A program made the translations under genes and the position numbers. DNA of 64,000 bases, from contig JAUFOR010000008.1 in assembly GCA_040285745.1 (NCBI GenBank), positions 930,001 through 994,000 on the forward strand. The letters are read 5' to 3'. The DNA comes from Barthelona sp. PCE. Its lineage: Eukaryota. The first letter of the stretch is position 1, and each line of letters starts with the position of its first letter. Below are positions 1 through 64,000 of this stretch, piece by piece. The notes under the pieces were generated by a model. That model was not told the DNA's origin. It saw only the letters and a program-made list of their open reading frames with translations, and did no database searches.

Positions 1-179
1 AGGCTCTCAATGTTGGAGAAGAGGGTGGAGCGGAGCGCCATCATGACACCGGCGATAACGGCCGTGAGGAGGAGCTGAGCGGAAACGACGGAGTAAAGCT
101 TGGAGACGAACCCGAGGAACATCTCGTCTTCGACTGTCAGTGGTGAGGGCTGCCCAATGTCTTTGTAAGCGGGTTGCAT
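1..179 (-). CDS. TMBIM/Bax inhibitor-1 (LFG/GAAP-like) family protein, 5' part with intact frame, runs off the window
   Basis: ATG at 179 reads MQPAYKDIGQPSPLTVEDEMFLGFVSKLYSVVSAQLLLTAVIAGVMMALRSTLFSNIES, matching the F..K.Y.....QLL.T first-TM pattern of the TMBIM family. Confidence 0.8.
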   Translation of the reverse strand, partial: MQPAYKDIGQPSPLTVEDEMFLGFVSKLYSVVSAQLLLTAVIAGVMMALRSTLFSNIES

Positions 180-249
180 TTGGAAACGGAGGTAAAGCTA
201 AAACCGCTTCGCTTTCACCGTTGGATGCCTCCTGTCTGGTGTGGTCTGT

Positions 250-1053
250 TTACAATCGGCATGCTGAGCCACATGCCTCAGTGCCGAGCGAAGAGTTCAC
301 TGGTTTCAGTTGCCTGATCGAGACCTCGTGGATGAAGCCGTCACGCGCAACGTACACGCTGAGGCAGTCCCTGCTCACTCGCCTGAACTCGCCTCCGAGC
401 TCGAAACGCCCGCGCAGGCACAACGCATACCCCTCAACCGGATCGATCATGACCAGACTCTTGAAGTCCGCATCGCCGTGAACCTGCAGGTGCTCTGAGC
501 GCACACCGTAGGGTAGCGCCTGTCCGCGAAGCACAAGCCCGTCACGAACACGCGATACATTCGAGCGGCACACGAGGAACACATCCTTGCTGTCCCTGCT
601 GAACCCAGCCCATAGCACCCCGTCCTCGAGCGCAACGTCGGCCGTTGTCTCGGCACCGTGTCCCATCAGCTGCACGATCCGGAAGCGGCCGGCGGTGACT
701 ACTGATACTGCTCCCTCGTCGGAGATGCACAGCGCCTCGAGCTCACCATCGCCAAGGTCATCGCGCGCCACGACCGATGCGGCAGAGACGGTGCCGATTG
801 ACAAGCTGCGGCTGGCAGCGACGGCGAATGTGCCGTTTTCGGCTATGCAGAAGAGCGCATCCTGCGGGGCGGCGTGCGTGTGCACCGCGGCGTATGAGCC
901 GCCATCTACCCGCTCGAAAATGTGTATCGCGTCGGGAGTGCGGAACGCAAGAAAGCCCTCGTACCGAGACGCGTACCGCCCGCTGTGCACCATGCCCGGG
1001 TCGAACACGCGTTCTCTGCCGCTGAAAGGCGTTCCCTGCCCAGAAGATGACAT
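250..1053 (-). CDS. Hypothetical 267-aa protein, possibly a degenerate beta-propeller (copy 1)
   Basis: ATG-started ORF with recurring short beta-strand/turn patterns (FCIAENGTFAVAA, LCISDEGAVSVV, AGFSRDSKDVFLV). Confidence 0.6.
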   Translation of the reverse strand: MSSSGQGTPFSGRERVFDPGMVHSGRYASRYEGFLAFRTPDAIHIFERVDGGSYAAVHTHAAPQDALFCIAENGTFAVAASRSLSIGTVSAASVVARDDLGDGELEALCISDEGAVSVVTAGRFRIVQLMGHGAETTADVALEDGVLWAGFSRDSKDVFLVCRSNVSRVRDGLVLRGQALPYGVRSEHLQVHGDADFKSLVMIDPVEGYALCLRGRFELGGEFRRVSRDCLSVYVARDGFIHEVSIRQLKPVNSSLGTEACGSACRL

Positions 1054-1573
1054 ATGCGATGAAAAAGGCTGGAAAATGGAATACGCTCGTCAGCCGCCTC
1101 CCGGCCGCGCCCACGGCCGCACCCATCCGGAGCACCCACGCCAACACGCCACATGGCCAGGAATCGGCTGGCAGCGGGCGCACGCGTATCGTCCCAATAC
1201 GAGGCAGCACTGCATCTTGCGCGGTCCCTGTGCATGGGAGCTCACACATAGGCCACGTGGGCGCCGTGAGGGAGCCGCATCGCGACATCTGCAGAAAGGC
1301 TCATTTACAGTTTCGAATTAGCACGCGTCCCAGCGGTCGCAGCACCCGCCCACCACACCGCCACCGTCGCCCGCTTACCGAAGAAACCTACAGCTCAGCT
1401 CAGATTGGCATTTACACATTTTCCCACAACCAGCGTGGGGCTCGCTTGTGGCGCCGAAGCCACGGACGTATAAAGGAAAAACGCCCCACGCCACCCAAAA
1501 ATTCCATGAATATGAATGCCTTGGTTAAGGCTCAGATTCAAGTTTCTCACCTCATTCAATTTGCTGATACAAG

Positions 1574-2293
1574 ATGCGTAAATTTGCCATATTCTGCCTC
1601 GCACTGCTGCTTGTTGCCGCAGTCGCGACCAACTACGAGTACGAAGAAGAAACCGAGTACCACCACAAGCCCAATTGCCGCCCCAAGTGTCGCCGTCACT
1701 GCAGATACGGCAAGTGTTACAAGAAGTGCCGCCCCTGCCATCCCCCCAAGCCCAAGCCCAAGCCCAAGCCATGCAAGATAGATTGTTCAAAGGTTACAGA
1801 AGAGCAGGTTCTTTTCAAGCTCTGGTTCACCGCCAAGGGCAAGTACTGCAAGAAGCACTCTTTCCCCCACTTCCACAAGCACCTCAAGGGCATCAAGCTC
1901 CCCAAGGTCTGTGATCTCGATGACTCCGGTGCCTACTACGATGCCAACACACCTCCTTACTACGGCGTTACCTGCAAGTCCGGCAAGGTTGTTGAAATCG
2001 ACTGGTCCGGCCTCGATCTTGACGGCACCATCACTCCCTGGGTAAAGTGCCTTAACGAGCTCAAGGTGTTCGATATGTCCGACAACGACCTCCACGGCAC
2101 TCTCCCTGATCTTAACGATCACATTATGACCGTTGACGTCTCCGACAACGATTTGAGCAAGGTTGATTACAAGCTGTGCGGCTCCCTCGCCGCCCACGAC
2201 TCGTGCAAGCACGTTGACATCTCTGGTAACTACGGAATCAAGACCCCCAAGTGTTTGGTCGACGATCTCTGCCAATACGGCATTGAGGAATAA
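1574..2293 (+). CDS. Secreted Cys-rich LRR protein, cyst-wall-protein-like (copy 1)
   Basis: Signal peptide MRKFAIFCLALLLVAAVA, Cys/Lys/Arg-rich segment, PK repeats, then GVTC..GKVVEIDWSGLDLDGTITPWVKCLNELKVFDMSDNDLHGTLP (plant-type LRR cap plus LRRs). Strong C-ending codon bias. Confidence 0.85.
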   Translation: MRKFAIFCLALLLVAAVATNYEYEEETEYHHKPNCRPKCRRHCRYGKCYKKCRPCHPPKPKPKPKPCKIDCSKVTEEQVLFKLWFTAKGKYCKKHSFPHFHKHLKGIKLPKVCDLDDSGAYYDANTPPYYGVTCKSGKVVEIDWSGLDLDGTITPWVKCLNELKVFDMSDNDLHGTLPDLNDHIMTVDVSDNDLSKVDYKLCGSLAAHDSCKHVDISGNYGIKTPKCLVDDLCQYGIEE

Positions 2294-2535
2294 ATTGTTT
2301 TGTAATGTGAATTGGCCCGCGCCCCTGCAGCGAGCAGCACCGCTTGAAGGAAGTAAAAAATCTTTAACAGCACTAACTTTAACAATACTAATATTTATAT
2401 CAATAGTAGACATTTAAAACTCGCAAAGTCCACAAAGAAGAGATGATAGCTTAACAAAGCAACAAAAACTTAAGTTTTCTCTTTTCATACTTTCTTTACG
2501 AATTTACGTGCATTTATTTTCTACAATTCTAACTT

Positions 2536-5500
2536 ATGGGGATTAATATACTTTATTTATGTCTTTATTTAACTCTTTTTGTGGGATGCATTGGAACAAC
2601 AAAATATATTCGTGTGTTTGATGAAGTGGACTGTAAACCACCTATAGACGAATACGAAAATGTCAAATCTTTCAAAGAGGCCTTTTCAAAGATAAACAGT
2701 GGACCCACAGTGATTTATGTTTGCTTTGGTGCTTATACAGAGGATGAAGGGAAATTAGAGGGTAACTTCGCTTCCAACGTATCTATAATTGGAATTCCAC
2801 ACTCAAATGTACCTCCACATCTTACATTTGATCTAAAAGTTACCAATCTTGAAACAAGTTATGCAAAAGGATATTTTTCTGCAAAGAAAATTGGTTCTAC
2901 GAATCCTTTCAGTGTACATGCGCTCTCTACATCTTTTGAATCAACTCGAATTACTCATATTGAGGTAGCAAATATAACTACATTCGATGAAGCTTCCTTT
3001 TTGATAAAACTACGAAGCATATCACACGGCAGGATTTCTATCTCTACTCAAACGAAACTTGATGGTGAGAAGCTCTATTTTGCAAATTTCCGGATTGATA
3101 AAGAAGACGGTTTAAATTGGATGCTTAACGTTGATCTAATTAATAACGAACCTCATTTTATGATGGAAGACAACATTATTGCAGAGTTATTCATATATAA
3201 AGTTAATTATTACACCAATGTCCCAATTGTAGTTAACAACTTTGAATGTAGTCATTGTGAGATGACCAAGATTTCTAATCTGTTCACAAAAAGTGCATTA
3301 ATATGCCCAACAGTACCGAATATTAAGTTTATAGAAGGTAAAATGGATAAGCTTAGTTTTGTCCCACTTGTTGATAATGCAGAGATTCAATTATTTGATT
3401 TAACTAATAATTTGACAGTTTGGAATGATATTGCTGACCATAGGGGTGTCATTAGGATTATGAGTATTGAAAATGACTTTTTTCTTCACGTATCAGAGCT
3501 TAGGAATTCTTCAGTTGTTTGCAACACTTTTGTTAGCAATATTATTTTTCACAACTTCGAAAGTGCCATTTATTCAGTCTTGTATGATGGCATTAGCATG
3601 TTAAAGAAATATATGGTGTATGAACTGTTTATGGAAGGAATTGGTGATGTATCTTTTCACAATTGTGAGTTTTCAGCTCTGAAGATCAACTCACAGCAGT
3701 ATAGAGCCAAGTTAAATAACACAATAATTCACAGATTAGTTCGTGATATCAAGATTCAAAGTATTATAGACAGCAAACTGGTTTTTTCAGAACACAACAA
3801 TGAATATGGAAATATAAGGATTGCAAACCCGGTAGTTGAAATCAAAAATTCACAGTTTATTAATTTCACTATTATACCATTTATTGTTAACGATAATCTT
3901 TTTGAAATATTCGATTTTAACAATAATTCTTTAGTTTTTGGGTGTAGATATAATCCTATTTCTTCATATACAGGAAATTACATATTTTTTGTATTAAAAC
4001 TTATCTCAGAAAACGTATTATCATCTTTTGATTTTATAAATGTGCAATACATAATTCCACAACAGATGATCATGCGCTACAGAGATACAGGACGGATATC
4101 TATATTGAAGGACAATGAACAAGAGTATTCCGTGGATGAAGATTCTGTTCTTGTTGTGGGTAATATTACCACCAATGCTGAAAGTTTTCTTTTTGACATA
4201 TACATGAATGAATTTGCAAATTTTTTCATCACGAATATCAATAATGTTGTTCTAAGCAGTGAGTATTCACCATTTCTAGGATATGAACGTAAGTTTTACA
4301 TAACCTCTTGCTACCTTGTTGAATTGTCTGTTCAAGATCAACTATCGATGTCAATTTCTGACTGTGAAATACAGCGTTTATCGTTCCGTTCCAATAGTAT
4401 TGAAGTTAACAATGTTACTATTCTTGAACCATCTGTCATTATGTGTGATACGTTTTTAGCAAAGAATTCAAGCTTAAATGAGATGAGGGGATCTATAAAT
4501 GATTTTCAAATTACTGAAATTAGTGGAACATTCAAGAATTCCCTAAAAATTGGAAAATTGACAGTTTATGATGGTTGTTTTATTTCATTACTCGGATCAG
4601 GTTGGATGGATCGCCTAACACTCAGAGATATGAACTGTTCCAACTGTATTCAAGTTGAGGAATGGTTATTTGGACTTGTGGAATTTACTAATGTTGTGAT
4701 GGAAGATTGTACATTGTTTCTTACAATGACGGAGTTGGAAATCATGGTAAGTAGTTTCACACATTCAATGCTTCGGTTTTATGCCAATCATTACAAGTCA
4801 TCAAACAATATTTGGAACCGTGTATCTTTTGCAGAGGGTAGTCGCATTTCTTCAAGTCGGTTATTTGTGCGCAATGATATATTTACGCGTGTAACGTTCC
4901 CGGATTCATGCTTATTTGCCACTAATAACGATGACATTGAAGCATCATTTTTGCTTGAGGTTGATGTTAATAAGGTTTTGGGCTGCATGCTTTTGGTAGA
5001 TTCGAACGATCAGGGAACCATTGGTGGGCGCGTTAACAACGAAGAGAACGAAGGTAAATTTACACTGATAAAAGTTGACGATTATTCACAAGAACTTTTT
5101 CTTTCAGTCAATGATTTAATTATCACCAGTGTTAGTAGTTCATATCCCATCATCAGTCAACAGTCTATTGTTTTTTATATCACTGGTGAGCAACTCAACA
5201 TTTCTTCATCAACTCCAGTTTTTTTTGCAAAAACTGTGGAGATCAGACATTCGTTAATTTCTTCTCTAAATACTTTATTTATCCGGGAAGGAACATTTGC
5301 AACCTTGTATTTGAAGGTAGTTGATCTTGTTAATTGGTGGAACGTAAGCTTCTCTGCATATCGTATCACTGGTAACGTTTACTATTCAACTGAGCAAGAT
5401 ATAGATCATATTTTGTTTAAGAGTACTTATTCTGAGCTAATGATTACATTAAACGGTGTTGAACCAAAATATTTAGTTCAAACAGTTATTCTTGAAGACT

Positions 5501-7248
5501 TATCTGTTGTACCACACGAAACCGTTTATTGTCATCAGGATTTTGCTCAAGAAAACTGTACGTCAATTTATTTCGACTATATTGAAGATATTACGCTGAT
5601 TGAGAAGTCATACAGTCATATAGTTGAAGTGTGGATGAATGCACAAACAACGAGTCCAGATTTTCAACCAAATTTTCTTGTTTTCAATCAAGAAACACAG
5701 GAATCGTTGCCTTACAGAGTTTTTGAAGTATGGTATGACTTTGGAAGCGTCATTGATTTAGTTTTAATTCACCCTTTCAACATGGTTCCTCAAATATTAA
5801 CAAACGCACGGTATTGTGATGCAGGTAGCCGATATATGGAAGGAACTTATTGTGTGCGTTGTACATTGAATGAAATTCAATTGACAGATAACTTTGAAGG
5901 CAATCATTGCGAACGCATTGAGAACAAAGAACTACACAACAAAATTGAAGGAAGCACTTTTATGTTAACTGAAAGAGAGACAATAATAGTTACTAATAAG
6001 TCTGAAAACGCTTTTATTCTTGCAAAGTGTATGAGGCACTGTCAGGAAGGGTCGTTTGACTTCAGTATGGAGCAATACCCTAACTGTGATGAAGGATACA
6101 TTGGCTCTTTCTGTAGTAAGTGTTCTGAAGATGCTCATTATCTTCCCCTTGAAGGTTCATGTGTCATATGTCCAGATTTACTCTCTTCTATTATGTATAT
6201 TGGATTCTTTTTGCTCATTGCTCTAAGTATCATATCTTTTTTAAATTGGGGACATATTTTCCCGTGGCATATGATTTTGGGTCATGAACCAGCTTTTAAA
6301 GAGTTTGGAGCAGTTAGATTAACAAAAACCATCGTATCTTTCTTTTTTTCTTTGCTTCCTTTTATTCCTTATAAGTCTAGTGATGAAACGGTGAATTATA
6401 AGTTTTCTATTTCAAACGAAGCATTTTACAATGCTGTTCAGTGTGTAATTCAACGTACAGGAATCAATATGAAGCATACAACAGTTCCTATTGCTTTATT
6501 CACTTTCAACATGACTGTTCTCATCGTAATATCATTGTTTGGACTTGGAACGCGATCGAAGAACACTCATAAACGGGAAAAGTTCCTTTCAATTAACGCT
6601 GCTGTTGCAAGTTTAACTTTTCCTCATATTCTTGCAAATTCAGTTTTATTACTTATTCCTATCTCAATAGAATCTCAATTTAAGTTCAAAACTACGGGAT
6701 TTTCACATTTTAGACCTCTTCTGGAGCCTCATTTATCATTCGAAAGTGGAGCGGATTTTATTCCTTACTTATTATCCAGCTTGTTTGGTTTTGCTCTTTG
6801 CTTTATACTCACTAGAATTATTGTTAAAGAATCCGTTCTAGAGCACAGTTTTGTGAGTGTTGGATACAGAAATGCGTTTTTATTTTTACCTTTTGTTATC
6901 ACTTTGATCAGAGCTGTTATAACTCTTCTCGCCATAACAACAGATCAGTATAGTATGTTAGTAATATTGTATGGAATTTGTTTGATTTTCTTTTTCTTTA
7001 AGATTCAACCAATGGTTTTCAAGTTCCTCAATGACTTTTTCGGGTGGATTGTAATGATTGCATTGATAACAGACATTTCACTAGCTTATGTTGTTGCTGA
7101 ATCATACAGTATTGTTACTACACTGATATTCTTTTTCATTCCTGGTTTGGTAATTTTTACTATAGTTAAAAGTTCTTCCTCAACTGATTTCGATGTTAGT
7201 GGTTCAATTCAAATGCCTTTGGTTGAAAAACAACCATTTTTTATATGA
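2536..7248 (+). CDS. Large surface/membrane protein: signal peptide, long beta-rich ectodomain, Cys-rich (EGF/furin-like) segment, multi-pass C-terminus
   Basis: 1570-aa ORF with hydrophobic N-terminus, CDAGSRY..CVRC and CDEGYIGSFCSKC...CVIC motifs, and about 8 hydrophobic segments at the C-terminus. Confidence 0.75.
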   Translation: MGINILYLCLYLTLFVGCIGTTKYIRVFDEVDCKPPIDEYENVKSFKEAFSKINSGPTVIYVCFGAYTEDEGKLEGNFASNVSIIGIPHSNVPPHLTFDLKVTNLETSYAKGYFSAKKIGSTNPFSVHALSTSFESTRITHIEVANITTFDEASFLIKLRSISHGRISISTQTKLDGEKLYFANFRIDKEDGLNWMLNVDLINNEPHFMMEDNIIAELFIYKVNYYTNVPIVVNNFECSHCEMTKISNLFTKSALICPTVPNIKFIEGKMDKLSFVPLVDNAEIQLFDLTNNLTVWNDIADHRGVIRIMSIENDFFLHVSELRNSSVVCNTFVSNIIFHNFESAIYSVLYDGISMLKKYMVYELFMEGIGDVSFHNCEFSALKINSQQYRAKLNNTIIHRLVRDIKIQSIIDSKLVFSEHNNEYGNIRIANPVVEIKNSQFINFTIIPFIVNDNLFEIFDFNNNSLVFGCRYNPISSYTGNYIFFVLKLISENVLSSFDFINVQYIIPQQMIMRYRDTGRISILKDNEQEYSVDEDSVLVVGNITTNAESFLFDIYMNEFANFFITNINNVVLSSEYSPFLGYERKFYITSCYLVELSVQDQLSMSISDCEIQRLSFRSNSIEVNNVTILEPSVIMCDTFLAKNSSLNEMRGSINDFQITEISGTFKNSLKIGKLTVYDGCFISLLGSGWMDRLTLRDMNCSNCIQVEEWLFGLVEFTNVVMEDCTLFLTMTELEIMVSSFTHSMLRFYANHYKSSNNIWNRVSFAEGSRISSSRLFVRNDIFTRVTFPDSCLFATNNDDIEASFLLEVDVNKVLGCMLLVDSNDQGTIGGRVNNEENEGKFTLIKVDDYSQELFLSVNDLIITSVSSSYPIISQQSIVFYITGEQLNISSSTPVFFAKTVEIRHSLISSLNTLFIREGTFATLYLKVVDLVNWWNVSFSAYRITGNVYYSTEQDIDHILFKSTYSELMITLNGVEPKYLVQTVILEDLSVVPHETVYCHQDFAQENCTSIYFDYIEDITLIEKSYSHIVEVWMNAQTTSPDFQPNFLVFNQETQESLPYRVFEVWYDFGSVIDLVLIHPFNMVPQILTNARYCDAGSRYMEGTYCVRCTLNEIQLTDNFEGNHCERIENKELHNKIEGSTFMLTERETIIVTNKSENAFILAKCMRHCQEGSFDFSMEQYPNCDEGYIGSFCSKCSEDAHYLPLEGSCVICPDLLSSIMYIGFFLLIALSIISFLNWGHIFPWHMILGHEPAFKEFGAVRLTKTIVSFFFSLLPFIPYKSSDETVNYKFSISNEAFYNAVQCVIQRTGINMKHTTVPIALFTFNMTVLIVISLFGLGTRSKNTHKREKFLSINAAVASLTFPHILANSVLLLIPISIESQFKFKTTGFSHFRPLLEPHLSFESGADFIPYLLSSLFGFALCFILTRIIVKESVLEHSFVSVGYRNAFLFLPFVITLIRAVITLLAITTDQYSMLVILYGICLIFFFFKIQPMVFKFLNDFFGWIVMIALITDISLAYVVAESYSIVTTLIFFFIPGLVIFTIVKSSSSTDFDVSGSIQMPLVEKQPFFI

Positions 7249-7278
7249 TGTTTCAATTTTACTAACAAATTCAAGGTA

Positions 7279-9003
7279 TTAATCGGCCTTAATGGCGGAA
7301 TACATCTTTTTAACAAGGAAGTATGATGTTAAGAAACCAATTGTACCAAGAATTAACCACACACCCCAAGCGCAAACGAGTACGGTTCCGAAGAAGTGCC
7401 AAAATTGCATAAATCCACGTAAATTAGATTGAACGGCCCAATAAAATAGTGAATAGAGCACTAACCAAACAGCAGCAGAACCTCCATAACCGAAACTCCA
7501 TAACCACCAATTGTAATCACCACTTGAAAGCTGGAAGAAAGTGAAAATCGCAGCAACACATGCAGTAACAACAATGATTGTAAGAAGGATTAAAACCAGT
7601 AAACCAAACATGAGACCTGCTTGATTGAGATTTGACGAAAAGAATTGAATAATCTCCATATAACTGGCAGCAAAAGGAATAAATCCAGCTACCATAAACT
7701 GGAACCAAGGTCTTTGATAGAAATTGACTTCAGGAATCTCCTTCTTGTATGAATATGTTCTGGTTGGTGCCTCAAACTTCTTAGAACGAGATTTGGCAAC
7801 AATTCCTCCAGCAATGCTAAGTGGAACAGCTGTAAGTCCAAGAATTAACACCAATTTAATAACAGCAGCAAGAGGCAGAGCAGCAGTGGAGCTGAATCCA
7901 ACAGCCACAAAGTTGCCAAACGCGACAATCAAGAAAAGAGGAAGTGTGAATAGCAAAGATGCAACCAGCAAATTTGTTGCGTATTTCTTTCCCTCCAGAC
8001 CGATAAAAACTTTGGTGGCAACATAACCAGCAATAAAGGCGGTTAAAACATAAACAATAAGCATCGTAATAGTGCGATCACCCTCGTCTTTTGAGATTAG
8101 ACCCCACAATCCCAAGATTAAAAATGCTACAAGTGCAACTAGCAATTGAGCACCTACACCTATAGAGCTTGCAAGATACATTTTTTGGGCTGGAGGACGA
8201 AATACATCACCAGAAATACTCTTCCATCCCAACTCATCAATAGAATCATGTGACAGTCTCTTCTTTGTATCCTTTTTCAACACACGCATCATGATGGCCC
8301 AGAGAATGACGACACCCAACGATGTGATGCAAATGCTGTTAACGAGAGCCACCCAATGTATACTTTCAGTTGTAGAACGCATTGAACTGGTATATAATTC
8401 AGTGCGATCGATAGGATTTTTATCTGTGTGGAACCATCTTGCAGAATATGAAAACATCACAGGCATATGCTCGTCTGATGCCAAAGCCAGCAATTGAATG
8501 GGATGACTCATTGTCACATTGACTGCAATGATTTTCTCCTGATGATACGAGATCCCAAAGTTGTACCTGGTGTACAGATAATGCTTGGGGCCCTCCATGA
8601 AGCCAATATCTCCCCAAATTGGTAAACCGTCATATTCCATTTCGAAAAAATATTTTTGATCGATAGCACTCATAAATCTGGCAACCTCCTGTGCCTGAAG
8701 GACTGCCTGCCCATCAGGATACTTCGCTACATTGCTACAAAGGTTGTGACCGATAATATCTTGACGGAAAGGTAATGCTACATCAGTAGACATGAATCTG
8801 TCTCCGTGGATGAGCGAAGCCAGTGAACTTACCTTCATAAACATCTTTTCAGGTCTACAAAACGGCAAACTATAATAGGTGTAGGTTTGGTCAGGGGAAA
8901 ATGAGCTACCAATTTTGTTTACCCAAAACTTTGGTACGTCACCTGTCTCGTATGATGCAACAAGCCCCAGGGCAATAAATAAAACGATAAAACCCAATTT
9001 CAT
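7279..9003 (-). CDS. Transmembrane 9 superfamily (EMP70/nonaspanin) protein
   Basis: Signal peptide MKLGFIVLFIALGLVA; TYTYYSLPFC, IHWVALVNS, GWKSISGDVFRPP, DYNWWLWSF and C-terminal KMYSAIKAD motifs; nine TM segments. Confidence 0.95.
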   Translation of the reverse strand: MKLGFIVLFIALGLVASYETGDVPKFWVNKIGSSFSPDQTYTYYSLPFCRPEKMFMKVSSLASLIHGDRFMSTDVALPFRQDIIGHNLCSNVAKYPDGQAVLQAQEVARFMSAIDQKYFFEMEYDGLPIWGDIGFMEGPKHYLYTRYNFGISYHQEKIIAVNVTMSHPIQLLALASDEHMPVMFSYSARWFHTDKNPIDRTELYTSSMRSTTESIHWVALVNSICITSLGVVILWAIMMRVLKKDTKKRLSHDSIDELGWKSISGDVFRPPAQKMYLASSIGVGAQLLVALVAFLILGLWGLISKDEGDRTITMLIVYVLTAFIAGYVATKVFIGLEGKKYATNLLVASLLFTLPLFLIVAFGNFVAVGFSSTAALPLAAVIKLVLILGLTAVPLSIAGGIVAKSRSKKFEAPTRTYSYKKEIPEVNFYQRPWFQFMVAGFIPFAASYMEIIQFFSSNLNQAGLMFGLLVLILLTIIVVTACVAAIFTFFQLSSGDYNWWLWSFGYGGSAAVWLVLYSLFYWAVQSNLRGFMQFWHFFGTVLVCAWGVWLILGTIGFLTSYFLVKKMYSAIKAD

Positions 9004-9021
9004 GTCTGTATTAAGTTTTTT

Positions 9022-9906
9022 ATGCGACAACAGAAGTGCCTTTCACTTCGAAAGGATATCGCTCAAGCGAAAATCAAGCCTCGAATCATTACGAACCCAT
9101 ATTTGACTATAGCCGAGGTTCTTAATTGTGAGGAGTATTTTGTTGATTTAGAGGGCGATTCAATCTTTTCTGACTTTGTAGATGTGGAACCCGAACCACA
9201 ATTCACCAAATTTAAAGAATGTTTGGGCAAATGTATTGTCCAAATCAAAAAGGCAAGAAAACGACCAAAGTATCGACATGTGGAACGTGTATTTTCTAGA
9301 AAGGGCTGTCGTTTGCCACTTCATCGAAACGAATTAAAGTGTTCATGTTCAGAAGCTTGTGCAACACCAGATTGTCCTAACTATGCAACCAATGTTGAAT
9401 GTGATGCAGGTACATGTAATCACAAACAAGAAGATTGCTTAAACCGTAGATTTGCATCGCTTTCAAAGGAGCGTATCTCTTTAAGACCATTTTTGACGGA
9501 ATGGAAGGGAGTAGGTCTTTCAACACTGGAAGACATTGAAGCCGATGAATTAGTAATTGAAATCACTGGAGAATTGATTGACAGGGATGTTTTGTGCAAC
9601 AGACTTGATAAAAGCAAAGTAGGACAAATGATGTATGCTATAGAGTTAGGTAATGATTTGTTTATTGATATGAAACCTAAAGGTAATTTTTCAAGGTTCA
9701 TAAACCATAGCTGTGATCCCAATTTGAGAGTAGAAAAATGGTATGTAGATGAACTGCCAAGATTGGGGTTATTCGCAACCAGAACAATAGAATCATTTGA
9801 AGAGCTTAGTTTTGATTATAATTTTGCTAGTTTTGATGAGAACATCGAATGCAAATGCGGTTCAAAGAACTGTAGAGGCAATTTAAATACAATATTAAAG
9901 GATTAG
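9022..9906 (+). CDS. AWS-SET-postSET histone lysine methyltransferase (SET2/NSD/ASH1-like)
   Basis: Cys-rich AWS region, KGVGL, GNFSRFINHSCDPN, EELSFDYN and post-SET CKCGSKNCRG. Confidence 0.93.
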   Translation: MRQQKCLSLRKDIAQAKIKPRIITNPYLTIAEVLNCEEYFVDLEGDSIFSDFVDVEPEPQFTKFKECLGKCIVQIKKARKRPKYRHVERVFSRKGCRLPLHRNELKCSCSEACATPDCPNYATNVECDAGTCNHKQEDCLNRRFASLSKERISLRPFLTEWKGVGLSTLEDIEADELVIEITGELIDRDVLCNRLDKSKVGQMMYAIELGNDLFIDMKPKGNFSRFINHSCDPNLRVEKWYVDELPRLGLFATRTIESFEELSFDYNFASFDENIECKCGSKNCRGNLNTILKD

Positions 9907-10359
9907 TTTAATTTATTGCGAAATAAAATCTTCATTTTATGGTTTTTGGGGATGACGTGTGAAGAATCAGCATCTGAGCAAAGAATTGTTTTAAAATTCC
10001 TCTTTTAAAAAAACCTGTTGTACCTACCACACTTTAAACGATTTTTCAAAATTTTTAATAACATTAAAGCTTTATATAAAGTTAGTTACCACTCAAAAAT
10101 GAATTATACTTTAAAGTTAAAATAAAATAAGACTGTAAAAGAATAGTAGTCGACTTTATAGTCATTTTATATTCACACAAACATGGACTGTGTAGCATAT
10201 GACTCTCTCATTACGTGATAGATACCTGAAAAACGGGAAAATTGTCAATTTTTCCAAATTTCACCATTTCGAAAATATGTGAAAGTAATCATGTGATGAT
10301 TGTGTTATCTGCACCATAACCACACAAGTCAAATTGTTTTAGCGCTTTTCACTCTTTTC

Positions 10360-12657
10360 ATGTTTGGGTTAAATTCTTTTTCGACAGCTCAACATAGAAA
10401 TCATCTCACAGCTCATGAACGACTAGTGCTTCCGGATGAGTCACGATTTATCAGTTTCACAAATGTTGACGATCATGTGTCTGATGAAGTCATTACAGTT
10501 ATCTCCATTTTGCAACAGATGCTCAAGAGAAGACAAGAAATCGTGTATCCGCAGCTGACAAATCCCGATCCATATCATGCACCAGCCAATCCTCCTTTAT
10601 TTGCACGAGGTGATGTTCCTAAATGTTCAAATCATGAGATCATCTTTAGCAATCACTTTGGATGCTTTTATCTACGCAATAAGGATGAAAAGACCAATAA
10701 CAATGAACAGAATGAGAGCAAATTTTCAGTCGAAGGTCATGCTTGTGGTGCTTGTCATCGTATGCCTCAGCCGCCCAATATATACTTCGACCGAGTGTAT
10801 TCAATGAATTATCTTTGTAACATGGGCTTCATGCGTACTTTTGCAGAGCACAGATTAAAATTGTTGGAAGAGAAATTCAATTTGCACATCAGTATGAATG
10901 GTGAAGTAGAACGTGATAGTCAGCGTAAGTCAAGGCGACGTGATTTTCACTCTGTTGGTAAGGTTGACAATCACATACATGCTGCAGCTGCATTCAACGC
11001 GAAACGTTTATTGCTTTTCATCAGAGAAAAAATCAAAAAAGAGCCTAACACCATCGTACATGTTGAAGATGGTGTAGAAATGACGTTAATGAACATATTT
11101 GAGCGTCTTAATCTTGAGCCATATGATATTTCTCTTGACAGCCTTGCTGTTTCAGCAGATTCGACTCTTTTTCAACGTTTTGATAAGTTTAATAAGAGCT
11201 TTTCACTATTTGAAAGTGCTATATTAAGAACTGTGTTTTTAAAGACCAACAATCACTTAAATGGTAGATTTTTTGCTGAACTGCTTAAAAGTACATTTAA
11301 CAGGCTTGAGAGATGCCAATACGTTGAACTCAGGCTTTCCATATATGGTAAAAGCCTTGATGAGTGGGATCATCTTGCCAAGTGGTTTATTGATCATGAT
11401 ATGGCACATCCTCGTGTTAGATGGCTTATACAGATACCTCGTTTGTTTACGATCCATCAGAAAAACGGATTTGTTCAAACATTTTCGGATTTTATTCAGA
11501 ACATTTTCTTACCTCTTTTTGAAGTAACTGTTAACCCTGATAGCCATCGCTATCTTTTTTTTTTCCTTCAGCACGTTGTCGGTTTTGATACTGTTGACGA
11601 TGAGAGTAAGCCAGAGCAGAAGTATCATGATAAGTATCCTATGCCAACAGAATGGGATATGAAGATTGAACCACCCTACGCATATTACCTATACTTTTTG
11701 TATTCAAACATTTACTCACTCAATGAGGCTAGAAGATTGCGCGGGTTATCTCCTCTTGCATTACGTCCACATGCAGGTGAGGCAGGACATGTTGAACACC
11801 TGGTTGCCACTTTCCTCACTTCGCAGGGTATTAATCACGGAATCAATTTAAGACTCAACCCTGTGCTACAGTACCTGTACTACTTAGCAAAGATTCCGAT
11901 CAGTGTTTCTCCTGTTTCTAACAATACTCTTTTCCTTGATTTGAAGCAGCATCCTTTTGCAGGTTTTTTTAAGCGTGGTTTATTCGTGACATTATCAACA
12001 GACGATCCTTTGCAGTTTCACCTCACACAAATGCCTCTATTGGAAGAGTACTCGATCAGCGCCAAGATTTTCAACTTCCGTGATGTTGATCTTTGTGAAA
12101 TAGCAAAGAACAGTGTTTTGATGAGTGGACTTGATGTAGAAACGAAGCAAAAGTGGTTGGGACGTGGGTTTGATAATGAAGATCTGCTCATTGCCAACGA
12201 TTCTAAGAGAACAAATGTTCCAAATTTGAGATTACATTTTCGTAGGTCGTGTTTCAACAATGAGCATAGTTTACTGAGTCTTGGTGTAACTGATGTCACC
12301 AACCTGTTGAACGCATATAAGAGAGTCAAACAGACCAATCAGCCTCAGGTGAACTGTGATGAAATCACAAACGCAAGCATTGCGAGTGTGGTTGAGTCAT
12401 CTGTTCAAGATATTAGCGATGTTGAATCCTTAATGAACGTGGAAACGAACAGACCTCGAAGCAGAAGTGTGCCAGACGAATCTACAACACCAAAGCCGCA
12501 TATTAAAGGAAATGAAAAGATTAGTATGAGTAGTCCTGTTGAGATGTATTTGGACATAGATATGTTTGAAAAGGCATCGCTACGTAGCCCCACCCATGAT
12601 AATCAGTATCAAAACAGAAGATTAAGCCTTACTAACAATTTGATGTTCAAGTTGTAG
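10360..12657 (+). CDS. AMPD: AMP deaminase
   Basis: KVDNHIHAAA, QRFDKFN, GFDTVDDESKPE, LRPHAGEAG, GINHGINL and LSTDDPLQFH motifs. First ATG at 10360. Confidence 0.96.
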   Translation: MFGLNSFSTAQHRNHLTAHERLVLPDESRFISFTNVDDHVSDEVITVISILQQMLKRRQEIVYPQLTNPDPYHAPANPPLFARGDVPKCSNHEIIFSNHFGCFYLRNKDEKTNNNEQNESKFSVEGHACGACHRMPQPPNIYFDRVYSMNYLCNMGFMRTFAEHRLKLLEEKFNLHISMNGEVERDSQRKSRRRDFHSVGKVDNHIHAAAAFNAKRLLLFIREKIKKEPNTIVHVEDGVEMTLMNIFERLNLEPYDISLDSLAVSADSTLFQRFDKFNKSFSLFESAILRTVFLKTNNHLNGRFFAELLKSTFNRLERCQYVELRLSIYGKSLDEWDHLAKWFIDHDMAHPRVRWLIQIPRLFTIHQKNGFVQTFSDFIQNIFLPLFEVTVNPDSHRYLFFFLQHVVGFDTVDDESKPEQKYHDKYPMPTEWDMKIEPPYAYYLYFLYSNIYSLNEARRLRGLSPLALRPHAGEAGHVEHLVATFLTSQGINHGINLRLNPVLQYLYYLAKIPISVSPVSNNTLFLDLKQHPFAGFFKRGLFVTLSTDDPLQFHLTQMPLLEEYSISAKIFNFRDVDLCEIAKNSVLMSGLDVETKQKWLGRGFDNEDLLIANDSKRTNVPNLRLHFRRSCFNNEHSLLSLGVTDVTNLLNAYKRVKQTNQPQVNCDEITNASIASVVESSVQDISDVESLMNVETNRPRSRSVPDESTTPKPHIKGNEKISMSSPVEMYLDIDMFEKASLRSPTHDNQYQNRRLSLTNNLMFKL

Positions 12658-12696
12658 TTGTTTATCAATAAATCCCTTTTATCAATCTTATCAAAG

Positions 12697-13788
12697 ATGC
12701 TTGCGATAGATGAAACACAGTATTTTGACTTTTTAGGGGAAGAGCATAAGCAAGAAGAGGAGATGGAAATCCGTCCCACTTTTGAATGGGAAGAAGAGAA
12801 TGTTGATCAGTGGGTCTCGCTTAAAGAGGATGAAAACGGGCTAGTGGTTGTTCAAGAAGACCAAGAAGAGACCAAAGAAGAAGCTATTGCTGAGGAAGAG
12901 TCATTACAGCCACTTTACATTAAAAACACTGTTATGGTCATCGATCTCACACACATTACACAGTTCAGAGATTTTTTACCTGATCGAAAAACAGTTCTGT
13001 TGAAAGCTGCACAAGAATTTGCAAATAGCTACATGGAGAATCCTCTTTCAAACTTAAATCTCATTGTAGTACATCCAAATGCAGCTGAAATTAAGGATTT
13101 AACTGTTCAAAATATTGCAGAGAACAAAGAATTACACAAACTAAAAGCAGTAGGAATTCCTAGTCTTGCGTGTGATATTGACAATGCTATTTACAACTTA
13201 TTCCGGTGTGGTTTACCAAGCACTGTTTCAAAAGAGGTTGTTGTCTTCTTTGGAAACTATGGTTCATTTGACACTGAATATTCTTTGCCGGATTTAGTTA
13301 CAAAGCTGCAAACTGACCTTGATGTTCGGGTGTCCGTTCTTGGATTGGGCGCACACGTGCATATTTTGGAGAGATTGTGTTTTGCAAGTGGAGGAACATA
13401 CAAAGTTGCCATTGATTCAGAGGATGCGTACACAAAAGCCAGAGAACTGGCAAAAGAACGTATGAATTCGTGGCCAACCCTCATAAAAATTGGATTTACA
13501 CAAAAGAAAATTATTTCAATTGATGGAAAACGGAATGTACATAAAATTCTTGATTTATGTCCACGTTGTAGTAATATTCTTGAATCTCTACCCTGCTCAT
13601 GTGGTGTATGCCGCCTGTTGGTCACCAATAATGTTTCTTTCCCACAAAAACGAATCAAAAAAATTGTTAAGCTTAATCAAGTTCTAAGTGTTGCCAAAGA
13701 ACCTGGTTTTTGTACAGGGTGTCATTGTGAATTAGAAGATGACACAGACAACTTCTGTGCATTATGCGCTGAATGGTTGAAAAGATAG
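12697..13788 (+). CDS. GTF2H2: TFIIH p44/Ssl1-like subunit (vWA domain plus Zn fingers)
   Basis: FEWEEE...W..LKEDENG N-terminus, VIDLT..., RVSVLGLGAHVHILERLCFASGGTYKVAID, and CPRC...LPCSCGVC. Confidence 0.85.
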   Translation: MLAIDETQYFDFLGEEHKQEEEMEIRPTFEWEEENVDQWVSLKEDENGLVVVQEDQEETKEEAIAEEESLQPLYIKNTVMVIDLTHITQFRDFLPDRKTVLLKAAQEFANSYMENPLSNLNLIVVHPNAAEIKDLTVQNIAENKELHKLKAVGIPSLACDIDNAIYNLFRCGLPSTVSKEVVVFFGNYGSFDTEYSLPDLVTKLQTDLDVRVSVLGLGAHVHILERLCFASGGTYKVAIDSEDAYTKARELAKERMNSWPTLIKIGFTQKKIISIDGKRNVHKILDLCPRCSNILESLPCSCGVCRLLVTNNVSFPQKRIKKIVKLNQVLSVAKEPGFCTGCHCELEDDTDNFCALCAEWLKR

Positions 13789-13790
13789 CA

Positions 13791-14852
13791 TTACAAAAAA
13801 TCACACACATCTTTGTAGAAATTGAAAATGAACTCCATATATTCGATATGTGGTTGAGTTATACATTTGACAGTGAAAATATGATCACCTATACTCTCTA
13901 CAGAATAAAACGGATGAGTATTGTCGTCCTTCAGAAAATACAACAAATGGAAACAAGTGATGTCATACATTGGTGTTAAGGCAGGTAAAGAATCGAACCA
14001 GAGTGAACTTAGAGAAGAACATGTTAGAGCATCATACAGTTCCACATGTTTATCATTACTTTCTGAAAATGCTTCTAGTTTTTCCAGAATAACTGGGCTA
14101 AGGGTCTGAATAATTGATTCTCCGGGGCTACTGACACTGAAATTCACCTGATTGAACATATTTCTGTCCAGATCACGGTATATCGCAATACCTAGCTGAA
14201 AAATTGCATGAAGATCAACACGAGTACATCTTTCACATAAATCATGAATCATTTTCTGTGTCAAACGGGTCTGATAAGCGATGTTTCTTCCCACATAATA
14301 CTGAGGAATTGACTTATCTTGAAAAAATCTAGTTGCAGATTGATACGACTCCCAGTCAGCTCCAATATTAAAGCTACTTCGGTCATTGTAAACCCCCTGG
14401 TAATATACAGAGTGAACAGAAGCGATAGCAGACATATACGGTGAATAGTCAACACCTGGTCCGATAATCATCACTCGCACATTTCTATGTTGTTGAAGTA
14501 TTTTTTTCTTCAATTCAGCGTCTTGAAGAATGCGACTGTCATCGTAAACCTTCTCTCCACGATGCACGTATGCGTTAATATCACTGTCATGGTGATATTC
14601 ATTGATCATTGTACATAAATCCACTTTTCTTCCCTTCCACTCTGTTAAGATTGGAGTTGAGAATACAGGGACATTCATACCCACACAGTCAATCAACCAA
14701 TTGGCCAAGTGAGCCCGTGCATTGTTATTACCTGATACACAGCTCACATATAGTAAATTAACGTTCCCATCGTTAACAAGTTTTAATAGGGTTGCAAGAA
14801 CCTGCAAATCATCACTGTCGTGCCCAATGTCCGTTTCAATAACGATATTCAT
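13791..14852 (-). CDS. Divergent nucleoside hydrolase-like protein
   Basis: N-terminal IVIETDIGHDSDD resembles the Asp-rich Ca-binding motif of IU-nucleoside hydrolases; also IIGP, SFNIGADW and PMYD segments. Confidence 0.55.
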   Translation of the reverse strand: MNIVIETDIGHDSDDLQVLATLLKLVNDGNVNLLYVSCVSGNNNARAHLANWLIDCVGMNVPVFSTPILTEWKGRKVDLCTMINEYHHDSDINAYVHRGEKVYDDSRILQDAELKKKILQQHRNVRVMIIGPGVDYSPYMSAIASVHSVYYQGVYNDRSSFNIGADWESYQSATRFFQDKSIPQYYVGRNIAYQTRLTQKMIHDLCERCTRVDLHAIFQLGIAIYRDLDRNMFNQVNFSVSSPGESIIQTLSPVILEKLEAFSESNDKHVELYDALTCSSLSSLWFDSLPALTPMYDITCFHLLYFLKDDNTHPFYSVESIGDHIFTVKCITQPHIEYMEFIFNFYKDVCDFL

Positions 14853-15037
14853 CAAAAAAACAAAGCCTATGAGGGTAATAAGAGTAAAAACATACTTGAA
14901 TAATTTCAAGCAAATGTTCTGCTTCTAAAGATCGCAAAGAACAGATAAGTGATGTTCAACAACTGTAAAAGGGAAAGATACAAATAGGATCACTAACTAC
15001 TCGATCATTTATTCACTATTATGTTAAAAATGGATGT

Positions 15038-15649
15038 CTATTTTCTATCTCTCAACTTTCCTTGGCAGTGCTTGAGCACAACCTCGATACCTTTCACATC
15101 TAAACTATCAACCAATGCGATTGCTGCATAAAGAACTTTTTCTGCTGCATTTGGAGCGCCAAAACCAAGCTTGGCCACTCTGGGCTCAACTGTTTCTTCA
15201 GCAACCACTTCTTCTTCCTTATCACCAGGATCGAAATTTCGTGCTAGAATGCGTTCTTCATCAGTGACTTCTTCCATGTCCAACTTCTTCAGTTGTGGGA
15301 GGTAATGCAGGACATATAATCTGTAGCTTTCCTTTGCAGCACAAGGATTATCACCAAGCCAAAGTTCTTCAAGATTCTCCAAATTGGCCAGATACCTTAC
15401 GTCCTCAAGATTTTCGATAGCATTACGACGCAGGTACAATTCCTTCAGGTTTTTGCAATGCATAAACGGTTTTAGACTGCTAATGTTGTTCATAGTAAGA
15501 GCAAGAGTTTCAACCTGTGTTAAAAATCTGACAATTGAAACATCTCCGAGTCTCTGACCCCAAAGAGTTAATGATTTGATGCTTCCCAGATCGCTTGTAC
15601 CTGTCCTAGACTGAATAAGGTCAGCCGTTAAAATTACTTTTTGTGACAT
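15038..15649 (-). CDS. CFAP410: CFAP410/C21orf2-like LRR protein
   Basis: IKSLTLWGQRLGDVSI, LKELYLRRNAI, LWLGDNPC...YRLYVLHYLPQLKKLD...VTDEE, and C-terminal VLYAAIALVDSLD. Confidence 0.85.
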   Translation of the reverse strand: MSQKVILTADLIQSRTGTSDLGSIKSLTLWGQRLGDVSIVRFLTQVETLALTMNNISSLKPFMHCKNLKELYLRRNAIENLEDVRYLANLENLEELWLGDNPCAAKESYRLYVLHYLPQLKKLDMEEVTDEERILARNFDPGDKEEEVVAEETVEPRVAKLGFGAPNAAEKVLYAAIALVDSLDVKGIEVVLKHCQGKLRDRK

Positions 15650-16018
15650 TAAAATTTGGTTCAAAATCGATTATTAAGTGTTTGTACAGGTGTGCTGTGG
15701 ATCGAAAATTATCGAATCCTATTGATATGGGTGGGAATAGTGATTTCAAAACAGTATTTTGTTTGAACCGCGATTCTACATTACTATAATCATTTGTGGG
15801 AAATTTAAAGTCACTTTTCAATTTTTTTTTACCACAAGCACAAAGAATAAAAGATGTCTTGAATAATCAAAGATGATCCTTTTTGTGGATTTTTACATGT
15901 ATAAACCCCTAAACTGCTCCATATACTCCCTATAATCCGTGTGGAAAAAAGACAAAAAAACAATTAAAGCGATAATTACTTGATTTCCTTTTCTTTACCC
16001 ATCTCAATTTTATTTTTC

Positions 16019-17329
16019 ATGAATTTAAGCAATGGGCGGGCCACCACTGTTGAGACTTCAGCACTGTTGACCTATGATAAAGGTTCTTCACACATAGAAG
16101 GTCATAAGCAAAAATCTACTACTGTATCACTTGTATCTGTGTATATTAATTTCATTATTGGCGTAGCAGTACTAACTTTCCCCTCTCTGTACTCTCACGG
16201 ACTGATATGCGGATTGATTGTTACCCTGTGTAGTACACTTCTATCATACATCACTCTTCGTCTACTTTTCATTGCCATAACGCGTTTACAGGCTCAGCAG
16301 GCTGTTGATGAAATCGAACACCTTACTGGTCGGATACACACGTACAATACTTCACTTGAATCCAAGATTGAAATGGGTGAAGCATGTGAACTTGCAAAGG
16401 GTAAGTTTTTACGCACAATTTATGATTATTCATTCACTTTTTTTGAATATTTTATTCTTGCAGCATTCACCAATACGTTTTCTGATGCACTAAAAGAATC
16501 TTTTCCAATTGAAAACGGTCATTACATTTATGTCGTTGGTTTTGCATTATTTGTTGTTCCTGTAACAACATTAGGTATTAAGGAGCAAAAAGGGTTCCAA
16601 CTTTTAATGACTGTTGCCCGATTTCTGTTATTTTTCTTGCTTGTTTCAATGGCAATTGATGGTATAATGCAAGATGGAATTACGAAAAAAGTTTGGGAGT
16701 TTGACCCTTTAGATTTTCCTTCAATGTTCAATGGAATCGTTATCTGTCAAGTTATACATCATGGTATGGCAAGTTTAAGTAACATTGGTGAAGGCAGAGA
16801 TATTAACAAAGCTCTTAAGTGGGCAATGTTCTTTACTTCATTTTTCTACATGCTAATCGGAACTGTTGGGTTTTTGTGGATTGGATCACCACCTACAATC
16901 ATTTCACAACATTTCATTCCACTCGCTAAACATGCTACAGGTCTTAAAAAGATTGGTTATTACTATATTGCACTTTTCCCGGCTTTAGATATTATTTCAG
17001 CATTTCCTCTTGGAGGACTTACATTAGCATCTACTATTGGCAACTTTAAGACCTTAAAAGGAAAGACAAAAAGTTCCAGACTTATAGCTGCTATTCCCCC
17101 TATCACCATTGCATTCTTTTTTTCAAACATTCACTTACTTATGGAGTTTGCTGGTTTGTTTGCTTATGTTATCGCATTTATCATTCCATGTTTGTTGTAT
17201 CTTAATACTCCATCATCGATCAAAACAACACATGATTTACCAAAATTCTTGCAATCTAAGTTATTCATCAAATGTATTTTCTATTTCGGTTTAGTTTCAC
17301 TACTAATTGGTATTATAGGTATTCGTTAG
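16019..17329 (+). CDS. Amino-acid transporter family (Aa_trans, TMEM104-like) membrane protein
   Basis: YINFIIGVAVLTFP first TM, about 10-11 hydrophobic segments, FPALDIISAFPL and AGLFAYVIAFIIP. Confidence 0.85.
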   Translation: MNLSNGRATTVETSALLTYDKGSSHIEGHKQKSTTVSLVSVYINFIIGVAVLTFPSLYSHGLICGLIVTLCSTLLSYITLRLLFIAITRLQAQQAVDEIEHLTGRIHTYNTSLESKIEMGEACELAKGKFLRTIYDYSFTFFEYFILAAFTNTFSDALKESFPIENGHYIYVVGFALFVVPVTTLGIKEQKGFQLLMTVARFLLFFLLVSMAIDGIMQDGITKKVWEFDPLDFPSMFNGIVICQVIHHGMASLSNIGEGRDINKALKWAMFFTSFFYMLIGTVGFLWIGSPPTIISQHFIPLAKHATGLKKIGYYYIALFPALDIISAFPLGGLTLASTIGNFKTLKGKTKSSRLIAAIPPITIAFFFSNIHLLMEFAGLFAYVIAFIIPCLLYLNTPSSIKTTHDLPKFLQSKLFIKCIFYFGLVSLLIGIIGIR

Positions 17330-17769
17330 TTGACAATAAACTTTCTGTAATGTTTACCTTGTCTTCTCTTATGAGATTTGTTAAACGTAAAAAGCCAACC
17401 ACGATGCAAATAAAATTCCGATGTAAGGGTTTGTGGGTTTGTTATGAGATCATTGTTAACCTCAAGGAGCACTGCTCCCTTCATATTTAGGGAAATATTA
17501 TGCTTAACACCTGATTCCATCTCAATCTCGCATAAAATGTCCGTTGGCCTAATTGGAATGCTTCCAATATGCTTCTTTCCCTCAATTTCAGGAATGAACG
17601 GGAAATGAACTGTTTCAACGATATCATCATCAGAAAATGCAGGATGATTATCTGTAAGACACAAAACACCCACATCATTTGGATGAATATGCACAACGAA
17701 GCCCTTATATGCAAATTCAAACGATTCAAAACGCTCGTCAGTGAATGAAGGTACGGAATACTCGGACAT
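17326..17769 (-). CDS. Hypothetical protein, 147 aa
   Basis: ATG-started ORF that exactly fills the gap between its neighbours; no family recognised. Confidence 0.6.
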   Translation of the reverse strand: MSEYSVPSFTDERFESFEFAYKGFVVHIHPNDVGVLCLTDNHPAFSDDDIVETVHFPFIPEIEGKKHIGSIPIRPTDILCEIEMESGVKHNISLNMKGAVLLEVNNDLITNPQTLTSEFYLHRGWLFTFNKSHKRRQGKHYRKFIVN

Positions 17770-17827
17770 TAGAGTGTTAAAACAAATAGTACCTATTTCG
17801 AATGAATAATTTAATTAGAACTTAGGG

Positions 17828-20215
17828 ATGCACACTCTTATAATAGTATTCAGTTTGCTGTTGATGACTGCTTATGCAAATAATGCAAATGAAGAGGTTG
17901 TTGATATTTTGCTCAGCACCCCTCCCGAAACATTCCACACCTTGGCACCTTTTAACTTTGTTCCACTGGGGTTTAGCGATAACACATCGATTGTTTACTC
18001 TAGAGATGGATTGGCACGATTTGCCCGAGAGTTTCGGCTAGATTTACCGCAACAGATTAAATTTCCTACATGGGCACAGCATAAACATTTCCACAACAGA
18101 CTAGAGCACCGAGTGAAGCTTAACAAACCTAAATATAATGATAATCAACTGACAAATATGTTGTCAAAGATTGTCAACCAGATCAAAAGACCTATTTCGA
18201 AAACTAGAGTAGCTGGTGTTGAGTGTGCCTTTGCAGTTGATTATAGAGTGGTAGAGGCATTTCTCAAAGATTTTTTGAAACTAATTGAAAAGGGTGAGGA
18301 TGTGACATTCTTTGTATTCAGTCCAAATATGACCATTTTAGATCTAAAACAACCGTCCATTAACAAGGAATGTGACTATTTCTATGTGAACGGTCTTTTA
18401 GCTGAAGAATTCAAGAGAGCTGAACACCCACATAATTTATCCACCCTCGAGTATCTCATGAATGATCCAACAGATTTTGATTCGATAGATAGTCTTTTAC
18501 AGGAATGGGAGGTTAGACTTGAGGTGTTTGATGCAGTGAAGGGCATTGTTGTTGATTATAACAAGTTAGCAAAGGTTTCTTCACGTGCATTCGATCGGCT
18601 TCTAAATAAGAGCTTAAATCCTGTCCTTACGGACGTGTTCATCAGTAATTCGTTTGTTTTCCATGACATTCAAGCTGGAGACGTACAATTCGCAGACACT
18701 CAGAGAGGTTCGCATTCGCAGGAATATCAGGGTTACGAAAGTTTAATTTCTCCAAAGATGCACACATATGTGCGTGCACTAAAGATGCATATGGTAAAAT
18801 ATGGTGCAGATGATCTCAACAAATTTGAGCTGACTGTCCTGCAAAAATTCTGTCGAGTAACGTGTCCAGAAATAAGTGCCCAGTTGAAACGTGTCAATGG
18901 ATCTCTAACTGGATCTAATATTGTTTTAGGGTTATTACATCATGATTTAAACTCATTTATTGTTCGTGCAATTTCTAGTGTATTTATTCGGCCTGTTATG
19001 TTACATAGTAACATATTTAATCACGAAAAAGCGCTGAAAATGCCTTCATCTGTTGTTTTTGATACAGTTATCATTCGGGATCACTCAAACCCATTACGTC
19101 TATCTCATTTGGGATTTGCTCTCAATCAAATATCCATAAATCATGATATCGAAGTCACGCATAAACAAGTGGAATCGGATTCTCTTATTACATCCAGCCT
19201 GTTACAGTCTTTAATAATCAAAAAACGAACTGTGATTGATGCGAGAAACACGAATTGGGTTCACCAGGATTACTTTTCTCTTGATGGTGATTCATTTTTG
19301 GAAGGTGTCATCCGTAATAAGATGTGCACAACTGATGACATCCTTCGCGTTCCCTTATATATCGTATCACTTTCTACTGAAATTCCATTGGAAGAAACCC
19401 ATCAAGTATTTAAAGGAGGTATGGTTGTTACTCATTGGAATCGAGATGAAGATGTAGTTGTGACACGTTCTGTATTTGAAACTAATGGGAATAATTATAG
19501 ATACGATGGTATTCATGAATTGCATAAGAATGTTGTTCAATGTATTTATGAATGTGTTTATGGTGCCACGGCGGTAAAGTTTCTGCAATTTGGCGTCGGA
19601 GATAGCGCTTTTCAACAGTTTAGCAGTAATTCAGGTATTCCAGAATTTGAACGAAAGTATTGGCACAATAATCATGCTTTGTTGTATGGTAGTACACTTT
19701 TAGATAGAACAATCAAGCTTCACAGGAGATTTGACGATCTTTTTGACGAAGGATACATGGATAAAGTACTGAAAAAAACAGAAGGATTGCACTTAATTGA
19801 TTTTGAACTCGGCTTTAGTGACCTGCATCAAGTTGTCGAACTGCCACTTAAACATCACAATCTTGCTCATGTACCCAGGTCAGTACTGCATAATGTTACT
19901 ATTATTGGTTTTCAGCTCAAACTCCAAATCGCCACACTGGTTACTCAACCAACGTTATTCCATGTTAATACACTACAAACATATGTAACCAGATTTGAAG
20001 AGGCCCTTGAGGAGCTTGAGTCATTCATTCATCGATCCGTTTGTAAGACTAAAAAATCAAAAACAGAAAGCAGCTTAGATTTTGGTGACTTTCTTTTACC
20101 CTTCCTTATTATAGTTTTTGAGTTATCTTTTGCAGTATTTTTGATGAAAAAGATCATTAAACAGTTCCGAAAGAGAGTTAGATTACCTATTTTTGCACGT
20201 TCGCAGCGTTTATAG
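17828..20215 (+). CDS. Uncharacterised type I membrane protein, 795 aa
   Basis: Signal peptide, long luminal region and one C-terminal TM followed by a basic tail. Confidence 0.75.
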   Translation: MHTLIIVFSLLLMTAYANNANEEVVDILLSTPPETFHTLAPFNFVPLGFSDNTSIVYSRDGLARFAREFRLDLPQQIKFPTWAQHKHFHNRLEHRVKLNKPKYNDNQLTNMLSKIVNQIKRPISKTRVAGVECAFAVDYRVVEAFLKDFLKLIEKGEDVTFFVFSPNMTILDLKQPSINKECDYFYVNGLLAEEFKRAEHPHNLSTLEYLMNDPTDFDSIDSLLQEWEVRLEVFDAVKGIVVDYNKLAKVSSRAFDRLLNKSLNPVLTDVFISNSFVFHDIQAGDVQFADTQRGSHSQEYQGYESLISPKMHTYVRALKMHMVKYGADDLNKFELTVLQKFCRVTCPEISAQLKRVNGSLTGSNIVLGLLHHDLNSFIVRAISSVFIRPVMLHSNIFNHEKALKMPSSVVFDTVIIRDHSNPLRLSHLGFALNQISINHDIEVTHKQVESDSLITSSLLQSLIIKKRTVIDARNTNWVHQDYFSLDGDSFLEGVIRNKMCTTDDILRVPLYIVSLSTEIPLEETHQVFKGGMVVTHWNRDEDVVVTRSVFETNGNNYRYDGIHELHKNVVQCIYECVYGATAVKFLQFGVGDSAFQQFSSNSGIPEFERKYWHNNHALLYGSTLLDRTIKLHRRFDDLFDEGYMDKVLKKTEGLHLIDFELGFSDLHQVVELPLKHHNLAHVPRSVLHNVTIIGFQLKLQIATLVTQPTLFHVNTLQTYVTRFEEALEELESFIHRSVCKTKKSKTESSLDFGDFLLPFLIIVFELSFAVFLMKKIIKQFRKRVRLPIFARSQRL

Positions 20216-20317
20216 TAAAGAGTGTTTATGTAATTTTCACCCTTCTCTCTCATCTTACAATTTTTTAGAGGTGTTGTGGGTTGCTTTTTTGATTAATTTG
20301 AATGCACTGAGTATAAA

Positions 20318-20680
20318 ATGAGTGATACAACAAAGAGCAGGAGCAGAACAGAAAATGCTTATTACATGGGAAGCAGTACTGCTGCTAAAGAAACCATAAC
20401 GGATGATACATATAAGGTTTTAACTGACAAGCACCGAAAAGAAGGGGGTCCATTTTGCTGGAACTGTAAGCAAAGAGGTCATTATTCATATCAATGTAGT
20501 TCTGAGTATTTGAACATACCAAACACTATTAGAGACCGTGCCCTAAAGGATATGACGTCAGATTCAAAAGAGATTGACCCTGCACTTGAAGAAGATTCTA
20601 CTCCTGCAACTGATTTTGATGCTAAAATTACTGCTCCAGTGAAATCCATCGAGTCTATGCCGGAACCGTGGGCCATGTAG
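20318..20680 (+). CDS. Small CCHC zinc-knuckle protein
   Basis: CWNCKQRGHYSYQC fits CX2CX4HX4C. Confidence 0.75.
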   Translation: MSDTTKSRSRTENAYYMGSSTAAKETITDDTYKVLTDKHRKEGGPFCWNCKQRGHYSYQCSSEYLNIPNTIRDRALKDMTSDSKEIDPALEEDSTPATDFDAKITAPVKSIESMPEPWAM

Positions 20681-20732
20681 TGAAATAAAGATTTTTGAAT
20701 TGGTTTCTTTTTTTTGACCCTTTACACACACA

Positions 20733-21281
20733 ATGAGAAAGCTGAAATTTCATGAACAGAAACTCTTAAAGAAGCACAACTTCTTCAACTATCAGGGAGA
20801 ACACAATCTGCACGAAATTGAAGTTATTCGAAGATATCGACTTCGTAATCGTGAAGAATATGTTAAGTATAATCATCTGGCGGGAGAAATCACGAGCTTT
20901 GTGAACTTTTTGAAGCAAATGGAGTCTAATGACCCTATGCGAGTGCGTTACACACAATTTTTACTCGATAAACTATGGGAGATGGGTTTGATTTCAGCTA
21001 AAACATCACTTGTATCTTGTGAGAAGCTTGGTCCAGCAGCATTTGCTCGACGAAGGTTAGCAACAGTGCTAGTTACACAGAAATTTTCTCCCAACCTACA
21101 AAAAGCAACAGAAATGATTGAACAAGGACATATCCGAGTCGGACCCAACGTGATAACCGATCCCGCTTTCTTAGTCAACCGCGCTCTAATTGACCACGTA
21201 CATTTTACTGAAGACTCTAAATATCTTCGTCATATCAAGGTTTACAAAGACGAGGTTGATGATTTTGTTTTGCTTAACTAG
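20733..21281 (+). CDS. IMP3: U3 snoRNP protein Imp3
   Basis: MRKLKFHEQKLLKK, FARRRLATV and IEQGHIRVGPNVITDPAFLVNR (S4 domain). Confidence 0.97.
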   Translation: MRKLKFHEQKLLKKHNFFNYQGEHNLHEIEVIRRYRLRNREEYVKYNHLAGEITSFVNFLKQMESNDPMRVRYTQFLLDKLWEMGLISAKTSLVSCEKLGPAAFARRRLATVLVTQKFSPNLQKATEMIEQGHIRVGPNVITDPAFLVNRALIDHVHFTEDSKYLRHIKVYKDEVDDFVLLN

Positions 21282-21283
21282 AG

Positions 21284-21571
21284 TTATCCACCATGAGCCA
21301 TTGCAATAAACGTTACTAGTTGATTATCATTGATTTCTGTCTCCATTCCATCAAGTACATCGATGTCTTCTTCATCTATAAGTACACAGATCCCTGGCCT
21401 GATGACCTCGTCCTCATCTTCATCGATGAATAGGTGTCTTTTTTCTGTAGGAATGGATTCAGCAAGGTTCAAAACTACTTGCTCTATTGTGGATGAATTT
21501 TCAATTGAAATATCCATTCTATCGGTGCCAAATAAGCTGTCCAACCCTCCCCTAAACTCAAAAATGACCAT
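21284..21571 (-). CDS. URM1: Ubiquitin-related modifier Urm1
   Basis: EFRGGLDSLF, IRPGICVLIDEED and C-terminal HGG. Confidence 0.92.
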   Translation of the reverse strand: MVIFEFRGGLDSLFGTDRMDISIENSSTIEQVVLNLAESIPTEKRHLFIDEDEDEVIRPGICVLIDEEDIDVLDGMETEINDNQLVTFIAMAHGG

Positions 21572-21673
21572 ATTATTATGAAATGAGGAAAAATTGTGAT
21601 TTCAGATTTTTTACTTCCTTCAAGCGGTGCTGCTCGCTGCAGGGGCGCGGGCCAATTCACATTACAAAACAAT

Positions 21674-22393
21674 TTATTCCTCAATGCCGTATTGGCAGAG
21701 ATCGTCGACCAAACACTTGGGGGTCTTGATTCCGTAGTTACCAGAGATGTCAACGTGCTTGCACGAGTCGTGGGCGGCGAGGGAGCCGCACAGCTTGTAA
21801 TCAACCTTGCTCAAATCGTTGTCGGAGACGTCAACGGTCATAATGTGATCGTTAAGATCAGGGAGAGTGCCGTGGAGGTCGTTGTCGGACATATCGAACA
21901 CCTTGAGCTCGTTAAGGCACTTTACCCAGGGAGTGATGGTGCCGTCAAGATCGAGGCCGGACCAGTCGATTTCAACAACCTTGCCGGACTTGCAGGTAAC
22001 GCCGTAGTAAGGAGGTGTGTTGGCATCGTAGTAGGCACCGGAGTCATCGAGATCACAGACCTTGGGGAGCTTGATGCCCTTGAGGTGCTTGTGGAAGTGG
22101 GGGAAAGAGTGCTTCTTGCAGTACTTGCCCTTGGCGGTGAACCAGAGCTTGAAAAGAACCTGCTCTTCTGTAACCTTTGAACAATCTATCTTGCATGGCT
22201 TGGGCTTGGGCTTGGGCTTGGGGGGATGGCAGGGGCGGCACTTCTTGTAACACTTGCCGTATCTGCAGTGACGGCGACACTTGGGGCGGCAATTGGGCTT
22301 GTGGTGGTACTCGGTTTCTTCTTCGTACTCGTAGTTGGTCGCGACTGCGGCAACAAGCAGCAGTGCGAGGCAGAATATGGCAAATTTACGCAT
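21674..22393 (-). CDS. Secreted Cys-rich LRR protein, cyst-wall-protein-like (copy 2)
   Basis: Translation identical to 1574-2293. Confidence 0.85.
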   Translation of the reverse strand: MRKFAIFCLALLLVAAVATNYEYEEETEYHHKPNCRPKCRRHCRYGKCYKKCRPCHPPKPKPKPKPCKIDCSKVTEEQVLFKLWFTAKGKYCKKHSFPHFHKHLKGIKLPKVCDLDDSGAYYDANTPPYYGVTCKSGKVVEIDWSGLDLDGTITPWVKCLNELKVFDMSDNDLHGTLPDLNDHIMTVDVSDNDLSKVDYKLCGSLAAHDSCKHVDISGNYGIKTPKCLVDDLCQYGIEE

Positions 22394-22913
22394 CTTGTAT
22401 CAGCAAATTGAATGAGGTGAGAAACTTGAATCTGAGCCTCAACCAAGGCATTCATATTCATGGAATTTTTGGGTGGCGTGGGGCGTTTTTCCTTTATACG
22501 TCCGTGGCTTCGGCGCCACAAGCGAGCCCCACGCTGGTTGTGGGAAAATGTGTAAATGCCAATCTGAGCTGAGCTGTAGGTTTCTTCGGTAAGCGGGCGA
22601 CGGTGGCGGTGTGGTGGGCGGGTGCTGCGACCGCTGGGACGCGTGCTAATTCGAAACTGTAAATGAGCCTTTCTGCAGATGTCGCGATGCGGCTCCCTCA
22701 CGGCGCCCACGTGGCCTATGTGTGAGCTCCCATGCACAGGGACCGCGCAAGATGCAGTGCTGCCTCGTATTGGGACGATACGCGTGCGCCCGCTGCCAGC
22801 CGATTCCTGGCCATGTGGCGTGTTGGCGTGGGTGCTCCGGATGGGTGCGGCCGTGGGCGCGGCCGGGAGGCGGCTGACGAGCGTATTCCATTTTCCAGCC
22901 TTTTTCATCGCAT

Positions 22914-23717
22914 ATGTCATCTTCTGGGCAGGGAACGCCTTTCAGCGGCAGAGAACGCGTGTTCGACCCGGGCATGGTGCACAGCGGGCGGTACGCGTCT
23001 CGGTACGAGGGCTTTCTTGCGTTCCGCACTCCCGACGCGATACACATTTTCGAGCGGGTAGATGGCGGCTCATACGCCGCGGTGCACACGCACGCCGCCC
23101 CGCAGGATGCGCTCTTCTGCATAGCCGAAAACGGCACATTCGCCGTCGCTGCCAGCCGCAGCTTGTCAATCGGCACCGTCTCTGCCGCATCGGTCGTGGC
23201 GCGCGATGACCTTGGCGATGGTGAGCTCGAGGCGCTGTGCATCTCCGACGAGGGAGCAGTATCAGTAGTCACCGCCGGCCGCTTCCGGATCGTGCAGCTG
23301 ATGGGACACGGTGCCGAGACAACGGCCGACGTTGCGCTCGAGGACGGGGTGCTATGGGCTGGGTTCAGCAGGGACAGCAAGGATGTGTTCCTCGTGTGCC
23401 GCTCGAATGTATCGCGTGTTCGTGACGGGCTTGTGCTTCGCGGACAGGCGCTACCCTACGGTGTGCGCTCAGAGCACCTGCAGGTTCACGGCGATGCGGA
23501 CTTCAAGAGTCTGGTCATGATCGATCCGGTTGAGGGGTATGCGTTGTGCCTGCGCGGGCGTTTCGAGCTCGGAGGCGAGTTCAGGCGAGTGAGCAGGGAC
23601 TGCCTCAGCGTGTACGTTGCGCGTGACGGCTTCATCCACGAGGTCTCGATCAGGCAACTGAAACCAGTGAACTCTTCGCTCGGCACTGAGGCATGTGGCT
23701 CAGCATGCCGATTGTAA
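22914..23717 (+). CDS. Hypothetical 267-aa protein, possibly a degenerate beta-propeller (copy 2)
   Basis: Translation identical to 250-1053. Confidence 0.6.
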   Translation: MSSSGQGTPFSGRERVFDPGMVHSGRYASRYEGFLAFRTPDAIHIFERVDGGSYAAVHTHAAPQDALFCIAENGTFAVAASRSLSIGTVSAASVVARDDLGDGELEALCISDEGAVSVVTAGRFRIVQLMGHGAETTADVALEDGVLWAGFSRDSKDVFLVCRSNVSRVRDGLVLRGQALPYGVRSEHLQVHGDADFKSLVMIDPVEGYALCLRGRFELGGEFRRVSRDCLSVYVARDGFIHEVSIRQLKPVNSSLGTEACGSACRL

Positions 23718-23787
23718 ACAGACCACACCAGACAGGAGGCATCCAACGGTGAAAGCGAAGCGGTTTTAACTTTACCTCCGTTTCCAA

Positions 23788-24484
23788 ATGCAACCCGCTT
23801 ACAAAGACATTGGGCAGCCCTCACCACTGACAGTCGAAGACGAGATGTTCCTCGGGTTCGTCTCCAAGCTTTACTCCGTCGTTTCCGCTCAGCTCCTCCC
23901 TCACGGCCGTTATCGCCGGTGTCATGATGGCGCTCCGCTCCACCCTCTTCTCCAACATTGAGAGCCTGAGCGGACTCCTCCTCGGATCCATCATCGTCAT
24001 GTTCGTCTCCCTCATCATGCTCTTCTGCTTCAGCCGCGTCCACCCCATGAACGTCATCCTCCTGACGGTGTTCACTGGCGCGACCGGCTTCCTCGTCGGC
24101 TTCTGCTGCATGCTCTACGATACAGAGACTGTCGTCACCGCAGGCATCATCACGATGTTCCTCTTCTACACGCTCACTGTCTACACATACCGCAGCGCCA
24201 CATACAGCGTCATGAGCCAGTGCTTAACCCTCCTGCTCGCCGCACTCGTCGGCTACATTGCCCTCATCTTCATCCCTCTGTCCTTCGACATGTTCTACAA
24301 GCTGTACTGCATCCTGGGCGCGCTCGTGTTCTCGATCTACATCGTTGTCGACACGTACTTCATCCTCACGCTGGGCAGACTATGCCCCAGCAGCCAGGAG
24401 GACGTGTACACATTTGCTGCCATCATCTATCTGGACATCATCAACCTCTTCCTCAAGATTCTCGCCCTCCTTGGCAAGAAGTAA
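23788..24484 (+). pseudogene. TMBIM/Bax inhibitor-1 family gene with a +1 frameshift (real, or consensus error)
   Basis: ATG at 23788; extra C at 23898-23900 relative to the left copy. The downstream frame has HPMNVILLTVFT, GALVFSIYIVVDT and AAIIYLDIINLFLKIL motifs. Confidence 0.75.
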
Positions 24485-24562
24485 TCCTTACCGTGTAAAT
24501 ATAATAGTCTTGTTTCTGCTTTTCTCACTCTTTCGCGTTTCTTGCACGCAGGGCAGCGTTCT

Positions 24563-24886
24563 ATGACTGATATCAAGCTTGTGCATCTCCCCTTTGGGCT
24601 TGCAAACGAGGGCGAGGTCGAGGTTGCCGATTATTGCAAGTGCTTCGAAGATAGCGACCAGTTCGCGTTCCACGGGTGCCGCGTCGAGAAGCGGCGCACT
24701 GATGTCCCCAACGGCCACGTTATTGGCGTCGTTGAGGTGCGGGGGCGCTACATGCACGTTGATGGTGAGACGACGTCGGGGGCGTTCGCGTCGACAGACC
24801 TCGACTCGGGGTTTCTCGACGGGCCCGCGGAGCTCGACCGCAACGTCGCCGCCATCACCGACGTGGCCGCTTCTGTTTTTTCGTAA
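24563..24886 (+). CDS. RNASEH2C: RNase H2 subunit C-like protein
   Basis: VHLPFGLANEGEVEVADY...FAFHGCRVE....VPNGHVIGVV follows the H.LP..I...G...V..YF...A.FRGR.L.G....P.G..G pattern; 107 aa. Confidence 0.6.
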   Translation: MTDIKLVHLPFGLANEGEVEVADYCKCFEDSDQFAFHGCRVEKRRTDVPNGHVIGVVEVRGRYMHVDGETTSGAFASTDLDSGFLDGPAELDRNVAAITDVAASVFS

Positions 24887-24950
24887 GAGTTGACATCAAG
24901 AATAATATGTTCTTAAGAAATATACTAATATCTGTTTATTATATTCGGAA

Positions 24951-26816
24951 CTACTTTCGTGTTCTAAAGCTCTCAAATGCAGAGAAAGTGGCAGATACTT
25001 TGCATTGAGCAAGAAAATCAGCTACATTGATAATCTCACTTCTAAAAATATTACCATCAAAAGATAATATGCACATCTGCACTTGAAATTGTTTCAAATG
25101 CGTAAATCTAAGAGCTAATCTTGGTTTAACACATTCCAACTTACCCTCAACAAATGGAATTTCTCTTACACTTTTAATACCTTCTGAAGTTAATTCATAT
25201 ACCATGTCACCATATATTACCAATCCTCTGTCAATAAAGCACGCACTAAATTTTTTTTTTCGCTCAATACAAAAGATAGAAAATGCATTTTTTTTTTTAT
25301 GCACTAAATAACACTGTTGTTCACCAACCAAAAAGCACTGATCGTGGCTATACGGGTTATGAACTAACTCAATAATGGATTCTTGCACAACAAATTCCTC
25401 ATATCCAATCAACAAACCGCTTTCTTGGCAAAAAACCATAGTTGAAAGAATGCATCGATTTCTTACAAACCATACAACATTATCAACCATTTTCATGCTG
25501 TGTATAAAACCTACAGGAATCACCTCATATTTAGTTAAAAAGAAACTCTCTTTCCTTGGCTTAACTGTACAATATGCAATGAAAAATTGATTATCAAACA
25601 ATACACAATATTTTAAAACACAATCAGGCTTTTCAAAACTAGCTAACTCAGTTTCATTAATGTGTAAGCGTAATATACAATCTTCCTCAATCACATACCC
25701 ATTTATCCAGTGTTCTGTATCCGACTCATAAAACTTATGAATACTGTGCAATACGTGATCTTTAAAACCAGTCTTTGATGGACACAACAAAATGACAGAA
25801 TTGTCCAACCAATCAAATATGATTGGTAATTCCTTATAAGACCTGTAATCTCTGACAAATGAAGATACAACAGAGCTATCTAAGTAAAACCAACAATTTA
25901 ACTCCCGTTTGTACATTTGAAAAAAATTCGTTCTTCCAGTTGTATGATCATATTCAGTACAATATATATTTCCATCAATTAATACAAAATCCTTTTGAAA
26001 ACAATAAACATTCATTAAACGTTTGTATTCACTTGGGAGTGGTATAATAACATTGGAAATCCTAGAAAATTCTTCAAAAAATTTCCATTCTGGTGAAATA
26101 TCTGTAAAATATTTCGTCACCAACATTCCACCCTCTATTGCACAAGTAAATATTTCATTTTCGTGTGTGATTATGAAGCGATTATCATTGGGAGTTCGAT
26201 CAATTGCAAAAATTTTGATTCCCCTTAATGGATGATTATCAACAAGATAAGGTACTCCTAAATCAGTGAATTCAAACATTTTTATATGCTTTGTACCATT
26301 AATATAAGTGATAATCATGTAAGTAATATCATTCTGTGTTAAGTATTGAAATTTCTGCACTCTTACGAAACGTTCATAGTGAACCCTGCTATTTTGCTCT
26401 AAATCTATTATGTCTAATGCTTTTCTACTGTGATTCCCTGTTCTTTCACTTAAAAATATCTTACGATCTAACATACATCCTTCACCATTGGGAAATTCAA
26501 AAAATTTAATGAAAACAAACTCTCCATCAATGAATTCATATAATTCTATTCTTTGTAAATAACCCTCATCATCTTGTGTACGAATTTTACGATAAAAAAC
26601 TGTTGGTTCCATTACTGTAGGTTTTAACATTGAATACCTTTGATTTTCTGCTTGAATTATATTAACAGGTGGCCCATGTATACAACCAACTTTCTTTTTA
26701 TCAAACAAATGAATTATTTGAGTGTTTAACACGTTATTTGGGCTAGCTACCACAATAATATCTTTGAATGAAGTGAATGTAAAATTCTGAAAAATCTCAG
26801 GAATTGGCCGTGGCAT
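24951..26816 (-). CDS. Hypothetical protein, about 620 aa, beta-rich
   Basis: Long AT-rich ORF with first ATG at 26816; no family recognised. Confidence 0.65.
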   Translation of the reverse strand: MPRPIPEIFQNFTFTSFKDIIVVASPNNVLNTQIIHLFDKKKVGCIHGPPVNIIQAENQRYSMLKPTVMEPTVFYRKIRTQDDEGYLQRIELYEFIDGEFVFIKFFEFPNGEGCMLDRKIFLSERTGNHSRKALDIIDLEQNSRVHYERFVRVQKFQYLTQNDITYMIITYINGTKHIKMFEFTDLGVPYLVDNHPLRGIKIFAIDRTPNDNRFIITHENEIFTCAIEGGMLVTKYFTDISPEWKFFEEFSRISNVIIPLPSEYKRLMNVYCFQKDFVLIDGNIYCTEYDHTTGRTNFFQMYKRELNCWFYLDSSVVSSFVRDYRSYKELPIIFDWLDNSVILLCPSKTGFKDHVLHSIHKFYESDTEHWINGYVIEEDCILRLHINETELASFEKPDCVLKYCVLFDNQFFIAYCTVKPRKESFFLTKYEVIPVGFIHSMKMVDNVVWFVRNRCILSTMVFCQESGLLIGYEEFVVQESIIELVHNPYSHDQCFLVGEQQCYLVHKKKNAFSIFCIERKKKFSACFIDRGLVIYGDMVYELTSEGIKSVREIPFVEGKLECVKPRLALRFTHLKQFQVQMCILSFDGNIFRSEIINVADFLAQCKVSATFSAFESFRTRK

Positions 26817-27037
26817 ATACAAACATAAAAAGAAGCCCAAGCTCTATGTGGACAACACGATCGAAAAGGGTAGAATAATTCAAACATATGATTTTTCACA
26901 AATAAGAGGCTGCTTAGTTCTGTAATCGAGTCGCGAGCTTAGTACCGAATTTTAAAACCTTGTTTAGTGCTAAACTTTCGTTTTTATGTTTAATTTCCAT
27001 TCCATTTATTATAGATTCTGTTCAACAAGGCTTTGCA

Positions 27038-30000
27038 ATGTTGAGAAGGAATGAAATTATTGCTCAAACGGATGAGTTTATTTCTCAAAGGAAAAATCTT
27101 GAAGAAATTTTTTGGGATAAAAAGGATAAAGGCAGAATTTATGGCTCAGCCTATTTATATGAGCTTATGGAGGAGGTGTGTGTTAAAATTGAAGAACTGA
27201 AGAGCAAACTTGAGTCAGTTGAAAATATTAGGACTACTGCTTTGTCTTTTTTCAGAGGTCCTAACTTTAAAGAGCAAGATGATCTGAAATTCATAATGCC
27301 TCACGGAGCAATGTACCCTTTTGATTCTGAACTTACCTCCTCAAAAATGCAAAGGGGTTTAGTTTGGTTAGATTCATCTGATTTAAGCAGAATCGAAGAT
27401 GACCTGGCATTTTTGGAGGACGTACTAAAATGTGGAGCTATAAGTACTTCTGATTTTAAGGACGGCGTTATGCAAAATATTGTTGATTTGAAAATTTTTC
27501 ATTTATATGACAGGTGTTGTGGTTGTGGGCAATACATAAACGAGCAACTTATAACAAAATGGAACAAATTTGTTAAAGACTACCAATTCTATGGAAATGT
27601 AGAAACTATCAGTGAATGGCTGGAACCGTTTGGATCTGCCAACAGTATAAAGATATCTAACCATTTCAACATGTTTGATGGACAGTATCTATTTTGTAGA
27701 AAGAAGTGGGAGAATAATTCATATTCACCTATTCATCAAAAAACGTTTGTTCTTCATGATGTTTCATCTAATGTACCACATATTAGCTTGAAGGATTTAG
27801 AATTAACCGAAGAATATGATCAAGACTCAAAACTAAAAAAGCTTTTAATAGTGGGTTTTTGGATTTATACTCAAGGAAAGAAATATGCTGTGCTACCCAA
27901 ACAAATACGTAGGTATATTGAGACAACAGATATCCATATAGAATATCCTTCTAAGGACTACAATAACTCGATACACAAAATCACTACTATGTTAGAAGTT
28001 GAAAAAAAAAAAGTAGAATATAGATGTTATTACTCTGATGATTACAATGATATCTTGAGCATTGTTGAACAAGCTCGATTTCTTTATTGCGAAAAGTTAT
28101 GCAATACTATTATTGAAGACCGTCTTCCAATACAAATAATGGTGGATATATGGTCACATTTCAGTGTTAAAAGATCAATTCTAGCGATTATGATGAAAGT
28201 ACCACCGAAAACGAGCGATTTTTATGTTGAACATCCATTATTTAAAGATGCCTTATTTATAACCCATACTAAACACTTTCCAGCTCATCAGAGGTGCATT
28301 TTATCCGCAATTCGTGACAATTACATTCTATTAGACATTCATTTCGATTTGGAAGGTGGGAAATTTGAAGACATATTTTTTGCTTTACTTTCAACTTTCT
28401 ACCGCTTCAAATTATTCCTTGCAGAAAAGCTTTTTTTCATTGCTGACAGTGTAGGGCCCCATCGGAAAGCAATTAGATTACTTAAATCTGTGTTGAAGGG
28501 GGTATGCAGAGGAAAAACAATTTCACTGATCAATAATTTCATTGAAAGAATCGTATTTCGTTATGGGAATAACACAGGTGCTGATCGCTTTAGCACATTG
28601 TTTAACGAACACGATTATATGAACATAATTTCATATCCAGATGTTATTTCCGATTCGGCATTAGAAAGGAAACTTCGTATAAGTTACTTGGAGAAGTTTA
28701 AAGTCCGTGTTTATGAGTCCAATTGCATGTTTCACTTGGTCAATAGCTTTGTTCGCTTCATTGTACCCAGTGTTAGAATGGAAACTCGAACGAATTTTTT
28801 TAGGATTGAGGGGGAATCATTTAGTCACATATTTGCACAGATTATCAGTCTTTTTAGATTCAGATCAACTGACTTTGTTTATTGTACTAAACGTAATAAG
28901 TTTCTCTTTTATATTATTGATTTCTTCATACTAACTTATCATAATATTTTAAAACAACAATCTATTCAAGAAGCTGAAGATGTTGGTGTTCAAATGAAAG
29001 AGAAATCGTACGAAGGCATGAGTGACAGTTGCATTAAGAAGGAAAAAAGGAAATGGGAAAAAGGAGCGATGGAAAGAAAACGTTTTAAGTGGTTTGCTGA
29101 TGTTAATAACGAAATTTACAATGATTTCTTGGAAGAAACACTTAATTTCACAATTGGTCACTACGAAGAGTCGGTTTTTAATCAGGCAATGGAGCAGACA
29201 ATAGAAATGGATACAGAGCATGGTTTATTCAAAAAGTACGTGTCGAACAATGGGATTCCTTACAAGTTAGAAGATTTATTTGAACATATTAGAAATCTAT
29301 ACATTGTTTGTAGAGAACAAGTTGGCATTTTAAGGAGATTTTTATTAGTGTGGTCAAATTTGTATGGAAAACTAAGGATTATTTTCAGTTTGTTTTTTTA
29401 CTCTTCCAATTCTGGCCACAAACAGTTTAGAGATGACTTTGAGCAGAAGAATGGAATTTATGCCATCTTTGATCAAATTGAAACCATACTTAAGGATGGT
29501 GGTGGAAGTCTTCATAGAGCATTAGACAAATCTTTCACTTTCGAAGAGATTCAATGGATTATATTTTTCTGTTTTGTTGTAAGGAAGTTCAGAAAATTGT
29601 CTTTAATGATGGAAAAGGATAGTTATTCAACTCAAGCAACAATTGGGCAATTTCACATTTTGATCCATGATATTAGAAATTTTGATGTTGCTTATGATAA
29701 CAACAGTATCTCTACATTGCCTAGTGATATGCTTGATGCTGAATTTGGTTCGGTTAAAAGAGATGGTGATAAAGCTATCGATATCAAAAAAAATTTAAAC
29801 AGAAAGAATTTTTCAGCTTCGAAATTTGATTCGGCAATGCGTTGCTGTATGCGTGGGTTTAAAGAAATGGGAGTGAAAAAGGGTAAAAAAGAAGTGGGTA
29901 CCATTATATGTAATTCCGGTGCAGAGTTAAACCTTCTGCAAGATGTTAAGGATGTGATTATTGCTGCTTTTAGTCTTCATTTAGATAAATGTATCAATAA

Positions 30001-30421
30001 TGAATCTTTTTATAAGCATTTTCGTGGTCCAATTCCTTTTTGGTTTGATCTTTTTGGAAAGAATAGTATGGTAATGTGTTTAACAGAAGATCAGGTTAAA
30101 TACTTACATACACCTGCCATAAAAGGTCCAATTGAGCGTGTTTTCTCACATTTTTCTTACCTAAGGATCGGTAAAGTCAATCTGAAAGACATTGCAAAAA
30201 TGAAAATGAAGTTACACAAATCACTGCATCATATTGTATTTGAAGATTCAGTGAATATTGCAGAACATTACCAACACGTTGACAGTGTCAGATTCAGAAA
30301 TTTGGAGGAGGATTCCAGAAAACGCACATCAAGTGCAAGGGATATGCCTATGTCATTACTTTTTGATGAAGATGAAGATGAAGATTGTTATGAAGATGAA
30401 GATGAAGATTATTATGAATAG
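27038..30421 (+). mobile_element. hAT-superfamily-like DDE transposase, about 1127 aa
   Basis: Motifs in hAT order: IMVDIWS...SILAI (D, nt 28145), FIADSVGPHRKAIRLL (D, nt 28445), CMFHLVN (CxxH, nt 28724), VWSNLY (RW-like, nt 29351), EEIQWI...VVRKF...EKDSYST, and YLHTPAIKGPIERVFS (E plus dimerisation motif, nt 30134). Confidence 0.8.
30364..30418 (+). repeat. GATGAA-based tandem repeat encoding the acidic tail DEDEDEDCYEDEDEDYYE
   Basis: Directly visible GATGAA units with a 24-nt higher-order duplication. Confidence 0.85.
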
Positions 30422-30499
30422 GAAAATGTCTCATGAGAACAAATTTTTTGATTGAAAAATCTTTTTGAAAAAATTTTTTCAACTTTTTCATTCCTTTTC

Positions 30500-32282
30500 A
30501 TGAGCAAGGATATCCTTGACACACGTAAACCCACGAATAACACAAAATAATGTTCCAAAATGTTCATTTGGAGACAGTGAATTTTGGCTGTCCCAATGTG
30601 ACGATCGCACTTGGAAATTAACATCATTCTCGAAGAAGTCCGGACTATCTACCCATACCCAACTCGACCCTGAGATCTCTTCTTTGATCAGCGATGCTTT
30701 GCCTTTTGGGAAAGCCTTTATGGCGTGCTGCAGCATGTACGGTGCACTTGGAGTTGTCAGCAGCAACAGCGGGGATGGCGTGTGCGAGACACATTATCGT
30801 ACATTCAAGCACGATGATGATGACATTCAGATACTGAATCAAGTCGTTGTTCCAGAGGTGCACACACATATCAGTGTTTTTGACAGAGCTATGGGTGCCA
30901 TTACGACCAATCAGAGCGTTTTGACGACATACATTATCCTTAAAAATGGCTCACTTATAGACAAAACCAAACACAACCTCCCATTTCCAATTACAAATTT
31001 TGTCATGTGTCCACACAACTGGGTGATCGCAACCAAACAGATGCACTTGAACGATTCTGCTGTAGGGTTGTTCAATCTTGACTCGGAAGAGCAGTCTCTT
31101 TTGCCGTGCCTTGTGACATCCCTTGACATATCCATAACTGTCAACAACATCTTCACATTTGAAGCGTGTAATGTCATGAATCGCAGGGAAAGTGTATTCA
31201 TTTCTCTTTCATTTCCAAGTGCTCAACTCTACACAATGAGCACTTCAAATATTGATATTGATAATACAATTCAAAATTCCATGAATATGACTGCCAAACC
31301 TGGTATAACTGCTCCTGCAAATACTGAATGTTGCCAAACACTTCCTGTGATTGACATATCAGCTCCAACTGCCCCATTACTCAATTCAGTCGATGTTCCT
31401 GTGTATGTTGATCATGAACCGCATGCAATATCAACGCAAATCGCTCTCAAAAATGAAGTACCAGTGAGTGAAAGTGAGAACGAAATTGAAGTTGAGCAGC
31501 ATATAGGATGTGATTGTGACAATTATTGTGAACTTTACTATCATTTGTTTGTCGAATCCGAGATGTTATGTTTCATATATAGTGAATTGGAAGAGAAGTA
31601 TTGTGCAGAATTGTGTTACAACAGTGAATTTGAGTATAAAATAAGTGGTAATGATGAATGTGCTGTTATATGCGAGTATAGTGGCACATCAGGCATGTTT
31701 TATTTATATAATTTCAAAGATACCGTTTTTTCATATGTTCACTGTTTTGAGTTTGATGTTTCTGATGTTTTTTCTTCTATTGACGAATTTATTATTAATG
31801 CTCATGGAAAGTTTATCCTGCTGTGCGTACCGTCTGATTCTTTATCCGTTACCTATGTGTATAACGCAAGTGGTAATCTAATGTACACTGAAAGAGAAAG
31901 AGCAAGAATTAATAATTTGTACGTGAACAATGAAGTTCTTGTGGTTGAATTCATAGGTTGTGACATTGTTCATGCAGTAATCACCGATGATGGATTTAGA
32001 GAAAGAAAGCAAATCAGTATAGATTTAGATTACCATACCATACGCCCTTTTCGAAATTGGGTCGCTTTTGATTATGGACCACATGTTTACGAAATTGAAT
32101 CAGGAAGAACGTATAGAACTACTCAATATGGTAGTATAAGTATTATGAATAACTATTTCAATGAAAGAGATATGGAACGAAGTATAGTAAGAGGTGGTGG
32201 TCATAATATAACAGCTTGCCTTATTAGCTTTTTTGTTTTATTCCTTTTGCTCTTTCTTTTTTCTTTTGATATGTTTTCGTAA
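30500..32282 (+). CDS. Hypothetical, probably chimeric or degenerate ORF (upstream fragment fused to a gene starting at 31236)
   Basis: Open frame 30516-32282. An ATG at 30500 is one base out of frame, and an internal pyrimidine-rich leader precedes ATG 31236 (MSTSNIDIDNT). Confidence 0.5.
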
Positions 32283-33416
32283 ATATAAATTATTGACGTT
32301 CCCCTTCTCTCGTGTACATTGGCTCAACACCATTTTTTTGAAAAGGTGAGATAATATAACCATTATCCAGTCATTAATTACGCTCGCTAATGCTCATATC
32401 ATATGTGAAGGTTATTCTGAACTAAAATAAATAATTTGTAAATGAGAATTCTTAAAAAGTGGTGTTTTTATGCTATTTGTTAATTCTGAGTCATTCAGAA
32501 GGTTTCTATGTGATTGGTGAGCTCTAAAATGATGTCAGCTGCTTCCACTATTATTTACCCACCCCAACCTCAAAATTTTATGAGGAAAAGTGTTGTTTTT
32601 ACTCATCCTTGTTAACTTTGGATTTTGTGGTAGGTAGTTTTTGTATTGATTTTTGCAAAATAAATGCTGTATTGTGGGGTATTATAAGTGTTGTGATGGT
32701 GAAACAGAGGCAATATCCACCAAAAGGATCACTGCATCGATATTTAGAATATTTGCGTTCCGGTGCTTTTTACAGAAGTCAACACCGTGGGCAGGCGAGT
32801 GTTGTGTCATACAGGGATTTGCATGTGCGTTGATATGTGGGACTATGCTGTGCGGGGCTGAAGAAACATGTCTCGGCGGTGCAGACCGTCACGAGGGATT
32901 CCGCGCCTGGGTGCGGGCAACAGAAGTACACGCCCGCGTGGCGCGGCGAGGACGGGCGCATCGGCGCTGTGGGTCTGCCGGCACCGATCTTCTGTTTTTA
33001 CTGCTGATTGTGAGTAATATGCTATTTCGTAGGAGGAAATATACATCAGGAGTAAGCACGTGATTCTTCCTCGAGTACTTTGTGAGTACTCACTTCATTT
33101 CTTTCTCCCAGACAGGTGCCTAACTCTGAAGTAAATTTACAATCTTCTGCGATGCTTCAACCATTAAATCACATCTGAATATGGTTTTATATAGAAGATT
33201 GCACCACAAATTTATGATGAGATAGAAAGATTTAATGTAGTATATATGAACATTTTTTTAAAATAGTCATTTGTGGGTATTACTACATTTTATCAGTGAA
33301 AAAATGGTTAATCTTGAATAATCACTGCCGTTATAGCAAAAAATGTATATCTTTAATGCTTTTGATTTTTTCTCCTTACTAAACCTTCAAATTTTTATCA
33401 TATGCATTAGGGAAGC

Positions 33417-35072
33417 ATGAAGTCACCAGAAAAAGACGAAGACCCGTTCGATTTGGTTATACTCATAGATTCTGGTGGAGGAGACTGTGTTTTTGACTCA
33501 TCTAACACCTTTTCAGCAGAATGGAGTAATCTATCATCTGCGTCTCTCAAACAGAATACAGACTTTCACTCATATTTCCGATCGTTCAATAGTGAAATAT
33601 GTAATTACGCATCTGAGTGTTTTTTACCAACTTCAGTCACAAGTTTTTATTATGCACAGCTGCAAAACCTTCCAGCGACCAACCCATGGAGTTATCTTGT
33701 CCAGTATTTCATGGTATCATCACGTTCGTTTTCAACAGTTATGCTGGGACATGCAATCAGACTTATACACGCCTTGATCAGGCTTATTATCGGTGAAAAG
33801 GTGTGCGTCACCAGATATAACGCTCGCGAGAAAGCCAGATTTCAACGTGTTGTTGGTGTCATATATATGTTGGTGAAGGAAGATTATTTAAGTCGAAATA
33901 ACATAGCATTTGATATGCCCATGCGCGTGCCACCCATCAATGATTTCGATAAAACCGCTTGTGATGATGTGCTTTTGCTTTTGACAAATACAATTAGTAA
34001 CACATTAACTACCAGTTACGCAACCCTTGTGTACGGTATGTTCTTTCACGATGACTGTCTTGTTACGCACGCAAGCAACAGGGTATGGAATTTGTCTGGA
34101 TTTGAGGAGTTTGTGTTCCAATATATGGGAAAGTTCGTTATTCGCTCTCACATACTGGGGGAAGTACATGCACGTGGCGACGATTGTCAATTTCACACAT
34201 TGGGTACATGCATAATTGACTGCCGCGTTGTCTATAGCACAGAGGGGGATGCCTTCTTACCTCACATATTCGTTAGCATATTTGATAGTGAACATCCGGA
34301 GTCATATATGGTTTTTTTCTTGAACACATGTTATCCTTCGAGCGTTTCGGATCGTATTAAGGAGAAACGAGATCCAAAAGGGTTGGAGTTTGTCACTAAA
34401 GAGTATTTTGGTTTACATCATTTTCCAGAGATTGATGAAGATGCTCCTGTATTCAAAACATCATCTTTCGTTGAGGCTCCAAAGCAGCAAAGTGCAATTG
34501 GTTACATGATTATCCAACTGTCAACAAAAAAGACGGTGTTTGAACATTTCACAAGAGTTTGGAATTCCTTGTTGTCCATTTATATGACTTTCACAAATTC
34601 ATTTAGCAGCTTTTCAGTTATACATTTCAACCCATGTGCACACTTTCCGGGACTAATCGGGTTTGCAATATATGATTACGGTCGGAATTCAGTATCTAGA
34701 TCGCAGTTTGATAGTGTTCCTCATATACTAAATCTGAGCAATTTTTTATTCGAAGCTAGGCAGATGCTTTTGTTAGGCAACACGTTTTATGTTACGAGCA
34801 CAGATTGTTATTGTTATAGCTATTTTCATTTCAGAGTTGTCAACACTAGTGATAATCTACGTATAGAACAAACAACGGTTGAGAACAGAGTTTTGGTTGA
34901 GGAGAACACTCGTTTCACTTCTGACATCCCTGTTGCTTTATCGAATCAATTAAGTAATGGATACAACAAGAAATCTGTTGTTGAGATATTTCTTTGGCAT
35001 CTGGGATCAATCAACTTTGAACAGGTCTATTCACACGCTCTTACATTACTTGAGGCTAGTTTTAACGATTAG
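33417..35072 (+). CDS. HPS1: HPS1-like (BLOC-3, longin-type Rab GEF subunit)
   Basis: C-terminal HFPGLIGFAIYD...YCYSYFHF...VEIFLWHLGSI resembles the HPS1 FPGLVHFIYVD...SYFLWF...YELLALHLSVI segments. Confidence 0.55.
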   Translation: MKSPEKDEDPFDLVILIDSGGGDCVFDSSNTFSAEWSNLSSASLKQNTDFHSYFRSFNSEICNYASECFLPTSVTSFYYAQLQNLPATNPWSYLVQYFMVSSRSFSTVMLGHAIRLIHALIRLIIGEKVCVTRYNAREKARFQRVVGVIYMLVKEDYLSRNNIAFDMPMRVPPINDFDKTACDDVLLLLTNTISNTLTTSYATLVYGMFFHDDCLVTHASNRVWNLSGFEEFVFQYMGKFVIRSHILGEVHARGDDCQFHTLGTCIIDCRVVYSTEGDAFLPHIFVSIFDSEHPESYMVFFLNTCYPSSVSDRIKEKRDPKGLEFVTKEYFGLHHFPEIDEDAPVFKTSSFVEAPKQQSAIGYMIIQLSTKKTVFEHFTRVWNSLLSIYMTFTNSFSSFSVIHFNPCAHFPGLIGFAIYDYGRNSVSRSQFDSVPHILNLSNFLFEARQMLLLGNTFYVTSTDCYCYSYFHFRVVNTSDNLRIEQTTVENRVLVEENTRFTSDIPVALSNQLSNGYNKKSVVEIFLWHLGSINFEQVYSHALTLLEASFND

Positions 35073-35085
35073 ATACTATATATAT

Positions 35086-38052
35086 TTACTTTTGATTAAG
35101 AAAAGGTATGTAAATGTTCTCTTTAGGTCTTGTTTCAAGTGTTGCTTTATATATTTCTTCCAATCCAACCTCAAAATGCTGTACCCACAACTTAGTATCG
35201 AATAAAGTGCTTGTCTCTCTCATCTTCAACAATTTTCTACGTATATCGGTGTAATATTCTTCATCTGTTGCTAATTGCACCGCTCTTTCGAAATACGCTT
35301 CCTCACTGGTCACAATCAGCTCATCAGATATCTCTGCACCGTAGCTGTTTAAGAGTGATCCAGCTATCCGGCTGCCAAACTTGGTATGACTTCTAGTGAT
35401 CAATGGCATACCTGCAAAAAGCGCATCTGCAGCAACAGTATGTGAGTTAACCTGTGGTGTGTCAAGGAAGACATCTCCAAAAACGTGTCTGTACATATGA
35501 TGTTCTTTCGACGTCATTGGAGCGAAAAAAATACGACTAGACACGTTGTATTCGTCAGAAATGGCATACAGAAGGTCGGCGGCTTCACCAGGCTTCTTCA
35601 ACAGAACGAGAGCAGCGTGTTTGACCTCAGCCAAAATTCGACACCATAGCCTGAACGTTGCTTCATCAATTTTGTAAAGAAAAGAAAAGTTAATAAACAA
35701 GAAGTAATCCAGTGGCAGAACAAAGTCCGTTCGTGTGAAATTGCGAAGCTTGATTGACGCATCGTTCTCTTCCAAAGGCCATGTTTTAATCTCAAGAACC
35801 TCTGGGAAGTACTCCATATGGCTTGTAATAAAGTACGACATCTCCTTAGGGAAGACAAAAAGCCTCTCTCTAAAGTGACTGAGATATTTAAAGGGTGTAA
35901 TATACTCATCAGTAAGAGTGTAGTCTATCCAAGGTGCACCTGTTGATCCCGGCAATCCCAACAGACTGACGCACTTTGGTGCTGGCCTCAGTGCAAAGAT
36001 TTCATTCTTTGTATCACGGGAATGTCCATCCAGTGCAATAAGAATATCAATATTATCATTATATATACGGTGAGCAGCCTCAACAAAGGATAAGTCTTTG
36101 AGCGAGACCAACCTCCGACCCTCATCTGTCGCATCGCGCACACGCTCCAGGTATGTGCTCTCATCTGGATCGCATAAACTGTAGCAAAAAATAGTGAATT
36201 TGGATGTATCGTGATTCTTGAACAAAGAATATGTTAGATGACAGAGAGGATGCTTCCTGAAACATGGTGACACGTAGCCGATGCGGATAGTTCCTTTGCG
36301 ATACCGAGATCCATTATCAAAATCAAAAGGCTCAGTATCATACGTTTTAACAATGTCACTGATATACATGGCATATCGCTCGACAATTCTGAGCGTAAGC
36401 ACTGGTGGGAATGGGTATATCTGTGCATGAAACGGGGTGACGGACGTTTTCAATCCTGCCCTCAGTTGCTGTTCTGTTAGTCGCACCAACTGCTCAAAAA
36501 CATCGTTAATGTGTGACCAGTCGCAGACTTGGAACTTAGTGTGCACCATGGCGGCAAGTACACCGGTGTAGTCCACACCAGGGAGCTTAAGAGCACGTTC
36601 GAAACATTTAATTGCCTCAATCGACTCTTCACAGTCCTTTAGTGCCAATCCAAGCTCGTTCAGCAGAATGGGGTTGTTTGGAAACTCCTTTGAGAGATCC
36701 AACAACTGGTCTCGTGCAGTTACAGCACTGAAATGTTGTCTTTGAATCGAGCAATAGATCAAATTCGCGAGTAACGTTTCTTTCTGTACAGAGCTCTTTT
36801 GCGCTAGGCGTTTTGCCCGCATTGCCTCATTGAGAGCCTTTTGGGGCAAAGACAATTGTAAATATATCTGTGCAAGTGCAACGTGAAGGTTGACATGGTC
36901 GTATTGCTTCAAGCCCAACAATAGAATGCTAATAGCATTGTTGAAAAGACCAACGAAGCGGTAGCAGTCGGCCATGTCTGTGTATACACTCACATTAACT
37001 GGGCCTCCAAGCACACCATCTTCATAAACGCGCAGAGCTTCTGGAAACCGTTTTAGCTTCTGCAAACATAAGGCAATGTGTCTTTTAGCTCGCTCTCCGC
37101 CCATTTCGGCACACTTTTGGTAATATCGAAGTGCGTCCTCGAAGCGATGGCTTAAAAAATACACTTTGGCAAGTGTACTAAGACAGCTAATTAGTGCACC
37201 TTTTTCTTCATCATATTGTTCGAGGATAGAACAGATGGTCTGCAGCTGAGACGCGAGGATTCTGAATTCCTGTGTGCGCAATTTAATATCTGTCGTGTTT
37301 AAATCCCCAATAGTAGACATGAAGCACTTGAGAGCATGAGAGTTATACCCATGTAGTGTTAAAATCTCCATGAACCACCGGCGGGCGCTCGTTTTCATCT
37401 CCATCTGTCTGTATATGTTACCCAAATCAATCTTATAGCTAATGCTATACGGATCATATTCGACAGCCTTTTTGAAGTCTTCACATGCTTTCTTGTAGCT
37501 CAGCAAGTGCACGTGACAATGCCCTCTTGCCGAGTACAAAACGCCATATTGCTTACGGATTTCAACTTCATTTGTATTAGGAAGCAGAGAGAGTGATGAC
37601 GTGTATTCATTAACAGCTTTTTTAAACCTGTTTAACCCATACTGAATATCTCCATACAGGTGGTGTAGGTTACTGTCGTATGGTGCAAGAGATAATGCAC
37701 TATCACATAGAGATTCAGCCTTCTCCATATTACCCTCCTTTAGACAAAAGAATGAGTCAACATACTTCGCTATAGAGTGGTCTCTTTCTGTCTTAGCCAT
37801 GTCATATATTGTTTGAAGTGTTTCTCTTGCCTTATCTTTGTGATTCAATTCCCAATGACACAGTGCAATACGTTTAAGGATAATTATCTTATCATTGAAT
37901 GATCTAAGCAACCCTTTGCAGTGTTGAAGACATCTCTTGTAGTCTGAGTTTAGAAAGTACTCGACAGCAAGGGCAAAGCTGTCTTCTGGTGACTCGTATG
38001 ATGGTGACGTGTTGTCCAATCCTGAGTCTATGATGCCCAGTAAGCCCGGCAT
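35086..38052 (-). CDS. OGT: O-GlcNAc transferase (TPR repeats plus GT41 domain)
   Basis: Multiple TPRs, VCDWS, RIGYVS.CFRKHPLCHL, IDILIALDGHS, IFALRPAP, GLPGSTGA..IDY, LYKID, DVFLDTP..NSHT...DALFAG.P and LFDTK motifs. Confidence 0.93.
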   Translation of the reverse strand: MPGLLGIIDSGLDNTSPSYESPEDSFALAVEYFLNSDYKRCLQHCKGLLRSFNDKIIILKRIALCHWELNHKDKARETLQTIYDMAKTERDHSIAKYVDSFFCLKEGNMEKAESLCDSALSLAPYDSNLHHLYGDIQYGLNRFKKAVNEYTSSLSLLPNTNEVEIRKQYGVLYSARGHCHVHLLSYKKACEDFKKAVEYDPYSISYKIDLGNIYRQMEMKTSARRWFMEILTLHGYNSHALKCFMSTIGDLNTTDIKLRTQEFRILASQLQTICSILEQYDEEKGALISCLSTLAKVYFLSHRFEDALRYYQKCAEMGGERAKRHIALCLQKLKRFPEALRVYEDGVLGGPVNVSVYTDMADCYRFVGLFNNAISILLLGLKQYDHVNLHVALAQIYLQLSLPQKALNEAMRAKRLAQKSSVQKETLLANLIYCSIQRQHFSAVTARDQLLDLSKEFPNNPILLNELGLALKDCEESIEAIKCFERALKLPGVDYTGVLAAMVHTKFQVCDWSHINDVFEQLVRLTEQQLRAGLKTSVTPFHAQIYPFPPVLTLRIVERYAMYISDIVKTYDTEPFDFDNGSRYRKGTIRIGYVSPCFRKHPLCHLTYSLFKNHDTSKFTIFCYSLCDPDESTYLERVRDATDEGRRLVSLKDLSFVEAAHRIYNDNIDILIALDGHSRDTKNEIFALRPAPKCVSLLGLPGSTGAPWIDYTLTDEYITPFKYLSHFRERLFVFPKEMSYFITSHMEYFPEVLEIKTWPLEENDASIKLRNFTRTDFVLPLDYFLFINFSFLYKIDEATFRLWCRILAEVKHAALVLLKKPGEAADLLYAISDEYNVSSRIFFAPMTSKEHHMYRHVFGDVFLDTPQVNSHTVAADALFAGMPLITRSHTKFGSRIAGSLLNSYGAEISDELIVTSEEAYFERAVQLATDEEYYTDIRRKLLKMRETSTLFDTKLWVQHFEVGLEEIYKATLETRPKENIYIPFLNQK

Positions 38053-39200
38053 GCGATATGGGGCTTTGAAGGGATATAGTGAAGAAAAACAGTTAAACAG
38101 AACTCTAATTGGTTTATTAATATTTACAACCAACATGAGTGGGTGAATGTGCATTAGACATTGTTAAAGCTGACTTTTGCATGTCAGCTTAGTGTTTTGT
38201 TATTTTGAGACTTAAGAAGAAAAGGCAACTTAAGATTTGTGGAGTTTTCAATGGTTATCAGACGATATTTATCGAGCAAAAAAGCGATTTAACAGTATGG
38301 TAATACATAAATATAATAACAATAGCAGTTATTCTTTTGATGAAGTGGTTACGCTTTGCAACTATATAAAAAACGAATAACACCCATAACCATTTCGGTG
38401 AGTTTTCTTATTGTAAAGGAAAGCTTATAATTAAGAAAATAAACTAGAAAAATTGAATGCAGGGGGCATTATAGCTAGTGCTTAAGCTTCATAGAATCGA
38501 ACAAAAAGTTTTTGTACATACAGTATTACCATCAGAACAGTTAAAAAAACAATTTTGAAGTTCAATTTCAAAAGCGCGCATTGCGGATGGTGGATTACAG
38601 GTTATATAACATTATCTGACGGTATACTCGCTATTAATAGGCTTTGATTCACTGAATAGAAATACAAAAAGGAGGAATTGTGGAATGTCAACTCATTTTT
38701 TTTTCGAAACTTTTGTATTTCAAGATTTGGATCCTGTAGTTTTCTTCCAATCCAATATTTGCAGAGCCAGGGGAGATATAAAAGCTGAAAGAAAGATTGA
38801 ATTTAATATTTTTATTTTTGTGACTAACTAAGCATGTTTTATGGTTTTTATTGAAAGTCAAGTGGTATATAATATTCCAATTAAGACATGTATTCGATGA
38901 GGAAGCTAGAAAACAATGATTTGCTTTTCTTTCTTGGAATACTGGTCCATTTCGGTTCTGCCCCTAAAAATAAAGTTAAAACATCTAATAAATGTCAGTT
39001 AGACTCCATTATGCCTATTCTTATTACAAAAAGAATGTTCAAATGAAGAGAATTTTTTTCCTGTTAATATGATGGTCTATATACAAATCAAGAGGCTGAG
39101 GCGAGTGCTTAAGGTGTATGTCCGCTGTGAACCAAGACCCTACGTCAGAGTTATCATCCTCCCTCGAAATTCTTTTCTCACCTCTTTCCATAGATATAAT

Positions 39201-39280
39201 GTATGTTGTTGGGTCTACGATCCTGTACAGCCGCTCTTGAAGGCTGTACACCTCTTCTAATACAAGATTCTAACTCTTAG
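39201..39280 (+). other. Predicted spliceosomal intron in the actin 5' UTR (80 nt)
   Basis: GTATGT...CTAACTCTTAG, ending 5 nt before the actin ATG; contains a perfect 9-bp stem. Confidence 0.65.
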
Positions 39281-39285
39281 TGAAC

Positions 39286-40702
39286 ATGAGTGATTCTCTT
39301 CTCCCTGTTGTCATTGATAATGGTATTTTTTCCTTCTAGCTGCTGAACGTGGTCCCACACTGAGTTTAAACCGGTCTGTTTCCACGTCAAGAAGTGTAGA
39401 TAAGAAAGTTTTTTTTTCTTTTTGTCTATATTCTTGTTCAGAGCTTTAGTTTGTATGATTCGTTCTAATATTTAGGTACTGGTGTATGTTTAACAACCAC
39501 GAGGTTATTCCAATCAACACATCGTTGATTTTTTTTCCTTTAGTGATTTTTGCAAATATTGTAGAGATCAAAGCGCTTGGTGCGCAGTAATTGAAGTTTA
39601 TACTAATATTTAGATGTGTAAGGCAGGCTTTGCCGGCGAAGACTACCCCAGAGCTGTTTTCCCCGCCGTTGTCGGTGTTCCCCATTCTGCCTCTTCAAGC
39701 ATGCTTGGTTACGGCAAGAAGGCCAGCTACGTTGGTGAGGACGCCCTCTCTAAGAAGGGTATCCTTACTCTGAACTATCCCATTGAGCACGGTATTGTTA
39801 CCAACTGGGATTACATGGAGCAAATCTGGCACCACTGTTTCTTCACTCAACTTTGCTGCGACCCTTCCGAGCGTCCCGTCTTGTTGACTGAAGCCCCCCG
39901 TAACCCTCGTTCCAACCGTGAGCGTATGGTTTCCGTTATGTTCGATTCCTTCGAGGTTCCCGCCACCTACGTCAAGGTTCAGGCTGTCCTCTCCCTTTAC
40001 GCTTCTGGTCGTACCATTGGTGTCGTCCTCGATTCTGGTGATGGTGTTACTCACACTATTCCTATCTATGAAGGTTTCTGTCTCAACCACGCCATTGACC
40101 ATCTTCGTCTTGCTGGTCGTGATCTCACTCACTGGCTTTCCCGCCTCCTTGAGGATCAGGGTCTCTTCCTCCGTTCTTCTTCTGAGCTCGAGGTTGTTCG
40201 TGACATGAAGGAATCCCTTTGTTACGTCGCCCTTGACTACCAAGAGGAGATGCAGAAGGCTGCTAACTCCAACTCCATTATGAAGCGTTTCGAGCTCCCC
40301 GATGGTAACGTTATTGACCTTGGTACCGAGCGTTTCCGTTGTCCCGAAGCCCTCTTCCAACCCTCTTTCGTCGGTAAGCAAGAGGCTCTTGGTGCTCACG
40401 AGATGGTCTACAAGTCCATTATGAAGTGTGACATTAACGTCCGTGCTGAGCTTTACAACTCCATTGTCCTCTCTGGTGGTTCTACTCTCTTCCCTGGTCT
40501 CGATGCCCGTGTTGAGCGTTCAGTTGCTGCTCTTGCCCCTGCTGCTATGAAGATCAAGGTCTTTGCTCCTGAAGAGCGTAGATACTCTGTCTGGTTGGGT
40601 GGTTCCGTCGTTTCTCACCTTAACTCTTTCAACTCTATGTGGATCACACGTGAAGAGTACGAAGAGTCTGGTGCTTCCATCGTCCATCGCAAGTGCTTCT
40701 AA
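39286..40702 (+). CDS. ACT: Actin (divergent), spliced join(39286..39322,39476..39483,39614..40702), 377 aa
   Basis: Splicing restores [23 protein letters not shown]; also [27 protein letters not shown] and IVHRKCF; strong codon bias. Confidence 0.93.
39323..39475 (+). other. Actin coding intron 1 (153 nt)
   Basis: GTATTT...CTAATATTTAG; required to join VVIDNG to the rest of the gene. Confidence 0.85.
39484..39613 (+). other. Actin coding intron 2 (130 nt)
   Basis: GTATGT...CTAATATTTAG, followed directly by ATG TGT AAG. Confidence 0.88.
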
Positions 40703-40773
40703 TTCTAAGGCACATTCCTGTCACTTTCTTGTAAAACAATGTTTGTTTAAGTAAGTTTTTTATTCAATTATAT

Positions 40774-43700
40774 TCAGTCAACTGCAAAACTATCAAGCAT
40801 ATCACGAACAAAACTCTGTATTCCACGAACTGTTTTAAACTTACCCTTGACAAAACGTAAATATTGTGATTTTAACAATGGAATACTAAACATATTACTT
40901 CTAATTGTAATTTTAAAAACATGATGCATCAACAGTGACATTTCCTTCACAATCTGTTCATGTGTATCATAAATTTCAGCATCAATTTCTAATATAGGTT
41001 GCAATACTTCAATTACTTGCAATAATGTAGATCTCAACTGAATCTTTAGCTCAACTCTACTCTTAATGATATTAATGATATCAGGAGGACTAGTGACCAG
41101 CTTATTTATAGCTAGAAGATAGTGTCGGTCAGCAATAGTGAGGTTCTTTGTGTGCTTAGCGAGCTGAAAGTGCGCAACTCCTGTTGCAATGTCATCGTTA
41201 GCATATTCTGCATGTTTGACTGCTTCTCTTATATGATCTAGTACAACACTTTCATCATCCATATGCATTTCTGTAATCAGAGCATACGTCAAACTGGATT
41301 CACTTGCATGTACATAGATGAGCTTCTCAAGATTCTCATATATACGCCTAATGGGAATCTTGGACAGCTTCATGAAAAACTTTGACTTCCAGATCTTATA
41401 GTAGTCAATAGAAGTTTGGCTTAGCGTATGTGCACGCTCAAAGAGGTCAAGGTTTCCACCATTACGTGCACTATGAAGAGCAGTCTGACTCATGAAAACA
41501 CTAAATATTGCAATCTCATTCCATAGCTCCAAACGCTTTGCCATTGTTAAAGACGACTGGAATAGCTCTAAAGACTTTGTGGCACGCCCCTCTTCCTTGT
41601 AATGAAGTGCACGCAAGAACTGAACGTTGAGCTGGATGATATCACAAATGGTGATGCGTTTGGTTTCTTTATCCTTAAAGAACGGGATAAAAAAGGGCAC
41701 TACGACCTTGTATATGGTGAGAGCTGGATCAAGGAACCCAAAATGTTGCTCTAAAAGCTGTAGAATAGAGTTCGAGTTCGGGGTAACAATCTTCATTGCA
41801 AATACATTAGTTGCCTCAATACGAGATAAATAGTCAACGTTAGAGTCCAATCCCTCCTGTACAGACATGGGGAGATCGTTAACGTTATCCTCAAAGCCTA
41901 ACACACGAGCATTATCAATGAAATCATATGGATCAAACGTTACTGACTCATAATTCGCATCGGTCTGCAATAACAGCTCTTCCATGATATTAGTCCTGCG
42001 CTTGGTCTTCTTTGCGTTGATATATACTCTGTAACTGTCCTTCAGCAACCAGACCAAAATGAATGCCAGTCTGTCCTTTATATTCTTCTCGATGAGGTAC
42101 TTGACAAACAATATTTGGTTGTAAAGAGGCAGTAGGATGCTTCCAAACACAACAAAGATTTCCTTTTCGAAGGAATTGCTCTGAGAAATTGGTAAGAATC
42201 GGATAAGATACTCTGTTCGTGTACAAAGACTATCAAGTAAATCAACATGGAAGTTCATGTTGGCAATCATCGTGTCAATGCTCAGTAAAACATACAAGGA
42301 ATTGAGAGCAAAGAAAAGAAACTGGAAGTATCGTAGAGAAGGTAGATTTAAATACAACAACAGTGTTTGTTGATCCTCTGGATGGACATCGCACATAACC
42401 TGTTGTGTATTTGTCATATCTATAAGCGCATTTTCATCGTACACATTTCGGTTCAGACGAAGGCAGTACGAATGTGGAAGCTTATGAGTCAAATCGAGAA
42501 CATCTATCAAATCTAAGATTTTCTCAAAGAACTTTAGATTCTTGCCGACTGAATTGGCTGTGACTGTTCGCAACTGGCTGTTTTCGAACTCAGTGTCTGC
42601 GATGGAAGGCATGAAATACATGCCCAGCAAAAGCGCTTGATTCAAGTTTAGCAAACACAGCTGACTGTATACTGTTAGTATTGAAAGAGCTGAGCTCATT
42701 CTACAGTTGAATGAGAATCCACTCACACTGCTCTGCAGCAGCACTAGCATCTCACTTAATGTTTCACCCGGTATCATATGTAGCCTTGTTATAAACTTTG
42801 CGAGTGTTGACAGCGTGATCGTGTGCTCAGTATCTAATTCAAATAGTGATGTGTTGTTGTTGAATGTCAGCCGAGCGTATTCGAAGCACAGCAGAGCCAT
42901 AGCACCACAGTGCAGCTTCCGTTGACCAAACACGAATGTGTCAAGCTGGACTCTTCTAATGAGCTCCATATTTGAGCTGGGAGGTAGTACGTCATCCGTA
43001 GTCACGGCCTCGATGGGCACAGTCTCAACTGGCTTGATGGATGTTGCATCGACAACGTAAACGCCACCAGTTACTGTTTGACTGAAAATATTTGCAATTT
43101 TCCTCTGAATTGCATGGCCAATGACTGCGATCCGCTGCTGATAGTGTTCGAGGCAGTACACTTGGTAGTCGAGGATAACTCCCTTATCGTGCGTACATAC
43201 AACAAGATGTGTTGCACCGGAAAAGAAGGCTGCAACAACATATTTAATAAAAACACCATCATGTTTTTCATTGTAGTTCATAAGCTTGAGCACATACCTT
43301 GTTTCACCTTCAGCTTTAGCTTCTTCGTAATCCCATACAATTTCATTAGATCCAATTATGAGTTTCATGGTCTCGATCTGCCAAGTTCCAATGCGTCTGT
43401 ACAGACGTGAATGTTTCAGCGACTTGCTGGAGTACCCACTGGTCGCCTGCGCCGTATGTGTGTACAGGCGGGATTCAAGGGCGTTGTCGACAGTCTCATT
43501 ATCATATAATGTGATTGCGCCGGAATCTTTGGTAACGATGGACTGAGTCTCTTTTCCGGTTGAGAAAAGAGTCGACCCGACACGTTTAACGACAACAGGC
43601 TCACCAGTAACAAGCTTCTGAAGAACAGATGTGTCTGTGATCATGTCTATATTAGATTCGCGTTGGCCGCTCATTTCAAGAAGTAAAAGTGACTCTGTCT

Positions 43701-44073
43701 GATTCTCAAGTAATGTTGGAGATGTCCTTGCCTCATTTGGTGGTTCGTCATTTAGGAAGAACGATGAGTAAGGCTGATATGGAGCATTCACAACACGAGA
43801 ATCAGTGATTAGCCACTTTTTTGGTGTCGTCATGATGTCTGCCCCGTCAGGAAGGAAAGAGAAGCGAGGTTTATCTAAATCTTGTACCTCGTTCAGAAAT
43901 TGTAGATGTGGAAAGCTTTTGCTTTGCCCTTGTGAAAGGGGAAAGCTCTTGCTTTGAACGTTGTGATCCGGTGGAAGTGGCAATTTGCTACTTGAACCTT
44001 GTGAATGAGGAATAATCTTTGGTTTTATACCAGGGGGTTGTGAAAGTGATTTTGAGTTCGATATGCTGATCAT
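40774..44073 (-). CDS. EDRF1-like large helical protein
   Basis: IDMITDTSVLQKL...VKRVGSTLF and RIGTWQIETMKLIIGSN resemble EDRF1-family N-terminal motifs; TPR-like C-terminus. Confidence 0.5.
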   Translation of the reverse strand: MISISNSKSLSQPPGIKPKIIPHSQGSSSKLPLPPDHNVQSKSFPLSQGQSKSFPHLQFLNEVQDLDKPRFSFLPDGADIMTTPKKWLITDSRVVNAPYQPYSSFFLNDEPPNEARTSPTLLENQTESLLLLEMSGQRESNIDMITDTSVLQKLVTGEPVVVKRVGSTLFSTGKETQSIVTKDSGAITLYDNETVDNALESRLYTHTAQATSGYSSKSLKHSRLYRRIGTWQIETMKLIIGSNEIVWDYEEAKAEGETRYVLKLMNYNEKHDGVFIKYVVAAFFSGATHLVVCTHDKGVILDYQVYCLEHYQQRIAVIGHAIQRKIANIFSQTVTGGVYVVDATSIKPVETVPIEAVTTDDVLPPSSNMELIRRVQLDTFVFGQRKLHCGAMALLCFEYARLTFNNNTSLFELDTEHTITLSTLAKFITRLHMIPGETLSEMLVLLQSSVSGFSFNCRMSSALSILTVYSQLCLLNLNQALLLGMYFMPSIADTEFENSQLRTVTANSVGKNLKFFEKILDLIDVLDLTHKLPHSYCLRLNRNVYDENALIDMTNTQQVMCDVHPEDQQTLLLYLNLPSLRYFQFLFFALNSLYVLLSIDTMIANMNFHVDLLDSLCTRTEYLIRFLPISQSNSFEKEIFVVFGSILLPLYNQILFVKYLIEKNIKDRLAFILVWLLKDSYRVYINAKKTKRRTNIMEELLLQTDANYESVTFDPYDFIDNARVLGFEDNVNDLPMSVQEGLDSNVDYLSRIEATNVFAMKIVTPNSNSILQLLEQHFGFLDPALTIYKVVVPFFIPFFKDKETKRITICDIIQLNVQFLRALHYKEEGRATKSLELFQSSLTMAKRLELWNEIAIFSVFMSQTALHSARNGGNLDLFERAHTLSQTSIDYYKIWKSKFFMKLSKIPIRRIYENLEKLIYVHASESSLTYALITEMHMDDESVVLDHIREAVKHAEYANDDIATGVAHFQLAKHTKNLTIADRHYLLAINKLVTSPPDIINIIKSRVELKIQLRSTLLQVIEVLQPILEIDAEIYDTHEQIVKEMSLLMHHVFKITIRSNMFSIPLLKSQYLRFVKGKFKTVRGIQSFVRDMLDSFAVD

Positions 44074-44416
44074 TTTTCGGTTTAAAATCGGTTATATACT
44101 TAAAAAGACATAAAAATAAGCGTAAAATAGCTGAAAGAGGATGAAAAATTTTTAATATGCTAAAGCTCATATTTACACTTATTGCTAGTCTTCAACCTCA
44201 ACCATACAACAATTTATTGTTATGGAAGTTATGCATTTAAAATAGTGTAACTGTACAGTTAACCTGCAATTCTTAATATTTATATATCAACTAATATAAG
44301 GCTAGTTTTTACTTCTTTGCCTGGTAATTATACTGTTAAACCGAATTTTACATTTATTTATTGCTTAATTATATGATTAATTATATGATGAAATTTCCTT
44401 CTCCAAAAATCTCTTA

Positions 44417-45118
44417 CTAAAGCCAGATTCCATGATGCTTCATTTTTTTTTTGAGCTTAGCACCCACAAAGATACCCACAACAACCAAAATTACGATACC
44501 AATTACAATGAGAATGGTTGCCCACGGAAAGTCATAACCTCTAACACAGAGAGTATAAGAACTGCACATAACACAAATAAACTCCTTCAACTCAGCACTA
44601 TTCACATCTATTGGCTCCAATGAATAAGTTTCTGAGGGAACTCGACTGGTAATACTCAAAAAAGTCTCGAAAGGATCTGATTTCCACGTTCCTTCAGCAT
44701 AACTGCTTGTTTGAGAGTATTTTGAAGGTGCGAGAGGAAGTTTTGTTGAAATACAGTAATCTTGGTTACAGACATGGATCAAATTAACACGGTATGTATG
44801 GCTATAATAGTTTGTTCTGTATTCTTTGCATTTATCGTTGCTGTCACGACGAATACATGTGCGCGTTGTGTAGTTATATACAGAATTATAAGCCCAGCGT
44901 TTTACCGATGCGGTGGATGTGTTAAAGTTTGATTGATAATACAGATTGTTGTCATACATGCTGTCATATGCAACAACGGATACGTCAACCCAACGCTCAC
45001 CGTTGAAAAGTTTTTGAGCATTTCTATCGTAATATTCTGAGTTTTCATTTGAATACAACGTGCTTAAAGCTGAACAAGTACAAAGAAAAACCGCGAAAAC
45101 TGCCCAAAGTTGTTTCAT
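44417..45118 (-). CDS. Uncharacterised type I membrane protein, paralog A
   Basis: Signal peptide, 6-Cys ectodomain and one TM; aligns by eye to 45433-46194. Confidence 0.85.
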   Translation of the reverse strand: MKQLWAVFAVFLCTCSALSTLYSNENSEYYDRNAQKLFNGERWVDVSVVAYDSMYDNNLYYQSNFNTSTASVKRWAYNSVYNYTTRTCIRRDSNDKCKEYRTNYYSHTYRVNLIHVCNQDYCISTKLPLAPSKYSQTSSYAEGTWKSDPFETFLSITSRVPSETYSLEPIDVNSAELKEFICVMCSSYTLCVRGYDFPWATILIVIGIVILVVVGIFVGAKLKKKMKHHGIWL

Positions 45119-45432
45119 ACAGGTTTAAAAGGAATTGAAAAGAAAACGAGATTTAAAGGAAGTATTGTGGTTGGATGAGCAATGAAATTCAATATGATGC
45201 AGCTGTTACTATATATGTGTCAAGCTAACTCACCCTTTTAATAAATTGATCATTTTTTCACTCTTTTAATGACTTTCATGAATTTAAACTTATTTACACT
45301 CATGATATACACTTTTGATACCAAAATAGCAACAATATTCAGTCCATTTTAAGGAATACAACTAGATTTTGTTACAAAAGAATCTATATCCCTATTCAAC
45401 AATTTCATCTTTTTATTTGCAAGAAGACTACC

Positions 45433-46194
45433 ATGGATTGTGCACTCTCAATATTCACAATGCTTTCATTATTATGTAGCTGTTTTGCACTATCTTCTAT
45501 TTTAAGTAGTGGTGATGTAAACTACTATGATAGAGCAAGTGGAAAATTATTTGACGGCTCAAGATGGTCAGTAGTAAGCAACACAGCATTCGACAATCAC
45601 TATTCGGACATCAATGATATGATTACTTCATCTAATGATACATCTTTAGGTTCAATCATGAAGAAATGGGGTCAAACCGACGTGTACAGATATACTAAGA
45701 AGATTTGCACCCGTAGAGTAGATGGAAAATGCAAAAGTTACCGTTATGAGGATCGTACACATACGTACCGCATTAACGTTATCCATACATGTACTCCTGA
45801 TTACTGTTTGTCTGCACGCTTACCCATGTCTGTTTCTTCAACTTCACAGAACTATGATTACTACAGCGGAAATTACAAGAGTGATCCATGGGAGATTTAT
45901 CTCAATTCAGCAGGCACTTTACCAACAGATGAATATTCAATGGAACCGTTCGATGTGAATCAATCTGAAATGAAAATTTTCACATGTTCAAAGATAGATA
46001 ATTTTGTAATGTGTATTAGAGATTATGACTTCCCCATATTTTTGGTCATAGGTGCAATAGTTCTATTCTGCTTGATCATTGCGGGAATTGCTTGGGGTGC
46101 TGTATTGTTCAAGCGATTCCGTGAAACTGGAAGCTGTAGGAAGGGTTTTAGTGGTTCAAGTACAAATGACAGTTCTAACTGGTTAGGACAATAG
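45433..46194 (+). CDS. Uncharacterised type I membrane protein, paralog B
   Basis: YYDR...KLF.G.RW, HTYR.N.IH.C..DYC.S..LP, KSDP.E, YS.EP.DVN and C.R.YDFP shared with paralog A. Confidence 0.85.
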   Translation: MDCALSIFTMLSLLCSCFALSSILSSGDVNYYDRASGKLFDGSRWSVVSNTAFDNHYSDINDMITSSNDTSLGSIMKKWGQTDVYRYTKKICTRRVDGKCKSYRYEDRTHTYRINVIHTCTPDYCLSARLPMSVSSTSQNYDYYSGNYKSDPWEIYLNSAGTLPTDEYSMEPFDVNQSEMKIFTCSKIDNFVMCIRDYDFPIFLVIGAIVLFCLIIAGIAWGAVLFKRFRETGSCRKGFSGSSTNDSSNWLGQ

Positions 46195-46533
46195 ATAATT
46201 GTGTTGTAAATCAAGTATAATCAATACAGTGCAAGTGGTTTGTTGGAAATATGATATTTATGAGGTCTATTTTAAGAAACTGCTGTGCCGGTCTTTCACC
46301 TTTTCTTTTCATTTACTTTTTTTTGGGTGTCCAGGGAAGGTTAACCGTTTTATATATACCATTACAATATCAGTTAAGGTATCTTCAACATAGGAAATAG
46401 GAATTATAGTATTTCAGAGTGTTATGTATTTAACGCTATTATTGCATCCCATATGAATTCTATATTGTATGTAATTGAGGTATGGACACATTAAATGTCA
46501 GAAAATCTCGTTTTACTTTTTATAACCCTAAAA

Positions 46534-47913
46534 ATGACTTTGGAACCTTCTTATAACACTTTGATCCTTGGAACGGGCCTGAAAGAGTGCATTATCAGCG
46601 GTATGTTCTCTGTTAGCCGTGAATCGGTTTTACAGATGGAGAAAAATTCCTATTATGGTGGATCTACTGCCTCTTTGAATGCAGATCAGTTGTATGAGCA
46701 TTTCGAGGGTCAAAACGAAGGACGCCGTGAAGAACTTGGTCATAACCGTGACTATTCTGTAGATCTTTGTCCCAAGCTTATCTTATCTAGAGGTAAGCTT
46801 ATTAAGGTGCTCACTGCAACTTCTGTTGCAAGCCGTTACCTTAAGTTCAAGAGCATTGGTAATTCCTACGTTCAGAAGGATTCTACAATTCATAGAGTTC
46901 CTTCTACAGCACGTGAGGCTATGGGTTCATCTCTTATGGGTCTTTTCGAAAAGAACCGTTGTCGTAAGTTCCTTAACTTTGTTTACGGTTACAAGCCTGA
47001 TGAAACTACCGTTTTCAAGAGAATGGACATGATGATTACTCCTATGCGTGATGTTTTTGATTACTTCAGCCTTCAACCCACAACCATCGACATGCTCGGT
47101 CATGCAATGGCTCTTTATCGTAACGATGATTATTTGGATATGCCCGCTCACGAAACTATCAAGAAGCTTAAGCTCTATGGGTTATCTCTTGCTCGTTTCG
47201 GCAGATCCCCTTACGTTTACCCAGTCTTCGGTTTAGGTGATGTCTCACAGGCTTATGCTCGTTTGAGCGCTGTATATGGTGGAACATTTATTCTGAACAA
47301 CCAACCAACCGACTTCACTTTCGATGAGGAGGGTAAAGTCAACGGTGCTACTATCATGGGACAACATGTTGGTGTTAGCCGTATTGTCGCCGACTGGACT
47401 TACTTCCCTGAAAAGGTCGAGAAGATTGGTCAGGTCGTTCGTGCCATCTGTATCATGCGCCATGGTATCCCCAATACTGATGATATCGATTCATGCCAAA
47501 TCATCATTCCCGCTACTGAGGTTGGTAACAGAAGATCTGACATCTATGTCTCATTACTGAGCTCCACTCACAAAATCTGTGAGAAGAAATGCTGGATTGC
47601 TACATGTTCCACTGTAGTTGAGACAGATACCCCCATGAACGAGTTGCAATCTGCTTTCAACTTACTCAATCTTTCTCCTCAGGATCAAGTCTTCCATGAG
47701 GTTATTGATCAGGTTAGAGTTATTGATGATGGTACCAAGGATAACATTTTTGTTGTCTCATCTTATGATGAGATGTCCCACTTTGAGACCACTGTTGATG
47801 ATGTTGCTGAGGTCTATGAACGTATGACCGGTGAAAACATTTGGTCTGTTGTTGATCGTTACAATGAGGAATTAACTGCTGCAGCCAAATCACAGGGAAC
47901 AATTCCTAAGTAA
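46534..47913 (+). CDS. GDI1: Rab GDP-dissociation inhibitor
   Basis: ILGTGLKECIISG, YYGGSTASL, RDYSVDLCPK, GHAMALY, SPYVYPVFGLG and RLSAVYGGT motifs. Confidence 0.97.
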   Translation: MTLEPSYNTLILGTGLKECIISGMFSVSRESVLQMEKNSYYGGSTASLNADQLYEHFEGQNEGRREELGHNRDYSVDLCPKLILSRGKLIKVLTATSVASRYLKFKSIGNSYVQKDSTIHRVPSTAREAMGSSLMGLFEKNRCRKFLNFVYGYKPDETTVFKRMDMMITPMRDVFDYFSLQPTTIDMLGHAMALYRNDDYLDMPAHETIKKLKLYGLSLARFGRSPYVYPVFGLGDVSQAYARLSAVYGGTFILNNQPTDFTFDEEGKVNGATIMGQHVGVSRIVADWTYFPEKVEKIGQVVRAICIMRHGIPNTDDIDSCQIIIPATEVGNRRSDIYVSLLSSTHKICEKKCWIATCSTVVETDTPMNELQSAFNLLNLSPQDQVFHEVIDQVRVIDDGTKDNIFVVSSYDEMSHFETTVDDVAEVYERMTGENIWSVVDRYNEELTAAAKSQGTIPK

Positions 47914-47983
47914 ATTTGCTGTCTTCAATGATAAATTGTTTTAGGTTTATTTTGGAAGTTTGAACAATAATGCAATTTCATGT

Positions 47984-50938
47984 TTAAGCATCCATCGTGA
48001 TGACAGGTTCACCATTACCACGAATTAAAAGTACTGGGACACGTGCAACACTGGATAAAACTGTAAGCCAAGCCATATAAAGCTTCTCAGGTATGTTTGC
48101 ATGAGGAATAGGTGTTGAAATGAACACAAGTGATGAGTTTGATGATTTTTGACGCATGACGAGACACATGCGAACAAATCGAGCTGTAGTAGCAGCAAAT
48201 TTATCAGGAACTTCCACGCGCATCCATTCCTTGAATGCATTAACAAGAATCTCATCACCCAGCTCCTTCAACTCCTTGAGGCGAGAAATGCTAAGGTTAA
48301 CATTGGCCAAATCACGGGCAATAGCATGGGTAGAGTCACCACCTTCATCGGTTTCGGTGTCGACTCCAAGGTAGCCTTCGGTGTCGGTGTAGTCAGTATC
48401 ATCATCTTCAACTGGATTCTTTAACTCCAAGTTGACACCATCCAGCTCAGTTGGGAGGTCAATTTCAAAGTCATTAGGATCATCCTCAGTTTCGGGCAGA
48501 ATATCAGGTTCCCCCTCTTCAGGGATGGCTGGGGAAGGGGACAAACCTACAGAACTGCGGTTGAACATATCAAAGACGTTGGTTCGCTCTTCATCATTCT
48601 CTTGCTTAGCAAGTGTACCAGGACCAATTGTAAACCCAAACTTGACACGGGGAATGTCCTTTTCATCGATTGCCATTTCCGGAGGTGATAACTCTGAAGG
48701 CATGATTTCTTCAACAACAGCAGGGATTCTGAACTTATCCAACAACTGTTTTATCATACCGTCTTCCTCATCGAGGCAGACGACACGGAGTTCAGCCTGA
48801 GCAAACCCAGAACGCATGCTCAACAGGTATGGCATGAGGAGAGCCAGGCCACCATCATCGACCATCCAGTAGATGTCGATCTTTGATCCCTGTGGAAGTG
48901 GTGTTGCCTTGCAGGGACGGTAGACGTGGGTGTATAGCTTATCCAAACGACGTGCTACAATGAAAGACTTGTTGAGTAGACACATATCTCTAATGATGTT
49001 AACGTATTCTTTTGTGTTAGCGCTTTCCTTTTTGGAATCCCTGTACCATTTCTCGTGGAAACCAATGAGGGCGACGTTCGGTCTCAGCAGGGAAAGACCA
49101 GAAACAGTAAGTAACTGACGAACTCCCTTGCGTAGTGAAGAAGCGACGGCGACATCTACACAGGACTTGAAGTTACGGTCAGCAACAAAGTCAGCCATCG
49201 ACTCAAGGCGGTTCTCACGCACCTGGACCATATCTCTGAAACCCTTCTTTTTGCGCATGATGCACACATCACCCAAAATACTGATGGAAGATGCGGCCTT
49301 TGAGACGTCACTTGCGAAATTAGCAAGATGGACTCTGTCTTGAGGGGTGCCAACCAGTGCAAGCATATGCGGTCTGTATAACTTAACGTGCTTGTAATTA
49401 CGCAATCTACTAAGATCTTGGATGGCACTGACGGCATCTTTCTGGGTTTTAGCACGTGTCATATCACCCCAGTCAATGTTATCAACGGTCATAATCACGT
49501 AGATGTAAAGGATGGCCATAATTGCAACAGAAATGAAGGCATAAAGTAAATCGAGAACAAACATGATTGATAGACACATGAGTGCACCGAATAATGAGAT
49601 CCACTTGTTGAAGTACTTGAAACCGGGACGGAACGAGGGAGAGTTGGACTGACATGCAACAAAAACACTCCAGTTGATGAGTCCGTAAGTCAGCAAGAAA
49701 AAGTTTGCGATAATTGGTGCAATTAAATCTAAGTTACCCAAGGCAATGCCAGCCATTGCAATAACAAATGTTAGAACAGTACCAGCCATAGGATTTCCGT
49801 CTCTTTCACGGACTTTGGAGAATCTATTGAGTGCTGGGAAGATCTTATCCTTTGCTAAAGATTGGAGTAATCTGGGAGCACCCAAAAAGGCAGCAATAGC
49901 TGAGGACAAAGTTGCAACAATGACACCTGTATAGTACAGCCATGGCCAGGCAGATATACGTGCCATGACAGTACGTTCTTCAATGAGCAGATTTGATGCT
50001 GTTGTTCCAGCGAACAACCAGATCAGGCCAATATAAATAATAGTAGTAATGAAGATACCCCAGAGTGTACCCGAGGGAATTGATTTGGAAGGTTTCTCAA
50101 GATCACCACTCAGGTTGGCTCCTGCGAGGATACCTGTGACGGCAGGGAAAGCAATACCGAGACAAATGACGAAAGATGAGGGGAAGGTAGCGTTTTCATC
50201 CCACTTTTGCCAAAGATTTGATGAAAGAGTATCGAATGCGAAAGGAGCAATGCCATCAGATGTTGTAGTGGTGAAACATCCAGTGATAAATGAAGCTAAT
50301 GAAGCAAAAATAACAACCATTAAAGCAATTTGGAGTTTGGCAATCCATCCTACGCCTATCAACACCATAGTGAGCAGAAACACACATGTTACTGCGGATA
50401 CAAGTCTGACGTCGTTTGTTGTGATCTCGGAGCCACCGAGAATGGGGCCTGTGATATCTAAAAGTGCTTCAGCAAAACCAATGATGTACATTGTAACACT
50501 TAGCGCATTAGAAAACGAAAGAAGAGCACCGAGACTTGCATAGCCGGGGCCCAGCGAGCGCGTGATCATGATATAAGGTCCACCAGCAGACAAAGCACCA
50601 TTTGTTGATAAAGCAGAAACTGAAAGGGCGGATGTTGTTGTGACAAGAACTGAAAGCCCAAAGATAGCGGTTGCAACCCACGCGCCTGATGCACCTGTGA
50701 TCCAACTTAAACGAAGGAACATGACAAAACCGAGAACGTTCAAACAAACACTGTTAAAGACGAGACCAAAGCCCAATTTACCAGTCTGTGCAGTGCTACT
50801 CTCTGAAGAGCCATTTTCATCAGTCATATCATTGGGGTTAAGGTAAGCTTGACGAATATTCTTGGGTTTTGAAGTAGTATTCTTTAAAATGCTTGGGGGA
50901 TTTTGGAAGTACCCGCTTGAATCGGGTATTTCATTCAT
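47984..50938 (-). CDS. SLC12 cation-chloride cotransporter
   Basis: CLNVLGFVMFLRLSW, STNG...GGPY.MI.RSLGP, FPAVTGILAGANLSGDL..PS.SIP.GT, SPSFRPGFKY, IDIYWMVDDGGL and LIRGN...VIT. Confidence 0.96.
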   Translation of the reverse strand: MNEIPDSSGYFQNPPSILKNTTSKPKNIRQAYLNPNDMTDENGSSESSTAQTGKLGFGLVFNSVCLNVLGFVMFLRLSWITGASGAWVATAIFGLSVLVTTTSALSVSALSTNGALSAGGPYIMITRSLGPGYASLGALLSFSNALSVTMYIIGFAEALLDITGPILGGSEITTNDVRLVSAVTCVFLLTMVLIGVGWIAKLQIALMVVIFASLASFITGCFTTTTSDGIAPFAFDTLSSNLWQKWDENATFPSSFVICLGIAFPAVTGILAGANLSGDLEKPSKSIPSGTLWGIFITTIIYIGLIWLFAGTTASNLLIEERTVMARISAWPWLYYTGVIVATLSSAIAAFLGAPRLLQSLAKDKIFPALNRFSKVRERDGNPMAGTVLTFVIAMAGIALGNLDLIAPIIANFFLLTYGLINWSVFVACQSNSPSFRPGFKYFNKWISLFGALMCLSIMFVLDLLYAFISVAIMAILYIYVIMTVDNIDWGDMTRAKTQKDAVSAIQDLSRLRNYKHVKLYRPHMLALVGTPQDRVHLANFASDVSKAASSISILGDVCIMRKKKGFRDMVQVRENRLESMADFVADRNFKSCVDVAVASSLRKGVRQLLTVSGLSLLRPNVALIGFHEKWYRDSKKESANTKEYVNIIRDMCLLNKSFIVARRLDKLYTHVYRPCKATPLPQGSKIDIYWMVDDGGLALLMPYLLSMRSGFAQAELRVVCLDEEDGMIKQLLDKFRIPAVVEEIMPSELSPPEMAIDEKDIPRVKFGFTIGPGTLAKQENDEERTNVFDMFNRSSVGLSPSPAIPEEGEPDILPETEDDPNDFEIDLPTELDGVNLELKNPVEDDDTDYTDTEGYLGVDTETDEGGDSTHAIARDLANVNLSISRLKELKELGDEILVNAFKEWMRVEVPDKFAATTARFVRMCLVMRQKSSNSSLVFISTPIPHANIPEKLYMAWLTVLSSVARVPVLLIRGNGEPVITMDA

Positions 50939-51245
50939 GCTTCCTCAAAAATGCAAAAACAAGAAAAGAAAAGGGAAGAATTCGTATTTGTGATGTTGCA
51001 CACTTTTAAATAACAGTTCAGAGGTTTACTAGTAATATCTGTATAGGGTATGCCATTTAAAGCCTATAATGTCCATAAATTTTGTTTACTAACAGAGAAA
51101 TCATTATTATGGTTTCTTGACATGGTACGTTAAAATACTTCAATCAGTCTGAACGAAGTTAAACTGTGATGCCGTTTACTGTTTTGTAATAAGATTTGTG
51201 CATGTAGTTACAAAAGTGTGAAAATGCTAATAAATGTCCAGTGTT

Positions 51246-52394
51246 CTAAATTTCACTCTGTTCAGGGAGAATGCCTATAAATAGCAAGACAGCACATACA
51301 GCAAATATCAAGAACAGAATCAAGAAAATGACAGTGCAAGAATTCCATTTCTTAACCTTCTGATGTATCTGTTGTTTTAAGGGAAGCTCTACACCTACAT
51401 CTGGTATTTCGTTCTGTATTTTCTCCAACCTATCTTCAATGGATGTGAATCTGTCTTCGAAATTGGAGAACCCTTGGGAAAGCAAATCACTTATTACAAT
51501 AACAAGACCATCGTTGACTGTATTTTGACCATTTTTGACCTCTTCTTCATGCTCACTGGAATCATATGAATCATAATCATCTTCATCCTCTTCTTCTTCA
51601 TCTTCTAACTGCGGTTCAGGTGAAGGTGAACTTCTTTGTACAGTTTCAACAATTGCCAAATGTGATTTTTTCAATTCATTTTCATAATCACTATCATCAT
51701 CTGTACTGTCATCCAATGCTAAAAGGCTTCCCATGCGATCTAATTTGTTGAATTTCAACTTCTTTTCACCAGGTTCTTCAACTTCTTCAACTTCCTCATC
51801 TTCAACTTCTTCAACTTCCTCATCTTCAAATAGATCTTCATCTTCATGAAGTTCAGATGCAACAGTCTCATTTGTTATATGCGCAATACTTCCAGCACTT
51901 TCATTAAGATCAACGTCGATGTTATCCAGAGAAATTGGTGAGCACATACCTTCTGAGCGCTCTTTTCGCCTTTGTCGGTCCATCTCCGCAGCACTACGTT
52001 GCTCACTAATACGCATAGTCTGCTCAAGTAGTGAGGTACGTTCACCAATGGAAAAACGTGTTGGATTGTGAGAAATATGTTTCAAACTGCGCCCATCGAA
52101 ACGAGGGGGTGATCTTGTCACGTATAACATATGATCGTCTTCCCCCCTATCATCAAGAAAAGGTGATACAGGAAATACAGGAGTATTTTGTGGAGCAATA
52201 AGCTCTTCTGATTTCCTCTTGTTTAATATATCGTTCTCATGGATAGCGCTGTATCCAGTCGTTGGCGTGTACATGTCGTACTTATGTGGATCGTAGCCCT
52301 GTTGAGGAGCAGAAATTGGAGATGTAGGAGAGTTGCTATAACCCTCAAGTTTGATTCTCCCTGAACCTGATGGTGATGAATAGTAAATTGACAT
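51246..52394 (-). CDS. Acidic, low-complexity tail-anchored membrane protein
   Basis: E/D-rich middle region with an EDEEVEEV duplication, short coiled coil and one C-terminal TM; ATG at 52394. Confidence 0.7.
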   Translation of the reverse strand: MSIYYSSPSGSGRIKLEGYSNSPTSPISAPQQGYDPHKYDMYTPTTGYSAIHENDILNKRKSEELIAPQNTPVFPVSPFLDDRGEDDHMLYVTRSPPRFDGRSLKHISHNPTRFSIGERTSLLEQTMRISEQRSAAEMDRQRRKERSEGMCSPISLDNIDVDLNESAGSIAHITNETVASELHEDEDLFEDEEVEEVEDEEVEEVEEPGEKKLKFNKLDRMGSLLALDDSTDDDSDYENELKKSHLAIVETVQRSSPSPEPQLEDEEEEDEDDYDSYDSSEHEEEVKNGQNTVNDGLVIVISDLLSQGFSNFEDRFTSIEDRLEKIQNEIPDVGVELPLKQQIHQKVKKWNSCTVIFLILFLIFAVCAVLLFIGILPEQSEI

Positions 52395-52776
52395 GCGTAA
52401 ATGTTGATAATTCCGCAAACCACAAGAAATCAGGGGGGAAAGCAAAAACAGGTTTTTCAATTATTAGCTGGTCGCAAATTGATGTTTTGTGAAGTTAAAT
52501 CTCGTTTTGTAAGAATTTTAGTGATATTACCCAAAGGGATGAGAACTTGTTTGTACAGGGTTATATATTCGTTGTATACATCATTTTAAAGCGTGGTAAC
52601 ATTGTCAATACTCATATTAAATGGACATTTGATGATTATAGCAGATTAAATATAGGAATTAAGCAACTTAGATGGTTTCTATTTTCATTCCTTTTTCAGT
52701 GGATATCAAGCACCCGCAAATTTCCTTGTACGCATTGTCCCGCCCCGCAAATATATTTTCACATACTCGTATTCCA

Positions 52777-53493
52777 ATGATGAACAGTTTTAATTCTTTT
52801 TATATTTTCCTCATCGTTTTTCTTGGGCTGATCATTAGCTCAAATGCAGATTGTAATGTGTGTAGTCCAAGCTTCCCCACACCCTCATATGACGCAACGT
52901 TGTGTCCAATTATGAGCGCAGTTAACCATTTGAGCATCCCTTCAATTTATTATAAAGTCAGACGCTGTAACGATCCACCACAGGTTGACGTGCAGGTGAC
53001 AACACGTTTCCTGAACGTTAGTTCACAATGGGACTGTCATGTAGCTGATGAACCATTAGTTTTAGATCAAGCTAAGAAAGTTTCAAAGTCAGGATGGAGC
53101 ATGTACGCTTACCTAACCCTCCGAGAGTACGAGTCATATGATGATTTTGGCTTTTCGTTTAGAATTGAAGCAGTTCTCCGTAATTTTGACTGGTCAGTCA
53201 ACTCTACCATCAATGATATCGTTAACATCACTTGGCAACCAGGATTCTCTTCCATGGATTTCTGTTGGGACTACAGTGATTATTCATGTGGTACGATAAC
53301 AGATGAATGTTTGAGTATTTTTCCAGGCTGGATTGGTATGTTAGTCAGTGCTGTTGTTGTTATTTTGCTATTGACAATTTTTGCTATTGTACGTTGTTTC
53401 TCCCCCAGGAGAGTGACAAAGGCACGCGATTTGCGTCGTAATGTCTTACAGAATCAGTTTAATCCAAGGATAATTAATGTACAATCGTTTTGA
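52777..53493 (+). CDS. Uncharacterised Cys-containing type I membrane protein
   Basis: Signal peptide and one TM near the C-terminus; start inferred at MMNSF. Confidence 0.7.
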   Translation: MMNSFNSFYIFLIVFLGLIISSNADCNVCSPSFPTPSYDATLCPIMSAVNHLSIPSIYYKVRRCNDPPQVDVQVTTRFLNVSSQWDCHVADEPLVLDQAKKVSKSGWSMYAYLTLREYESYDDFGFSFRIEAVLRNFDWSVNSTINDIVNITWQPGFSSMDFCWDYSDYSCGTITDECLSIFPGWIGMLVSAVVVILLLTIFAIVRCFSPRRVTKARDLRRNVLQNQFNPRIINVQSF

Positions 53494-53508
53494 TTCATTT
53501 TGATTTTA

Positions 53509-54825
53509 TTATTGTTCAGTGTATTGCTTCAATCTGAAAGCGTGTACACGGCCTTGCCTATTGCCAATATAGAAGAAACCACTGTTTTCCGAAAAGGCAA
53601 TAGCAGATACTCGTCCAAATGAACTAAACTGAGGAGGAAAGTTTTGATAGGTTAGATTCTCAACCACGTTAGCAAGACGTACAGCATTCTTACTTTCAAG
53701 GCTGCACCATGCCAATATGGCGCCATCATGACTGAATTTAAGCTGTGTAATTGGTTCAACTAAATTAGAGTAGCAGTGAAGAGGTTCAGGTCTGCGAGAT
53801 TTCATAACAGAGTCTCTTGTGTAAAGATTGACACAACCGCTGTCACTTCCGATTGCAATATGATGTTCTGTAATTGCAAATTGTGTTGTTGGACTTCCAC
53901 CATGATCGAAAAATGTATGAATTGGTCGTAATGTTTCCATATCAAAAACATGAATACGCCCACTCTTGTTAGCTGCATATATCATGTTTTCATTAAATAA
54001 AAGTGACGTTATATCATCGTTTGTTGAAAAAGAAGCAATCTTGTTCAGTGATGCGGTTTGAAATACGCCCACATCACCGTTCTTTCCAGCTAATGCAAAG
54101 ATATTTCCATCCTTGTTGGGTGCAACGATGCTGTAGTCGGTGACGAAGAAATGTTTCACAGAACGACGTTCACATGTCGTGCTACTAATTCTTTGACGCA
54201 GGAAAAATTTCCTCTTTCCAAAGACATAAAAGTGATCTCTAAATGTAAAGAACGTCTTGATAGGATAGTTCTTGAAAGCAAGGTCACGTACTAAACGTGA
54301 TTTAACGTAATCGGGTTGGAAAATTCGGAGATGTGAATCGGCGCTACTAACCACCAATAAATCATCTGTTGCTTCAAGCTTGGTTACCTCCATGACACAT
54401 TTGTTGCGTTGAGTCACTTCATTAAGACGTTCAAATGAAAGAATATCCAGACCGACATCTTCGATATCCAAAACTTCTTGTAATACTGCCTTTTCCTCTT
54501 CTCTTTCTTCAATTTCGCTTTTGCGTACAGCCCAACGCACAGAATCGGTTTTGAGAATTTTAGATTGAACGCGTTCAGTGTAAGATTGTCCCTTAATTGT
54601 ATTATCTTCCTCTGTTTCACGTAATTTCTTCAATTGATTGTCAGTGAGGTCTATTTCGACCTGTGTCTCATCGATATCTTCCCACAGCGGCATGTTTTCA
54701 GTTCGTTGAATCTTCCTTGCCGGTTCGAATATTGTTTGGAAGGCATCACCTGCCTCTAAAGCCCCAAATAGAAAGCTCTCGAGCTTTTCTGTATTGACTG
54801 ATGTCTTTTCAGTGCTCTCACTCAT
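53509..54825 (-). CDS. UTP18: U3 snoRNA-associated WD40 protein Utp18
   Basis: PLWED, IAIGSDSGCVNLY, NLVEPITQLKFSHDGAILA, NAVRL...TYQNFP and IGNRQGRVHAFRLKQY. Confidence 0.9.
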   Translation of the reverse strand: MSESTEKTSVNTEKLESFLFGALEAGDAFQTIFEPARKIQRTENMPLWEDIDETQVEIDLTDNQLKKLRETEEDNTIKGQSYTERVQSKILKTDSVRWAVRKSEIEEREEEKAVLQEVLDIEDVGLDILSFERLNEVTQRNKCVMEVTKLEATDDLLVVSSADSHLRIFQPDYVKSRLVRDLAFKNYPIKTFFTFRDHFYVFGKRKFFLRQRISSTTCERRSVKHFFVTDYSIVAPNKDGNIFALAGKNGDVGVFQTASLNKIASFSTNDDITSLLFNENMIYAANKSGRIHVFDMETLRPIHTFFDHGGSPTTQFAITEHHIAIGSDSGCVNLYTRDSVMKSRRPEPLHCYSNLVEPITQLKFSHDGAILAWCSLESKNAVRLANVVENLTYQNFPPQFSSFGRVSAIAFSENSGFFYIGNRQGRVHAFRLKQYTEQ

Positions 54826-55144
54826 TGTAAAGGTAAAATCAAGAAAAGCACATTAAAGTGTTTTAAATAGCTTTACAATTCAAAGAATATGTCCGATACA
54901 CAGTATAATGAAAGACATTCCCATGTAAATGACGTTATTTAAAAGAAACCTTGTTGGATATTTTGAACTCAATTCAATAAAGTACTTATGGCATCAAGCT
55001 GCGGTATACCCTGATATCTATGGTAAAAAATCGGTGCATTGCTTTGTATATACTTCCTTATAGCTTTGAAAACGTGTTTTGCTTTAATTCACCCCATTTC
55101 AATTTATTTTTGGTTCTAAGACCTACTATAAGCATTTATAAGCA

Positions 55145-55526
55145 ATGGAAGATCTGCACAATTCAGAAGAAGTATGACGCACCTTTAGTGAAGCAAAAAT
55201 CTAACATTTATGCTCAGTTTATTTACGAAGACGTGAAGGCTATCATCACAGAATCATGCGAGACAGTCTTGAACGAAGCCACATATTCCACAGAGACAGT
55301 TGAGAAGCACACGTCTAATCTCATCGAACACGTTTTAAAGAGACTTTGCGTATTAAACAGACCATTTAAGTACATTGTATCTGCCATCATCATGCAAAAC
55401 ACAGGTGCTGGACTTCACACAGCTTGTAGTTGTTATTGGGATAATTCTAGTGATGCCCCATGTGTTCAAAGGTATGAGAATGAAGAGATGCGAGCCGTAG
55501 TGACAGTTTTCGGCCTCTTCTGCTAG
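55145..55526 (+). CDS. DYNLT1: Dynein light chain Tctex-1, spliced join(55145..55171,55212..55526) = 113 aa (alternative acceptor 55218 = 111 aa)
   Basis: MEDLHNSEE, then a GTATGA donor, then (AQ)FIYEDV...PFKYIVSAIIMQNTGAGLHTACSCYWD. Confidence 0.92.
55172..55211 (+). other. Tctex1 intron (40 nt, GT...AT; 46 nt if the downstream CAG at 55217 is used)
   Basis: GTATGA...CTAACATTTAT|GCTCAG; has an in-frame TGA if unspliced. Confidence 0.7.
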
Positions 55527-55607
55527 AAATAGTAATTGCAAAGTGTCGAGAAAGATCAGTTTTATTTTTGTAACTTCTTTGCGAGTGTAAAATATATGTA
55601 TTGGAAT

Positions 55608-56262
55608 TTAGCATGAACATCCAACATCGGGATCCTGATGTACGGTATTTAGAAGATCCTCATCATCAGTTAATGTTGTGACAATAGTTTTTCTGGATGC
55701 TATCTCACGAATGATATCATTAAAAACATCTTCAACGTTTTCACCGGTGGCAGCAGAAGTTTCACGATACAGAAAACGACCTTCTTCAGCGAAACTCTTC
55801 AATTCTTCATATGAAACAACGGAAGGATTATCTTCATCTCTGATATCAGTCTTGTTACCAACAACCATGATGACAACGTCGCTACTTGTGGAGTTGCGAC
55901 AGTCAGTTAACCATCCATTAAGAGAATGGAAAGAAGAACGTACCGTAACATCATAACAAAGAACAACTGCAACAGCTGAACGGAAATAAGCTCGAACTAC
56001 GGCTCTGAACCGGTCTTGACCAGCAGTATCCCAAATTTGTACACGATAAACATTATCGTCCACCGTTGTAGTTTTGTTACCGAGATCAACGCCAATTGTG
56101 TGTGAGTTATCTAAATTGAAGTCATCGTAGCAGTACCGCGAAAGGATGGAACTCTAAATGTTATTTGCCCGTAAAAAAACATCGAAATAAAAATTTCGGA
56201 AAGAAACATACCTTTCCAACCCCACTGTCGCCGACAATAAGAAATCTGAGTGACGTGGCCAT
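55608..56262 (-). CDS. Rab-family GTPase, spliced complement(join(55608..56153,56212..56262)), 198 aa
   Basis: Splicing restores GDSGVGK|SS; also TIGVD, WDTAGQDRF, VGNKTD, ETSA and C-terminal CSC prenylation motif. Confidence 0.95.
56154..56211 (-). other. Rab intron (58 nt)
   Basis: GTATGT...ATAACATTTAG, phase 0 within the P-loop. Confidence 0.92.
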
Positions 56263-56465
56263 GTTCCCAGGTTATAAAACAATGTATAAAAAATGAGAGG
56301 GAAAACAAAGAGAAAACATGTCATTTGTCGAATAGACTGTCTTACTGCATTTTAAGCGATCAAAATATGAGAATGGATGATGAGTTAGCATATATATATA
56401 GTCTAACTAGATGTTTCATCCATTTCACACCATTTCACAAATTTTTTGAGTTAACACACATCGAA

Positions 56466-57146
56466 ATGTCATGGCGATCGGAATACAGCCCCACTAGAGA
56501 TGAAATTGACCGACAGAGAGCGCTTATGGGCAGTAGTCGTTCCACAAATTTAAGCAAATTATCACAGTCGGTTATGGGGAAGACATTAACAGGGGAAACA
56601 CGGGAAAGGCCGATCACCCCAAGACGCAAAAGTTCTCTTAACGCATTTATGAATCGTAAACGAACGAATCGCAGTTTACTATCTCCGGGTAAGTCACCTC
56701 GCACTCCCACTGCTCAGGATCGTCCGGAATCACCTTACACACCGCAGACAATTAAAGATTCTCCGTTTTCTCCACATTCAAGACTGAGATCACCAATGAA
56801 AACTAGCACTAGTTTGTACCATAAAAAGAGCTTAAAGAGTCCCTACTCTCCGAAAAGGGCAGTCAAAGATCCAAAAATGTGTATACATCCTGTAGTTAAT
56901 TGTATTTGTTCAAGCAGAACAATTGAAGAGAAAGAGGTATCCTTTTACGAACGGAAAATATTGCGTTGTGCGTACTGCAACGGTATTCTAATGGTATTTG
57001 AATATAAAGATAACAAAGTTATTGTAGAGAGAATTTATGACAAACAATGGGTTGATTTAAACAAGTCTATTCATATAGACAGCTTCACACACATCATAAA
57101 GCCTCACTTTCCCTTGAATCTTGATGGAATTCCAATTATTTCCTGA
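56466..57146 (+). CDS. Hypothetical Ser/Pro/Arg-rich protein with Cys-containing C-terminus
   Basis: ATG at 56466; many SP/TP motifs followed by CIH...CIC...CAYC. Confidence 0.6.
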   Translation: MSWRSEYSPTRDEIDRQRALMGSSRSTNLSKLSQSVMGKTLTGETRERPITPRRKSSLNAFMNRKRTNRSLLSPGKSPRTPTAQDRPESPYTPQTIKDSPFSPHSRLRSPMKTSTSLYHKKSLKSPYSPKRAVKDPKMCIHPVVNCICSSRTIEEKEVSFYERKILRCAYCNGILMVFEYKDNKVIVERIYDKQWVDLNKSIHIDSFTHIIKPHFPLNLDGIPIIS

Positions 57147-57301
57147 TTTTTAACATTTTTGATGTAAACATCATTTAGCATTATTTAAATTTATTCCTCT
57201 GGTGCAATTCAGTTTTATATACTCTGTATATAAATAAATCACTATTCAAAATTACTGAACCAATGTTAACTGTTTTCTTTCCCCTATCAACCAAATAATG
57301 G

Positions 57302-60300
57302 ATGCCCATAAAGCTAAAAGCTTCATATAAGAACAACAATAACATCTGGGGCCAAACTTCAGAGGTGCTGCGTATGTGCTTACCACTAACAGAAGTAAGT
57401 ACAATTATTAAGCCCAATCCATCTGTAGCAATCAACTTAGAACAAGAGTCCATTGATTTTGACTTTGTTGATATTAATCATTCATCGATATGTGGTGTAG
57501 AAAATCCATTTAAATATCAACGAAGTCCTATTTTACATTTTTTCTCTGGTTATTATCCTTCCAGCAGCTCATCTGATGTGCCTAAGGTGAATTTACTCTA
57601 TCGGGAGATCAATATGTTTTTTGATATGCTTAGTGAAACAACAGGTATCCCTAAAGCAAACTTGCCTATAGTTGTATTCATATTCACCAGTTACAACCAG
57701 TTTAGCACCCGTAAGTTCCGAAGATTTATTAATAAGGTTCGAGAAGATATATCACCTAATGTATTTGAATTCTTTTTTGAGCATGCTCTTGCTGAACATA
57801 ATGATCTACGTAAAGATCTTATCCAAGTCATCAGGAGAAAGCTAAATACTATTGTTGTCAAAGCTATATTTGTGCGAAATGTCTCTTTGTTGAGTTTCTC
57901 TGATTTTTTGCAGCATTCTTATTTAGTTAATAATACAGATGTAGAAAATGAGTTAAATATGCAGCTTTTCAATGTATTTAATTATTATTTTATTACAAAA
58001 CTTAGTTATATTCAAGAGTTGGAGAAATTCAACCAGAATGATCAGATATTGGCTTTGAAATCAAAGAATATTAATCAAATGATCACGCTTACATATGATT
58101 TTCTAAAAAATCATTCATTTTTCAAGCTTTTGGTGTTTTTTAAGTTTCCATTTGAGGAAACTTTCTCTTTTAATAACAATAACGTTGGAGGCACATTAAA
58201 AACGATAGAACGTAAGCAAGGTCTTTACTTATGTGTAGAAACAGCCTTAGAGAACCTGCAAAAGAACTTTGAGACCCAATTTCAGACAACAGCAAACGTT
58301 AAAGTTTTTAATTTATTGGAACCGTTTTCACCAGCAAATCTAAAAGAAAAACAACCAATTTTGGTTGACTCACAGGCGGAGTGTTGTCAGTTTTTAAGTG
58401 TTTTAGAAATCAGATACCTTCTTTTTATGATGAATTTTCAACTTTTAATTGAGCAGAATAGATTTATAGATGCAACTAAGGAAGCAGAAGAGTTCCTCAA
58501 GGTTGTCAGCAGTGACATGAAGCTTTGGATCGGTCTGTTTAATGGCAAACCTGAATTTGATTTAATTGAGTTTGTTAATTTAACTGAAAGCTTCATGTTC
58601 AGTTTCTGTATTAATATATATGAGATTCTCAATGAAAAAACAGCCGCATTCTTTGATTACATATCAAATGCTTATTCTAAACGCCGTACTGATTCAAAAA
58701 AGGAGATTAGTGAGAAAAAGAGAAAACGTGTTCAAGAACATCGTAATTTCTTCAATTCTTTAGGTTCGCTGTTGCTGTCAGCACGCTCCTCTCTTTGTCG
58801 ATTGGAGGAAGTGTTTGCACGCGCGGCAAAAAGTGAGGGTCAAAGATTGTCACCTCGTAGTCGTCGCTTTTCACTCAGTTTACAGCAGGACACACCTTTG
58901 AAATTGCTTCAGCAGGATAAACCCGAGAGATCCAATACACCACTTCCGATGAAAGCTGAAAGACCAATGCGAGTGTTACAAGGTCAGCACTTTGATTCAG
59001 AGCTAATGGTTTTCCATCCATATATTGAGAGCAATGGTGAGAAACTGAACTGGTTCGATCATGTTCACAAGGATACTTTCGATCAGCTATGGCGTTGGAT
59101 CACAGAGGAGGCCAGATCTCGGTTTTCTTTAAACAGAAGAAGGTTTTGTCTTCGCCTTGACTCTGAAATTGCAGATTTTGATGCTGAACGTGGTGACTTT
59201 AAGCAAGCATGTGCCAAGTACAGAACTCTGATATCGAGTGACACTCTTACACACTTTCCCATTCTGCAGTCTGTATTTCTCCGTCAATACATTGAATTGG
59301 TAAGACAAAACAATCTTGTTGATGCAAAACAGCTCTCATTTACTGATGATGATGCGGAAATGGATATTGAGAAAGATTATTTTCTTGCCGTCAACCCCAA
59401 ATATTTTGCTGAAGGTCTCAGTCTTGTAGACTGGATTCGAAAGATGAAGAATAACGGTTGTCTGACGTGTGATTCAGTATCAAGGTTCAATTCTTTCCAA
59501 ACGCAGTTTTTCAGAGAAATAATCAAACGTACCGAGCATGTAAGTGATTTAGTTCCTATTGAAAAAGAGCTCAGTAACATGTTCTCCGTTGAGCTTTGCC
59601 TCAAATCCAAAGATCGTGTTTACGTTGGTGGATGTGCTACTCTCGTTATCATGTTGAGTTCACACTGGGACTTTGATGACTACGATGTTGAAGTGGAAGG
59701 TGAGCAAAATATAGTATTCGATGTATTGTCGACGAAAATTTCTTGCCCCTACTCAGCAGACGTGACAGTCAAGATGGAACTGCCTCTCAATAATGGCGGT
59801 ACCTACAACATTACAGAAATCGGCCTCAGTATGTTTGGTTTCTCTTTTGTTGTTCCCGTGCAGCCAATTACATTCCCCGTACACAGTGTTGACCCGGGTG
59901 AGTTGGTTGAGTGCGAGTGTGATATCCCAATCATTGGTGTTCCTTGTCTTATCGCTTTTAGCATAAAGGATAGAACAGCACCCATTTGTGAAGTTCCAGT
60001 TAGTTTTATTGGTTTTGAGGAAAAAGATACGGTCATCCCATTTGAGGACCAAAAACTTCTCCTTACACCATTACAGACTGAGTGTTCCATTATGTTTGGA
60101 TCTAAGAAGATTGAACTTAATTGTGCGGATATTATATGTGATACGCTAGTCCATTTTGAGTGTCCTTTGTTCTTTGTATCTTGTGACATCTCATGTAGTC
60201 GACCATGCAGACTTTCTTCGATTGAGTTGGTCTTAGAAAACGACCAGAATGAGTCATATGTACCTTTCAGCAAAGTTGATGATATTCACAATATCAGATC

Positions 60301-60769
60301 ACTTTTCTTTGAGATTCCAGCAAAGGATTTTTCTTTCTCCAGTGGCGAGGTCCGGATGTCTGTTGTGTTTGAGGGAGTTGAACCCCACCCATATGTTGTT
60401 AGTATGGAACGCATCATTCCTGTTGTGTTTCCCACTGAGAATCAGTGCATGCATAGTTTGATCTTTGAAAGCTGTGCTTCATTGGAGATCAACCAGTTTT
60501 TGAGCGCAAAGTTCATTGCCCCATACGACGGTGTGCTAAAGATGGAAACAACTGATGAGTGGTTTCCTCTTGGCAAGAACATTCATGTGCTTTCAAAAGG
60601 TGATAGTTTATCCTTATTCTTTGCACCTTTAAAACTACAAATGTTACAGTTTCCTGATGTTTATTTCAATGAAGTTTTGCAAACAACTCCTGATATGATC
60701 TGTGTCACCGTACCTCGTTTGCAAGTAATAGAAGCGAAAAAAGAAGCTATGTCGTCACATGACACATAG
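57302..60769 (+). CDS. TRAPPC10: TRAPPC10/Trs130-like TRAPP II subunit
   Basis: N-terminal W......LPL..., PILHFF, LEIRYLLF..., A...F..NRRRF..RL..EIAD, and C-terminal W..LGK...FAPLK..ML.FP.V Ig-like region. Confidence 0.7.
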   Translation: MPIKLKASYKNNNNIWGQTSEVLRMCLPLTEVSTIIKPNPSVAINLEQESIDFDFVDINHSSICGVENPFKYQRSPILHFFSGYYPSSSSSDVPKVNLLYREINMFFDMLSETTGIPKANLPIVVFIFTSYNQFSTRKFRRFINKVREDISPNVFEFFFEHALAEHNDLRKDLIQVIRRKLNTIVVKAIFVRNVSLLSFSDFLQHSYLVNNTDVENELNMQLFNVFNYYFITKLSYIQELEKFNQNDQILALKSKNINQMITLTYDFLKNHSFFKLLVFFKFPFEETFSFNNNNVGGTLKTIERKQGLYLCVETALENLQKNFETQFQTTANVKVFNLLEPFSPANLKEKQPILVDSQAECCQFLSVLEIRYLLFMMNFQLLIEQNRFIDATKEAEEFLKVVSSDMKLWIGLFNGKPEFDLIEFVNLTESFMFSFCINIYEILNEKTAAFFDYISNAYSKRRTDSKKEISEKKRKRVQEHRNFFNSLGSLLLSARSSLCRLEEVFARAAKSEGQRLSPRSRRFSLSLQQDTPLKLLQQDKPERSNTPLPMKAERPMRVLQGQHFDSELMVFHPYIESNGEKLNWFDHVHKDTFDQLWRWITEEARSRFSLNRRRFCLRLDSEIADFDAERGDFKQACAKYRTLISSDTLTHFPILQSVFLRQYIELVRQNNLVDAKQLSFTDDDAEMDIEKDYFLAVNPKYFAEGLSLVDWIRKMKNNGCLTCDSVSRFNSFQTQFFREIIKRTEHVSDLVPIEKELSNMFSVELCLKSKDRVYVGGCATLVIMLSSHWDFDDYDVEVEGEQNIVFDVLSTKISCPYSADVTVKMELPLNNGGTYNITEIGLSMFGFSFVVPVQPITFPVHSVDPGELVECECDIPIIGVPCLIAFSIKDRTAPICEVPVSFIGFEEKDTVIPFEDQKLLLTPLQTECSIMFGSKKIELNCADIICDTLVHFECPLFFVSCDISCSRPCRLSSIELVLENDQNESYVPFSKVDDIHNIRSLFFEIPAKDFSFSSGEVRMSVVFEGVEPHPYVVSMERIIPVVFPTENQCMHSLIFESCASLEINQFLSAKFIAPYDGVLKMETTDEWFPLGKNIHVLSKGDSLSLFFAPLKLQMLQFPDVYFNEVLQTTPDMICVTVPRLQVIEAKKEAMSSHDT

Positions 60770-60790
60770 TACACAACAAAATAAAAATAA

Positions 60791-62611
60791 TTAGTCAATT
60801 AGCGCACGAACATCTTGATTGAGACTGGATCGCATCATATCCTTTGGCGACATACCACTTTTAGATGGAATATTCCGAAGCTCTGGAAAACGATCAAGCC
60901 AAAATCGACAAAGCGCAACATTTCCGTGATAGATTGCGCGATGCAGGGCATTAAGACCAATGGCGTTCACATCTGATGGTCGGAGACCAATCTGTGTGAG
61001 AGTGTTTGCCACTTTAACAACATTAGGGTTTGTAACCATGGCCAACTTATGTAAAATTGTAGAATTATCATCAGTTCTAGCGTCCAAGATAAAGTCAATG
61101 TCTCTTTTCTCAATGGCCATTTCAAGCATGTCCAATTTTCCTTTCTTTAATTGGTTGAACAGAGCTCGTTTTGTGTATTGTGGACGTTGAATTTGGGTTG
61201 GTGATCCTGCTTCATCTTTTGATGTCACAGCAATATCGAGGTCAAGCTCCAACGTGGAGGGAACCGGATGCGGTGATTCGGGGATTGGAACCTTCAATTT
61301 TGCTAATAACCTTCTGATGGGGTTGACGATACAAAAGGCTGGTGGTCTGAGAAGCGGATCGGCGTTTCCATACTTGGCAATGCTTGTACATACATTATGC
61401 CACTCATTTGCACACTGTGGCATTGGTGGCACAGTTGCAATGGAAAGTTGTGTGTGAACCTTATCTTGTGCATTTTTTCCTGGATGCTCACCTGCTATAA
61501 TAGCAGCCATTAATAATCCTAGACAATACACGTCGATGGCAAAGGGGTCAACCTCAAGTTCTTCATTTGTGGGCATGAGTTCAGGAATATTGAAAGGTAA
61601 CCATCTGAAATGTTCTTTATGAACCATTAATTCTCTGGTAGCACATCTAAAATCACCAATTTTAATCTCCTTTCTATTAGAATCATAACGAATGAATGAA
61701 GTGAAGAAATTACAGTGGGCGTATCCGTGACTATGAATAGAACTCAAACCCATTGCTAACTGTGCACATATTTCAATTCGTTCAATAAGAGATGTTTTTG
61801 TTGAAAAAAATTCTCCAATATCCTTGGTGATGTAGTTAGTTAACAAACCTACTTTATGCGAAACTCCTTCACGATCATCCAATAATATGAATTTAGCGCG
61901 TAAAATATAACGATGACGCATAGAAAATTGTATGTTAATTTCTCTTTTCAGAGATTTATAATCCTCTTTGGTAGCTTCATGATTTAATACATCAAAAGAA
62001 AAATAGCGTTTTCCAGTTATTTTATGTATAAACTCAAACGCATTACTATACCGAACAATCTTTTGACGATTAAAGTTACTTATGTGTTTTGTGTTATGCA
62101 GTGCATCGACTGCACATGATAATGCTAAGTTACTTGGCATATCATCTATTATATCAGTGGTAACCCGGTTATGTGGGATGAAGTGATAGCATTTAAGGGC
62201 AGAAAGCCCAGTCCTGCAGATAGGACACAGTTTGCTACCGGCCTCCACGCACGAGCGGATGCATCGTCGACAAAACGAATGACCACATTCAAAAAAAATG
62301 GGATCGACAAAACGACTGTGACAGATTGGACATTTCACCTGTTCCAATGTCTCTTCATATGTGATTGATGATGTGCGTTCTTCTTTTGGCAACTTAATTG
62401 CAAAGACACGCCGTTCATCTTTGGGAGAACTCAAGGAAAAGGGTGATATATCCAAACGATCTATGTGGTTTTCTACTTCTGTTGGTGCGTCAACACTACG
62501 AATAAGTCCTCCCGAAAATGATGATTCTGAAACAGAATCCAATCCGCCACTGCTTAGGAAAGGATCTGCGCTCAGTCCAGCACTAAGGAATGGATCTGGG
62601 CTTGGGAACAT
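60791..62611 (-). CDS. RING finger + pseudokinase + ankyrin-repeat protein
   Basis: CPIC...CGHSFCRRC...CPICR; kinase-like region LKREINI...GLSSIHSHGYAHCN...IKIGDF...DVYCLG...RP; ankyrin TILHKLA and NALHRAIYHGN. Confidence 0.85.
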   Translation of the reverse strand: MFPSPDPFLSAGLSADPFLSSGGLDSVSESSFSGGLIRSVDAPTEVENHIDRLDISPFSLSSPKDERRVFAIKLPKEERTSSITYEETLEQVKCPICHSRFVDPIFFECGHSFCRRCIRSCVEAGSKLCPICRTGLSALKCYHFIPHNRVTTDIIDDMPSNLALSCAVDALHNTKHISNFNRQKIVRYSNAFEFIHKITGKRYFSFDVLNHEATKEDYKSLKREINIQFSMRHRYILRAKFILLDDREGVSHKVGLLTNYITKDIGEFFSTKTSLIERIEICAQLAMGLSSIHSHGYAHCNFFTSFIRYDSNRKEIKIGDFRCATRELMVHKEHFRWLPFNIPELMPTNEELEVDPFAIDVYCLGLLMAAIIAGEHPGKNAQDKVHTQLSIATVPPMPQCANEWHNVCTSIAKYGNADPLLRPPAFCIVNPIRRLLAKLKVPIPESPHPVPSTLELDLDIAVTSKDEAGSPTQIQRPQYTKRALFNQLKKGKLDMLEMAIEKRDIDFILDARTDDNSTILHKLAMVTNPNVVKVANTLTQIGLRPSDVNAIGLNALHRAIYHGNVALCRFWLDRFPELRNIPSKSGMSPKDMMRSSLNQDVRALID

Positions 62612-62941
62612 GGACTTTAGTTAAAAAAACTACTGTGTTACACAGTTATCCACTAAGAAAAGGTGAAAATAAAGAAAACAGTATGTTTGGTCAAAGCTCG
62701 ATCTTACATCAGACATTTAAGCGAATTTACTGTACGTTTAGTTATGTGAATATGCTTTATGAATGTTTCCACAATCTTTTCCTTTTTTTGTTTTACAAGC
62801 TTATCTATCAGTTAACAACAGTGTATAAACGGGTTATATGTGCTGTTAAGCAAATTATTTTTTGTTCTGAAGCTCAAAATAGGTTAACCGGTTCTCAAAA
62901 AATTTGCAGGGTATTGTAAAACCTCTAAATTATGAAATGAT

Positions 62942-63859
62942 TTACTCCATGTGCTCGAACAATCCTGCGATGTCCGTTCCAGTAAGATAATACTTAACAG
63001 GTTTGGGTCCCTTAGAAGTAGTTCTAATGCATCTCATTAAAATCTTTTTACCCTTGTGCATGGCCTTGATAGCCTTTAGAGAAGAGTTAATCAAAACTTT
63101 CTTCGATTGCTCATCACGAATCACCATACGAGTGCTACCTTCAGCATCACGTAGGAGTCTGGCAGGGCCTTCACCACGCTCAATCCACTCCTTGATGTGT
63201 TGGCCATCAGCATCGATCTCATCCAAAAATTCAAAACACTGAACAACAGTTTCGAATACCTTCTCTTCTTCTTCTTCACCGCTCTTTAACTCAACCTTAG
63301 CAAGGTTAACAACTTTCTTTGCCTTAGCCTTGGTTTCCTTCTTCTCAGAAGATTTCTTGAATGAGAATTTGTTCTTCTTGTTCTTCAAGAAGGGGTTGGA
63401 AAATGACTTGCCAGATTTCTCTTCCGACTTCTCCTCACCCTCTTCATCCTTGGGAGTTTCAGTCTTTGATCCTGCCTTCTTGAAAGGATTGCTAAAACTC
63501 TTGTTAAAGCTCTTCTTCATTGTAAAACCACCCTTCTTCAAGGTCGTTTTCTTAGTTTCAACCTTCTCAACAGGCTTGGCCTCCTCCTTAGGCTCTTCCT
63601 TCTGAACCTCTTCAACAACGGGTTCAACAACCTCAACAATGGCGGGTTCTTCAACCACTGGCTCGGCCTTTGAGAACTTGTTCTTCGCCTTAGAGAAGTC
63701 AAACTTCTTTTGGCTGATCTTCATTCCACCGTATTTGCTGAAATTGTTGCTCTGTGTCTTTTCTTTAGGGTTGTGAGCAGATTTGAAACCCTTGTTTGGT
63801 ATGCCCTTGTTCTCGTCGAGGGCAGGTACCTCTGACGCTGTGCGCTTGTGCTTATCCAT
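62942..63859 (-). CDS. RanBP1-domain protein with Phe-rich repeats (Nup50/Nup2/RanBP3-like)
   Basis: KSGEEEEEKVF...KEWIERGEG..RLL......RMVIRD....KVLIN Ran-binding domain; SFSNPF twice; N-terminal KR.A motif. Confidence 0.85.
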   Translation of the reverse strand: MDKHKRTASEVPALDENKGIPNKGFKSAHNPKEKTQSNNFSKYGGMKISQKKFDFSKAKNKFSKAEPVVEEPAIVEVVEPVVEEVQKEEPKEEAKPVEKVETKKTTLKKGGFTMKKSFNKSFSNPFKKAGSKTETPKDEEGEEKSEEKSGKSFSNPFLKNKKNKFSFKKSSEKKETKAKAKKVVNLAKVELKSGEEEEEKVFETVVQCFEFLDEIDADGQHIKEWIERGEGPARLLRDAEGSTRMVIRDEQSKKVLINSSLKAIKAMHKGKKILMRCIRTTSKGPKPVKYYLTGTDIAGLFEHME

Positions 63860-64000
63860 TTGTGAAAGGGAGTAAATATTTGGAAAGTGAAATCCTATGT
63901 TTTATTTGAATTTCAACCAACAAGAAGTGTGTTAGCAGCTTGATCAGATCAGTTTAGCTCACATCATGTTAGGAAAAACCAATTCTTTACATTGTTTTCC

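Follow-up and report, generated by a model that had tools for sequence, protein, structure and literature searches.

The window, that is, the whole 64-kb stretch of DNA that was analyzed, comes from Barthelona sp. PCE (Metamonada), a protist with a tiny genome, and contains on its forward strand a gene for a Tctex1 (DYNLT1) dynein light chain that is interrupted close to its 5′ end. Exon 1 (55145 to 55171, +) consists of the ATG and eight further codons and encodes MEDLHNSEE, seven of the nine residues being identical to the N terminus MDDLHNTEE of the congener Barthelona sp. PAP020. The undisputed portion of exon 2 (55218 to 55526, +) ends in a TAG stop at 55524 to 55526 and matches the Pfam family Tctex-1 (PF03645) with 94.9 bits; opened at 55212, the frame reads AQFIYEDV... 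for 104 aa to the same stop. The exon 2 product aligns to profile positions 2 to 95 of 95 (E = 3.7e-27), and its best matches in the PDB are Tctex1 chains. Left unspliced, the exon 1 frame reaches a stop one codon past 55171; with the intron placed at codon 10 of this conserved gene, no protein can be made unless it is removed.

The proposed intron (55172 to 55211, +) is 40 nt long, lies in phase 0, and has GT-AT termini; its removal would yield a 113-aa product collinear with the homologues. The 5′ splice site is GTATGA (55172 to 55177), compared with GTATGT in the Rab intron and actin-like intron 2 and GTATTT in actin-like intron 1, all within the window. At the other end lies a combined branch and acceptor motif, CTAACATTTAT (55201 to 55211), with the presumed branch A at 55204, that agrees with TAAYATTTAG at 9 of 10 positions, the final base being T instead of the consensus G. 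The nearest AG after CTAACATTTAT is at 55216 to 55217 and closes the disputed hexamer GCTCAG (55212 to 55217), which represents either Ala-Gln codons (AT acceptor) or the final 6 nt of a 46-nt intron (AG acceptor). The frame is kept by both acceptors, with 113 aa resulting from AT and 111 aa from AG; at the mRNA level, the end of exon 1 would be joined to GCTCAGTTT in the GT-AT case and to TTTATTTAC if AG 55217 is used. Borders at 55173 to 55212 (TA...TG) yield the same mRNA as GT-AT, and the two were counted as one event. An acceptor at the AG at 55187 to 55188 was also considered and rejected; it leads to an immediate in-frame TGA. The coordinates and sequence given for this intron in the sequence-only reading, with exon 1 as MEDLHNSEE and, on splicing after the AT, AQFIYEDV next and a total of 113 aa, proved correct.

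Introns of two other conserved genes in the window provide the comparison for these signals. The Rab intron (56154 to 56211, −; 58 nt, GTATGT...AATAACATTTAG) follows 17 codons that encode MATSLRFLIVGDSGVGK, and the next exon starts at position 13 of 162 of the Ras profile. As had been pointed out from the sequence alone, the Tctex1 acceptor equals the Rab acceptor in all but its last base (CTAACATTTAT versus AATAACATTTAG). In the Rab gene, a second AG directly follows the acceptor (TTTAG/AG; 56154 to 56152, −), and only the first AG, the one at the fixed distance, keeps the frame. In the actin-like gene, intron 1 (39323 to 39475, +; 153 nt, GTATTT...TTCTAATATTTAG) and intron 2 (39484 to 39613, +; 130 nt, GTATGT...ATACTAATATTTAG) are separated by an 8-nt micro-exon, GTACTGGT (39476 to 39483, +), that joins exon 1 (...VVIDN-G) in frame to MCKAGFAG. 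Removal of the two introns rebuilds the N terminus as ...VVIDN-G / T-G / MCKAGFAG, with exon 3 starting at position 15 of 410 of the Actin profile (Pfam Actin, E = 1.7e-123). Each of the Rab and actin-like introns is needed to rebuild a conserved N terminus. Micro-exons of 8 nt are easily missed by gene finders. A further candidate, an 80-nt 5′-UTR intron of the actin-like gene (39201 to 39280, +; GTATGT...TTCTAACTCTTAG), was recognized from its motif and spacing; it ends in CTAACTCTTAG, that is, TAAY + 4 nt + AG, 5 nt before the ATG at 39286.

Folding is more stable than in shuffled sequences for the long introns (actin-like intron 1, z −3.82, and thus structured; actin-like intron 2, z −2.48; the 5′-UTR candidate, z −2.12) and not for the short introns (Rab, z −0.33; Tctex1, z +0.20). 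The folding of the long introns echoes the internal stem-loops of long introns in Giardia, Spironucleus, and Trichomonas (PMC6679479).

Three copies of TAAYATTTAG occur in the window, and all three are homology-supported intron ends (Rab and actin-like introns 1 and 2). The more general arrangement TAAY + 4 nt + AG is found in all four AG-ending introns or candidates. The spacing argument made from the sequence alone holds up against these comparators, with AG 55217 lying 6 nt past the register kept in 4/4 of them. Seen against the hallmarks of the fused introns of metamonads, the Tctex1 locus has an extended GTATGT-like donor, GTATGA at 55172, and lacks the terminal AG, with AT at 55210 to 55211. 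The series CTAAC + ATTT + AT ends at 55211, in the register of the three TAAYATTTAG intron ends, a correspondence that is lost if the acceptor is AG 55217. With both strands of the window counted, CTAACATTTAK has a single copy where 0.08 would be expected, and at least one match appeared in 8 of 100 shuffles; the context of the motif says more than this count.

A version of the motif with a non-G end, TAAYATTTAH, has four matches in the window including that of Tctex1, and among them only the Tctex1 copy has a donor 40 nt before it and a homologous ORF after it. The other three were rejected as ends of non-AG introns: donor-like sequence is absent within 300 nt of the copies at 2389 and 44274, and the copy at 38118 lies antisense inside a 1,025-codon ORF. 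A second non-AG intron candidate was not found in the 64-kb window by motif scanning and inspection of ORF leaders, and the leaders of four ORFs with a late first ATG did not contain a donor plus the motif. Scans of the window for introns with a TAAC requirement returned mostly chance matches, and the pattern GTATG...YTAACNNNNAG had no match in it; the Rab branch sequence is ATAAC, and that of the actin-like gene is CTAAT.

Comparison with homologous proteins bears directly on the position of the acceptor. Two orthologues from Barthelona sp. PAP020, the closest relative for which there are data (EukProt EP00792, P004918 and P005126, from Trinity transcripts), are both 113 aa long, start with MDDLHNTEEAHFIQEDV, and continue as ...TEE-AH-FIQEDV, with Ala-His in place of the Ala-Gln that in-frame GCT CAG encodes in the window. 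Because these proteins are derived from transcripts, the spliced mRNA of the congener carries Ala-His at the disputed place. For a wider comparison, 20 homologues that start with M and have 105 to 125 aa were taken from the 43 proteins collected, excluding P0001 and P0002, and aligned. Both disputed columns are occupied in 19 of the 20, the exception, P0031, having an unrelated N terminus; in this alignment, the AG product is the only Tctex-like N terminus that is gapped at these columns, by two residues. A profile of the 20 homologues scored the AT product at 163.9 bits and the AG product at 155.5 (8.4 apart); when the two PAP020 sequences were removed from the profile, the scores were 146.2 and 138.6 bits (7.6 apart).

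The length of Tctex-1/DYNLT1 and the N-terminal spacing before its Phe, likewise, are those of the AT product (113 aa, gap-free). Collinearity with human DYNLT1, which the sequence-only reading had put forward, is supported by the 113-aa PDB chain 8j07_l8 (“Dynein light chain Tctex-type 1”), which aligns without gaps to the exon 2 product from 2->11 to 102->111, the register of the AT product. This register implies that nine residues precede query residue 1, equal to the nine codons of exon 1. The N-terminal length does vary slightly within the family (P0021 has 111 aa, and P0004 has 116 aa), so that a loss of two residues need not be lethal. Taken at the protein level, these comparisons show that the acceptor of the Tctex1 intron lay at 55211, at least ancestrally, and that the GCT and CAG codons have been under coding constraint.

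The best database match of the exon 2 product is a deposited model from the same organism, KAL0230342.1 (“hypothetical protein PCE1_003903 [Barthelona sp. PCE]”; 111 aa; P0002 in the protein set), and a script comparison showed it to be letter-for-letter identical to the GT(55172)-AG(55217) product. Gene-model tools of the kind used for this annotation admit, by default, canonical intron ends only. The gene models of PCE were produced with HISAT2, GeneMark-ET, AUGUSTUS, and PASA (PMC11316075). As the annotation tools model only canonical ends, the deposited model cannot discriminate between the two acceptors.

The intron architecture at this locus resembles that of the fused branch point/3′ splice site (BP/3′SS) introns of Giardia, Trichomonas, and Spironucleus (e.g., ACTAACACACAG), which are short, lie near the 5′ end of the gene, and combine a GTATGT-like donor with a CTAAC-type branch joined to the acceptor, like that of Tctex1 (PMC6679479, PMC13548475, PMC3510501). 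With the AT end, the branch A of the Tctex1 intron would lie at −8 from the 3′ end, which is the register of ACTAACACACAG. The Barthelona introns have ATTT as the spacer, or CTCT in the UTR candidate, in place of the CACA of these introns, and the Tctex1 copy differs in that it ends in AT.

The donor consensus of U12-type introns is RTATCCTT, from which the Tctex1 donor GTATGACG (GTATGA) departs, and the Tctex1 branch motif is U2-like. The likeness of the Tctex1 proposal to U12-type introns (AT-AN, GT-AT) lies instead in the choice of the 3′ site by strict distance from the branch and in the tolerance of non-AG ends (PMC1557818). GT-AT is a splicing-competent U12-type end, with seven cases catalogued, some of them conserved between human and mouse (Sheth et al. 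2006, PMC1557818). A parallel between metamonad and U12-type introns has been drawn before (PMC6679479, PMC3510501); Giardia possesses AT-AC and CT-AG introns, and its fused motif was called a U12-like property (Hudson et al. 2012, PMC3510501). In the window, the branch-to-acceptor spacing is strict in 4/4 AG-ending introns or candidates; the tolerance of AT is putative. A genome with U12-type introns would also be expected to encode U11, U12, U4atac, and U6atac snRNAs; in the 64 kb of the window, neither Rfam families nor tRNAs were detected.

A mammalian U2-type GT-AT intron, that of DGCR2, shares with Tctex1 a good U2-type donor and the AT terminus and is conserved across species (PMC1557818); unlike the Tctex1 intron, introns of this type are long, have a polypyrimidine tract, and lack a fused branch/acceptor motif. 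Closer phylogenetically are two Type A candidates of Giardia duodenalis, #36 (GT-AT, in the DinF gene) and #32 (CT-AT), which, like the Tctex1 intron, come from a metamonad, belong to the Type A motif class, and end in AT; both are 30 nt long (PMC10711314, Table 1). In contrast to what is proposed for Tctex1, they are spliced rarely (1.3% and 12.1%), and their positions are non-conserved (PMC10711314). Judging from the U12-type and U2-type cases (PMC1557818) and those of Giardia (PMC10711314), T is a recurrent non-AG end of G-start introns across systems. The splicing factors Slu7, Prp18, Prp22, and U2AF are not mentioned in the available text of Hudson 2019 (PMC6679479).

The best-supported reading, which we hold at somewhat better than even probability on the strength of these sequence comparisons, is that the Tctex1 intron is a GT-AT intron and that two residues are probably missing from the deposited model. 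A single 40-nt phase 0 spliceosomal intron, 55172 to 55211, would be removed, T as its last base giving the GT-AT termini; the position of the second splicing step would be set by a constant interval of 7 nt between the branch A at 55204 and the 3′ end downstream of it. With exon 2 opening at GCT CAG, the protein would have 113 aa and be collinear with its orthologues, and the deposited 111-aa model, which uses AG 55217, would be an artefact of gene finders restricted to canonical ends. We infer that ligation takes place at the AT and that this site is used efficiently.

Placement of the 3′ site by distance has precedents among metamonads: the BP-to-3′SS distance is invariant in Giardia (PMC6679479), and in Trichomonas vaginalis, splicing was abolished when the branch motif was moved 2 or 7 nt upstream (PMC6679479, citing Vanacova 2005). 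Against the AT end stands the case of Spironucleus vortens Rps15, where the 3′ site is displaced by 15 nt and a stem-loop has been proposed as a bridge (PMC6679479); given that this gene uses a displaced 3′ site, the metamonad spacing is not absolute. In the Tctex1 intron, no stem-loop bridging the branch point and AG 55217 was found (−4.1 kcal/mol, z +0.20), which favors the AT end. Weighing against it, the low splicing of the AT-ending candidates of Giardia, 1.3% and 12.1% (PMC10711314), suggests that a related system may accept AT only poorly. Finally, conservation marks a past acceptor, and the DNA would look no different after a recent G-to-T change with splicing moved to the CAG 6 nt downstream. 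The proposal of a GT-AT intron with a distance-set acceptor, as made from the sequence alone, is therefore sustained in part: the comparison puts the acceptor at 55211 and makes the 111-aa model the odd one out, but the conservation speaks for the former site only. Metagenome contigs contained no match to an mRNA junction probe (the end of exon 1, a gap of 0 to 6 nt, and TTTATTTACGAAGAC), and among 138 pattern matches from a protein-guided scan (P0001) of these contigs, none was confirmed by tblastn.

The foremost alternative, possible although we consider it less probable, is a shift of the acceptor. A G-to-T change in the PCE lineage would have destroyed the AG at 55210 to 55211, the spliceosome would now use the AG at 55216 to 55217, formerly the end of a Gln codon, and the true protein would have 111 aa and lack Ala-Gln; both sites might also serve as alternative 3′ ends. 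In well-studied spliceosomes, the loss of an AG by mutation usually results in the use of a nearby cryptic AG, which counts for such a shift, and AG 55217, just 6 nt downstream, preserves the frame. In yeast, the second-step factors Slu7, Prp18, and Prp22 come into play only when the branch lies farther from the acceptor. The model deposited by an RNA-seq-trained pipeline is exactly the AG product, which would favor the shift, but it carries no weight either way given tools that consider only canonical ends. The inefficient splicing of the AT-ending Giardia candidates (1.3% and 12.1%; PMC10711314) and the differences of a few residues among the N termini of the family are in accord with a shift as well. 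A 55210, at the canonical −8 from AG 55217, makes a weak substitute branch site conceivable, but its context, TTTAT, lacks the TAA core found in 5/5 motifs.

The shift also violates the TAAY + 4 nt + AG spacing of 4/4 other introns or candidates, and changes of +2 and +7 nt in the branch-to-acceptor distance abolished splicing in T. vaginalis (PMC6679479). On the protein side, it removes two residues that are present in 19/20 homologues, at a profile cost of 7.6 to 8.4 bits, and the GCT Ala codon is still intact.

An error in the consensus sequence would provide a simpler account: if 55211 is really G, the gene has an ordinary GT-AG intron and a 113-aa protein, the acceptor becomes a perfect TAACATTTAG, identical to that of Rab, and the comparative data are explained equally well. 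This is very improbable. The 10.2-Mb assembly, in eight contigs, is based on 66x Nanopore coverage and 308x Illumina coverage, with Nanopolish and Unicycler used for polishing (PMC11316075), such that substitution errors in unique sequence should be rare; furthermore, with G at this position, canonical-only tools would be expected to choose 55211, yet the deposited model uses 55217. Least probable of all, with hardly any weight, are other gene structures, either a 22-nt GT-AG intron (55172 to 55193; 119 aa, with six extra residues) or an intronless form starting from an ATG near 55020, both open in frame, the latter as a 181-codon open frame (54981 to 55526): the 22-nt intron lacks the TAAY branch motif, is far below the 58 to 153 nt of the other introns, and would insert QKSNIY, found in no aligned homologue, and the intronless form replaces the conserved MEDLHNSEE, 7/9 identical to PAP020, with a hydrophobic leader that none of the homologues has.

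Beyond this one gene, the preferred GT-AT reading would extend to a general property of splicing in this organism, an extension that is speculative and rather unlikely to hold in full. In the reduced Barthelona spliceosome, a ruler measured from the branch adenosine might alone determine the second step, with the terminal G dispensable; GT-AT introns, possibly together with others that lack AG, would in that case be spliced efficiently and constitutively, and gene finders confined to canonical ends would systematically get them wrong throughout the 10-Mb genome and in related metamonads.

The novelty claimed for the intron in the sequence-only reading was overstated, as a constrained branch-acceptor distance has been described in Giardia, Trichomonas, and Spironucleus (PMC6679479, PMC3510501), and GT-AT termini have been catalogued (PMC1557818; PMC10711314, Table 1). 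For barthelonids, no description of intron signals was found in the available text of the genome paper, which uses the word “intron” once, in its methods (PMC11316075). If AT is the acceptor in use, the conserved Tctex1 gene of this free-living metamonad would harbor a GT-AT intron that is spliced constitutively, and the locus would offer a natural experiment on whether distance or AG governs the choice of the 3′ splice site in introns with a fused branch point and acceptor. Barthelonids would then share in the “hybrid major/minor” intron properties that have been considered in Giardia. Moreover, two residues would be missing from KAL0230342.1, and the same fault might affect other models of this genome.

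Two other features of the window were observed. Upstream of the actin-like gene, approximately 1 kb (38164 to 39200) in an otherwise tightly packed stretch is devoid of long ORFs and contains neither an Rfam family nor a tRNA. Near the start of the window, a perfect inverted repeat of 2,296 nt (68 to 2363 and 21604 to 23899; 100% complementary) flanks 19.2 kb. Three ORFs of its arms were compared with Pfam, and none had a match. The arms have a G+C content of ∼59%, compared with ∼38% in the region, and the repeat could mark the termini of a large element, mobile or foreign, or be a feature of the assembly.
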